DNA of 64,000 bases from Dimorphilus gyrociliatus (lineage: Eukaryota > Animalia > Annelida). The stretch's first letter is position 1. Every line of letters begins with the position of its first letter. The stretch covers positions 4,914,408 to 4,978,407 of the forward strand of contig CAJFCJ010000006.1 of the NCBI GenBank assembly GCA_904063045.1. The letters are read 5' to 3'. The position numbers and the translations under genes are program-made. This document shows, piece after piece, positions 1-64,000 of the stretch. Under the pieces are notes generated by a model. That model saw only the letters and a list, made by a program, of their open reading frames with translations. It ran no database searches and was not told the DNA's origin.

Positions 1-107
1 TTCTTTTTTGATGTCCACTTTACTGAAGTTTTTTCTTTGTTTTTTGTTTTACACAAGGAAAATTAGGAAAAAAATGACATCGTGCATGTGTGCGAATGTG
101 TTTTTCT

Positions 108-1154
108 TCATTCGTCTTCGGCTCCTGGCTTCAATTCTCTTAGCTCCTTAATTTGCTTAATTAAATAGGCCTTTTCGTCGTTGAATTGTTCGTCATCTGC
201 ACGGTCGGTATGAAATTTGCTCAAGAAATCGACGAGTTTCTCCTGATTGCGGAGGAGAATGTCAAGAATAGGTTTAGGTTTCGACGGATTGGCTACGAAA
301 ACTTTAAAGACGTGAAAGGCCTCAAACTGGATGTTGCGCGATTTTTCGCGTAGAAGGCACATCATTAATTTCAGATTAGCTGCGCTTGATATATAGCGCG
401 TCATCACGCTGAAGTTGTGCCGATCCAACAGTAATTCGCCCAATAGTTTCAAAGCTTGTCGTTTTGTTACATAATTCTCAGAGTTGAGTAGTTTCTGGTA
501 ATGCTCTTCGAACACTTTCTCGTAGTTATTTTCCAAGAATTCGGCTATTAACATCTTATAACTTGACCGTGTAAGAAGCTCTTTGAACGTTGAAAAAGCG
601 TCAGAGGCTATGTCAAAAGTAGACATCTCCACATAACTAAATAATTTATAAAATTCTTCGGAAGAAAGTATAATTCTCGCTAAGGCTTCATGCCTTGCAC
701 ATTCTCTAAGCATTTGACCGCAACTTAGGGCTATTTCTTGATTCTCATAGCCTTTAAGTAGCATAAAGAGAACTTGAGGATTACTGCAAATATGTTCAAC
801 TGTAGGAGACCTGGCACCTATCTGACGTCGTAAACACTTGTTAAAGATCTGCGCAACATCCTTTTTAGCTTCAAAGTCAACCGAGTGCAGATTCTCCACC
901 ATCATTCTCAACATTCCCCCTGGTCCACCAGTAGCTTCTAATTCGTGACATAACTGCGCCACTATTTCCGCTTGAGGTTCTTGTTCCCCTGATCCACAAA
1001 TATAGTTCTTTATCATTTGAAGTGTTCTGGAAACTTCATCCTGAGCCTTCGATAATTTCTTCTCAGAGTCAGCTGCCTTCCTTAATGCCTGAAGGTTTTC
1101 AGCCAAATGACGAACTAGTTCGGGGTTACTTTTCGATTTTCCGAAAAGTGGCAT
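108..1154 (-). CDS. CAB39: Calcium-binding protein 39 / MO25 (LKB1-STRAD scaffold), single exon, 348 aa
   Basis: Uninterrupted ORF starting MPLFGKS, with [33 protein letters not shown] and [17 protein letters not shown] motifs characteristic of MO25. Confidence 0.97.
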
Positions 1155-2286
<1,132 letters not shown>

Positions 2287-2850
2287 AAGAGATTGGATCA
2301 CGGTGGGTTACAGATTCGCGGATGGAGAAACTTAAATCCGCTACCGTTACTTGTTTTGAATGTGTAAAATGTGATAGAACGAATAAAATTAAATCGAATA
2401 TTATCTATTTCTGTTCAAAATAAACTTAATTGTGGCAAAATATAACTAAAAACGTTCTAAAATTCCGATTAGAACCTTTTATAAATGGTAGGTGGATACA
2501 AAAGCAAAAAATAACTAAGTGTCAACGAGTTGATTTAAATTTTTTTAAATCGTGTCACAAGCGAAACGTGGAACTTACGCCTATCTTAAATAGTGGAGTC
2601 GTACACGTTTAAAATGATTGTTATTTTCGTATATAATAATATAAAATACGAAAATTAATAGTCAGGCACAAGGTCCGTTGAAATAAATATTAACGAAATT
2701 TTGTGACCTAACTACACTTGACTAGGTACCGCTCTAACGGCCAAGTGCCTAGAAGCGGGACTACAACGAAAGATAAAATATACTATAGTTTTGTGATCTT
2801 TAACATCATAATTTTAGTGAAACAATACTCATGAAATTTTGATCATTGCG

Positions 2851-3450
2851 ATGTATCAACCGTATCCGTCTCAGCGTCCTAAGAAAGGAAAATTACAGAA
2901 AAAAAGAGATGAAGAGAACCAATCGAAAATTACTGACTACTATGTAGTTAGGAGATCTGCTAGAAAAACCCGCAAGAAACTGGAGGAAGATCGTCTAAAT
3001 GAGATAGAAAAGGCAGTAATACTAAATCAAGAGATTGGTTTGAACGTTATTGAAACAGAATTTAAGGGCCGTGGGGTAGCAGCCGCGAAGACTTTCGAAA
3101 AAGGAGACTTTGTTGTGGAGTATGCCGGTGATCTCATAGACTTAAGCAGTGCTAAAGATAGAGAAAAACAGTATTCGTGTAATACTATGGTTGGGTGTTA
3201 CATGTATTACTTTGAATATCAATCAAAGAGATTTTGCGTGGATGCTACTATAGAAACCGGTAGATTTGGTAGACTAGTAAATCATTCTCGAAAGAAGCCT
3301 AACTGCAAGACAAAAGTAATAGGAATAAATGGTACCCCTAGACTTATTTTAATAGCATCCAGAAATATAAGGATTGGTGAAGAAATTCTTTACGACTACG
3401 GCGATAGATCGAAAGCAAGTATAGAAGCTTATCCGTGGCTTTCACAATGA
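2851..3450 (+). CDS. KMT5A: Histone H4K20 monomethyltransferase SET8/PR-Set7, single coding exon, ~199 aa
   Basis: SET domain (KGRGV...GDFVVEYAG...GCYMYYF...GRLVNHS...EEILYDYGDRSKASIEAYPWL) plus the PIP-degron-like QSKITDYYVVRRSARK. Confidence 0.95.
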   Translation: MYQPYPSQRPKKGKLQKKRDEENQSKITDYYVVRRSARKTRKKLEEDRLNEIEKAVILNQEIGLNVIETEFKGRGVAAAKTFEKGDFVVEYAGDLIDLSSAKDREKQYSCNTMVGCYMYYFEYQSKRFCVDATIETGRFGRLVNHSRKKPNCKTKVIGINGTPRLILIASRNIRIGEEILYDYGDRSKASIEAYPWLSQ

Positions 3451-3938
3451 AAGAATTGAGCTCAGCCTCCTATACCTTAAAGCTATATAAAAATTTTTTA
3501 CCAGAACCCAGGGATGATAAATCTTTACTGCATTTAGCTCTTTCCTTCAAACACAAACCATTCATCATATCTTTTTCTATCTATATCCCTCTCTTTGCCT
3601 TTCTATTTTTTTACCCATGTATCATAATTATGACCTGTAGTGATTTTTATTATCATTTATACATTTATGTATAATATAAACATTATAAAAGTTAAGTTTT
3701 TTGTAAGACCTATTTATTTGTTACTTTTTTTCTCTTTGGAGCGAGGATAAGATCATTCTCAATCTTATTTTCATTTTATAATAAAAAAGAAGGACAAAAA
3801 TGTTTTTTTTTAGCTGTAAACAAAACAATGAATTTAGAGAAAAGTATTCTTTCTATCCTTTTTATAGTTCTAATCAACCGGAAGTTAAAGTATTTTGGTA
3901 TGTCTGCTCCTCTACTCAAACTACCTCACCTATTCTGA

Positions 3939-5198
3939 TTAATCTAAGATTTTTTTTTTATTGGATTTTCTATCTTTAGTTTTTCTGATGTGAGACGTCC
4001 TTTTTAATACATTCGTTGCTGATGATTCAATCCTATCATCTTGATTGTTAGAAAAGACTAGGTTGTTTTCAGTCACCTTTTGATTCTCATCTTCATTAAG
4101 ATTCCAGAATAGTCTGTTATTATCGAAATTTGCTTGCGAATTAATCATTGATCTATTTCGAGTGTTTCTGGAACGATTGGCACTTTTATAATATTTTGTC
4201 TTTTCACAATGCTGAGCGGAATTTGCTTTATTTACTTTTACCGTGAAATCATAGTTTATTGGATCTGACAGATGTTCATTCGTATTATATGTACAATCTT
4301 TAGGAAAACTAGAAACAGTATTTTGACTATAATCAGAACTTGAAAGAGTTTCGCGTATAGATGAAACTTTTGTGGCAGTTTTATCAATTTTTCGGAAATT
4401 AATTGAGGACGGAACGAAAACTACCACCAAATTTCTTTCTTTCCAACTGTTAATGTTATCGGAGATGTCCTTTGGATAGTTGTCTAATTTGTATTCAGTT
4501 GTTCCTAGAGTTGATATTACTGACAAGTATTTTTCAATGGTAATAGATAAGGTTTCAGCCCTTTCGGCCTCGTTACTAATTATATTTGGTAAGTAGAATC
4601 CTATAGATTCTTTAGCATTGCTTGCAGCTTTCTCCAAATCGGTAAATGATCGGTTAGAATCTGAATTCTTTTTAAGGAGGAGTAACAGTTTCTTTGGTGA
4701 AAATGTCGACAATTCTGCCCCATGAGTATTCAGTTTTTGTCTAAAGTTCTTAACACAAGTATTGTAGTGACCCAATAAAAGCTTGACTTTTTTTTCCCTA
4801 TCGTATTCGGTTAAAACGAGATTTTTAAATTGTTTTGTATTTGATGTAGTGGACGAAGAATTCGAAAGCCAATTATATAGTGTACTTATTGGTCCAACTC
4901 TGTCGTAAAGACCTTCATACACGCCGTAATGTTCATTTGCCAAAGTGTCAGCTTCTTTGCAAATCGATGTTATTAAATTTAACCAATAATGCATCATAAA
5001 TTGATGCGGTCTATCTAAAACCGTCGATCTTGCCAATTTTAGCCATTTATATAACTTTCTTGAGTATTCCAATTCAATTTTTGCTCTCTCGTCTATCAAG
5101 TTCATTACGTTCTTTGTTAATCCGACACCATTTTCAACCAGATTTCTAACAGCCGACACGGACACATATTCAATTTCACCGGAAGTCAAGTTATCCAT
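3939..5198 (-). CDS. Divergent F-BAR (FCH) protein, PACSIN/syndapin-like, no SH3, intronless, 419 aa
   Basis: ERAKIELEYSRKLYKW resembles PACSIN ERARIEKAYAQQLTEW, and NEAERAETL and NINSWKERN align with the F-BAR C-terminal part; the tail is low-complexity S/N/K. Confidence 0.65.
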   Translation of the reverse strand: MDNLTSGEIEYVSVSAVRNLVENGVGLTKNVMNLIDERAKIELEYSRKLYKWLKLARSTVLDRPHQFMMHYWLNLITSICKEADTLANEHYGVYEGLYDRVGPISTLYNWLSNSSSTTSNTKQFKNLVLTEYDREKKVKLLLGHYNTCVKNFRQKLNTHGAELSTFSPKKLLLLLKKNSDSNRSFTDLEKAASNAKESIGFYLPNIISNEAERAETLSITIEKYLSVISTLGTTEYKLDNYPKDISDNINSWKERNLVVVFVPSSINFRKIDKTATKVSSIRETLSSSDYSQNTVSSFPKDCTYNTNEHLSDPINYDFTVKVNKANSAQHCEKTKYYKSANRSRNTRNRSMINSQANFDNNRLFWNLNEDENQKVTENNLVFSNNQDDRIESSATNVLKRTSHIRKTKDRKSNKKKILD

Positions 5199-5910
5199 TC
5201 TATTAGGGGCAGTTTTTAAAATAATCGTGACGTATTAATGAAATACTAATTTATTTTAAGGGATGATATATCTATTTAAACTATATACTGTATGAATTAC
5301 GGAGGAAGATATTATTCCTTGATGAAATTAACTAATAATTAGCCTACTCGACACGAGTTAATAATCTCCATTAAGAAGTAATTTTTTTGCAACAAGATAG
5401 TTAGATAGATAGATAGAGAGCGAGAAAGAGAGAGAGAGAGAGGGTAAGAGAAATGCGAATCGGAAAAAGCTTAACTAGGATAATGACCTTAGTGATCAAC
5501 TTCTTTAAAAGTAATTAAATAACACATTGTTATATTGTCCTCTACACATAAACTTTAAACAAAGCTATGTTATTTAGTTTATAATAAGGGAGAATAAGTG
5601 TTCATCCAGGTTATTTTACTGTCAAATGTCATCTGCTCTACAATGAAAACGATGTTAGTAAAATGACTGATTTTTCTCATTATACATTTGTTTGTCCAAT
5701 ACAATTTGTTTAGCTATAAAGGTGGGTATATATTTCATATCGTACTAAATATCTATATTGTATCTATTATATAGTATTTATCTAGTTAATTCAAATTTAG
5801 AATTTATTCACTCAACTCTATTCTCTTTGAGAAAAAACAAAAAACCAAAGCAAACCAACAAACATAAAAGTTATTAATTTTAAAAATTAAGACCCTGCAA
5901 TAAACGAACC

Positions 5911-7525
5911 ATGAATGATCGAAAAGGAATAGCTTTGGATGGAGGTAGTATATAGGCCTATATGGATTAAAATATAATTAAATAGATTAATGAAATTTAA
6001 ATAGGTTACGGTTGGCTTATTGTTCTCGCCTCTTTTGTTAATCAAGCTCTTACTGTTGGAATCACGTATACTTTTGGAGTTATTTTAGTGAAATTGTTAG
6101 ATACTTTTAAATCTGAGGAAAGTACAACAGCTTGGATAGGCTCAATTCAATCTTGCTTGCTATATTTAGTGGGTCAGTGTAGTTGAAAAATACACCACTC
6201 TTTTTCAATTTGTCTTATTATAAAAGGAATTATTGGAGGTCCATTAATTAGGAGATTTGGATGGAGAGTTGTTGCTATTTCGGGTTCCATTTTATCGGCG
6301 ATTGGATTTGCTTCAAGTGGGCTAGTGAATAATTTATACTTATTATACTTGACTTATGGGATAATAACAGGTATTCGTAATTATAGTCTTTAATAAGGAA
6401 TTGTGATTAAAAGGGTTAAAACTTTCAAATTATTAGGTATTGGTAATGGTCTCGTCTATTTGACGTCTATGGTTTGTATTCAACATTACTTTGATAAAAG
6501 AAGAGCATTAGCGACCGGAATAGTCGTTTCTGGTAGCGGTGTTGGAATGCTATTATTTTCTGTGGCAACACCAGCCCTACTTAAGAAAATCGAATGGCGG
6601 GCTACGTTTTTTGTCCAGGCTGCGATTATGCTTTCTGGCAGTTTTTTCTCCGCTTTATATAAGCCAATCAAAATGCAAGTATTATCCGAGAGAACGCCTT
6701 TAATGGAATCTTCTTGCGAAGAAACTGAAAAGAAATCAAAGCATTCCTCTTTCACCATTGACTTATCCCTATTTCAAGAACCAATCTTTATAATATTTTG
6801 TATTTCGCTACTCTCTTTCGGATTCTCTTATCACGTTCCCTTTACCTATACTCCTGATAGGGCAATTCATATATCTGGCGGTGAAATTACTTTATCGGAT
6901 GCGTCAATTTTCGTTTCTATAATGGGAATATCAAGCGTTATTGGACGTTTAATTATGGGATCGTTTTCAGATACAATACCTAATATTAGATTTTATATTT
7001 TTGGATCAGTATTGATTTTAGGAGGTATTTTGAACATGTCAATATCAATCTTTACCACATACATCCGGATAGTTTTCTATTCTATTCTATTTGGAGTCTT
7101 TTCCGGTTAGTAGATGCGATTAACGAAATTCAGACATTTCAACCTTGAAACAGATTTATTAATTATAAAATTTTCAATGCTATTTATAGGTTTCTTTGCC
7201 GCTTTATTCCCAGTTGTTCTTGTAGATCTATTAGGCGTAAATGAAATTGAGAAATCAATGGGACAAGCACTAGCAGTGACTTCTTTCGGCTTTCTTGTAG
7301 CATCTCCCTTATCTGGTAAATTTAATAATTTTTTTTTGGCAGATTTTGTCATTTTAACTCTTTTCAACTTTAGGTTCAATTATTCAGCTTACAAACAGTT
7401 TCGACACACCATTCTGGGTTGTAGGAGGATGCGAATTTTTAGGAGGATTGATCTTCCTTTCAATAAGAATTATCATTTGGTCTAGAAATAGGAAAAAGGT
7501 GGATAATTATCAAGAAGTGAAATGA
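5911..7525 (+). CDS. SLC16 (monocarboxylate transporter family) MFS transporter, multi-exon
   Basis: DG|GYGWLIV at the N-terminus, YFDKRRALATGIVVSGSGVG signature, 12-TM layout, stop TGA at 7523-7525. TM8 has SSVIGR (Ser where MCT1 has Asp), as in orphan SLC16 members. Confidence 0.93.
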
Positions 7526-8263
7526 ATAGTATGCTGTATATATAGGACTCGATGTAGATTTTCTGATATTATATAAATCGGTTGAAATAGAATACAAACT
7601 ATTAATTTACAAATTGTAGACTTGTAATTAGTCATTTTAGCTAAATACTTAGAAATAGAGGATTCTAGAATTATGCTAAAGTTACTTTGTACTTAACATT
7701 CCTTTCCAACTTCCTTCCTAGCCTTTTTTTATTGTTTACGAAAGAACAATACAGATTTTCTACGTGGTTTTAACTTAATATTTATTGAACTATGGTCCTG
7801 AACAAAGGAATTTGGAATGTTAAAGTATAAACGTATTCAATGAGTTTATTTCGTTATTAATTGGCAGATTAAATTACTCTTATTTGTATATTTTAATTCG
7901 GTAGTTTGGCATTTGGATTTCGATTGTGAATCTGAAATGATATGAAAGACTGTGAACGTTATTCGAAGAGTAGTCGTTCTTGGAGTAATTTTACAGTTGA
8001 GGAAAAGAAAAATATGGAAAAATGGTCGGATGAGGAAATGGACGACGCTATAGATGGAATTCTTCAAGTAGTTCCCTCTGAAGACGCCACACCTCAGGAA
8101 AATACAAAAGAAGAAGAGGTTAGGTTAGGTTAGGTTTTTGAATATGGCGCCATAAAAAATAAACTGGTAGTATAGATACTGAGTCGAGTAGTGTTTTACC
8201 GCATTCCTCCTGGTGATAACGTAAATATAGTTGAAATTTAGGATAAAATATAAATAGTTTGTG

Positions 8264-9226
8264 ATGGATGATGAAAATTTCGATTTTGATACATCAAAAT
8301 CTAGAGTAAGTTGGCGGAGAGTGAGTTAAGACTTATCTATTAACCTGTTCTTTCACAATTGTAGACTAAAACTTTAATTTCATTTATGAATGATCTCGCT
8401 TGCACAATTTTCAAAAAATTCTAATATGTTTTGTCACTTAACTAGCAAGCCCGTAAAGGTAGAAGGGCAAAGGCAAATGTATTAGATGGCCCTGCGGAAG
8501 AGCCAGACGCACCAGCAGATGATGTTCCACTTTCAACAGATATGCATGAAGTAACGGAAGAGAGAGTATCCAGTGGGAAAAAAGAAAAAGTATGCTAAGC
8601 AAAAATATTACATATACACTTATAAATAAACTTTCCTACTAATAGAAAGGTCGCCGAAGAATGAGCGGATGGGGTGATACAACAAACAAGGGGTATGTAA
8701 AAACTAGTTAATGCATTTGCATTATTATTATTATTATTATTAATTTTGTATTTGTTGGTGTTTGATACTAAAAAAAGAAAAAATATGATTATTAGATGAG
8801 AATGATTTTGTCTTAAAAAACCATTTTTATGCATGTCTCCCACAGATTTGACGATGAGTAAGTAAAAATTTCCATTTTATTTTTTTCCCCTTTGGAATCA
8901 CATTCAAAGAAATACAAAAATTCTAATAATCTTTTCCTTTATTAATCGTTATTCAAACAAACAAAAACTAATTTTAAAAAAAAAGTTAAATTGTTGTTTT
9001 TTTAAAAAAAAACAAAAAGAAATAAACAACATCAAAAGTTCCTTCTATCATGTTACTTACTATTTGTTTTTTTTTCAAGACCTCATTTTATACTTTTTCA
9101 TACTAAAAACCTTATGAAATAAAGAAAAAACAGAATAGATACTATAATTCAAAATATTAAGGTTGATGTAAAAAGATTCAATATATCAATCAATCAATCA
9201 ATCAATTTTACTTAGATAGTTAGTTC

Positions 9227-9264
<38 letters not shown>

Positions 9265-9326
9265 TAATTTTTGAATAAAGTCATTTTATACTGATTAGTT
9301 AAATACTTAAATAATATATAATTATT

Positions 9327-9357
<31 letters not shown>

Positions 9358-10624
9358 TTAATATATATGTATATGTATATAATAAAGTGACGGTTCGGAC
9401 TGGGAATGGTATTTATACATATTATTTTTGCATGCAATCAAAACTTTTTATGAGAGAGGAATCCTTATTTTTTTTTATCATTAACTATTTTAAATAGAAG
9501 AGGTAGCATCTATATATAAACATATATATATATATAATATTTATATATAGATTTTAAACACCTTTAAATATATTTAAATAAAAGAAAATAAGAAACAAGA
9601 CAACAAATAGCATGATGAAAATATATTGTCTGTTAAATACATTGATTTATTATGTTTTTTGTTGTTAACTATATATATATATATGTATAGATATATATAT
9701 ATACAAGAACAATAATAGTATGTAATATAGAAATAGATTTCTTGGCACTGATAGTGTTTTATTATTATTCATTTGCCCTCTCCTATCTTTTTTATCCCTA
9801 ATTTTTCCCTCTATTATCTTTCTGTGTTTCTCTTCTTCGGCTTCTATATGTATATATATATATACATTTTTTTTATTTGATATTTAACAACAATAATAAT
9901 GGAATTATTATAATTAGTACAAAATCTAAGTAAACTATTTGCTTAAAGTAGTGACGAAGCATTCTAAACATAGAAATTATTAGATAAAAAGAGAAATATA
10001 ATACCTATACTTAATAATTATACTTAATTTTTGTACTATTTATAAGAATTACTTAGAAAGAGATTACTTTAACTTCCTTTTACTAATTGAATCAATTATT
10101 TGATTTTAGTGAAAGATTTAAGAAAACTCATACACCACCGCCCGAAAATGATGAGTCGGATAACGGTATATATTTTAATATATCGTCTAATTATTCTTTT
10201 GTTAACGTTTTATTCTCTATCTATCATTCTATTTATCCCTCTGTCTGTCACAGATATTCCTGTCATACCGGATTTAGAAGATTCTAACATAGGTGATGAC
10301 TCTGGTGGACCGCAGATAGCGATGGCTCCAAAGTAAGTATTTTTGAATATCAACTCTTCAGTTATTCGTTTAAAGTATCCTCTCTTTCTCTTTGATAATT
10401 TAATTATGATTTTCGCAATATTTGCAGCGTTGCAGTTAATAGAGTAGCCACATATAGGGAATTGGATAATGATTTACTTAAACACGCAGCTTTTCTAACT
10501 TTGGTACGTATGTCAAGCAGTTAAAAATAGAATAAAAAAAGTAAATATTTCATTATATAGGATAATGAAATTGATTTGAAATTACTTGCAAAATGTCTCT
10601 CCTCCGAATCTGAAATAACTGAGG

Positions 10625-10661
<37 letters not shown>

Positions 10662-10790
10662 ACTAAACGTTTTATTACAAAAAAAACCCTATAGGACCAA
10701 AAACTTTGGGAGTGGGATAGATTATTTACAGAAGTAACATCTGAAATGCTTTCTGAATGGGAAGAAAATGAAGAAGTAGCTGCTTCTTAA
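8264..10790 (+). CDS. IFT43: Intraflagellar transport protein 43 (IFT-A), about 9 coding exons
   Basis: Spliced C-terminus DIPVIPDLED...VATYRELDNDLLKHAAFLTL|DNEIDLKLLAKCL...|DQKLWEWDRLFTEV matches the IFT43 domain; N-terminus MDDENFDFDTSKSR|QARKGRRA. Confidence 0.93.
9185..9264. repeat. (ATCA)n tetranucleotide microsatellite, two blocks, in the long IFT43 intron
   Basis: Directly visible tcaatcaatcaa runs at 9185-9205 and 9226-9264. Confidence 0.9.
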
Positions 10791-11061
10791 TAAAACAATA
10801 CAAAATCCTTAAATCCTCTTTTGTTTTATAAATGTAATATGTTTATTTTAAAGAGAAAAATAAAAATAATATACATTCTATCATTCTTAAAACTCTTTTT
10901 TTTTTAAAGAAAAAAAAATCTCAAGGTTATTTATCATATCTGGATTTCTTCTTTCTTGTCAGCTCTTTGCAAAGCATTTTATCATCATCTTCTTCTTTCA
11001 AATCTCTTTTAACTGACTTTTAGAATATAATAAAATACATCATTTAATTCAATTCATACGG

Positions 11062-11098
<37 letters not shown>

Positions 11099-11228
11099 CT
11101 ACAACAAAATGAATTTTGAAAGGTTAACGATCATATAAATCTAGTGAAAAAAAAACATTCAAGACAAAGATATTTCAATACGTACAAGTTGTATATTATT
11201 TTTATATACTGCATATAGAGATTATATT

Positions 11229-11259
<31 letters not shown>

Positions 11260-11786
11260 TATATATATATATTTAATAGGGTAATAATATCTTTTTTCGT
11301 TTCAAAATAAAAAATTCTTTATTAAATATTTTTGAAATACAGTATATACGAAAGTAAAAGGCAAAAAAAGAAAAAGCTGTATATAAGCGAACAGGTGGAT
11401 TGTTTTGTTTTTCTCGATAGTTTGTCAGTAGAAGATAGGGAAAATAAGCCAAACACACCTGCTAATAAATTATCACTTAACAAAGAGTCTTGTTGCAAAA
11501 GATGTGCTTTAGGAGTCTATCGGTATAAAAAAGCCATCTCCTATGAAGAAAAACAGTCCTTTATGAAAGTTCAAACAGGATTGTCTTTGTGTCAGTGTTC
11601 GTAAACTGATAAGCGTGTGTCATATCGGCATAAAGTTTTCAATAACTTTCCAAATTAGCCCTTTAAATATTTCGTATATTATATTTTCTTAGTTCGATCC
11701 TTTCCGGACTGTGCGGCAGCTTTACAAAGAATAATAATAGAGACGTCTACGAAGTAAAGGGACATATCTAACAAATTTGTTTTCTG

Positions 11787-14700
11787 TTATTCGGCAATAA
11801 CTAGTTTTCTAGGAAAACTGTCGTCTGAATCACAATCTTCCTCTTCATTCCGTTTAATAATATCCGGCTTAGTTACAATAGGCTTTTTTGGAACCTTCTT
11901 CCCAGCACCGTCTTTCTTACCTTTTGCAGCTTTTTTCGGTTTATCACTTTTTTTCTCTTTGTCCTCAGTCTTCTTCGCCTGCTTTGGTTGTTTAGGTTGT
12001 TTAGGCTGTTTAGGTTGTTTAGGTTGTTTAGGTTGTTTAGGTTCCTTAGGCGGCTTTGGCTGTTTTGGTTGTTTAGGCTGCTTAGGTTGCCTTGGCTGTT
12101 TAGGTTTAGGTTCTTTAGGCTGTTTGGGCTTTTTCCCCTTGGGTTTCTTATCACTTAAAACGTTGGTTAAAGTAGCAGACGAAGAATCTAATAGTTCTTC
12201 AACTGGAGTTGAATTGTTAGCTGGTAGAGTATCAATTTCAGTTGGAACAGGTGTATTGCAAGCCGTTGACGTATCGGTTCCATCTGTCAATACTTGACCA
12301 ACAAGGTCTTCGTGCTCCGTACAAAATACCTTGCTTGAGTCCGTTTCTGGATCTGGTACCAATACTATATTACCATCAATATGATCTGAACAAAATGAGT
12401 TTGGGCACTCTTGACACATTCCTTTTTCAGTCACAGGTTTTCCGCAAATATCGCAAAAGTGCCAACCGCAAATCCACTTCCCTTTAGGTACTGAGTGTAA
12501 TTCAACACATTCCTTATGATAGCACTTGGGACAATTATTCTGATCACACAAGACCAAATCTCCCCCATCGCCACAATGATAACAGCTATCCTCATGCTTC
12601 CTTAGATGCATAAGTGAAGAAAGTGATCTCTTTTTTCTTCTCTTTTTCTTCTCTCTCTTCTCTTTTACAGGTGGTACTGGTCGTTTAGGTGGAGCTCCTA
12701 TAAATCCACTACAATTGGGAGAATCACAAGAGCACTTTTTTAAGCTATTTCCAAGGGCATCCAGATTGTAATTAAATGTTAACTCTTCTCCAGCTTTGAT
12801 GTTCCTATTTGCGAAAAGACCCACCCGATCATCGTCTAAAACATTCCATTTCTGAGTATCACAGTTAGGTTGGCAACTGTGGTTAATATAACGAGCTAAA
12901 TTGCCTCTTGGACCAGCGTCTATAAATCTGTTTTATTACAATGTTACGTATTAGTATACGGCTATTTATAAATATATAAATATGTAGAGCGAGTTTAATT
13001 TACACTCTGTTTTTATCTTTTACCTGTGCTTGTCCAGTGTAAGTATGTAGAAGTGAGAAACATCAAGTTCATCATACTTTTTGAGTCGGTGTTTGCATTC
13101 TTCCTCATCAATTACATCTCCTATATATTCAATTACGAAATCGCCAACTTTTATATCGTATTTTGCCTTTAGTCCCCAACCTTTCATGGACGTCCTAATA
13201 GGTACTGCTTCAACCCATTCTCGTTTTTGAAAACGCCTATTTTGACAGCGTTCTCCCGCTGGACAAATATCAACATTACATTCTGCCAAGGCCAAACGAT
13301 TCCAACATTGGCTTTGTGGTCCACAGGCGTCAGTGATAGAACAGTGACATGGTGTTGGCTCAAATTTCGGTTTTCTAGGTGCTGTTTTCCCAACGTATAT
13401 GTTAGATTCAATTAATCTATAAGTAGACTTTTCGTTTCTCATCTCACTTTCCATTTTTTCCTTAAACTCCACCCATTTGGTAAAAGCTTTTCCAGCATCT
13501 TCGATAGCTTTAAATAACATACGTTTAGAAAATCATGCTTTTTAGATTGAATATGTAAACTCTTACCTCGTTGGAAAGCAACTGCTAATGATTTATTTCC
13601 ACTAACTGATGTTTTTGATTTAGTATCACCCTCTTGGAAAAGAAAAACTCGAGCCTTATGCGACCAAAAGAAATCGTATGATCCGAAAAATCGAACAGCA
13701 AATTCGCCAGCATCGTGACCCAATTGTAAGATCTTTTCTGGTATATTTCGTGGGTGACAGATCTCTCCCGGCCACCAGCGATATTGTCCAACTTTAACCC
13801 AGACAATATCGCCATAGTGAGGTACTTTACCAACGATACAATCTGAACACAGCCAAGGTTCATTTTCTTTCACTTCAGTGGCTATACATTCTTTATGGAA
13901 TGCTAGGGGGCAACCATCACAACAGACCAATGTACCTCCGGCTAATTCTAATGGGAAAAACATGAAACAAAATTATTAGTAACATTTAAGCTCCAAATTT
14001 TCTCTATATAAAACAAAATACCTTTCTGGCAATTTAAGCAACTACTATAATGAATTCTCGCATGATGGCTGTTTGACTTTTTGGGAATGAAATGTTTACT
14101 GCATATCATATTCAGGCCAGCTAGATGACGGCATCCTGCAGCCACACAAAAGTCTGATATATGATAAGCAGTGGGGCACTTTATACACTTGTAAAATTGG
14201 CCTTTAGAAGCCTTACTGCGCCTATTTATCCAACAAGTCTGGCAGGTGTGTAGGGGACACTGGAATTTCTTATTATCAACGTTCGCTGTTGGTAACTCCT
14301 TCATACAAGCTTCATGGTAGAATCTATTGCAATTAGGCGTTGAACATTTAATCGTTGTGGAATCCCTCTTTGAACAGGAGAAGCAAGTATGAACATTTTC
14401 AGTGCAATCAGTGCAATAGAAGTCTTGTGCTGTATCCGTTATTTTTCTACCCTGAATGCATTTAACATGATACGAAGATGTGCATTTCTTGCATGTAATC
14501 ATTGTCGAATCACCCTTTTCTTTGTCACATTCCATACATATAGGTTTTTTTCTATAAAAAGGTGTGGTCATTAGTTTTAAAACCTCCAGAGTTTCTTCAA
14601 CGTTAAGTGGAGTAGCAGAAAAATCTACAGTAGGTTTCGTCAACTTAACGTGTTGCCTGGCTGGAGGAAGTGACTCTTCATTAGGTACACTTGAGTCGCT

Positions 14701-16279
14701 TCCATATAGCTCACTAACGTCATATTTCTTTTTAATCGTGCGCCGCCGTTTCCTCTCGTATCCATTGCCTTCGGCTTGATCAATACTTGGACGTTTCTCT
14801 TTAACTTGATCGACTCTTTCCACTTCACTCAGAGGAGGTGATTCGTCTTTTACTTTAGTTGAATTGTTCAACCATTCTTTTATTTGAACTAAATCATGGC
14901 CCATAGGTATAAATTTATTTTTGTCATCTATCTCCATTCCATTCCATTCTTCTTGTAATTTATCAATAATTCCTTTATCGTCTAAGAGAGGAAAGGATGC
15001 TTCAAATTCCTCTTTCTTGGTTTTACAAAATACTAGATATTGCTGCTGTTTCATGTTGGTCTCAGGATCAACTTTAAGCTTTTTGGCCGCATTATTCAAT
15101 TTCCTATTATCAGCCGATGCTCTTTTTCTTTTCCTAGTATTGTTTTTCTTAGGTTGCTCGACTGGAGGATATTGATAAACAAAAGCCTTGATACGCTCGT
15201 CAATTGGATACGTGCGAGCCATTTCAGCTTCGGATATGGCAAAATCCCAAGCATTTCTTAAATTTTTACTTTTAACTTCAAATCCCTATTACAGAAGAAA
15301 AGAAAAAAACATGAGTAAAATAGCTGTTAAGTAGATCTTTAAGAGTGAATACTAGATTCAAATATGATATCTACTTTCAATTTATTTATTTTTTAAGAGG
15401 AAATAAGAAATATAATAAAATTTTAACCTTAACAACTCCTCCTGATCTCCGTTTAGAGTTGTTCTTTGAGGCCAGTGTCTTTTTAAATTCTTCTATGTTA
15501 GGACCTGTGAACGGTTGCATAGATGATTCAAGTAGCCAGCCTCGCTCCCTTTCGTTGCCGAAATACTGGACATGGTATTCATAGGTTTTGTGCGAGTTTG
15601 TCTTTCTTCGGACGTATTTGTTAATGTATGGATCATACGATACCATTCCAGGCCACCATGGATGGCCCGTAACTCTTCCCCAAATCAATTGCCCTACACT
15701 CCAGTTAGCATCTCTTTCTTCATCTTGCAAATTCTCGGGTTTATACTCTTCACTTGGGGTTGGTTCAAAGTTCTCTGACTTGATCATATCAGTTCCATTG
15801 TCATTTTTTTGAGCACTATGTTCTTCCGCATCTTCGGTGATCTCAAGTTCACCATGAGCTTCGGCGTCGAGATCAGCTACTGTTTCCTGCTCGAAGTCAT
15901 CAGCTTCAACAGCCATTTCAGTTTCTTTAACATCCTCTGTTTCTTCCATGTCAACTTTCTTTTTATCTTTCTTTTTCTTTTTTTTCTTTGATTTCTTTTT
16001 TTTAAAAGATTGTCCATTTGATTCTGTCGACGTATTGAACTGGTCGGAATCAGATTTGGACGGACTGGATTGTCTACGGCAAATTCGGAGCTTTATTGGT
16101 GCATTTACCTTTGGTTCGGAGACATTCTCGCAAACATTATAGTCTTTTGGTATATCGTCTTTTTCCAGATTATTATTCGGTCCATCAGTTAAACTATCTG
16201 AAAGATTTGAATTTGATGGTTCACAAAATTCATCACCTTTTATGGTGCTATCGGGTTCGGTGTGTTGCTGCTCATCCAT
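11787..16279 (-). CDS. NSD2: NSD-family H3K36 methyltransferase (PWWP-HMG-like-PHDs-PWWP-AWS/SET/post-SET-PHD-C5HCH)
   Basis: PWWP1 (GHPWWPGM), HMG-like segment, PHD fingers, PWWP2 (YRWWPGEI), AWS (CSITDACGPQSQC), SET (ARYINHSCQPNC, ELTFNY) and a terminal PHD. The symbol denotes the family; invertebrates have a single NSD. Confidence 0.95.
11981..12130 (-). repeat. Coding 9-bp tandem repeat encoding (PKQ)n in the NSD C-terminus
   Basis: Repeated ggttgttta/ggctgttta units on the + strand; translation KPKQPKEPKPKQPRQPKQPKQ... Confidence 0.9.
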
Positions 16280-17108
16280 ATCGATAAATCGGTCTGTAAA
16301 ATGTTATACGCTTATAAACGTTGAATTATTTTAACAGATAAAGCATTTGCTAAATATCATTAGATTTTATAAGAGTCTTGTCCAAAAAACAATGTGCTTC
16401 AAGCCGACTTTATGATCTTTGCGACATTTTTCTAGCAAAACTAAAGGCAAATAATCGGAAAATATCGACGATTTTCATCAAGAAAAATCGCTGAGTTATA
16501 TTGAAAGCGCTAAGGCGGTTTATCAACCAAATTAACCTATAAGTATGCAAAGTTACAAAAGGTGAAATGCATAGGATACTGCAAAATCGCTTTTTTTGAC
16601 AAATCCTTACCAAAATCAATACGTATTTAGAAAAATAAATGAGAAAAACCTCCGATCGCGCACTATATACGATAAGTGGGAAAGTCGTTGATTGGATGAT
16701 GGGAACGAGGCGCGTGTTTCCGGAAGTTTTCAATGAACTTTATCTATCAATTAAGCCTGTATTGGAAGAAAGCTTACCGTTATAGGACATTTTCGAGCCT
16801 CTTGTTCAGTTTGATGTATGAATTTTCAGGTTAAAAAAAGATTAAAAAAGATTTTCTTTCCAATAACGCCATCTATAATGGAAAAAAGTCACTTTCAGTA
16901 TTTCTATCAGAACTCTCAAATATTCTTATCAGCTTCTTGGTAAAAATTTTTAAGCAATAGTTAATATTTAAAGTTGCTACCTTTTCTTTAAAAACCTATA
17001 GCTCGTAGGATTCCTACGTTGAAAAATCCTACAAACCACGATCCATAGATCTCTAGTGATATGGATCAAAATATGTTCTGATACCTTTTACTGTCCATAG
17101 AATTCGGA

Positions 17109-18053
17109 ATGTCTTCTTTAAAATCAGCTGCGAATTTGCATATATCAGCTAACGCGTCGGCATGCGCAGGAGATTTATGTAATTTTATTATTGAGAAGTC
17201 CAACGAAGCTATTAAAAAAAACGGTTTCTTTCGTGTTGGTTTGTCAGGTATTTGTATCTTGTATTGTCGCTCGTTTAAATTGATATCAGATGTTCAAATG
17301 TTGCAACAGGTGGAAGTTTAGTAAAATTTTTATCAGAAGAGCTGCCAAAGAAAAATATCGAATGGTCCAAGTGGAAGATTTTCTTTTGCGATGAAAGACA
17401 TGTACCCGAAGACCACCCAGAGTGTACTTTCACTCTATATGATAAAAGCCTCTTTAGTAAAGTTGGCATTCCAAAAGAAAACGTATTTAAAAACGATTCT
17501 AATTTAACAGGTTAAATCCAATATAAAATTCGTAATTTCTATTTAATCTATATATGTACATGTATATATTCACTACATAGTTGAACAAGCCGCTGAACGA
17601 TATGAAAAATTAATTAAAGAAGAATTTGAGACCGATAGCCCTAGATTCGATATGCTGTTGTTAGGAATGGGACCAGACGGTCATACCTGCTCACTATTTC
17701 CAAATCATCAACTATTGAATGTAAAAGATAAGATAGTAGCTTTTATTAAAGATTCTCCGAAGCCCCCACCGGAAAGAATAACTCTTACTATGCCTATTTT
17801 ATTGAATTGTGATAACGCAGTTTTCTGTTCATGTGGAGATGGAAAGAAAGAAATGGTCAAGGTAATATACTGATATATATATATATATACATGCATATAT
17901 AGATATATATTTATTCCCAACTTTTTCTATAACTTATAGGAAGTTCTGGAAAATCAAAATATGGATTTCCCTGCAGCTCGAGTTCAGCCGGTGAAGGGTT
18001 CTCTGCACTGGTTTATGGATAAAGGTGCTGCGGGATTGCTATCGAATATTTAA
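17109..18053 (+). CDS. PGLS: 6-phosphogluconolactonase, multi-exon
   Basis: FRVGLS|GGSL, FFCDERHVP, LLGMGPDGHTCSLFP, KPPPERITLT and LHWFMDKGAA motifs. Confidence 0.96.
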
Positions 18054-18525
18054 TTAAATTTTAAGCTAATAAATATTTCCTCTTATGAATTAATATAAAA
18101 TTGACTAAATATAACCTAAAAGTAATTAATGAACGTAATAAAAATTGCGCCCATATAGAGATTATTAATCAGGCCTACTACTACAGTTTAATTGAATGAT
18201 TATCTATAATTTGCAATACTCTTTCTATTAAAGGTTTTCTGGCGAAAGTAATGCGTTCCATATTTTAAATGGATTTGAGTTCGTTAGGAAGTGAATTAAT
18301 TACGCCTACTTAAAGAAGGTGCTCATAATTAGTATGATCTTTATCTTTTAAGCAGTACACTTACTTTTACAATACAAGAGTCTATTTTTATCATACACGC
18401 TCTAAATAGCAATTGTAATAAGGATAGATCATGTCTATACTTTTTTAGAAATACAGTATATTTATCATTCTCTATTTTTAAAAATCAACTTGATTGCTAT
18501 AATTGTTTAAAATTTCATTAAAATT

Positions 18526-18942
18526 ATGAATAATGAAAGAGTGTTTCTGGAGCAGACTATAGGAGATAATTATTTTGAAAATCGTAATAATCAACAAGTT
18601 TTACCACCTTTTGATATTCTTGCTAGTTTATCTCATAGATCTTCATCTCCAAAATCAATAATTACTTTACCAACAAAAGAAAAGAAGAAAGATATCAAAT
18701 TTATAAAATGCGTAGAAAAGTTAAAGAAAAATCAATTTTATCTAAGAAATTTTCATAGAAAAGACTTTTATTCTAAGCATTTAATCAACTGTACATCTAT
18801 TCTAGAAGCTAGTATAAGGAAATTGGTGGGCGTATATGTAAGAAAGGAGGACGTAGATAAATTGGAAGACGTCGTATGCCTACTGACTTGTATTGTTACT
18901 AAAATCAATACAATACGTTATATTATTCAAAAATCTATATAG
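18526..18942 (+). CDS. Hypothetical 138-aa protein, no recognisable domain
   Basis: ATG-to-TAG ORF of 138 codons in very AT-rich DNA where chance ORFs are short; no family recognised. Confidence 0.45.
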   Translation: MNNERVFLEQTIGDNYFENRNNQQVLPPFDILASLSHRSSSPKSIITLPTKEKKKDIKFIKCVEKLKKNQFYLRNFHRKDFYSKHLINCTSILEASIRKLVGVYVRKEDVDKLEDVVCLLTCIVTKINTIRYIIQKSI

Positions 18943-19892
18943 ATCTACTTTCTCTCTGTATGTACCACCATTAATTTGGTATTTTTCTTCTTCTCCTATT
19001 ATTCAGTATAAAATGTAACAAGTGAAAACAAAACAAGTTATTTGTTTGTTTTGATCATGTAAAATTGGATCTAACCAATTGAAACCGAAAACAAAATGAA
19101 CAAACATTTAAGTTTTTGTGTTTATATTTTTTCTCTCTTCCCCAATAAAAAAACATAAAATAAAGAAAAAATATAGAAAAACAAACTAAACAAGAAAAAC
19201 TGCAAAAAAAAAAAAATACTGAAAAATGGTTAACTTCTTTCATTTTGTTGCTTTGAACTCATTTTGTTTAATTTCGTATTTTTTTTAAAAAAAAAAACAA
19301 ACGCAAATTCACACTTTATTAATATTGAATTTCGTTGTTTTTTTTCTTTTTTTGAATGATCAAGCAAGAAAAAAAAAAACAAGATTAAAAACTTAAAACA
19401 GATCAATATGAGACTGAACATCAGTGATATATAGAAATCTTGGCAGGAGTGCTTTTTTTAAAGTATTTTATCAATATAACTATATATATATAAATACTAA
19501 TATATATTCTTAGTATGTATATATAAAGTTATATCTACCAACATTTTTATGGGAATGTTTTGGTCTTGTTTCTAAAGTGAAAATTTCTAACATTTGTTTC
19601 ATTTTACTTAAACTGTTTCTTCTTCTCGTTTTTTTTGCTTAAATCTAAATATTTTAAACGATGCTTAATAGAGAAAGGAAAAATGTGAAATTTTATTTAT
19701 TTTATATTTGTGGGTTTTTTTTTTTTAAGATATTTTTCGTGAACAAATTGAGTGGACATTTTTTTGTCTTTTCCTTTTTCTATTTTTTTATATAGAATAT
19801 CTAGTATCCTGTTTATAGGCTACTTTTCCATATTAAATGGAAAAGAAAAGAAAATTGTCTACAATAACTTCCTATTTTTGTTCTTGTTCTCT

Positions 19893-22353
19893 CTAACTTT
19901 GTGAATAGAGCTGCAGGTCTAATTTGACTACTAATTCTCCTGAAACTGCCTCGAGGAGTTTTAGTTTTTGTTGTACAGCACCTGGTGTTCTGGTTGAGGC
20001 GAAATGGTCGTCAGGAAGCAGGTCACTAGCTCTCACTTCTGTTCTCCCTAATAGAGCATTTGGGGCAAAAGGATCGCAATCGTATAGAGAAAAGCACAGT
20101 TTATCATTTTTTAAATCTCGAACTTCGACCTGCATGCTTTTATTCCATTTAGGATTAGTGCTGTTATGTACAACTTTGGTTCGTTGTTCGTGAGATCCCA
20201 TGGACATTTCGCAGTAAGGGTCGCAGCGGCCATTTGGTCCTGGACATAAATCAATTGCTTCAATAATTCTTATCAGTACTCTTCCGAGTGCTGGGGCTCT
20301 TCGTATTGAATGAGTTCTTTCTTTTTTCCTTTTTTCAGTATATTTATAATGATCTGATGCTTCTTTGATATTTGAAACCCATTTATCTCTTTCAACGTTG
20401 GATATAGCTATTTCATTGAAGAGTATATGTATTAATTATAATTATCTATGTATGCTATAGTAAAAAAATCATTTCATATTTACCTTTCAAGGAAAAGGCA
20501 TAATCTGAATTACTGACGCTAAATGTGTTAAGTTCTTCTCCAGCACTAACGTGAACTTCGTTTAGCATTAAAGGATTTTTATACATTTTAAATGAGTTGT
20601 TCTCTGTTAAATCTTTAGTATCGAATGAGAAAATTGATGTAACGCCAGTTCCCAGACTTTTATGTGGCGTTGTTAATAGGAAAAAGTCATTAAATAAAAA
20701 TCCAACTAATTCCTTGCCGCTTTTAGTCTTAAATAATGAACCAGAATAGCAAAATTTTCTTGGTCCAAGGCAATTTGTGGCCGAATTAAATGAAAACTTA
20801 ACATTTAATAGATCTACTTTTTCCTCAATCCATTCTAGTTTATCGGAATTGTCTTGCTCCTTAACAGCTTGATTAACACTTGTACATAATTCGTTGGCTG
20901 CTATCAAAGCTTCAGTTAATTGATTATATTCGCCATGTTTTGGTTCTGTCGCGCTAATTAAACGTTTAATAAGTAATGGATATCTAGTTACTCTCTGCAT
21001 CGGTTTAAGTAGGAAACTTTCAATGCTCATGTTCTGTTGTTTCATCTCCAATTCGTGAAGCAGTTGAGCAAATTTTGAGTTCGAATTTGTTAACTTTTGC
21101 AGATGTGCCCTTGACCGCAATTGACAGGAACAGTAACGAACGTAAGGTTGCATGTGCTGGAACTATTTTTTTTTGTTTTATAAAATGTAACATTAATAAT
21201 AATTTAAATGAATACTTATTTTAAGTAGCTTACTTTTTCGCATAATACATCAGCTATAAATAAGACAGAATTTCTATCCTTGCTCATTGTCTCCCTTACT
21301 CTGAAAGCTTGTACAAGCTTTGTACTACAAACAATCAACTGTGGCCAATTAACAAACAGAAGTTTTTCGTCTTCCTCCGTCATTACTGCTCTTAGGGGTT
21401 CAATAAATGTTTCAACAACACCGTTTAGATCTTGTAAATGAGTCTCTTCACTAGATAGCATTTCCTTAATAATCTTTTGTCGAGATATTTCGTCCTGTTG
21501 ACCATCTGAAAAAATGATTTATCCTTCACTAGTAAAGTTAATATTATCATCATTACTATTATACTAATTAGTTGCTCATCCTTTGATTTATATCTCTTAT
21601 AAGAGTATTTGTTTTTTTTTAAATGCAAACATATTTAGTTTGCAAATTATAGTAATTAGTCTTGTACAAAAAGGACAAAACAAAAGTAAGAATATTTAAG
21701 ATTCTTTCTTAACAATAATAGTAATAACAATAATAATATCTAATAATTGAAAACATCGTGTGTTTTACAACAAAGTCTTGTTATAATAGTATTACTATAT
21801 CAATTTATTTTTTTATAGTAATGAAAACAGGCAATCTGTCTCTACATCGTTGTATATAATCACTTCTTGTCTTGCCAAAGACTTGTATTTTCAATTCTTT
21901 TTATTGTTTAAAATTGTTTGTTTGCTTGTTTCATTGTGTATTAATTCACTTCTTTGATCATCGTATATTTTTATTTTCTTTTAACATGACGGCTAATATT
22001 AATTGAATCTATGTATGATATTTTCGTTTTCTTCTTTGAAAGCAATAAGATTTAAGAAACACAAATATTAGTTTAATCTATTTTTATGTATTTAACAATG
22101 TAATGTTAGTCGAGGTTTCTCTTTTATTTAATACCAAAATCTAGTTAACTAATACAGAGGCCCTGTTGAAAATCAGAATTCTTGTCCCATTGATGAAATG
22201 ATAATGAACGAAAAATAAAGTATTATAAGCAACGTCGATGCAGTGGACACTTTCTTTTCAAACAAAATAAATTACGTAACAAGCGGGCATTAGTATAAGA
22301 TATATTTATGAATATCTGGATATAAATAGACTTCTTGTTTACAGCATATATAT

Positions 22354-22403
<50 letters not shown>

Positions 22404-25400
22404 TATATATATAGATATATATATACAACTTTTAGAAAACAATATCCAACCAACTGAAGCACCGTAAATATCCTAAAAACGTTCGTACAGTGACTAGGTA
22501 GGGGTGGGTCTCAAGAGTGCAACAAGTTTGCACTTTGGGTAGGGGAGGCGAAAGTCACGTGATAGCCGCCCCTACCCCCTTTTTTCCAGATTCTTCTTCA
22601 GCATTAGCGGCCACCACGTGACGAATCCTGATCGCAAGACGACGACGATCAATAAAAATTAACAATAACAAAACTTAACAAAATCAAAAAAAACCATTAC
22701 ATCTAGTATACCAGAGAGAAATGACAGACTGGAATTTAATTCAATTCCCAACAATATCTCCTATAGTGTATATATATATATATTAAATATAAAATAATAA
22801 ATAATATATTAAATATATATACTATAAAAAAGCATCAATTCTCTTACATAGTTGATATTATTTTGTTTGATTGGTTATACATAACTTAATCCTTTATATA
22901 ACTATTTCTATAGATAGAGTATGTATAATGTATACAGTATACTTCAAAATGAGTAGATGCTTTAAATATAATCCAATAGAATATTTATGGTTGTCATTCT
23001 CTGTAACTCGGGTAACTGGGAAAGATAAAATACAGTTTTTTTATAAATCCTCGAAAAAGGAGAGAAGGTGAACAAAGAAACTTGCCAATCTAATTTTGTG
23101 GTTAACAAAAAACATAAGAATTCTGAAATGTACAGAAACCGCTAAGGAGTTCTTGTTACATCGTGTGGAGATTAGATCCTTTTCTAACTCTTATTACATT
23201 TTTTACAAGATTTTTATTATGTTAAAATTATAGGTACTCTTCCTCATAAAAACCACTTCATTAATATTTTTTTAGACGTAGGATAGAAGGAATGTTGTGA
23301 ATCAATAAATTTGAATCTGTTATTTCTCTCTGATACAACTAAGAATACTTACAAGCTTCTGAAGAGTTTTGTTCTTTAACATAATTAGACGGGAATAAAC
23401 CAATTTTCCCATTTGATTCGCCTTTCCACCAATCAGAGTCTAACTTTTCAATTATTCGAATGACGGAATTCTCAGATAACTCTAACTCATCTCCTTGCCG
23501 AGGTACGTAATCGTATAGTACTACGGCGGTGGTTGGTGCTAATGGGGGATTTTCAACCGGAATTGGATGCGGTGCGGGGGTAGGTTCTCGCGAACTCAAT
23601 GAGGAAGGTGATCTCACGCCCGCAACGTTGTTAGACTGTATGTTGACATACGTTGCCGGAAACCATCCGATTTTTCGATTTTTGGAATCAGTTCCCAATA
23701 TTTCACCTATATTTGCGTGAAATTATATAAATATAATTTTATGTAAACAAAGAGTTTCACGTAGCGTACCTTCCCACCAACCAGAAGGGGATTGCTTTCG
23801 AACTTGAATTAATTGTCCAATTTCGAAGGATAACTGCTCAACTCCTTGGGCTTTAAAAGGTGCAATAGCACAGACTATTTGCTTTTTATTATTTAGTCCA
23901 TCGGCTGACAATTTGCTAACTTCTGGATCCTGAGTTAAATGATTTTCGGCATTTTCATACAATGTCGGCTCTTCTTCAATAGGCTGTACATAGTTGTACG
24001 GAAAGACGCCTGACTTGCTTGGATCGGATTCTTTATAGCCGCTCCACCATTCTCCATTTTCTTTGGTTACAATAATAATCTTGAAGAAAATGATAAAATT
24101 AAAATAGTACTCAATTGTCATACTGTATAAGCTTAAAGTAAATACCTCTCCCTCCGAAAATGCTAAATCACCATCAACCTCACTAGAATAACTGTACGTA
24201 GCTTGGCATCGCGATTTTGTCTCTTGTTCAGTTATGGTTGTCGCTGACTTATCAATAGAAATACTTTTCACATTGTTATCAAAGCTTAGTTTTCTCGTAA
24301 AATTATCAGAAAAAGCTGATCCAAACTCAGAGAAAGATTCTCGTGGTTCTTCTATCAATTCAACAAAATCTTTTGGAAAGATTCCGATTTGTCCTCGAGA
24401 ATTTGTTCCTTTGATCCATGCAGGTTCGACTCCTTGCTGCATATTGTCATCGGCCGTTACAATTTCATCGGCTTGAAGAGTCAATTCGTCGGACTCTCTA
24501 GCTTCAAATGTATGGATAACTCTATACGATCGAGGAGTGGATGAGTTTCTTGGAGCTGTAAAGAATTACAGTTAAATCGTTTTTTTTTCAAGGAGAAATT
24601 TAGAATGAAAACTAATTTGTCTTCTAAGTAAAGAGTTTTTAAAGTTAAAAATAAAAACGAGCTTTCCCCTCTAATTATTATTAGCTCTAACTCTTTCGTT
24701 TTGTCCATTTCCTGTTTCAATAATTGCTATCGAAACCCATCAATTGTCCATTAAGCCAACATAAGCAGGCACACCAAACAAAAGACAAGACTACAAACAT
24801 ATACGAATTATGTACAGTAAATATAAGATTATTTCTTATTTAAAGTACAAGTTCTAAGATATAGCTAATGTTCTTTCTGTGGCATGTAAATTTGAACTGT
24901 TGTTAGTCTTTTCCAGAGATACCTTTAAATTGATCAAAATTTTTTAAATATAGCATAGATTCAAATTAAAGAGAAATATAATTGATTATCCTATATGACA
25001 TTGACCACTTATTTTGTTATTTGTTTCTTTCTTTCCTAAAGTTTAAAACTTAGAATATCAAAGATAAGTAGATTTATTGAACACACAAAACATAGGTTTG
25101 CATCATAAGCGACTATTGCAATATGCAGATGTATCAATACGTAAGGTGAAGTTATATCTTTCGGAAAAGCGTGACCAGATGGTAAGGATAGCAGACTCTT
25201 AACAAATAGTAAAAAATTGCTAGCATATTAATTCAAGTTAAAGAATTAGTTAACTATAGAAGGCTCAACTACTCGCCAAACGGTACCAGAATTTGAAACT
25301 TTTTTTCAAATACACCTGCTTAATATGAGTGGTTTTAGATATATAATGAATAAATAAAAGGAGTGCCAACATGTAAAATGCATTAATATGCTGATTCAAC

Positions 25401-28400
25401 ACGTATAACGCATACCTTCATTTGAATCACGAGTACCAAAAGCCTCAAAAACATTAATCTTTTGATCAGTAGTAGCTGCAAAATTATTATAATTATACTA
25501 GAATCCCTCAAACTGAATTTGTTTTAATTATAATTAAAAGCCAATGATATTAAATTGCGCACCTTTGTTTGAATCAAAAGCATTGCTACTAAAATTTTCC
25601 TTTGCTGAATTTTCTGCAAACACTGCAGCAATAACAAACATTTTTTTTATAGAACTATATAGTCTCAAAAAAAATTAATAAGATATCAATAAGCACCTTC
25701 TTTAGAATCATAATCTGGAAATGGTACAAAAGCATCTGCAATTTTATTGGAAGTTTCTGAAATTTTTAAATGAAAATTTTTTCTATTAATTTTTTTTTAT
25801 AAATGTTTTAATAGAAAGCTTTAATATCGAGTTTTCTTAAATATTCTCTTCTTTTTCAGTGAGTTTTATTATTTAAAGGGTTATTCCGTACCTTTTTTTG
25901 AATCAAAATCAGCAAAAGGCTCAAAGGTATTGTTAGTCTTATCAAATGTAGCTGTAAGAATTTTATAAAATCACAAAAAAATTAATTTAGAATTTTACTA
26001 AAATCATTGTCTTAGTTAATTTATAATTATTCACACCTTCACTTGAATCAAAAGCACCAAAATCTCCAAAAGCATCCGAAGGTTTTGAAAATACGTCTGT
26101 AAATTTTTTTTATATTTAGAAATCTTCAAAGCTAACTTATTGATTATCTGTTTTTATATATACACCGAAAGATAGTATAAATAAACATATTGTGCACACC
26201 ACAAAAGAGGTAAAGACATTACACATTGAACATACAAAACCACTTATATAATTACCAATTATTTTTTTCAACAATCAAACGATTTTTTTTAATACCGTAT
26301 ATAGTTAATATACAGTATATGTCTATCTAATTTTTACAACGCTTACCTTCTTTTGTATGTAGATTATTTAGAGCTTCAAAGCCACTTGGTTTCTTTTCGA
26401 CTTTTACTGTTGATATATACAGAAACGTAAATATGGAAAGATATAATTTTGTTTAATTCTTTTTTAAGATAGAGCTATGAAATGAAATGCATACCTTCAT
26501 TTGGGGCAAAATAACCAAAGGCGTTGAAATCATTAGACTTCTTGCCAGATGCTAAAAGAATTAACGAGCAATGTAACGTATAAGTTTGGATCAATAGTAG
26601 TTTTAGTTTTTCTTTTTTTACTTTTAAAAATAAGAATATTTACCTTTAGACCAAGAAGAATCTCCATTTGACCAATTATTTTTTAACTCTAGAGAATAAA
26701 TTTCATGTGTTATTTAAGTGCTATTTTTTTTAATTATAATATTAGGGGGCTATTATCTAAACGACTAAATACATACTATTTTTGTCAAGTTGGTTTTTCC
26801 ATTCTAACTCTTTAATTTCAACTTCATCTTTCATTTGATTAACAGTTTTCCTATAGCCATCACACTCCGCTTGCTTAGCTCTCAGATCATTTTCTTTCCC
26901 TTCTACTTCTTGTTTCTGTTCAAGGGTCTCCTTCTGGACTGACTGGTATTGCTGTCGAAGTGAATCTACGATCCTTGATTTATCATCTATGCTCTTTTGA
27001 AGGTTAATTATGCCTTCTTGCAAGGAACCTTTTTGTACGGTCACATGACTTTGTAAGGAATATCGCTGCGCTTGTAAGTTTTGTAGCCGCTCCTTAAGCA
27101 CAAAAGTTTCATTCTGCAGGGTGTCAATTTCTCTGACCGTATTATCCCTATATTGCCTCATCTCGTCAATATTGCTCGTAACAATTTGAATAGAATTGTT
27201 GGCTGCCTCTGTCTTTACTCTAGTTTCCATCTTCCTAGCTTCAATACTCTCTAATTCCAGATTGACATTAGCAATATGAGCCTGGAGTTGTTCTAGTGCG
27301 GCTTTTTGTTGTAATTTCTCTGTAAGAAGTTGCTCCGTTCTCTGTCTTTGCCATTCCATTTGTCTTTGTCTTTCCAACTCCTTTCTAGCCGCTTCACGTT
27401 GTTCGATAGCCTATTTAAAAGTAGATGAAATAGATCTCAGAATAAACTCGATTATAAGTCATTAAATTTATACCTTCCGCCTAGCCTCTTCTCTTTCAAG
27501 CTCTAGTTGTCGCTGCATTTGTTGATGCCTTTCAATCTCTTCCATTTTCTTCCTCTCCGCTTCCAATCTTGCACGTTCGATTCTTTCACGCTCTGCCCTT
27601 TCTGCAGCTTCACGCTTTTCATTCTCCATTTGCATTTGTTCACGAAGAGCTGCTCGCCTTTTCTCTAATTCTTCAGCTCCGCGTTCAAAGTTTTGTCGTC
27701 GTTTATCTTCAAAAGATCGAGCAAAGAGAGAATTATCTCCTTTACCGGGTGAGCCTGGTAAAGACGTTAAGTGTCCATCAGACATAAGTATATTTAAAGA
27801 TAACAAATCTTCGGCAAAAAGAATATATTAAGCTAAATATGATTCCCAAAAAAATAAAGTTTCATTTAAAAAATAAAACTAAATAAGCAAATCAATAGTC
27901 GGAAGGGGGAAAGTGAGGATTGGGGATAGTCAAACACAGAGAATATGTATTCAATTTGTAATTTAGAGAATACATTGTCATCGATATACTTTAAAAATTA
28001 ATTTTAAAATAAATTGAATTTAAAAACTATGTGAAAATTTAGAAATCTCATTTGTGCTATCATTCAACGAAATGAAAATAAATTATTAATAAATGAAAAG
28101 ATAAAATAAGCAAAATGTGAAAGAAAAAAAAGCCTGTTGATGTTACATAGCATTGTGAAAATCATATTTTGTTAAGATAAGTTTCTTTTTTTGTTGTTAA
28201 AAAGTTCTACTTAGTGGTAAAAAAAACTACCATTTGGAAAAGCATCAGAAAGCGATCGATATTCGTCAACATGTCCAGAGAAAGCATCAGTACCTGCATG
28301 CAAAAATTATCCCAATAGATGGCAATCACTCTTATTAATTCTTTTGCTACAGTCAGAACTTAGCATATTCTAATAATTGCAATTAGCCCATTTTTTATAA

Positions 28401-29431
28401 TCACATAAATTTTTCATCAAAACATGCAAATCAAGTTCTAGAGATAAAAACAAAAAATAATATACCTGCTGGAGCAGATTGGTCGCTGCCGCTAAGTTGC
28501 TGCATCTTTTGCCTGAAAATTTTTTAAAGATATCTTTTAGATAAATTCAATTCAGTACACAATTAGAAAAATTAAAAGGTTCAAGCAAATAAGCAAAAAA
28601 AGAAATGAACCTATAGGATGGAGGAATTAATTCCGGGGGTAATAGGGAAGGTAAAGCTCCACCGCTCTTTGATATATCCACCAAATGCATAGCAACACAA
28701 AATTCCTCTGACGTTAATTTTCCGTCTTTATCAACGTCTGCCAAGTTCCAAATGTTTGCTAAAATACTTGGAGCTAATCCAGTTTGACTAAGTATCATTC
28801 TCGCTTCCTGCCCATTCAAGTAACCTCTTTTTTGTCTATCATGACCATTGAACTGCTGCTTAAATTTTAGTTTTTGACTAATTGGCCATTCCGATGGAGA
28901 TATCAGAGTAGCTGGAGGGGGTCCAGAAGGGGGTCCAGAAGGAGGTGTAATCGTTGGGCTACTTGTTAGTATTCCACCTTGAACTATGAATGGGCTAGGT
29001 ATTGCAGGTTGTATCGAAGGAGCAAATACGTTATGTAAATTGGGACTTGACCTTCCCAAAGTTTGGAAACCCATAGGAGTGAACCTTCCAGCTTGTGGTG
29101 AGAAGTGTCCGGTTGTATCCTTTTGGAATGAGGGTGAGGGATCAAAAGTCAGCGAAACAGGTAGTTTAGGAGGCAGTTCGGTGCCATTCAATTTCTTTTT
29201 TATCAAGTACATTGCAATGGAAAACTCTTTCTTGTCCATTTTGCCATCTTTATTTATATCCGCCAAGGACCAAATATGACCTAGAACCGAAGGCGGAAGC
29301 GTTGACCTGAGGAAGAATTCTCTAGCTTGTGATCCATTTAGAAACCCATTTACCGGATTAAGATTAGTAAATTGTTCGTCGTGCTTTGCCCTTTCCTCGG
29401 GTGTTATTCGCCACGTTTCACCTATATTCAA
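19893..29431 (-). CDS. ITSN1: Intersectin, long form (EH-EH-coiled coil-mini-exon array-4xSH3-DH-PH-C2); the first coding exon lies upstream (possibly ATG at 30545)
   Basis: WRITPEERAKHDEQF (EH1), KFKQQFNGHDRQKRGYL (EH2), FEDKRRQNFERG coiled coil, SH3 domains, LLKPMQRVTRYPLLI (DH), PH, and DPYCEMSMGSHEQRTKV (C2). Confidence 0.96.
22357..22396. repeat. (TA)n microsatellite in an intersectin intron; similar runs at ~10631-10659, ~11069-11097 and ~11231-11253
   Basis: Directly visible TA runs. Confidence 0.9.
25416..26688 (-). other. Tandem array of eight symmetric phase-1 mini-exons within intersectin
   Basis: Exons 26644-26688 (45 nt), 26495-26551 (57), 26347-26406, 26037-26096, 25892-25951, 25697-25756, 25563-25622 and 25416-25475 (60 nt each), each flanked by AG and GT, open in frame and ending in ...AAG|GT. 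Confidence 0.85.
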
Positions 29432-30545
29432 AAGACTTTTATAGTGACTAGAGGTGTTTGTGACTTCAAATTAAGCATATCAAGCTATATATATATATAT
29501 CTGTTTACGATTTGCACTTTGTCCTAGTTAACAAAAAAAATTTAACCTAATATAACTAAAAAAAAAATACAATGAACTTCGACCGATATTTTCGAATTGT
29601 ATTTAAAATACAAAGGTTATATAATATATGAAATATTGAATAAAAAGTTATTTCTAATGGAGGAAATTGAAAAAAAATTGAGTATTAAACTTATATTTAT
29701 ATAAATAATCCTGATGCAAAAAGAAATAAAAGATAATATTCAATGTCTTTAAAGGAATTTATCTTATATGTTGATTTATATTTAAGATATCAATTAATTT
29801 AAATACTATATAATTAAACATATGATAAAGGATCGTATTAAGGAATATTGTTTTTCAGAAAAGTTAAAACTAAAAATATTTTATCATTTACTCAAAAGAA
29901 TTAAACTACTTTAATAAAAGATCGAATCTTGACAAAAAGAACCGCCTCCAAATTTTTTTTCACAGAAATATAATACTAACCGTTAGCTTAGTATTAGTTC
30001 CAATAGGAGTGACAAAAAAATTTTTGTATTTCAAATCTAATATTTATTAATATGTACTTTTATTTTTGTCTTTATTACAAATGAACTACTTAAATTCTGT
30101 TTCTTTTTAAATATTCTTTAAAATAATGATAAATTGGTTACTATTATATTAGTTAATACGGTTTTAGAGGATAACATATATAAAAATGGAAAGTGACGAC
30201 TACTATACCTGACATTTCTACTCTTTTAATTTCTTAAAGAAGTAAATCTCATTATTTTGACATGCTTGAAATCTGAAAAAGGTTAAAGAGCAAATATAGA
30301 GAAATTGAAGTTAATTAGATTGCTCATAATATTATCAAAAACAACAAATATTCGGCATGGGCGGTAAACGGGAGATGAAAAATGTTCTTAGATAAAAATC
30401 TCTCTTTGAACGTAATTTCTTACTTTCGGGTTTATATATGAACAAATCCAGAAATTTACCTTTGAATAACACGTAATGGAAAATAATTGATAAGTACCCA
30501 ATATTAACAGTTCTTTTATTCCTAATCATACAAAACAGCAGACAT

Positions 30546-30869
30546 ATTGGTTAGTCTGGTTAGCAGTTCATTACGCGACGATAGATTAAAGCTTAGGGGA
30601 GAAAATTTCCAAAGGAAATTGCTCTCTTGTTAAAGCGCCCCCTGTCATATACTTATTTACTTAAATACATTTGGTTGTATTAATATAGAAGAAAAGCACA
30701 CAGTTTTCAATCATTGGCTAAAATTTTTATATAATATAGATGGCGCTATCGTACAACTGAATATATACATTCTTATAATGTTGTAACTCCTTAGAATAGA
30801 ATCTTTATATTTCATACTTAGAAATTCGTCGAATCCTTAACTTTAAATAAATTTTTATATACTATATAC
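30546..30869. promoter_or_regulatory. Probable bidirectional promoter for intersectin (-) and SMIM8 (+), with two CTCF-like motifs
   Basis: GCGCCCCCTGTC (30635-30646), TAGATGGCGCTA (30737-30748) and ATTGG (~30713) between divergent genes. Confidence 0.55.
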
Positions 30870-31192
30870 ATGCCCGCTGATGAAAAGTATAAACCGGGAG
30901 ATGGTTGGAGGAGTATGAAAACTACATCCCTTTTCCGGGCAGCTAACTTTGAATTATATGCAAAAACGGTAAAAATTTAAAAAACCAAATTTATAAACGT
31001 TTATCAAAGTCACATTGTTTGATATTTTTAATTCAGAATCCTGTAACAATGGTTCTAGGCGTAACAGCATTTGTTGGATGTGTAGGATATATAGCATATA
31101 TGAGATTTAAATACGATAAAAGTAATTCATACGCTGCACTCCAAGAAGATGGCTCTTTTATACAGAGGGAACGAAAATCACGTTGGGATTGA
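30870..31192 (+). CDS. SMIM8: Small integral membrane protein 8, 2 exons (30870-30968, 31037-31192); missed by the ORF track
   Basis: MPADEKYKPGDGWRSMKTTSLFRAANFELYAKT|NPVTMVLGVTAFVGCVGYIAYM...ERKSRWD* matches SMIM8 (TTTLFRAVNPELF...RKTSKWD). Confidence 0.92.
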
Positions 31193-32311
31193 AATATAAA
31201 AACAAAGATTAAAAAAGAAGATTGTAAATATAAATAACTTTAAAGATGGAAAAAAATGAATCATAAGTGAAATTTTTAGACTTATTACAGATTTCTCTAT
31301 GTGATATTAAATTTAATTAAATTTCCAGTTGATTTCATATATTAAAGAGAAGCTTTCAAAGGATCGCATTATAAAAATATTTTCTAATAGTGAAAGTACT
31401 ATAAATAATCTAGAATATTTTGCATAGGTGATGATAAAATATCATATTGTTAATCTGAATGATTCAAAACCTAAACGTACATCATAACTTATCAATTCTA
31501 TAAATAGAATATAAATATATATATATATATATGATAAGTAATGAAAAGGAAGCGAAAAGTAGGATTTTTCACAATCTCAATCAACTTTTCCATATATAAG
31601 ATTTAAAAGAGAAGAGGCTTCTTTTTACCAATAGATGGCAATATGAGTAATATACAAACTGAAAATAACTTACTTTAACTTCAGCAGATTCAGTAGATTT
31701 GAAAAGGAAAGTTTTTAACACTTACTCAAACAGAAATACTCTTGAAGTTTTCTTATCTTTTAAAAATTCTTACTCCTTATCAATGCTCTATCATATTTAA
31801 TATTCATATTGATGTGTTCGATAAGCGTTCATCAGGTAATAATAGTATTAATTTAGATAGTTTTAATATCAATTAACTAATAGATATAAATAATTTTTAA
31901 TTATTTGATTATACCAAAGAGTTTTTAAGAATAGTAAAAGATGTCAGAAATTTGAAAAGATTCAAGTATTATTCATTTTAAAGTATAGGATAACATTTTT
32001 TTATTAAGTATTTTTTATTAGTTAGAAGAATCGATTTATAAAAAAAAACGATAATATATCAAATGTTTAACAATAAAAATAAACATTTGTATTGCAATTC
32101 AGGTATTAAAATTTTAAGAAATACAGATATTTGACAATGTTAACTAAAGAGATTTAATCAATTCATATAATATTATGGTAGAAGATGATACGTTGAATTA
32201 AAACATATTTTAAGTGTCATCATCGCATTTGACTAAACTGTCATCTTTCAAGATATGTCTTTTTTTGTAGATATTTTTGTGCGGCTCTTTAAATCCGTCC
32301 GAATAAAAAGT

Positions 32312-33931
32312 ATGGTGTTCAATCGGGGGGCATTTGCCTATTGTGCTACTACTTTTGCTGCAACTTTAATGAATTCAGTCTTTATGTTTTATTATGTAAA
32401 AGTTTTTACAAAGTTATACAATGTTTCAAATTTATGGTTTCAAGTATCTCAAATCATATTCTTAATTTGGAATGCAATTAATGATCCGTTGTTTGGTTAT
32501 ATACAAGATAAAAGTAAATCCAAAATGTTCAAATATAGAAGATTATCAATCTTATACGGAGCTCCATTTTTTGCTTTATCATTTATAATTCCATGGTTTC
32601 CCTGGAGTAATTCCTCAGGGTTAATAACAGGATTACATCTCCTATTTTCTCTATGCTTTTATGATGCATTATTTACATTTGTTCTACTGGCACAATGTGC
32701 ACTATTTAGCGAAATGACAAAAAATCTGGCAGATAAGTTAACTTATATTAGATATGCTCAAATAGCGAGCTTATTTGGATCATCTGCAGTATTCTTTTGC
32801 GATTCAATATCTCAAGGCTTGAAAATATATGAAAGATTTCAATTAATTACTATTCTCATTGGAATAATAGCTTTTATATGCCTTAGATATACAGGATTGA
32901 ATGCTAACAGTAGATATGATTTATCCCAATTATTGGAGAAAGATAGCGAAGAGGAGGAAGAATCTCTTTCTATGATGCAAGCAACAAAACAAATTCTAAC
33001 TAGACCAATGATAACATTTGTCATTATGAACTTTTTTCATGTTTATAGAATGAACTTTGTCTCAAATTTTGCAGTAATAATTTGCGATCAACTTATTAGT
33101 AAGGAGATCTTAAGCAACTTCAATAGAGCATTCTTCTATGGACTATTAAATTTCTTACCTCAAGTCAGTACACACCCTTTTTTCTTTCCACTTCAACTTT
33201 TATAGAAAAACCTTTTATATATAAAGATAATATTTAATCTTTTAATCCTAGCTAATAAGTGCATTGAATTTTCTAGCTATTGCTGATTATTGGTACACCT
33301 CTAATTTCTTCTTTGGGTTATTATAGAATAATTAGGGCAAGTTTTGTAGTGTCTCTTTGTAGTGCTACTTGCCTTTTTATATTAGGAAGAACTAATGTTC
33401 CTGCCCTTATGATATTCTTTTTACTCGAAAGGTAAAATAAATACTTAAACAATGAGTATATTTACAACAAGTTGTTTTATTTTTATACAGTTGTATGATA
33501 AATGGGATGTTTAGCGTTTTCAATTTACCTCTTACTGACGTCATTGAATCTGATCAACGAAACTATAAAAGAAGGTAAGTACTCTTTTCTTATTGGATAT
33601 CTTATAAGCTTAAGATAACATTTTTTATTATTATACTTTTTAAAACAGTCGCCCTTTGTCCTCAATGGTTTATGGTACAAATGCATTACTAACGAAACCA
33701 GCTCAATCATTGGCTCCCATGATTACTGTTGCAATCTTTAATGTCTATGGTTATTCATCGAAAAATAGTGCAAAATCGTCTAACGAACTAAGTGATTCTA
33801 TGTTCTTCGTAACGTGTTCAACATCTGCAATAATATGTGTTTTTCAACTTCTGATTTGGCGATTATATAATATTAGAAACTCTCATAAAAATGTGGATGA
33901 CATTCTTGTTGAATGTCAAAATAATACTTAA
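32312..33931 (+). CDS. MFSD13A: MFS domain-containing 13A / TMEM180-like transporter (alternative in-frame ATG at 32255)
   Basis: IWNAINDPLFG, LSFIIPWFPW, SLCFYDALFTFV and C-terminal SPMSSMVYGTNALLTKPAQSLAP match the TMEM180 family. Confidence 0.88.
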
Positions 33932-34329
33932 AAAATAAAAAGCATGCCAAAGAATAAAAGTATAAATAGAAATTAAAGAGATATTTTTGTCTCGGTTTTT
34001 TTTAATAGTATTGAACTCTCTTTAAGAAAAACCTATTTACGATTCTCCCTCTGTTCCCTACCGAATTACGTAAATTATTTATACACTATCACAAAGAATA
34101 TTTTTGTTCCTTATATTTAGAAGTAGACTTGAAGGCTTTAAAAAATATTTGTTCAATAAACATAGGCTGAGTAATATAACCGATATATTCGGAACCTACT
34201 ACACTTTTCTTTTCTTAAATGTTAAACTATTCAGAAGTGATATTCAATAATACTTCTGTTTAAGCTAGGCTTACTGAAACATAGAATTCATTTCGGGCGG
34301 AACTTTCTTCGAGTGTGCTAGGATCCGCA

Positions 34330-36896
34330 ATGATTTTACTTAGCTTACTATCTCTTCTAGTTTTTACATCTGTAGAATGCCGACCGGATGGAGCACCATT
34401 ATCTGCTTGTACAAGCATGACTCCATTCCATACTGGGAGTCCTCAACAAAGTTCACCACGATACCGAATATCCCTAAATAGCTTGACTTACCGATCTGGA
34501 GTAAGAATAAGTGGTAAATATATATAATATCATAAATGTATTTTATACGTCAATTGCATTAAAAGCAATTATTTTTCTAATAAAGTAAGTTTCCAATAAA
34601 GAAACTAGAAAATAGAAACACAAAAAAGATATAAAGAATAGATATATAGATATATCTGTTATATGAGGTTTGATGCATTCAAAGACAACTTTCCTAATGT
34701 AAAAATTTCTATACTATATAGTCGTCTCTATACTCTTTTTATTATCAATATAATTTATTAAAATCTATTTAAAGCTGATAAATTTAAACTTTGAAGAAAG
34801 TGAAAACGCCCACACCCTATTTATATATAACGTATTTTTTTTGTTATATAGGTTCAATACTGGCCGATGGAGGTGAGACTTTTCGGGGTTTTCTAATTCA
34901 AGCAAGAAGAGTTGGTACAGCTGAAAGGGTTGGTGGTTTTATTGTTCAAAATGGAAATGATGCAAGAATTTTAAGTTGTGATGGATCAAATTCTCTAACA
35001 TCTATGACTCATACTAATAGGAATGACAAGACAAGAATAAATTTTGAGTGGGTGGCATCTCAAAATTATGGGGATATTGAATTTGTGTAAGAGTCAATAG
35101 ACTTATTATCTTCTTAAAGACTTCACCCTTTTTTTAAACATATTTTTTCTCTCACTTAAACAGAATGACTATTGTAAGGAACTATAACACTTATTGGACT
35201 TTTATAAAATCAGAGAGATTGAGATATCTAGCCAATCAACCATGTAATCCTAACCCATGTAGTAATGGTCAATGCTCAGTTAACGGAAATACTTTTAGGT
35301 GTACGTGTTTCACCGGTTGGACTGGGGATAGATGCGATCAACGTAAATTTTCTTAATTATCTATCATATTCCTTTTAATTCTCTTCTAGATAAATTTTTA
35401 ATCTCTCTGCTGTCTTGTTTTCTTTTTTTTTTTCAATTTTCAATTCTAATAAGAAACTAATGCGTGTGCTTCAAGACCTTGTTGGAATGGGTTTTGTGAG
35501 CCAGCTGGTTCTAATTTTCATTGTGCTTGCTACTTTGGATACGGAGGAACATTATGTGAAACACGTTTGTTGTTATTTTTCTCTCTTTTAAGTTTTCTCT
35601 TGTTGGAAAAGAGTATCAGTTTTAGACAAGTTAATTATTAAATCGATAAATTTCATTTAATCATTTCTATCTCTATCTTCAATGTTTGACTAAACTTCAC
35701 ATACTACTTTGAAGTTCTTACTTTATTTTTTTTGTATGCATAGGAATCAATAGGTGCTCCCCTAATCCATGTGTCCAGGGACAATGCTTCGAATCGAATA
35801 ATGATTACACTTGCCAGTGCTTTTCGGGTTATACAGGAAGAAATTGTGATCAAAGTTTGTAGTTTTAACTAAATGAATACTTTTATTAGTTTTACTTTTG
35901 TTTTTAGGAGATTTTTGTAGTCCTAATCCATGCGCTAGGGGTTCATGCAGTCGTTTGAGCAATGGTTTTCGTTGCAATTGTCCCTCTGGATACACTGGTA
36001 ATAGATGTGAAACCAGAGATTTTTGCAGTCCTAATCCATGTGTTAGGGGTTCGTGCAGTCGTATGAGCAATGGTTTTCGTTGCAATTGTCCCTCTGGATA
36101 CACCGGTAATAGATGTGAAACCAGAGATTTTTGCAGTCCAAATCCTTGTAGGAATAATGGCGAATGTTCCAATGGTGCCAATACGTTTGTTTGCAGATGC
36201 CCAGCTACACATTCAGGAACAACTTGCGAATCTCGTTTGTAACAAGTTTTTTTTTTATTCGTATACCATTCTAAAATATTCCTTATTCTTTTTTCGAATA
36301 CTACAGCAGTTGAAAATCTTTGTCAAGTATATAATCCTTGTCTACCCAATGGGAGATGCGAAGAGGTAGATAGAGTCGCAAGGACGATAAAATGTGTATG
36401 TAATACGGGTTTCGGAGGAGACCTTTGCAATCAAAGAATACGTAAGATCATTTATTTTCTTCTAGTTTACTTTTGTATATTTGTATTTTATCCAAAGCAT
36501 ATTATTGTTTTAGAAAGTGCATGCTCTAGACAAAACCCATGCGATCGTGTTGGAGGAGTTTGTCAAGATGTCGATCAGACAACTGTCGTTTGTAGATGTA
36601 ATGCGGGATATAAAGGAAACACGTGCAATCAAAGAATAGAACTTCCTTGCAGTGAATGGGGACAAAATTGCGGAAATGGTAGATGCGAAAACATTGGAAC
36701 AACTAATTTGAGATGTGTTTGTAATCAGAATTGGTTCCATCGTTATGGACAAGTAACATGTAATACAAGTAATGCCTGTGAAGCTTTTCCTTCAGGCCAA
36801 CCTTGTGTCAATGGACAATGTTTTGCCAATGGACCTACTGCTTTTTGCGTTTGTAATTCTGGCTGGACTGGAGATAGATGTCAAACAAGACGCTAG
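34330..36896 (+). CDS. Secreted Reeler-domain protein with ~10 EGF-like repeats
   Basis: Signal peptide MILLSLLSLLVFTSVEC, Reeler motifs (GAPLSAC..MTPFH, FRGFLIQAR, THTNRNDKT), then ten 6-Cys EGF units mostly in phase-1 exons; stop TAG at 36894-36896; no TM segment. Confidence 0.88.
35911..36126 (+). repeat. Two tandem 108-bp EGF-coding units (35911-36018, 36019-36126), 6 mismatches
   Basis: Direct alignment of the two units: DFCSPNPC(A/V)RGSCSR(L/M)SNGFRCNCPSGYTGNRCETR. Confidence 0.95.
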
Positions 36897-37375
36897 TTTT
36901 AGGAAGCAGCAATATTAAATTTTCACAACTTAATAATGCGCTCTTAGCAACATACAGTTTAGTTTTATTAGATTATCCGAGTAGAGTTTTAGTTTCTCTT
37001 CAAGACAATATAATTGGAAAACTTGCTTCTAAAATTTTTTTATTGAATGTAATAAACAGATAAATATGAATATTCAATGATTCTTTAAAAGTTAAATATA
37101 AAATATTAGGCTAAATTTCCAAATATAAAGCATATATATAATATACAACTTATATGCTTTGATGAAATTTTTTTCCCTGTTGAAACTAAAGAATAGGTTC
37201 TAAAATTTCAGTGTTTTTGATACTTGTTTATAAATTTGGACAGAAAAATACAATACTATACTAATACCTAAACAATTTACTTTTAAACTTCGATTATATG
37301 TATTTTCATTTTGATATTCTAAACGCTCTTTTATCGCCGTAGCCAGCGTATCTAAGGAAATTCTTAGAAAACAAC

Positions 37376-40239
37376 ATGGCGGCTGATGTGCAACAATCAA
37401 CAGCAAACGTTTGTTTAAAGTTTCTTTAAAGAATTTTAAAGACTATTTAATTAATCAAAATGAAAATATATTTTAATAAGTTTAATGTCAACTTCTTTAT
37501 TTGAAAAGAAATTTTCTCTAGCGAAAGAAAATCTAAATATTTTCCAAATTATAATAAGTTTTTTTATTTCGTAGCTTCGTCTAATTGGTTTGGACCATAA
37601 AAAGCACGAAGGCCGCCTTCTACGAAGACCAAGAGCTCCAAAGTCCAAGGAAATAACTGAAAATAATTTAAAAGCCCTCGATCCACTACCTGATATACAA
37701 TCGAATAGACAACTTTACCATATAGGAGAGGAATCTCCAGTTGCGTCGCATTTAGGAGGTTAACTGTCTAAATATATCTAAGAATTTCTAATTATGTTAA
37801 TAATATGGTGATTTTGTACTTTTGGTAAAACAAACAGAAACAAACACTAGTATTGTTATATCACCTCCTCCACCATCGACCGACTTGTATCCATGTAATG
37901 CTGTACAAGTGCATTCATCTTCTGCAAATGCTTCGTCTTCAAAACCAAAGAGTAGGCAAAAAGCCCTAAATAGATTTTATCTCGATTCTTCTCATAGAGA
38001 ACGAACTAATTTAGGTATAAACAGAATTTATTCTAGGTTATACTACAATATGAAATAAATAAAAATATTAATGTTTTCAGGCACATACGTTGAGGGAAAA
38101 GGGGAAGCATCGCTAGTTAAACCATGGAAACCAAAAGGTCCAGATGGTTTATATACAGTATTAAAACCGAGAAGGAAACCTCCGCCATTTCAAACAATTC
38201 CAATGGAAGATGAAGAGAGGTTTACAATAGAAATATTATTGTTTTTATATGTTATTAAATATATTTATTTGTAGATATTTTAGACCGCCAGATTTTACTC
38301 TGGAAGATTTTATGCGCAGCTTGTCAGATAGATGCAAATATCCTATTGAAAAAGTTGAAAATATCGTTTATTCAAAGCAAAATTACAAACGAATGATTCA
38401 AATTGTTCAAAAGATCTTACAACTAAATAAAAATCAAGAAATGATTAATAATTTTACAATGACTGGAGGTTTGCCTCTCTCTATATAATTGCTTACAGAG
38501 TACATATATATATATTTGTTACTTAATAGAGGAAAGTGGACTACCAGTTAGGGAGAGACGAAAGCCTAATAAACAATTTTTATTAGAAATTGCTCAAATG
38601 GTTAAAGATGAAATGGTTGCGAATGGCCTTATGGAAAGTGATGCTAAAACAACGATAAGAACCGTTAAGAAATTCGAGTTTGTGTTTAGAGTTTGCATTT
38701 ATCTTAACTTTCCTAAGTTTTGTTTCCTACACTCTTTCTAGTCCCAAAGTACCAGGCGGAATGACTGCACACAGCGAGATTATAGTCTATGAAGATGATA
38801 CAAAGATTCGTAGAGTTAAAGACATTGAAAGTAGAAGGTATGGCAAAAAATTTTCATTCTATAGACATAAGTTAGTCATTATCTATTTATATAAAAATCG
38901 TTATTTAGAGCAACAGAAGTGCCGACAAAAGAAGGTATTTTTAAAACGAATGTTTCAAGAACATTTATGGGGAGCGGTCGTTGTTCATCACCATTCGGTA
39001 ATTGTTATTGTTTTTGTATTGTATTTCAATCATATTTTAATTTATTATTAATTAACTAGAAATGACTGGAGGTGATGCAGCTATAACACCTGAAGAATTG
39101 GCTGTTCTAGACGCACTGTTTTGCGGTGGCAGAGCTTTGAGTCTAAAAGCGTGTTTTATATCCTCCTTACCAGACATTGAACCTCTCTATTCAACCTTGA
39201 CATACTTAAATTTAAGTTTTAATACCTTCATAGTAAGTTGTTTTTTGGACTTTAGAAGGTTTTCTATTTATTATATCATTTTTTTTCTTTAACAATAGGA
39301 AATTCCTAAAGAAATATTTGATTTAAGCCTGTTAACCACTTTAAAATTAAGAGATAACCCAATTAGGAGTATACATCATGAGATAGGACGTCTAAACAAC
39401 TTAAGAGTATTTGTTGCATCTTTCTGTCTAATATCTTCATTACCAGTTTCGTAAGTAATGAATTTTCACTAGTAAAATACTTTATAAATATTGATATTTC
39501 TCTCAACAGCTTATTCATATTAGAAAGTCTTCAACATCTAGATGTTTCTTATAATAAACTGTCTTTCATTCCGAATGAAATTAAATATCTCGTGTAAGTA
39601 ACTGCACCTCTATTTATTAAAAAGAAGACTAAAGAATGTATGCAACATTTTTATTTCTCTATAGAAATCTTAGAGAATTAAACGTTGAAGGCAATCAATT
39701 GCCGGCTATGCCTAGCGGAGCTTTAAACCTAACGAAGTTAATTAAATTAAATGTTCGTAATAATCTAATGCATCCGCTCTTCTGGAAGGAACATTCTAAA
39801 AATACACCCCAAAGATTGCTAGAATTAGCGGCAACGGCAATTGATAGATGGTCGTTATACTCAAGATATAATTTGACAGAGGAAATTATTGATATTTTGG
39901 AGAGGTTTGTTCTATGAATACTAATTGGTAGTTTAACTATATTTTTATTATACAATTACAGTCGACAACCTTGCGAATGTTGTAGTCAAGCTATGTATGG
40001 ACCTGGTTTTCGAATTATAATACCAGTTATTAAGCTATTTGGTGTTAAAAATTTGCCATTCCTATTTAGAAGTTGCTCACCCATATGCCGAGATATGTTT
40101 AGGTATATAAATTAATTAGGTATAGTCAATAAATGTAAAAGTAACTGTTTAAATTTACAATAGATCTGATCCGACGTCTTTCGTCAACGTAATCTATAAA
40201 TTAGCCAGTGAGGGAGAAGAAGAAGAAGAAGAAGAATAA
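37376..40239 (+). CDS. LRRC63: Leucine-rich repeat-containing protein 63, multi-exon
   Basis: LLRRPRAPK near the N-terminus; GRALSLKACFISSLPD..LTYLNLSFN, LKLRDNPI, LDVSYNKLSFIPNEI and the C-terminal CECC..YGPGFRII...CSPIC match LRRC63. Confidence 0.85.
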
Positions 40240-41903
40240 ACTCCAGTATTTAATATTATCGTTTATAAAATAGACAGTGCCAAGTCGATCTTAAAGTGTC
40301 AAGTGCAAAAATTTTTAGTGTTTATATTGTATATATAAACGGTGCTATTATACTTTATTATTTATATGCTAAATTTAATTTGAATTGTCTCTAATCCATT
40401 TGAATATAACTTTGCCAAATAAAAAAAAAGTGTATGGGAGGATTTAATATCTTTTTAAGTTCTTTTAAAATACTCTTCTTCTTCTTCTTCTTCTTCTTTT
40501 TCTTGTTTATTATTATTCTATTTTATAGGTTTTATAAATCTTTTAAGAGAAAAAAAAACAATAAGTTCTACTGTATTCTTTCTTATTTATTTCATATAGA
40601 TATCTTATTTGATACGTAACGTACTTATGTAAAAATATTAGAGATAATTAATAATCTTTTACTGTCAAGGGTATGAATTTATACTTTTAACATTGAAATA
40701 AAAAATTAATGGGTCAATATGTGAAAAAAAAATTAAGAAACGTGACAGATTAGTTTCTTTTCTTTGGATAAGGATAAAACACATAACATTTCTTTATTAA
40801 TCTATCGTATGATTGTTCAAAGTAGCTTATTTACTTCGTTAAGCCTAATTGAATAAGAATGTTAAGAATAATGGAATTAAATATAATTTACTTTTTTACC
40901 ATAACAAAAGAGAAGAAGAGAATAATTAATAAACAGAATTTGATGAATTCAAATTTTATTTTATTTCCAGGTTATATTTATAACAATTAATATTTTGTAT
41001 ATTCCTAGTAGAGGACGAATATGTCTACAAAATACTTGTAATATTGAGCAACGATACTGAACACTGTCAATCATCGTAAAGAGAAAAAATTCTATAAAAA
41101 CACACCATCATACAATATGGAATTAACGCACGTGACATTTGTTAATATTTCAAGTAATGGTTGCAAGCATTATTAACTTTATTCAGCAACAAATTAGCAA
41201 ATAATAATTGGGAGTCTGAAGGCTATGCACAAACATACACATTTTTTTGAACAATGGCATTATAAGTAACTTTTTATGACAAGTACTTGACAGTAAATAC
41301 AGAAGCTAGCTAATTTGTCAATGATTTTTAAATGGTATTTAGCCGGCTGTGTTTTATAACTATTGGAATATAAATTACACCCGTCAACTTTAAATCATCG
41401 AAATATCAACCTCCTATCAATCAATAATAATTGAAAATAACTCAATCAATCATCAGGAATAAACTATATACTTTTTTGATTCCAGAAAGTAAACAAACAT
41501 AAAATAAAAGTGTTAGACTTTTATCTTAGAAAAAAAATATTCAGATCCAACTTCGATGTATAAAATAATTATTGATTGATTGATTGATTCATTCAGTTGA
41601 TTTCGTCTTGCCTGCCAAAATTCCATTCAGTGTTGATAGATAATGAAAAATAAAAAAAAATGAGATTTTCGTGAATTATTTTGAATTTTTTTTTTCCCAG
41701 AAAGCTTTTTTTAAAATAAACTTTAAATTTTGTAGGTTTTTTTTTATTTCCTTAAGCACCGATTCGTACTACACACTGGTAGGGACTGTTCCTGCATAAA
41801 TTACTTTTTACAGAAGAAATGAATAGAAAGAAAAACCCTTCTTTCAAATTTTATCACAGACTTTGTGCTACCTCCTAGTAACGACAAATACTGTTCCCTA
41901 GAG

Positions 41904-42902
41904 CTAAATGATTGAAGTACTATTGTTGATAATACTTTCCTCAATAGAATTCTCTGGAATGAATCCCAAAGCGGCCATAGTTGCAAAGCCAACAAATAGA
42001 CAAATCATATTGATAATCGAAACACTCTTTTCTAGTTCTTCGTTTAGAATTTCAAAGAAGGTTACATAGATGAATGTACCTGTAGCTATACCTTGTAAAA
42101 CTCCATTTATAATATTAACAGTATTTGATAATGTTCCCAATTCTGTTATTAAAGTACCAATGACAACTCCAAGAGGACCAACCAAACAACAAAATATAAC
42201 GGCGACTATCAGTTTTGTTCTTTTAGTTTTGACATTAGCCAAATGCATTCCTAAGGAGAAGGCAATTACAATTTCGTGACACATGACAGCCAAAAACAAA
42301 CTCCATACACCAAATACTGTGCTTTTTAAACCAATTGATAGTCCTTCAAAAATTCTATGAAGGGAGAGGGCAACCATTAGCAAAACAGATCTCATTTCAT
42401 GAGGTTCATCAAGCTGTATATTAATATTAGTTTCACTTCCATTTTCAGGCTGTAATGAACCATTTAAGAGAGCAAATTGAGCTTTATCAACTGATTTTGA
42501 TTCAACATTAGAGTTCATTATTTTATCATTTGTCTGCTTATCCGTATCGCATTTCTCAATTTTATGAAAAGATTTCTTATAATGAAGCATAATTGCTATC
42601 TTCTCGGTATACAAAACCAAAAAGAATCCCAAAGCAATAATAGTTTCGGCAACAGGATAAGTAATATGTCTGGGCCTTAGAAGAGCTTCATCCAAGATAA
42701 GGTTTACTTCAGGTAACATATGGAGAATAAAGGTTCCAAAGAAAACACCACCAGAAAAACAACTAAGACAGCTTAATACTGCTTTACCAGTAGTTCCTTT
42801 TCTAATGAAGATATTTTTCAATTTAAAAGGTAGAAACGTAAAAGCAATTGTAATCATAAAACCAGCAATGGCCGCTATAGTCTTAGCCACCCAACGTATC
42901 AT
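41904..42902 (-). CDS. ZIP (SLC39) subfamily II metal transporter, ZIP3-like, single coding exon
   Basis: SCFSGGVFFGTFILHMLPE, LSLHRIFEGLSIG (TM4), CHEIVIAFSLG (TM5) and GIATGTFIYVTFFEIL. The likely start is MIRWVAK at 42902. Confidence 0.93.
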   Translation of the reverse strand: MIRWVAKTIAAIAGFMITIAFTFLPFKLKNIFIRKGTTGKAVLSCLSCFSGGVFFGTFILHMLPEVNLILDEALLRPRHITYPVAETIIALGFFLVLYTEKIAIMLHYKKSFHKIEKCDTDKQTNDKIMNSNVESKSVDKAQFALLNGSLQPENGSETNINIQLDEPHEMRSVLLMVALSLHRIFEGLSIGLKSTVFGVWSLFLAVMCHEIVIAFSLGMHLANVKTKRTKLIVAVIFCCLVGPLGVVIGTLITELGTLSNTVNIINGVLQGIATGTFIYVTFFEILNEELEKSVSIINMICLFVGFATMAALGFIPENSIEESIINNSTSII

Positions 42903-44357
42903 GATTATCTGTATCTTCCGTCTGAAAAGAGAAATGAAAAGTTTCCCTTTGTTAGTCTGCCTAACAAAAAAGTTTCTATCAGTTCGTAAATCAGTTTTAA
43001 CCAATACACTAACTGCTTCGATTTTTGTTAGTAAATTTTTATACTAAATATAAAAAGGGCCTTATGTCCAAAGTAGATTCCAAAGTATGGTTCTAAATAA
43101 AATTTTACCTCTCTGTGTCTAATTTCCGTTGTTTAGAAAAGTCGATTTCTTAAAAAAGAAAGCTTGAAAGCTTCAGTACAAATAAACAGAGATTAGATAA
43201 CTAACGAGGCGTAGCTTCTGATAAGAGCGCATGAGACACAAAAATGTAAAGGGAGGGGGGGAGAAGACGGATAGAGAGATAGATAGGTGTATACTGTGCA
43301 CGCATTTATATATATATATTACATAATAAAATAGAAAGAGAGAGAGACATATATATTATGTAAAACTCTAATAATAGCTCTTAAAATGTACTTATATCCC
43401 TTAATAACCTATTGGATAATTTATTCATTGCATTTGATACTTAAGACTTTATAGCAAAGAGAAAAATTCTAGAAAATACGTGAAAATAACGTTTTAGGTT
43501 AGGATCTTCATATATTTAGTTATCAGATAAACAAGAGTGAGTAACAATTTTCGAAAATAATTAAATATTATAGAAATCTAACTAGATAAAGAGATGAAAT
43601 GTGAAGGAAGAAAGGTATGAAAAATTAGGACAAGTGTTATTTTTTTGTTATTTTGCAGTTAAAGAACTTAAGTTTCTTAATAGAAAGGAGAAAAAGCACT
43701 GATATTTTGTATTATTAAATAAAAGTCTTTTAACACTTAGCTCTAAGGAACAAATAGAAATAGAAAGGATACGCCACTGTTTAGAAACATACTTAATAAT
43801 TGAAAGAAGTGCTTTTTTTATCATTTAAGAAGAAGTTTTACTATTTTTATAGTATAAAAATAATTCTGAAATATATTAATGTTTTACTCATACAAGGTTA
43901 GAGCCATGCCGTAAAGTTCATGACGAATCCGAAAGGTGACCTACAGACTATTAATTTCGTGAATAGCAAGACGGCGAAGAATATTAACAAATTAAAAAAA
44001 GAAATGAGTATCTGCCACCATGTTTATAAAATTGACGATTGGATGGTTGTAAAACACTTACATCTTTAACCAGATGAGCTAAAAAAACATAAAACTAGCC
44101 TCCATTAATCGGAGCGCCCAGTGAAATAGCAAAATATACCTTTTATCAGTTTTCGCCAGAGCTTAAATCAAAACTGGGTTTATAATTTAAGTATTTTCAA
44201 AAATATCTTTAATTTTTAAAATAGCTGATAATCAAATTATATAAGTGTGTTTTAATTGGAAGGAACACAATTATCTTTTGCTTTCTCATGATTACGCGAT
44301 AAATTGTAAACTGGTTCATTTTGAGATAATAATTGGAGCTTGCACTCAAATTTTATT

Positions 44358-45627
44358 ATGTCTTTCTATCGGAAGTCTATTTGGCTTCTTAAGGGACTCA
44401 GAGAATATACCAGGTAAATCTAATATTTGATGAGGAATCATGCGCATTTTCAATTTTTCTTTAGAACGGGATATGAAAAAGCAAGTAAGAAATTTACCTC
44501 TTCTGATCTAGAAGTTGACTGTACTGGCAAGGTATATCTTGTAACTGGAGCAAATAGTGGAATTGGCAAAGTTTCAGCCTTTAATTTTGCCAAAAGAGGT
44601 AAAACATTTAATTCATTTCAACATTTACGAATTATATTAAAAACAGGAGGCACCGTATATCTTGTCTGTAGAAATAAGGAAAGAGGAGAAGAGGCGCAAA
44701 GAGATATTATAGAAGTTACCAATAATAACGTACTTAATCTCATATCTATTGATTATAGTCTTCCTTTTTTTCGATTTTTTTACGTTCAACTTAATTACAG
44801 AATGTTCATTTAAGAATTCTGGACATTTCTAATATTAAGGAGGTGATTAAGTTTGCTAAAGAATTCTGTGAAAACAACGAAAGACTGGACGTATTAGTTA
44901 GTATTTCATCTGTCCTATTTCGTAAATGAGTAATATGTATTTCTTCTTTCATTTAGGTGAATAACGCTGGATGCATGTTACAAAATTTCCCAAAAACAGA
45001 AGAAGGCCTTGACACAAATTTTGCGACAAATACTTTAGGGCCGTTTGTTTTGACTCATGCATTATTACCCTGCCTGAAACATAGTGATCATGGTCGTGTA
45101 ATTATGGTATCCTCCGGAGGGATGCTTGTGCAAAAATTGGACGCAAAAAACCCGCAATTAGACGGCTTATCGAAATATGATGGAACAATGGTTTACGCTC
45201 AAAATAAAAGACAACAAATTGTGATGACTGTACATTTTGCCCAACAATATCCTGAAATATTCTTTTCTTCAATGCACCCTGGTTGGGCAGACACACCTGG
45301 TAGGTGTCTCTTTCTTATTTTTTTATTGTTACATATATTTTTTATTAATCGGCAGCTGTTCGAAGCGCTATGCCAGACTTTCACAGACGTATGAAAGACA
45401 ATCTACGAACAGATGAACAAGGTGCAGATACTGTCGTATGGCTAGGAATTGCTGATGCAGCCTTGAAGCAAGGAAACGGATTATTCTTTCAAGATAGAGT
45501 GCCTGTTTCAACTCATCTACCATTTGCTAGTACAAGAAATAGTGATGAAGAAGAGCAAATGTTTATGGATTACTTAAATAATCTTTCAGCAACTTTAGGC
45601 TTTACAGTCGGTTTACATAAATTATAA
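44358..45627 (+). CDS. DHRS12: Short-chain dehydrogenase/reductase DHRS12
   Basis: MSFYRKSIWLLKGLREYT start, VTGANSGIG, NNAG, VSSGGMLVQKL, DGTMVYAQNKRQQ and SSMHPGWADTPG. Confidence 0.95.
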
Positions 45628-45633
45628 TGTATT

Positions 45634-46762
45634 TTATACCTTGTCTGAAATATTGTTCCAAACAAGATTGGCTGTAATTTTGCTAGATTTTAATACAAAA
45701 GCATGTTCTATTCCAGACTTATCTATATATATATGGGCTGTAGGATAAACTTTTTGCATTTCTTCTGCATATTCAATTGGACACCATTTGTCTAGTGCGA
45801 CATAGAAGAAAAAGAGCTTTTCCAGATGTTCTTCTATTAACTTGTGGTCAGGTTCAAAAATTGAACTGAGCTCTTCGTAAGCCAAATTTAGTGAATTCCT
45901 AACGCAATAAGGCGTTAAAAACTTTGCTGTTGCTGGAATAGCCTGAGGTTCTACTCCACCAGAAAGCCTTTGTAAAGACATAAATTAAACTCTTGATATA
46001 TTATAAACAGTAAAAAACAACAAACCAAAAATTTAAAGCCACCATCCTCTTTCTCATCGATTCCGAGAAACAGTACAAAGGAAATAGGATTACAGGAGCC
46101 AATAATCTACCATAGTTAAGTAGAGGCCAAAATCTTTTTCCATTAGGAGAAGTTTTCATTCTCTCTATTGTTGGAGCCAGTAACGCAATTTTGACAACTC
46201 TTTCCTTAGGCAATACTCTAGCCATTTCTAGGCACATTTTTCTAATTGTATACATAACTTGTAATTGGAGATATATTGTATTTAAAATACTTACGCCCCA
46301 ATGGAATGTCCCATTAGAATAAGCTTTGATTCTGGCTTCAAGTATTTTTTGATAAAGTCTAATTTATGTTGAACTTGGCCTTTTAGGTCAAGATAATTCT
46401 TGGTAGGTGAATCTATAAAAAAGTTCCCTAAATCATTTTATTGAATTAAATGAATTTAAATAATATTTACCATCAACTTCAACATGCTCTGGAACGGAAA
46501 CATGGCCAGCCAAATTTATACAACATATTGGTAATTTAAAATTACTTAGAAAATACAGCTGTTGAATAAATGCTGTATAATAATAAGGAACTCCTGGGTT
46601 GCCTATAGAAAATTTAACATTAAAAATTGCTAATAAAATTACAAATTGTAAATATATGACTTTACCAGTTATCAATAGGCCTACTAATGAAGAGTCTTTA
46701 ACTTGTCCCGCTGAGAGAATGCAAGTTGGCTCACCATTTACCAAAATCCAACTTTCCTCCAT
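45634..46762 (-). CDS. LDAH: Lipid droplet-associated hydrolase-like, paralog A
   Basis: GNPGVPYYY, AGHV, GHSIG|A nucleophile elbow, DKWCP and EHAFVL. Confidence 0.9.
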
Positions 46763-46905
46763 GCCTGCTGAAACTCTGTAGAAAAGAAAATTCCAAAAAT
46801 AAAAGTATGAAAATTTCCTATCAATTCAATTGAATTTAGAGCAAAGGTCAGCGCTTAGGCCTTAATCAGTGATAATTTATTTTTTTAATAAAGAACAGAT
46901 ATGAG

Positions 46906-48023
46906 TTAACATTCAATAAATGGTACATGTTCGATTATCCAGTGGTAAAAAGTTGTTGCCATGGCCTTACTATCTTCTAAAACAAATGCGTGTTGAAACC
47001 CCTTTTTACATTGTATAATAACACCATCGGGATGCTTCTTTTTCATGCAATCATATAAACTCTGAGGGCACCAATGGTCATTAAGTCCATAATACATCAT
47101 CAATTTTTCCAAATGTTTTTCAATGCTGTCATGATCAGCTTCTTGAATTGTCCTCAGCTCATTTGCTCCCAAATAAAATATTTTTCGAACACATGAAGGA
47201 TCAACTAGCTGTAGAGTAGCTTGTATGGCAAATTCTGATACGTTAAAGCCTTGCAAACAAAAATAGATAGAAGCTAGACGTCTCTTTATAAATTCAGGTA
47301 GATAATACAATAAATATGCGGGGAGGGGAATACACCAACTTAAATAATTAACAATAGGCAAGCACGTACTGCCCATAGGAGACTTTGCTAGATGCTCCAT
47401 TGTTGGAAAGAGAAGGCAACATTTTAATATCTTTTCGTTCGATAAACAATTTAGTAAACGCACTGCTATCAGTGCACCTATTGAATGCCCTATAAGAATT
47501 AGACGTGCATCGTTGGGAACGTGTTCCTGAATGAATAGTAGTTTATGCTTAGTTTGGCCGTCGACATCATAGAAATCTTCATAAATGCCTGAATTGTTAT
47601 ATAGACAAAAGAAGAGATTTTAAATTTCTGGTGTTTTGAAAATAATCTTTGTTTCAATATTTTAAATAGAAACAAATGTCTTCTGCTTACTGCCTTTATT
47701 CACTTGTTCCAATCTTGGAATTGAAACATGACCAGCATGGCCTACAACCCAAATAGATATTCTCTCTTTAAATAATTCAAAGATAGTTAACACAAATTCT
47801 TCATAATATCGAGGAATGCCGGGGTTGCCTGTTAAGGTGTTGAATGATGTAATTAGACCCAAGTAATTATTGATCAATGTTTTTATTTATACAAATGACA
47901 CTACAACTTACCGGGTATAATTACAATAACAAATCGTTTGTGAGTGTTAATTTGACCAATTTTTAAAACATTAGTGGGTAAGCCAGAAACGCTCAACCAA
48001 TGCTCAGTTAACTTACTACACAT
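46906..48023 (-). CDS. LDAH: Lipid droplet-associated hydrolase-like, paralog B
   Basis: MCSKLTEHWLSVSGLPT...IIP|GNPGIPRYY, GHAGHV, GHSIGA, LLFPTMEH, DHWCP and QHAFVL. Confidence 0.92.
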
Positions 48024-48547
48024 CTGAAAAAACTAGTAGAAAAGCGAAATCTTAAGAACTAGTCGATAAAAGGGCTAGTGACAGCGATAAGCAAAGTAGT
48101 GTTACTTTTAATCAGTAAAAATGAGTAATTACCTCAGAAATATTAAGATAAGATGAATGACACCGTTGACTTGGTTAAATGCTAATATCAGATGTATTAA
48201 ATAGTGAAAACATTGATTAAATAAAAAAATCGATTTCTGGTAAGAACCAGTCTCCAACCGGTCATTTGTGTTAAACAAAGCTGATGGCGCCAATTATATT
48301 AAATTTATTTAATCCACAAACAGTATGTGTTTAAAGAGAAATAGAAATTAACTTGATATCAATTAATTTCCTTTATTAATATTATATAAAGAATATTAAA
48401 AAATCCTCACATTACAGTTAAAAGAGTTAGCTACAAGATTCTGAAGTGCAATTTTGTTTCTGCCATAATAAAAGGAAAAATGGACAATTTTTCTTAATTA
48501 TTCTTTTCAACTATTCAGAAAAATGTCTGGGATTTTCTTTTCTTTTT

Positions 48548-49204
48548 TTATAATTCTCCATCACGTTCCAGATATCCTTTATTCTCGGCGTGACTAATAA
48601 GTTGTCTTAGAAATTCTTTATTGTCTAGAATGAATCCACGATGCTCTCTGACAAATTGAACAGCCCCAATAGGACCCAATTTATTTAATTCCATTATATA
48701 CGCAGTAACCATACATCCACTTCTATTTACTCCCATTTGACAGTGAACATATATTTTCCCATTTGACGCTCTGCAATCTTCTATAAAGTCAAATGCATCT
48801 GGATAATGCTGCATCATATCGTAGTTGTAACAGTCTTCGGCGCAAAATTCCATATATTTAACATTCATTTCACGTTTAGCATAGAAAGCCTCGTCTGTGT
48901 CTACTTCCCCAGCAGCACAATTCAATATATGACTTATGCCTAAATTCGTTAGTAGCTTAGTATCTGAAGCAACTTCGGCACCACCCATATAAAGGAAAGG
49001 TAAAATCTGGGAAAAATTGCTACCTTTTGTGTAATTGCTCTCATATCCTCTTGCATGTGTCTTACTAGCTATTTTCTGAATGACATTCTTTATGCAAGAG
49101 TCGTTTTTAATATCTATTAATATTAGTTTAAAAGAAAGTTAAATAACGAATAAAGTTATAACTGTGAAATAAATAAAAAAAACTAACAAAAACTCACCGC
49201 TCAT
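48548..49204 (-). CDS. Atypical dual-specificity phosphatase (DUSP3/13/26-like); the first exon encodes only MS
   Basis: SQILPFLYMGG, LGISHILNCA, AED general-acid loop and VHCQMGVNRS active site; ATGAGCG|GTGAGT first exon at 49204-49198. Confidence 0.9.
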
Positions 49205-49605
49205 TTTGAAGTGTGGTTTTTTTCTCTTTTTTTGAAGTTTACCAATTTAAAATATTGACACCACTTTTTCCCACGTTTAAGTATATATTTTAAGTTATAA
49301 TATTGAAGAAAACGATTGAAAAGTAGTTGTTGAACAATATGATATTCAATATAGTTGAGCAATACGGTAATTTATCACTCTATCATAGAAGTTTGTAACG
49401 GGATTACCAATTACTTCATCTGCTGTTTACGCCCTAGCATGTTTACAAAAAAAAACTGGACACTGCAAATGTTATATTCGTATTTAAAAGAATATTTTAT
49501 TTATATTGTTCAGTGTATCAAAATATCGTATGCGAATATCATTGAATTAATAATGTTTAAGGTCTGAGAGTCATTGATTTTTAAGAATTCGAATTTTTAA
49601 AAAAT

Positions 49606-49615
49606 GTGACGTCAC
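49606..49615. promoter_or_regulatory. Palindromic CRE/ATF site GTGACGTCAC in the DUSP/OSTC bidirectional promoter
   Basis: Perfect palindrome 24 nt upstream of the OSTC ATG, adjacent to an ETS-like TTTCCGG (~49625). Confidence 0.55.
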
Positions 49616-49638
49616 TTCTATTTATTTCCGGTCGGGAG

Positions 49639-50276
49639 ATGGAAAAGCTCTACGGAGTACCATTTTTGTTTTTGCAATGCCCTAATCTTAAACTCAAAAA
49701 ACCAACATGGCTGAGGAGACCGTCACCTATGACAGTTTTTGGGTTTGTCCTTTTTTCGTACTTTTTAGTAACTGGAGGTAAGTTTAGCCGAAATACGGCT
49801 GATCGATAATATGGTATTTAGAATGTTTTTTCAACAGGCATCATTTATGACATCATAGTTGAGCCACCTAGCATCGGTTCTACAACTGACGAAAAAGGAA
49901 ATAGTAAACCAGTAAGCCAATTAACATTATGTTTTGAATATGTATCTAACGAAGATGCTTGAAATTTTTCAGGTTGCATTCATGCCATATAGGGTGAATG
50001 GTCAATACATAATGGAAGGATTAGCTTCTAGTTTCCTCTTCAGTTTGGGTGGGCTAGGATTTATTATTTTAGATCAAACAAACAAACCACTCATGCCAAA
50101 GCTGAATAGAATATTACTTCTATCAGTTGCATTCGTATCTATTCTTATTTCATTCTTTACTGCCAGAGTCTTCATGAGAATGAAATTACCGTAAGTACTA
50201 ACAACGCCTTAATTTTGTTATACTGACTCATTTTTCTTTGCTTTTTTCTATTTCCAGAGGTTATATGCAATCTTAA
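49639..50276 (+). CDS. OSTC: Oligosaccharyltransferase complex subunit OSTC/DC2, 4 exons
   Basis: [49 protein letters not shown]|[30 protein letters not shown]|GYMQS*. Confidence 0.97.
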
Positions 50277-50602
50277 AGTTAATTAAAAAGTTGTTTCACA
50301 ATCGTGATCAATCAACATTAAATGTGTTTATTGTATTGTTAACGTTTTGCTCCATCATTGTGTTTTTTGTTTTAAAACTTTACCATTGTTCACCTTTCTT
50401 TCTATCTTGATATTGAATTTTGAATAAAAGTAACATTCAACCTTTAGGCTTCATATATTTTAACTACGACTGTATATTATTGATGAGAGAACATGCGTCG
50501 TTAAGTTAAGCCGTGAGAGGTCTCTAGTTAAACACATGATACTTTGCCAGTAAACAAAGAATTTAGAATTGAACAAGCAGCCTTCAAAACATTTGGTACA
50601 GC

Positions 50603-52416
50603 ATGGAACCGATTAACGAAAATAAGACTATGAAAGATGTTATAAAGCAGGAATTCATCGACTATCTCAAAAATACTTCTATCAAAGGAGTCTCTAGGAT
50701 TTTTAAATCAGAAACAAAACTGCTGAAAATAATTTGGATATTTGCAGTCCTTTCCTTTATATGCGTTGGTTTGGCATACGCTGTTGCCCTAACTGTGGAA
50801 TATTTTAAGGTGAAAAATATAATTTTAATAAATATTCCTACAGACTAATCAACTATGTTCATCAGTATCCTACAGTAACATTAATGAAGGAGATAGATTC
50901 AAAAGATGTAATCTTTCCATCCGTAACAATTTGTAATTTACAACCATACTCGGAAAATAAATTAAATCATATACGAAACGTAGTAAAGCAACCTATTCCA
51001 AATATGGGTCAATTTTTTCAGTAAGATAATAATTAATATACTTTTCTTTTCCTACCTGGAGAATTCACTAAAACATTTACTTTCAAATTCTAGGATACTT
51101 TATCAGGTACTTGCAAATACACCAGCCCAACTTAAGAGCATGCTAGAATCTCTGTTATCTGCGAAAGGGTACTATATGTATCTTGGACAAAAATTAGCAA
51201 CATCTATTGGTTATGATGCTTCAGATATTATTTTGGAATGTAATTATGTTTATATAAATGGCAGTAAAAAGAAATTAGCTCCCTGCAGCAAATATGGCAA
51301 AATCAGGTTAAGTAACCAACCAAACTATTTTAACTGCTTTACAGTTCAATTGAGTAAATCAAGTCCTCTTTCTAAATCCGTTGTTGGTTTAAATATGGTT
51401 TTACATATACCAAATTACGATACAGCTTCCTATCCTTATACTCCTTATGTTAGTACAACACTGGGGAAATCAGGAAGAATTCAGGTATAAAGTATTTCAA
51501 CAACTAAAACAGAATAATATTTTATTCTATACTATTGAAAGATACATGAAGATGAGTCCTATAGTAATGTAGAAGCGTATGGTTTATCATTTTTGACTGG
51601 AGAGGAGACTTCAATACGAGTAGGCACTCTTATTAGGACTAGGTTGGAGCCACCCTACGGAAAATGCAATTCCAAGTATCCAGCAAAGTATAACGTCAGC
51701 GACTATAATAAATATCCAGTAAAGAAGACATTTCCAGCGTGTGTTGGTGCCTGCCTACAACATGAGATATTTAACAAATGTAATTGTACTGATCCAAATT
51801 TTCCAGTTCCTAAAATATCGCTAATTGATCAAAAATATTGTCAAACTTTACCGAACGATATTAGTCAAGTAGGCAAGTTTATTAATGAGGTGAAATACAA
51901 ATAGTTTATGAAAAGGAAAATACTAATTTTTAATGAAAGTCTTCTATATTTCAGTCAATTTGCAGAAATACCGTGTACTTTAAAACTGTTAACGATTGCG
52001 TAAGTAGCATTTGCGATCAAACATGCAGTTTTCAATCGTATAATCTTCAAGTTTCAACTTCAAAATGGCCAAATGATAAATTGGACGCTTATGAGAAATA
52101 TTTGCACAAGACAAATTTTAAATCTTTCTATCAACTTTACGAAAATGCCATCAATATTAAAAGAAAAAACGCAACAGAAGCGAACTCTCTTATTCAATTT
52201 GACAATTTGTTAGGAAATAATATAGCAAGATTAAAAATAAGGTCTGAAAGAGATAGTGGAGTGATGCATGTCGAAGATGTTCCAAAATTTATATTTACAG
52301 ACATTTTCTCACAAATTGGTGGTGTGTTGAATTTATGGGCTGGGATAACTGCTCTATGCGTTACTGAAATTTTAGAGTTACTCTTTAATCTTATTACTGT
52401 GTGTAAACAAAGATAA
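50603..52416 (+). CDS. DEG/ENaC channel subunit 1
   Basis: TSIKGV pre-TM1, TM1, FPSVTICN, FNCFT, Cys-rich thumb (PYGKC...C...C...CNC), and TM2 SQIGGVLNLWAGIT. Confidence 0.93.
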
Positions 52417-52936
52417 AAATATTGAAATAATACATTTCTTTTTACATGTTACTTTTTTATATATAATTACAGTGACGTCACAAAGGCAGGACAGGTCATG
52501 AATTGTTACGGTTATTGCCTTTCAGACAATATAACGGGCTGTAAATTGCTTTCTTTTTTCTCTCAAACAATTGATTTAAAGAGAAGAGAAATATCTATAA
52601 TGCATTATTATCGCTATATTTTGAATACTTGCATATTAAACTATAAATAAAAGTTGATTTAAATTAAATTAATACTTAGTAAATATTTCACTAGTTCTTT
52701 CAATTAATACAAAGTTAAGAAAGCTTTATTAAGTAGATAAGAATCAAGACATTTTACGTAAGGCTGAACAGATACGTAAATGAATAGAAAAGAATGAATA
52801 TTAGCACATAAGCGAACACTATAAATTTATACAAAGTTTATATAGACAAAATATTGTACATAACGATATAATTCTATATACTCTGATAGTCTTCTATAGT
52901 TTGTTTAATTGACTCCATAAAAGCATATTTTACTCA

Positions 52937-55103
52937 TTATCTCAATGTTCTCACTTCTACAACCCTTATTCGATTTTCATTTGATCCTATAAGTAACCTG
53001 TATTATAGACAAAAAAAATTTACAAAATTGTTTAGTTGCTGTATTTTTGCAGTAGAGATATTTAAAGTATAATATTTTACCTGTAGAAGAGTTCAAAGAA
53101 TTCTACAAAGAGAGCAAAGGTAACGCCTGTCCAAAGATTAAGGATACCTCCAAATTTAGAGAAAAAATCAAGAAACTTCGCCTTTGCTTTATCACTGATA
53201 ACTTTACTACCCTTATGAGATATCCAATTAAATTTAACCTAGTAAATGTCCGTATTAGATAGACTTATATTAATTTCCTAACTATCTCTACCTTGATAAG
53301 ATTATTCTCCAGCAAATCCGACACAACACTATTAATATTAGTTGCATTTTCATAAATTTTAAAATATTTTCCCAATGGATGAGGTTTTATGAATTGTTGA
53401 TATAGATTTAATACACTAGATTTAATGGGCCAATCAGATTTGCTTAAAAGATTTGTGTATGATTTCGATCTACATCTAGGAATACATGTATACAAAGATC
53501 CCAATTCTTCGTATACCTTTTGTCTAAAAAATGAACTCGTTATATTTATCCCTTACTATTAATAATATACTATATATTTTCACTTACATGCATCGAGAAT
53601 TTTGTAAAATATCACGTAAATTTTGTATATTGAAAACTTCATCCATCTTATGACAGAAGGAAACATTTGCCGATGGTTTGTAAATCTTTTAAAGAATATT
53701 GGGATTATTTATCATAAGATTAGGAATATTTTACTTGTCATACCAAACTATGAACGTCTTGACATTTACATTTCGATATGATGGAATCGTGTATTTTTTT
53801 TATTTCGCATGTACTAACTGAATATGCTATTTCACTACCTGCAAAATCTCTATAATCTTTAAGTCTCTCTTCGTCTGTACAATCTCCATATGGTTTTCCT
53901 TGGCGTTTCCGTTCTTCAACAGTACTATAAACCGATGTGAAAGTGTTGGTACTCAACGTAAGACCATTTAAACTCATTGACGGTGCGCCATATTTATCAT
54001 GTATCTATAAAAAATTAATGTTAACAATGATTATTAATTAACGTGATATAGAATTTAAAGGTTACAGCAAACACTGCTCCTCTTGACTGAATAATATCGG
54101 ATTTAAAATGGTCGGCTATATGTAATAATACTGTCATGGCATCTACACCTTTATTACTATTTTCAGCTTTCAGGTTGATGCTAAGAAAACATTTAAATAA
54201 ATACGAATATCTCCTTACTAAAGTATAAATATCTATTTACTTATAACAATTTAAATATGGTGGCTGTTGAGTAAGAACAATATCTCCAAAATCTTCACAT
54301 TTCCTCTTGATTGTCAACTCTCCATCTAGTTCAATATAATTACAATCAATTATAAAATCATTTTTTTCAAATCCAACCTTTAGAAAAAAAACAGAACGTA
54401 TTTAATGATGATTGATGATATAGGTAATTTATCTTATTTACCCTTTTTGCGTTTTCAATGCCTAGAAATGAAAAATATCCACCAATATCTCTTAGAGAAG
54501 TTTTTAATTCTTCTCTATCAGAAGTATTTAACTCATGCATTTTTGATACGTAATAATCAACCTTTGAAAAGTATTCTTCAGGTTTTATATAGCCATATTT
54601 TTCTATCTAATAATTAAGTCATGCAAAAAAGAAGTATGCTAAATATTAAGTTGTTACAAAAGGAATAACAAAATTACCCTATCATAGTCGAATGGTTGAA
54701 TGTTACATAACGTTATTGATGGAAATACAGTACTACCCTGACGTTGTTCATTTATAACGGTTATTGTTTCGTATTTGAGATAATCAAGTAACGAATATAT
54801 AACCTATGAAATTATAATTATTGTATAAAATATTGGTAAATTCATTGACGTAATCAATTAATATTTAATTAAATGTAAGCTATTTTTTGACATACTTGGA
54901 AAAAAGCAGTTGCAAAAAATCCAATAATTGACATTGCCCATAGTATTCTTAAAAATGTATTTCTAACTTGAAATACCTTTGGAACACCCTAAAATAGAAA
55001 TAATTCTATATTAACAAATAGCAAAACTGGTATAAATGACATTTTATACCTTAATTGAAGTCGTTTTCAAAAATTTTGTAAGCTCTTCTTTTAGATGTAC
55101 CAT
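52937..55103 (-). CDS. DEG/ENaC channel subunit 2, convergent with subunit 1
   Basis: MVHLKEELTKFLKTTSIK|GVPK, FPSITLCNIQP, PYLNCY, PYGDC...CKC, and TM2 SKFGGILNLWTGVT; stop at 52937-52939. Confidence 0.9.
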
Positions 55104-56277
55104 ATTTACTCTTCTTTTTCTACTACTTCTTCTTCTTCTTCTTCTTCTTCTTTATATTTGTCTCCTACTTTCTCTATTCTTTACATATCTTTTCTCAATA
55201 TCTTACTAATAACTCTAACAAACTTTAGAGAGAGAAAAAAAGAGAAAATGCTAAATTAGTATTCAATACTAAATCAAGGATAAGTAAATTTCTTAATCAA
55301 TAAAAAAAATATGATCAAATATAATTGTATTTTTGAGTAAATAGTTAAACTTTATATAATATATTAAAGACATGTATTTAAGTATGTTTTGATAGATTAA
55401 TACGTACATCTAGCATAGGCCAACCTTTTGGATCAGTCGTTCCGGAGTGCATTAAAGAATATTGTTCTATCACTGTCAGTATAAGTTATTGATAGTTCAA
55501 TGAATTTTTAAACAATAGCGGCAGAGTCACCTAGTTAGTAGGGTTTGGTGTGTATAAGTTTTATATTGAATTAGTGTATATCTATATTTTTCAATTGTGT
55601 TTACGCCATCTACTGGATAGCTACCTATTCAGTTTAAATGTCGCAAAAATCGGATTCGAAAAGTTATTAATAGCTAAAGATAAAATAGAAATTGTAAAAG
55701 TGACTTAAATAAATTGGATGAATAATCAGAGTTGTCTGCTAATTATAACAAATGAAACAGCAAATATTAGTTGACAATTTCAATAGAGAACTCTTTTCCT
55801 TCTTTCTGTCAATATACAGCGTCATTTTATAATAAAAGTATATACTCACTAGATGAGATAAAAGATAACGCATAAGATAAAGAGTAATTTTATTAATAGA
55901 AAGAGTGAATAGGGAATAACACAAGATATATAACGGATGACGGTTTAAAACTTTCAAAAAAAGTAGACACATGATCCACTTTAAATTCAATCTTATTCCC
56001 AAGTCAGCCTTCATCCCTACTAGCATATCAGTGTGAAAGGTTGATATTTAAGATAACCTTTGAACTTTTTCCTTTCTAAAAGTTCCTGTAATTATTTCAC
56101 AATAAAGAAATAAGGTATTATCCTATTTGTTTTCTATCGATTATTTAATCAATAAAATAAAGCATTGTAACAAATAAAATTATAAAAAAAGCATGAGATG
56201 TAGATAAAAAAGACAGTAATAACAGAACACATATTTATGGAAGGTAAGAAGAAAACCTAATTGTTTTTTATAGAATT

Positions 56278-57338
56278 TCATGTATACGAGAGTAAATTAA
56301 TATCGTAGCATCCGTCCACCTGTAGAATACCAATAAGACATCTAAGAAACATACAATTACGCATTGGTATTTGATTACTTACGTCATATCTTCTTATACT
56401 AGTTGAATTGTTTGAACAACTTTTAGCTAATTGAGACGTTGCCATAAGATTTTGCATTTCCTTTGATAATTCTTCAACATTTGGTCCATTCTTTTTTTAA
56501 ATAAGATGAAAAGTTTAATTTATTAAATAATTACATAATTAAAAGTAAAAAACTTACATCAAAAGTCTTAATCTTATTATCAGTAATATCATTTAACCAT
56601 CCGGGCAATTTAACTTCCTTTGGTATCTATATTTCGATCATGCAAACATATTAATTAAATGATAGATTAATAAATTTTTCTAATTAAACTTTATCTATTA
56701 ATATTTTGTAACTTACGAATAAAGATGCTTTATAAAACTTTAATTCTTCTATACGAAACTCTTTCCAAACTGGCGATGGTTGTCGTATTATTATTCTTAC
56801 TGCTATTACATTTATTAAATCAAATAGAACCTATTTGAAATAAATAATGAATATTTATAAGGAATTAGTAAAAACAATCATCAAGATAATTATGTATATT
56901 TTTTAAATTACGTGCTGTTTTCCTATTACAAAGTATTCTTCGGCTGCTGTATCTGAATGAGGATCTGGCATTAATTGATAGTTGTTTAGACAGGTTTTCC
57001 ATTTGGAATCGGTCGATGTACCCTCTTTCTCTGTAGTTCTTGTTCTAACTTTAATAGTTAAATTTGCTGTATAAAAATTCTTAAAGTGTATCTCTCCTAT
57101 CTGTTTAAAAATAAATAGAAAAAAGGAAGAAAGTATTGAATAATGCGTCCTTTTTGATAAATATTTTTTGGTTTTGCTTTTTTACCTCCACATAAAAAAC
57201 ATTTGGAAAAGTTACATCAATCACGTGACACCCTGTTAAAAATTCAACTTTATGATCACCAATTTTTATTGGTACAGGAGGCTTAATGGTACAAGAAATA
57301 GGATTTGTTTGACTCATATATCCATTGGCGCTCTCCAT
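56278..57338 (-). CDS. NICN1: Nicolin-1 (tubulin polyglutamylase complex subunit)
   Basis: VIDVTFP, FKNFYTA, KWKTCLNNYQLMPDPHS, RQPSPVW and terminal RRYD|VDGCYDINLLSYT* match NICN1. Confidence 0.93.
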
Positions 57339-57679
57339 GTTTTTGTCGTCTGCTAAATCTCTAAGTGAACTATACTGCCATCTACTTATATAGTATGTCA
57401 ATAAAGAGATGAGACTTTAATTAATAAAAATGTATTATATAGATAGAAAGTTTACATATACGTATAAAGCGTATAACTATACAAAACTTAGTTAATAAAA
57501 TAATATACATTTATAAGACAATTTACAATGCAAAACGAGAAACAACATAAAGTACAGAAAAAGAAATTATTTTTTAAATAAATATAGATATAATTTATAG
57601 TTTGCAATTAAATACTGTATAAGAAAGAAGACCCCATACTCAGTCTAATATACAATTTTATCAGTTCATTAAATATCTT

Positions 57680-59102
57680 TTACATATTCCTGATAGAAAT
57701 TTCTGATACGTCGAAAGCTTGTGATCCTTTACTGACCCAGGTCAAACAATAGTGTTCTAATAATTGGTCCAAAAGTCCTTTTTCATCGAAACGCTCAAGT
57801 TTCTCCAATCTAAATAGTAATTGTATGCTTTTAATATTACTAACAACACAAAAACCTATTATATTACAAGGAAGAAAAAACTAGAAAATGCATCAAACCT
57901 CTGCGTGTCCACTTGCGGTAGGTTTCTATAAACATCAATCATCTTCATACACTCTACATGATTCCATCCGTTTTGCTCAAATCTAAAGGCAATAGTTAAA
58001 AAGTTATAACAATAATTGTTTATATAGTTTATTGTTTGTTCTATTGCATACCTATCAACTTGAGTTTGTAAATTTTGACATGCTCGAACTCCCTGTAATT
58101 CGGTTCCTCTTTGTCTCAAATTTGTAATCATAAGTTCTCCAAATCTATCATTCATATTTACTTGTTCATAATTGATAAATGCTGGCTTATCAAATTCTTT
58201 AGCTATCCACTTTAACAAATTTTCAGAACAATCAACATCCATATAAACTAGTACACATTCAGATATAAACAAAGTAGGCAAGTTCTTGTCTATAAAGCAA
58301 GCTTTCAACTTTTGTTCTAACTGTTTAATTTCCCTCAAATCGACTGCTATTAAATGATAATCGAACGCGTGTATTTCTGTCTTACTTAGTTGAATATCAT
58401 CATCTGCCAAAAGGATAAAAATTTAATAACTTTTTCTAATACTTTTCTTAGTATTTTAAGTTTTTAAAATTGTTTATAAACAATCACATAGTGAATATAT
58501 ATATACTTTGTATACAATAAGTATTTTTCTTTCATATACATAAAAGTACAGATTTTGATAAATAATTCAATCGAGGGAAATAGTAATTATGAGCTTTGAA
58601 GATATAATAAATGTCAACTGTCTTTTCGATGTTTTGAACATTTACTATCTTTTACAAACCTTCTGATTGCAATTTACCCAATAAGTCACACTGTTCTTTG
58701 ATTGCACGACATTTCTTCATTGTAACATTTGGAAAATCAACTTCTATATATGATCTAGGTGATAGATTCTCATCTTTAAGATTCCAATAAGTTGTATCAT
58801 AGCCAGCTCCTAGGCTAACAATTTGACAATTTCTATTTACACTCTGTTTACGAAATGTTGTTGTTTAAGTGTAAAAATTATGAGATTGATATTTTACTCA
58901 CTTTAATAAATTCTTTCAATAAATACCGGATAGAATGAACTCTTGCATAGTAACCAATACTGATTTCGGGAGATTTTCGCTCAGTTTGTTTATAAAAGTA
59001 CAATATATACGGATCATTCCAATAACCTCTCTGTATTGCAAAGCTTTTTGAGCAAGATGCGTCATCATTCGTGAATTGAACAGCTTCGTCGTTAAACGAC
59101 AT
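57680..59102 (-). CDS. LCMT1: Leucine carboxyl methyltransferase 1 (PP2A methylase)
   Basis: AVQFTNDDAS.SK, RKSPEISIGYYARV, QIVSLGAGYDT, PTLFISECVLVY, NYEQVNMNDRFG and LEKLERFDE..LL.QLLEHYC. Confidence 0.96.
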
Positions 59103-59709
59103 TGATAAATTTTTTCATAAAATTACTCTGGAACAGTTTTATATAATATGAAAGAGTAACCGGAAGTAGTGAAGCACACTTTCGTATACGACCTTGATAA
59201 ATAACACAGATTCTCTGCTTAATTATCAAAATTTTTTATTTATTTTCATTATTCGAATAAAACTGTTATTAGTCAGTTTTCTCTGTTTTGTACGAAAACC
59301 TCATCAAAGAACATGACCGTTGTGCGGTTACGGTTGACTTTTGTAAAATACAACAATTAACTTATCTCTTTATCACAAACAAAGTTATTGAGGTTTCTGA
59401 AATTTAGAATTCCAAATGTAAGTTACTTTTTTGTTTTCACTATGTTAAATATTTTACAGTTGCTTGGATCATTAAATAATTTCTTTGTTTAATGGGCGAT
59501 AATAAACTATAAATAATTACGCAATATATGTTTACTACGTTTATCGAATTCCAGGGCCTAGACGCTTTAGATAGTAAAGCAGAACAAAGATATTATTATC
59601 AAGCTAATGGCTATATGATTTATTTTCGAAGAAGTGCGCGTAAATGTCTGTATTATCCAAGTGAAAATTATATAATCTATACCCTTTTTTTATAGGCCTA
59701 TAAAATAAA

Positions 59710-62700
59710 ATGGTTGACGCAATAAGAAATTTTTCTACTTGGGAAAATCATTCGAATTTTGATGCTAGCAAAAAAAGTTGGTATGCAAATTGGGGAAAAT
59801 CAAATGGAGTATCTACTGGTGGAATGGGAAAAGTTTTACACGGTCAGCCACCATCTCGTCGCAGTTTTGAAGATAAAAATCGCTCAAGGCCAAACTACAA
59901 TAACGAGGTGCGTTCTAAGACTTTCAAATTAATTGATAAGCGGTTTAAAATTATGTAATCGTTTCTTTTTAGGCCCAGGATATTGAGCCCGCTTTTAAAG
60001 TAAAGCCATCCTATATACCAAAACAAATTATGCATCGACCATTTACTGGGAAGTGTTGCTCATGCTTGCCTGTCAGTCGAGTTAGTATTTCTAATCTAAA
60101 TTCTTTTTCTATATTTCCTTAATATTTTATTGCTGTGGATTAACTATAAGTAACTCAAAAAAAAATCATGGCTGTTTTGTTTTTGTTATTTTTGAAAAGA
60201 AGAGATATGATTGTTAAACAATCAGAAATAAGCGAACTTGTTGTATTCAAAACATCTCTAATCGTAAATGGTTATTTACTAGGATTTATCATGTTACATT
60301 TATATTCTTTGTAAAGTATCTGTGATTTCAGCCTGTATATCAAATTAAGTAGGCCAAATCAAAAAAACTTAAGGTGGTGTGATACGGTTTTGTACGAGAT
60401 ATAGGCTGGTATCCTACTGACTTCCGAGTACTTTGGATGTACTTGGAGTTTTAAAAAGTTCTTAAAATTTATCAGAGATTGTTGTTTACCAGTATCAGGT
60501 TGTTAATCGATGAACCTTGGATAAAGTATATAAATATATACTTTTAAAATTAATATATCCTATTTCCGACCTTTTAACTCAAATCGGATGATTACTGTGA
60601 GATAGTCGATTGCGCGGCTCGATAAAATTTTAGCGATAACCGGTCATTGTTAAAGAAAAAAAAACTAGGAGAACGCCAGTCTATATTCGTCGCGCAGAGT
60701 TGCAGACGATTTAACGATTTTTTCTACGTGGTACGAGTAGAGCATCTGGTCTGATAAATGACTGTTCTTTATGCTGTTTAGTCGATGTTTCGTAAAAATC
60801 ATAAGAAAAAAGGCTTTAACCTAGTAAATAAAGGATAAAATGGACTGGCAGGACGTAAATTTTACTACTATAGTACCAATAGTCGTAATAGCTGGCAGTG
60901 TACTCGTTATATTTGATGTTTTACACGATGTCTTGCATGCAGCTTGGAGACCATTTGGAGATAAATTGGCCGGTATTATTTTCAATACGCCTAAGGTGCT
61001 TTTTCTTAAATCTTCAAATGAAAATTTGGCCATCATTTTTATTCAATTTTTATTATTTATTCATTAATAATTTTAATGATGTAATATTATTATTTTATTT
61101 TAGTCTGCTTTCCTTACCGAAGAGATGGAAAAGAAGCAGTTATTTAATTTAATCGATGTTTCTACAACACAAAACAAAAGCATGTTGACTCGGAAATTTT
61201 CTTATTTGGCTTTTGCACTACAAAAGAAAATGCCCTTTACCTATCCAGATGTATCACACGAAGTGCTGTCAAGTTCTCGGTAACTAAACTCTTATTAGTT
61301 ATATAATTGATTATTCCATTATTCTTTTTTCAATATTACTTCATGACATACTTTCTTGAATACATACAATGCTTATATATTTAATATATATCAATATATA
61401 TCAATATATATATATATATATATATATTTATTCAACAGCGTCCTTGATGCCATCAAAGAATCAGCTTTAAGAGATTGTCCAGATAATGATAACGACTTAG
61501 AAGATTCACAATTAGAAGAACAAATCAGAAAGCATACAAGAAGAGCAAGAAAAATTATAGATGGAATGCAAGCGCGGATTTCAAATGCAATGCTAAGGTA
61601 TTAAGAGCTATTACTTAGCTACATGATATAATCATTTTTTTTTTAAGTATTAAAAAAAATTATATTTTATTTTATCTACATCACGTAGGCTCGCCGGATG
61701 GTTTCTTCATCATTTTTTTAACAAATTGGTATCATCGGTCACAGTTCACCAAGGTCAAGTTGATATGCTTCTTGAGGCAGCAAAGGTTGGTTCATTATCA
61801 ATGCTTTATATGATTAAAGAAAGAAATATCTTGTCTTTTCGATAGCAAGGAAAACCTATCATTCTACTTCCAACACACAAGAGTCACGTGGACTACTTAT
61901 TAGGTAAAGAGAACTAATATAAATTTTTGTATTAATGGAAACCTTAATGAACATTCCGAAAAATCCTTGAAAACAGTTTCATGGCTACTATTCAAGTACG
62001 GTATTAAAGCACCGCACGTAGCAGCTGGCGATAATTTATCAATACCCTTTTTTGGTTGGCTCTTGAACGGTCTTGGCGGTTTCTATATACGGCGGAAACT
62101 TGACCCAAAAAACGGAGTGAAAGATATAGTTTATCGATCAGTCTTACACGTTGTAAGTTGAGGATTATTTTAAGGATTTCATTATGATTTTAATAGCATA
62201 AAAAAGTTTAACTCTATTGCTGTTTCTAAAATTTTAGTACATACAAGAACTTTTGAGACGAAATGAAAATTTTGAAATCTTCTTCGAAGGAGGAAGATCC
62301 CGAAGTGGAAAGATTTGTTACCCAAAAGCGGGATTATTATCTGTCATTTTGGATTCTTTCCATGAAGGTTGAAACTTATTCGAATTATTCATTTCATGGT
62401 GAATTAATATTGCTTTCAATATAATATCCAACAGGCGTATTTGCTGATGCTTTGATCGTTCCGGTATCGATAAATTATGACAAGATTTTGGATGGTAACT
62501 TCAATAGAGAGCAAATGGTAATTGTTTTGGTTTGAAATTGTGAATTGGGCTGTAATGAAATTTTTTTTGTAGGGTAAAAGAAAAATAAGCGAGTCCTTCT
62601 TTATAGCTGTGAAATCGATAATCTCTGTGTTTTGCATGCGATATGGAAATATTCGTCTAGACATAAGTCAACCGTTTTCGCTCAAGGTAATGATAAAGAT

Positions 62701-64000
62701 ACTTATGTATGAACAATAAGTAAACTGTTTTTCTGAATGACAGGAGTTCGACGCTAATGCGCCTCGTAATTTAAGACGACGAGACGACAGTAGCGTTAGT
62801 TTAAACAGTTCCTACAATAGATGCTCATCTCCCGCCGAATCGCCTGTCAGCGACTCTTCCTCGCCTGTATTTGAACGATCTCTTTCCTTTAAGAATCGGC
62901 ATCGACAGAGCTCTGCTTCTCTTTATGGAACCGATATGGTAGTTCAAGAGCAGCAGGATCGTAACGAGGTACTAGCCCTTGCCGAGCACGTCACTTACTG
63001 TTAGTATGAATTTCCTTTTCTTATTTCCTTATTAACTAAAAACAACTTGTCTTTGAAATAAAAAATAGCTACCGTGGTTAGTCAATCCGCAATGAGTACA
63101 CAATTAGTGGCGTTTCTTCTTCTAGTCAAGTTTAGAAATGGAGTGTACTTTTCTGAACTTTGTCGAGTGTTTGAAAAGTTAAAGCTTGAAGTGAACAAAA
63201 GAGGAAGAGATGTAGGTTTTTCGGGGGAAACTAAAGACGTTGTATTATTTGCTTGTCGCCTATTGGGAGAAGAGCTTATGCAAGTGTCTAACAGTATCAA
63301 CAAGTAAGTTAATGAATTAAATATTAAAAAATTTAAAAAACAAACTTTTTCCATAATAGTAACGATATTAAAAATGTTGGAGATGCTGACTTTTTCATTA
63401 AACCAATTACAACTCTGCCAACTGTTTTTGAGTTGACCTATTACTCCAATCCCATTACATACATTTTTGCCCTGGAAAGTATTTTAGCTACAGTCATCTG
63501 GTCAAAAATACCTGCTGAGAAAAAGAATTCCGATGACGAATTGAATTTTGAATTGTCTGAAGATTCAATTATCGAAGAGGCGACTGATTTATGCAATTTG
63601 CTCAAATACGACTTCATTTTATGCCCCGTAAGATTCTCAATAGTTGTGTTTATTTATTTTTAAATAGCATTTGCACATTTGATATAACTCGTTTAGTTTA
63701 TAAATTTATATTTGTTTTTTTTTCTTTAGGCTATATTATTAAATTATTTTAATTTTTCAACTTTTAGGCATGTAAAGATGTTAGAGAGATGGTCGAATCA
63801 GCAGTGCAATCGTTTATCGAAAAGGGATTATTGCATACAATTGAAGAAGCGAAAAGTCAAAATCAAGATAAATTGTGGATGAATCGAGTAGCTAATGATT
63901 TGGGATTTGAAAGTTCAGGATCAGATGGCGACGATGTCGATTTCAAATGCAGGAAATACAAGGTATGTTTTAATAACAGATTTTATGCTAATTTTGCCTT
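59710..64000 (+). CDS. GPAM: Glycerol-3-phosphate acyltransferase 1, mitochondrial type; runs off the window end
   Basis: RPFTGKCCSC, LPTHKSHVDYLL (HxxxxD), IAAGDNL-type APHVAAGDNL, GGFYIRR, IFFEGGRSRSGK, and DALIVPVSINYDKILDG. Confidence 0.95.
60840..60995 (+). CDS. Putative alternative first coding exon of GPAT1 (52 codons, hydrophobic anchor)
   Basis: ATG at 60840, open for 52 codons to AAG|GTGCTT (phase 0), compatible with the phase-0 acceptor at 61103/61104 that is also used by canonical exon 2. Confidence 0.7.

What the first reader, a model, noticed from the sequence alone, without database searches (positions are those of the whole stretch)
25416..26688. Battery of eight symmetric phase-1 mini-exons (six exactly 60 nt) encoding acidic Phe-motif peptides in intersectin: a possible combinatorial adaptor-binding code
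Seen: between the coiled coil and SH3A lie consecutive AG/GT-bounded exons of 45, 57, 60, 60, 60, 60, 60 and 60 nt, all phase 1-1 and stop-free. All end in AAG|GT, most in a GATTC(A/T)A..-type 3' end, which points to serial exon duplication. Peptides: KLKNNWSNGDSSWSK; ASGKKSNDFNAFGYFAPNE; VKVEKKPSGFEALNNLHTKE; DVFSKPSDAFGDFGAFDSSE; ATFDKTNNTFEPFADFDSKK; ETSNKIADAFVPFPDYDSKE; VFAENSAKENFSSNAFDSNK; ATTDQKINVFEAFGTRDSNE. Every exon ends in G, so every junction codon is Gxx and any subset can be joined in frame without a stop. Introns are 74-250 nt, long enough for joint inclusion. Established: acidic Phe motifs (FGDF/DFGxF for AP-1 gamma-ear/GGA-GAE; FxDxF and DPF for the AP-2 alpha-ear) recruit clathrin adaptors, and I know no such exon array in vertebrate ITSN1/2. 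Inference: a splicing-tunable valency/specificity module (up to 2^8 isoforms, or mutually exclusive choice) for an endocytic scaffold.
Basis: partly seen in the sequence, partly recalled or inferred. Interest (0 to 1): 0.82.

Follow-up and report, generated by a model that had tools for sequence, protein, structure and literature searches.

The report
Repeated mini-exons in intersectin linker
Eight tiny neighbouring exons in a small marine worm's intersectin gene are real and arose by repeated exon duplication, but the available RNA shows them all spliced together, so they look like a fixed string of short Phe-rich docking motifs for the endocytic machinery, not a splicing 'code'.

Summary
On the minus strand, between the coiled-coil exon and the SH3A exon of an intersectin gene (EH-EH-CC-SH3s-DH-PH-C2), lie eight AG/GT-bounded phase-1 exons of 45, 57 and 6x60 nt. 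Spliced contigs of two independent RNA data sets carry all nine junctions exactly as predicted, with all eight exons in one molecule.

E2-E8 are paralogues: mean identity in register is 0.53, against 0.28 for shuffles. A related species keeps at least seven of them one-to-one, with the same sizes and phases, 73% peptide identity and every aromatic residue kept, while the introns have drifted to shuffle level.

The region is not unique. Other invertebrate intersectins carry DPF/DxF/W-x-x-F motifs in the same linker. A starfish also encodes them in phase-1 mini-exons (36, 63, 60 nt). Vertebrate ITSN1 lacks them.

Mutually exclusive use is refuted. Combinatorial skipping has no support (unbranched contigs, unconserved flanking introns), although amphioxus RefSeq isoforms skip blocks of the homologous array.

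The peptides contain no canonical DPF, FxDxF or NPF. Their recurring FxxFxDF core most resembles the Eps15 motif that binds the AP-2 beta2-appendage side site. Binding is untested.

The parts
26777..27409 (-). Last coiled-coil exon of intersectin. Its final base (A at 26777) starts the first codon of E1.
   Evidence: Joint 26688->26777 in X3, and a loose end of X1 contig 3 that matches the exon end. The orthologous exon P0002 is 71% identical.
26644..26688 (-). E1, 45 nt, phase 1-1, Trp motif (..NNWSNGDSSWSK). Not a paralogue of the 60-nt family.
   Evidence: Orthologue at L005 1522-1566, 45 nt. Not hit by the exon HMM.
26495..26551 (-). E2, 57 nt, phase 1-1 (..NDFNAFGYF..). A diverged member of the repeat family.
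   Evidence: Exon-HMM hit at E=0.004 although it was not in the training set. Orthologue at L005 1638-1694.
26347..26406 (-). E3, 60 nt, phase 1-1 (..PSGFEALNNL..).
   Evidence: Orthologue at L005 1762-1821.
26037..26096 (-). E4, 60 nt (..SDAFGDFGAFDS..). The only unit with a gamma-ear type FGDF/DFGxF match; it also carries the FxDF core.
   Evidence: Orthologue at L005 1976-2035.
25892..25951 (-). E5, 60 nt (..NTFEPFADFDS..). Its FADF core is identical to that of the Eps15 beta2 side-site peptide.
   Evidence: Orthologue at L005 2111-2170.
25697..25756 (-). E6, 60 nt (..DAFVPFPDYDS..).
   Evidence: The orthologue was not captured because it falls in a gap between contigs L005 and L001.
25563..25622 (-). 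E7, 60 nt (..ENFSSNAFDS..).
   Evidence: Orthologue at L001 51-110.
25416..25475 (-). E8, 60 nt (..NVFEAFGTRDS..).
   Evidence: Orthologue at L001 211-270. The joint E8->SH3A is also seen in X2, a closer relative.
24146..24555 (-). SH3A exon, joined to E8 in phase 1. Its SH3A-SH3B linker part (24299-24340) holds a conserved canonical FxDxF (FSDNF).
25225..25345 (-). Conserved non-coding element inside the 860-nt intron between E8 and SH3A. Role unknown; possibly cis-regulatory.
   Evidence: About 90% identical to the relative, while the rest of the intron is near shuffle level. Single copy, no Rfam match, no significant fold.

Best explanation
The eight exons are ordinary exons of intersectin that are included together. 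They encode a roughly 155-residue linker between the coiled coil and SH3A; disorder of this linker is inferred, not tested. Seven of the exons (E2-E8) descend from one short symmetric exon that was duplicated in tandem before this species and its relative split. Each unit carries one Phe cluster ([DN]xF-xx-F-xD-F/Y) followed by an acidic/polar tail (DSxE/K). The array is this lineage's enlarged version of a motif-rich linker that most invertebrate intersectins have at the same place and that vertebrates lost. Its most likely job is multivalent, low-affinity docking of intersectin onto endocytic hub domains. The first candidate is the AP-2 beta2-appendage side site, followed by the alpha-appendage DxF site and possibly the FCHo mu-homology domain. 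Number of copies sets avidity. Shown here: exon reality, joint inclusion, paralogy, orthology, purifying selection, and homology of the region across phyla. Inferred: disorder, the binding partners, and constitutive rather than regulated inclusion.
For: Gene identity: EH x2, SH3s, RhoGEF, PH_13 and C2, and the best full-length relatives are named intersectin. Reality and joint inclusion: nine exact joints in X1 and X3, and one X1 contig runs from the coiled-coil exon end through E1-E8 into SH3A. Duplication: paralogue identity 0.53 against 0.28 for shuffles. An exon HMM finds E2 at E=0.004 and no further copies. Selection: seven orthologous exons have identical length and phase and 73-87% nucleotide identity. 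At the peptide level 93 of 127 residues are identical and every aromatic residue is kept, whereas the introns are at shuffle level. Homology of the region: Acanthaster, Asterias, Lytechinus, Branchiostoma, Tubulanus, Lineus, Lingula, Paralvinella, molluscs and arthropods all have DPF/DxF/W-x-x-F clusters just upstream of SH3A; platypus and Polypterus ITSN1 have none. Gene structure: Acanthaster encodes its motifs in phase 1-1 exons of 36, 63 and 60 nt that end in G, and Paralvinella has roughly 78- and 63-nt exons there. Partner: the Eps15 peptide SFGDGFADFSTL binds the beta2 side site, the motif is [F/L]xxGFxDF or [F/L]xn[F/L]xDF, and intersectin 1/2 were side-site-dependent beta2 interactors by mass spectrometry (PMC1540706). 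E4 (FGDF), E5 (FADF) and E6 (FPDY) carry the FxD[FY] core, and E4' and E5' keep it in the relative. DxF is an accepted class of alpha-appendage top-site motif. FCHO1 muHD binds intersectin 1 and Phe-rich arrays (PMC4921775).
Against: No binding was tested. The array has no canonical DP[FW], FxDxF, WxxF, NPF or clathrin box. The Phe-Phe spacing in FxxFxDF is one residue shorter than in the Eps15 peptide, and the Gly turn is absent in most units. The RNA evidence consists of assembled contigs, which drop rare variants. Two joints were not displayed. The X3 depths (918 / 711 / 601 / 280 / 791) are uneven across the E3|E4 and E8|SH3A junctions, so a minor or block-skipping isoform is not excluded. 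Amphioxus RefSeq isoforms do skip blocks of the homologous array.
Confidence: 0.6

Rival explanations
1. The exons are cassette exons used combinatorially (up to 2^8 isoforms) or mutually exclusively, so that splicing tunes the valency or specificity of adaptor binding.
For: All exons are phase 1-1, and any subset stays in frame without a stop. Several donors are weak (GTGTGA, GTGCTT, GTGCGC, GTACGG). Branchiostoma floridae RefSeq isoforms X15, X18/X19 and X3 lack 60-, 89- and 12-residue blocks of the homologous DPF array. Uneven X3 depths and two undisplayed joints leave room for minor forms. SLiM-bearing alternative exons are a known theme (PMC3424572, listed; the paper itself was not read).
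Against: Mutual exclusivity is refuted, because all eight exons sit in a single contig in X1 and in chained contigs in X3. In X3, E4-E8 and CC+E1-E3 are unbranched contigs, and the only breaks (E3|E4 and E8|SH3A) coincide with retained-intron contigs 16 and 15. No skipping joint is listed. The flanking introns are not conserved, unlike typical regulated cassettes. There are no docking- or selector-like complementarities above chance. Lineus, Tubulanus and Crassostrea RefSeq isoform sets show no variation in this linker. Symmetric phase is required for duplication in any case.
Confidence: 0.1
2. The array is a binding module for partners other than AP-2. It could bind the AP-1 gamma-ear or GGA GAE domains, the FCHo/SGIP mu-homology domain, or act as aromatic 'stickers' that drive condensation with Eps15/FCHo.
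For: E4 matches the gamma-ear core FG[PDE]F and DFGxF, and this is conserved in the relative. FCHO1 muHD binds intersectin 1, closely spaced DPF triads and other Phe-rich sequences. Composition is 12% Phe, 17% acidic and 28% S/T/N. A canonical FxDxF already sits in the SH3A-SH3B linker, so the array may serve a different partner.
Against: Only one of the eight units fits the gamma-ear consensus. The Phe spacing (3 residues) differs from the DPFx2-3DPF triad bound by muHD.
Confidence: 0.22
3. The array is only a flexible spacer between the coiled coil and the SH3 block. Its repeats are a neutral by-product of exon duplication.
For: No canonical motif of any curated class occurs more than once. 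Vertebrate intersectins function without it.
Against: Peptide identity to the relative (73%) equals that of the folded SH3A and coiled-coil exons (68-71%). Every Phe/Trp/Tyr is conserved while the introns are randomised. Aromatic-acidic motifs recur at this position across at least six phyla.
Confidence: 0.06

Closest known systems
Eps15 motif domain (DPF array plus the beta2-appendage side-site peptide SFGDGFADFSTL, PDB 2IV9; PMC1540706, PMC4921775)
   Same: An EH-EH(-EH)-coiled-coil scaffold followed by a stretch with many short Phe/Asp motifs. The FxDF core (FADF) is identical to E5. Avidity comes from motif number. Intersectin itself was recovered as a side-site-dependent beta2 interactor.
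   Different: Eps15 uses canonical DPF, which is absent here. Its Phe spacing and Gly turn differ. The array here lies in the middle of the protein, ahead of the SH3 domains. Binding was not tested.
CC-to-SH3A linker of other invertebrate intersectins (for example Acanthaster planci XP_022081646, Branchiostoma floridae XP_035687068, Tubulanus, Lingula, Paralvinella)
   Same: Same position in the same protein, with aromatic-acidic motifs (DPFxxF, FADFS, W-x-x-AF). In Acanthaster the motifs are also encoded by phase 1-1 mini-exons of 36, 63 and 60 nt that end in G.
   Different: Those species have fewer and less regular units. Here there are seven clearly paralogous units, six of exactly 60 nt, and the Pro of DPF is replaced by A/T/V. 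In amphioxus the cassettes are larger (180 and about 87 nt) and are annotated as alternative.
Vertebrate ITSN1 SH3A-SH3B linker, the known AP-2 binding site (Pechstein et al. 2010, as cited in PMC8044098)
   Same: A linker of intersectin that recruits AP-2 appendages. This gene also has a conserved FxDxF (FSDNF) at that homologous position.
   Different: It is a different linker. Vertebrate ITSN1 has no motif array between the coiled coil and SH3A.
Tandem arrays of short symmetric exons encoding repeat peptides (collagen 54-bp exons, titin PEVK exons; from my own knowledge, not tested here)
   Same: Serial duplication of a short exon with equal phases at both ends, with one peptide unit per exon.
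   Different: PEVK exons are heavily alternatively spliced, and no skipping was seen here. Those repeats are structural or elastic, not docking motifs.
Alternatively included DDPF-rich block of molluscan intersectins (RefSeq isoform pairs of Mya, Dreissena, Haliotis, Babylonia, Physella)
   Same: A Phe/Asp motif array in intersectin whose presence is controlled by splicing.
   Different: It lies near residue 1000, downstream of the first SH3 domain (SH3A starts near residue 725-750 in these proteins). It is one 220-530-residue block and it is canonical DPF.

Membership tests
Intersectin (ITSN/Dap160) | Two N-terminal EH domains | tested here: met
   PF12763 EH, two stretches, E=4.9e-40.
Intersectin (ITSN/Dap160) | Central coiled coil followed by multiple SH3 domains | tested here: met
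   At least three SH3 domains are found in 24565-23342. The stretch 27827-26777 is K/E/R/Q-rich, has no Pfam domain, and its orthologue has only a weak CCDC39 hit. Coiled-coil propensity was not formally computed.
Intersectin (ITSN/Dap160) | C-terminal DH-PH-C2 (long form) | tested here: met
   RhoGEF, PH_13 and C2 hits.
Intersectin (ITSN/Dap160) | Closest relatives are intersectins | tested here: met
   47-57% identity over the EH region to proteins named intersectin-1-like in echinoderms, molluscs, amphioxus and an annelid.
Tandemly duplicated exon array | Units alignable in register above chance, with the same length and phase | tested here: met
   Identity 0.53 against 0.28 +/- 0.014 for shuffles across E3-E8. 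E2 is recovered by the exon HMM. E1 is not a member.
Mutually exclusive exon cluster | Only one unit per mature transcript | tested here: not met
   All eight exons are joined consecutively in contigs of X1 and X3.
Regulated cassette-exon array | Transcripts lacking individual units | tested here: inconclusive
   No skipping joint is listed, and the contigs across E4-E8 and CC-E3 are unbranched. However, only contigs were available, not raw reads, and two joints were not displayed.
Regulated cassette-exon array | Conserved flanking intron sequence | tested here: not met
   Orthologous introns are within about 2 SD of shuffles.
AP-2 alpha-appendage platform ligands | DP[FW] or FxDxF motifs | tested here: not met
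   There are 0 DP[FW] and 0 FxDxF in the 155 residues. Only three looser DxF motifs occur (DVF, DAF, DAF).
AP-1 gamma-ear / GGA-GAE ligands | Aromatic-G-[PDE]-[aromatic/L/M] core | tested here: inconclusive
   One match (FGDF/DFGAF in E4), conserved in the relative. The other seven exons do not match.
AP-2 beta2-appendage side-site ligands (Eps15 type) | [F/L]xxGFxDF or [F/L]xn[F/L]xDF | tested here: inconclusive
   The FxD[FY] core is present in E4, E5 and E6, with an upstream Phe at n=2 or n=6. The Gly turn is absent. Binding cannot be tested with these tools.
EH-domain ligands | NPF | tested here: not met
   0 NPF. Only the N-x-F variants NDF, NAF, NTF and NVF occur.

The most novel reading that the evidence does not exclude
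The array is used in blocks, not as a fixed unit. There are two possible routes. In the first, E4-E8 are skipped together, the only skipping pattern that the contig topology and uneven depths in X3 allow. In the second, transcripts read through or end in the long, partly conserved intron after E8, where a stop follows within 2-5 codons. That would give an Eps15-like short intersectin (EH-EH-coiled coil-motif array) without the SH3/DH-PH-C2 part. Either route would let the worm switch between a pure adaptor-docking scaffold and the full signalling scaffold. The amphioxus block-skipping isoforms would then be an ancient counterpart.
Probability: 0.15. Interest if true: 0.6.

Novelty: new member of a known kind. 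Interest (0 to 1): 0.36.

Why it matters
Intersectin is a central scaffold of clathrin-mediated and synaptic-vesicle endocytosis. Its AP-2 contact has been mapped only in vertebrates, to the SH3A-SH3B linker. This work shows that most invertebrate intersectins carry a second, uncharacterised Phe/Trp motif array between the coiled coil and SH3A. The array is often built from symmetric mini-exons, is enlarged to seven paralogous units in this worm, and has been lost in vertebrates. If these units bind AP-2 appendages, especially the beta2 side site used by Eps15, intersectin and Eps15 would share a docking logic. The copy-number differences between phyla would then be a natural avidity series. 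The finding also gives a clean, datable example of serial mini-exon duplication kept by selection in a compact genome. It is not a new kind of system, and the attractive 'splicing code' idea is not borne out by the data available.

Tried and rejected
1. Hidden extra or decayed exon copies: an HMM of 11 exons found only E2-E8 in the 64 kb window.
2. Dscam-like docking/selector pairing or intron-intron looping: the best inverted repeat (25323-25353 with 26219-26249, 31 nt, 74% complementary) is at chance level. 5 of 60 shuffles reach it in the window and 12 of 60 in the relative.
3. A small RNA in the region: Rfam gave only a sub-threshold snoRNA-like hit (E=0.89). The conserved intron element has no significant fold (z=-0.57). 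Its best reading frame shows 3 non-synonymous and 0 synonymous changes, which is not coding-like.
4. Alternative splicing of this linker in other species: Acanthaster X1/X2 differ elsewhere. Lineus, Tubulanus and Crassostrea isoform sets do not vary here. Only Branchiostoma does.
5. Protein searches with the SH3A and coiled-coil exons found only the relative's genomic ORFs and no transcript-derived protein spanning the array.
6. Steps left out: the spliced 155-residue peptide has no reference, so it was not sent to any protein search, atlas or structure prediction. Disorder is therefore inferred, not tested.
7. Identifying the organism with the protein atlas gave nothing useful.
8. E6' of the relative lies in a gap between contigs and was not recovered.
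9. An X2 contig that diverges 7 nt before the end of E4 (depth about 1.3) could not be interpreted.
Full report
**The observation.** The gene lies on the minus strand. Stop-free segments and Pfam scans give the full intersectin architecture:
- two EH domains (29470-28550)
- a K/E/R/Q-rich coiled-coil stretch (27827-26777)
- at least three SH3 domains (24565-23342)
- RhoGEF plus PH_13 (21518-20458)
- C2 (20435-19896)

| Exon | Window coordinates (minus strand) | Length |
|---|---|---|
| E1 | 26688-26644 | 45 nt |
| E2 | 26551-26495 | 57 nt |
| E3 | 26406-26347 | 60 nt |
| E4 | 26096-26037 | 60 nt |
| E5 | 25951-25892 | 60 nt |
| E6 | 25756-25697 | 60 nt |
| E7 | 25622-25563 | 60 nt |
| E8 | 25475-25416 | 60 nt |

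All have AG before and GT after, and all end in AAG. The introns are 92, 88, 250, 85, 135, 74 and 87 nt. The coiled-coil exon ends in A at 26777 in phase 1, which gives the K that opens E1. E8 joins the SH3A exon at 24555 in phase 1 across an 860-nt intron. All eight peptides are as quoted.

**Are the exons real?** One search for sequencing runs returned two RNA libraries and one run of unrecorded type. X1 is a coral metatranscriptome and X2 a marine metatranscriptome. X3 is from 'organism A' (2017), and its spliced contigs show that it too is RNA. Laid on 23400-29399, X1 and X3 match at 99% or more.

Together they carry every predicted junction at exactly the predicted bases: 26777|26688, 26644|26551, 26495|26406, 26347|26096, 26037|25951, 25892|25756, 25697|25622, 25563|25475 and 25416|24555.

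One 635-nt X1 contig runs from the end of the coiled-coil exon through E1-E8 into SH3A. X2, a 90-95% relative, shows the E8|SH3A junction. So the exons are real, and all eight occur together in one mRNA. That alone excludes mutually exclusive use.

**Is there skipping?** Only assembled contigs were available, and these drop rare variants. In X3 the region is covered by three pieces:
- a contig with the coiled-coil exon plus E1-E3 (depth 918)
- a short junction contig E3|E4 (711)
- a contig with E4-E8 (601)

These are followed by a junction contig E8|SH3A (280) and the SH3A contig (791). The two break points coincide with retained-intron contigs: contig 16 over the 250-nt intron (depth 21) and contig 15 over the 860-nt intron (depth about 150).

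Within E4-E8 and within CC-E3 there is no branching. Appreciable skipping of individual exons is therefore not supported. The uneven depths, and the two joints the tool did not display, leave room for a minor form. By topology that form could only be en-bloc skipping of E4-E8 or of the whole array.

Three further lines point against regulated cassettes:
- The introns flanking the mini-exons are not conserved in the relative. Matches are within about 2 SD of shuffles.
- There is no docking/selector-type complementarity. The best inverted repeat is at chance level.

**Origin.** The six 60-nt exons are 42-67% identical to each other in register. The mean is 0.53, against 0.28 +/- 0.014 for shuffles. 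An HMM built from them and their orthologues also recovers the 57-nt E2 (E=0.004), and nothing else in the 64 kb. E1, a Trp motif, is not part of the family. So E2-E8 derive from serial duplication of one short exon.

**A related species.** Searching with the SH3A and coiled-coil exons found genomic contigs of a relative, with 68-72% protein identity in the SH3A, coiled-coil and EH exons. It has E1' (45 nt), E2' (57), E3', E4', E5', E7' and E8' (60 each) in the same order and phase. Nucleotide identity to the window is 73-87%. E6' falls in an assembly gap.

At the peptide level 93 of 127 residues are identical, and every Phe, Trp and Tyr is kept. Codon differences are 20 synonymous and 34 non-synonymous. 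Peptide conservation equals that of the folded domains next door, while the introns are randomised. That indicates purifying selection on each unit. The duplications pre-date the split of the two species. In the relative, E1' and E2' end in A, so 'every exon ends in G' is not a conserved rule.

**The region elsewhere.** A full HMMER scan with the EH exon, and a word search seeded with a mollusc intersectin, returned full-length intersectins from many phyla. I extracted the 150-200 residues upstream of the first SH3 domain. Nearly all invertebrates have aromatic-acidic motifs there:

| Taxon | Motifs in the linker upstream of SH3A |
|---|---|
| Acanthaster, Asterias, Lytechinus | DLFASFG, DDPFAS, DPFSAF, DPFGAFADFS..FDFG |
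| Branchiostoma | up to eight DPF plus DAF/DFF |
| Tubulanus, Lineus | DAF, DPF, DVF, W-x-x-F |
| Lingula | W-G-x-AF x3 |
| Molluscs | W-x-x-F/AF |
| Arthropods | AWG/DAWG |
| Paralvinella (annelid) | AFGW, AFSTAF, DPW, VDVF, SAW |
| Platypus, Polypterus ITSN1 | none |

In the Acanthaster genome the motifs are encoded by phase 1-1 exons of 36, 63 and 60 nt, each ending in G. Paralvinella has exons of roughly 78 and 63 nt there. So 'one motif per symmetric mini-exon' is old, and the worm has an enlarged and regularised version of it.

RefSeq isoform sets show no variation in this linker in Acanthaster, Lineus, Tubulanus or Crassostrea. Branchiostoma floridae isoforms X15, X18/X19 and X3 lack 60, 89 and 12 residues of the DPF array, which correspond to cassette exons of 180 and about 87 nt and to an internal acceptor. 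Splicing control of this array therefore has a precedent in gene models, but not in this worm's data.

**What the peptides may do.** A regex scan of the spliced 155 residues (motif definitions from memory and from the papers read) gives:
- DP[FW] 0, FxDxF 0, WxxF 0, NPF 0, clathrin box 0, beta2 top-site helix motif 0
- [DN]xF 8, FxxF 8, FxxFxx[FY] 4
- the gamma-ear core FG[PDE]F once, in E4

The best experimentally defined match comes from Schmid et al. 2006 (PMC1540706). The Eps15 peptide SFGDGFADFSTL binds the side site of the AP-2 beta2 appendage (PDB 2IV9), with the motif [F/L]xxGFxDF or, more loosely, [F/L]xn[F/L]xDF. Intersectin 1 and 2 were beta2 interactors that depended on that side site.

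E4 (FGDF), E5 (FADF, the same core as Eps15) and E6 (FPDY) carry FxD[FY] with an upstream Phe. The relative keeps these in E4' and E5' and has FNDF in E2'. Starfish and sea urchin have AFADFS.

DxF is also an accepted class of alpha-appendage top-site motif. FCHO1 muHD binds intersectin 1 and Phe-rich arrays (PMC4921775).

I therefore favour multivalent, low-affinity docking to AP-2 appendages, beta2 side site first, with the number of units setting avidity. This step is inference; nothing here tests binding.

Notably, the SH3A-SH3B linker of this gene holds a conserved canonical FxDxF (FSDNF, 24299-24340). That is the position where vertebrate ITSN1 binds AP-2 (PMC8044098).

**The long intron.** The 860-nt intron after E8 contains a roughly 120-nt element (25345-25225) that is about 90% identical in the relative, while the rest of the intron is near shuffle level. 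The element is single copy, has no Rfam match and has no significant fold. Its substitutions are not coding-like.

X3 covers this intron at about 20% of exon depth, and X1 does not cover it at all. Read-through from E8 meets a stop after 5 codons here and after 2 in the relative. The product would be an EH-EH-coiled coil-array protein without SH3/DH-PH-C2.

Another agent's note names this genome Dimorphilus gyrociliatus (not tested by me). If that is right, a published observation offers the ordinary explanation. In that species long introns are retained more often, and long introns tend to hold open-chromatin regulatory regions (PMC7854359). On that reading this is inefficient splicing of a long intron that houses an enhancer. 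I could not decide this.

**Verdict.** The functional reading is plausible by homology but mis-assigned in detail and untested. The combinatorial or mutually exclusive splicing code is not supported, and the mutually exclusive version is refuted.

The feature is a lineage-specific expansion of a widespread linker motif array of invertebrate intersectins. I found no description of that array in the papers searched, although it is visible in public protein records. It is a new member of a known kind (a SLiM array in an endocytic scaffold, built by tandem exon duplication) and is of moderate interest.

**Limits.**
- Only the one read-laying run saw contigs only.
- The spliced peptide has no reference, so it was not sent to protein searches or structure prediction.
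- E6' of the relative was not recovered.
- The phylum was not established by my own tests.

Noticed in passing
window 25225-25345 (minus strand); L001 428-545: A roughly 120-nt non-coding element inside the 860-nt intron between E8 and SH3A is about 90% identical between the two species, while the rest of the intron is near shuffle level. It is single copy, has no Rfam match and no significant fold, and its substitutions are not coding-like. It may be a cis-regulatory element.
   Followed up: partly
window 24556-25415: Run X3 covers this intron at depth about 150-170 (exons 600-900), whereas the 476-nt intron at 27754-28229 has depth 0 and the 250-nt intron about 21. X1 shows no coverage of it. 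Read-through from E8 stops after 5 codons, which would give an Eps15-like short intersectin without the SH3/DH-PH-C2 part. This could be plain retention of a long intron or a real short isoform.
   Followed up: partly
window 24299-24340 (minus strand): The SH3A-SH3B linker contains E-S-F-S-E-F-G-S-A-F-S-D-N-F, which includes a canonical FxDxF (FSDNF). From FGSAFSDNFTRKLSFD onward it is identical in the relative. It lies at the position where vertebrate ITSN1 binds AP-2.
   Followed up: partly
L011 (Branchiostoma floridae) 11680-11859, 12521-12604, 13324-13401: Amphioxus RefSeq intersectin isoforms skip cassette exons that encode 7 DxF motifs (180 nt), a second block (about 87 nt), or 12 residues via an internal acceptor. 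All of these lie in the coiled-coil-to-SH3A linker.
   Followed up: yes
proteins P0164, P0166, P0170, P0180, P0185, P0187 (mollusc intersectins): Mollusc RefSeq isoform pairs differ by a 220-530-residue insert near residue 1000. In Mya and Dreissena the insert is packed with DDPF/DDLF repeats, so it is a splicing-controlled DPF array at another place in intersectin.
   Followed up: partly
L009 (Acanthaster planci) ~11488-11523, 11777-11839, 12068-12127: The starfish intersectin encodes its DPF motifs in phase 1-1 mini-exons of 36, 63 and 60 nt, each ending in G. This is the same architecture as in the window.
   Followed up: yes
window 26043 (run X2): A low-depth X2 contig matches E4 up to 7 nt before its end and then continues for 183 nt with unrelated sequence. 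It could be a diverged relative, a paralogous motif exon of another organism, or an assembly artefact.
   Followed up: no
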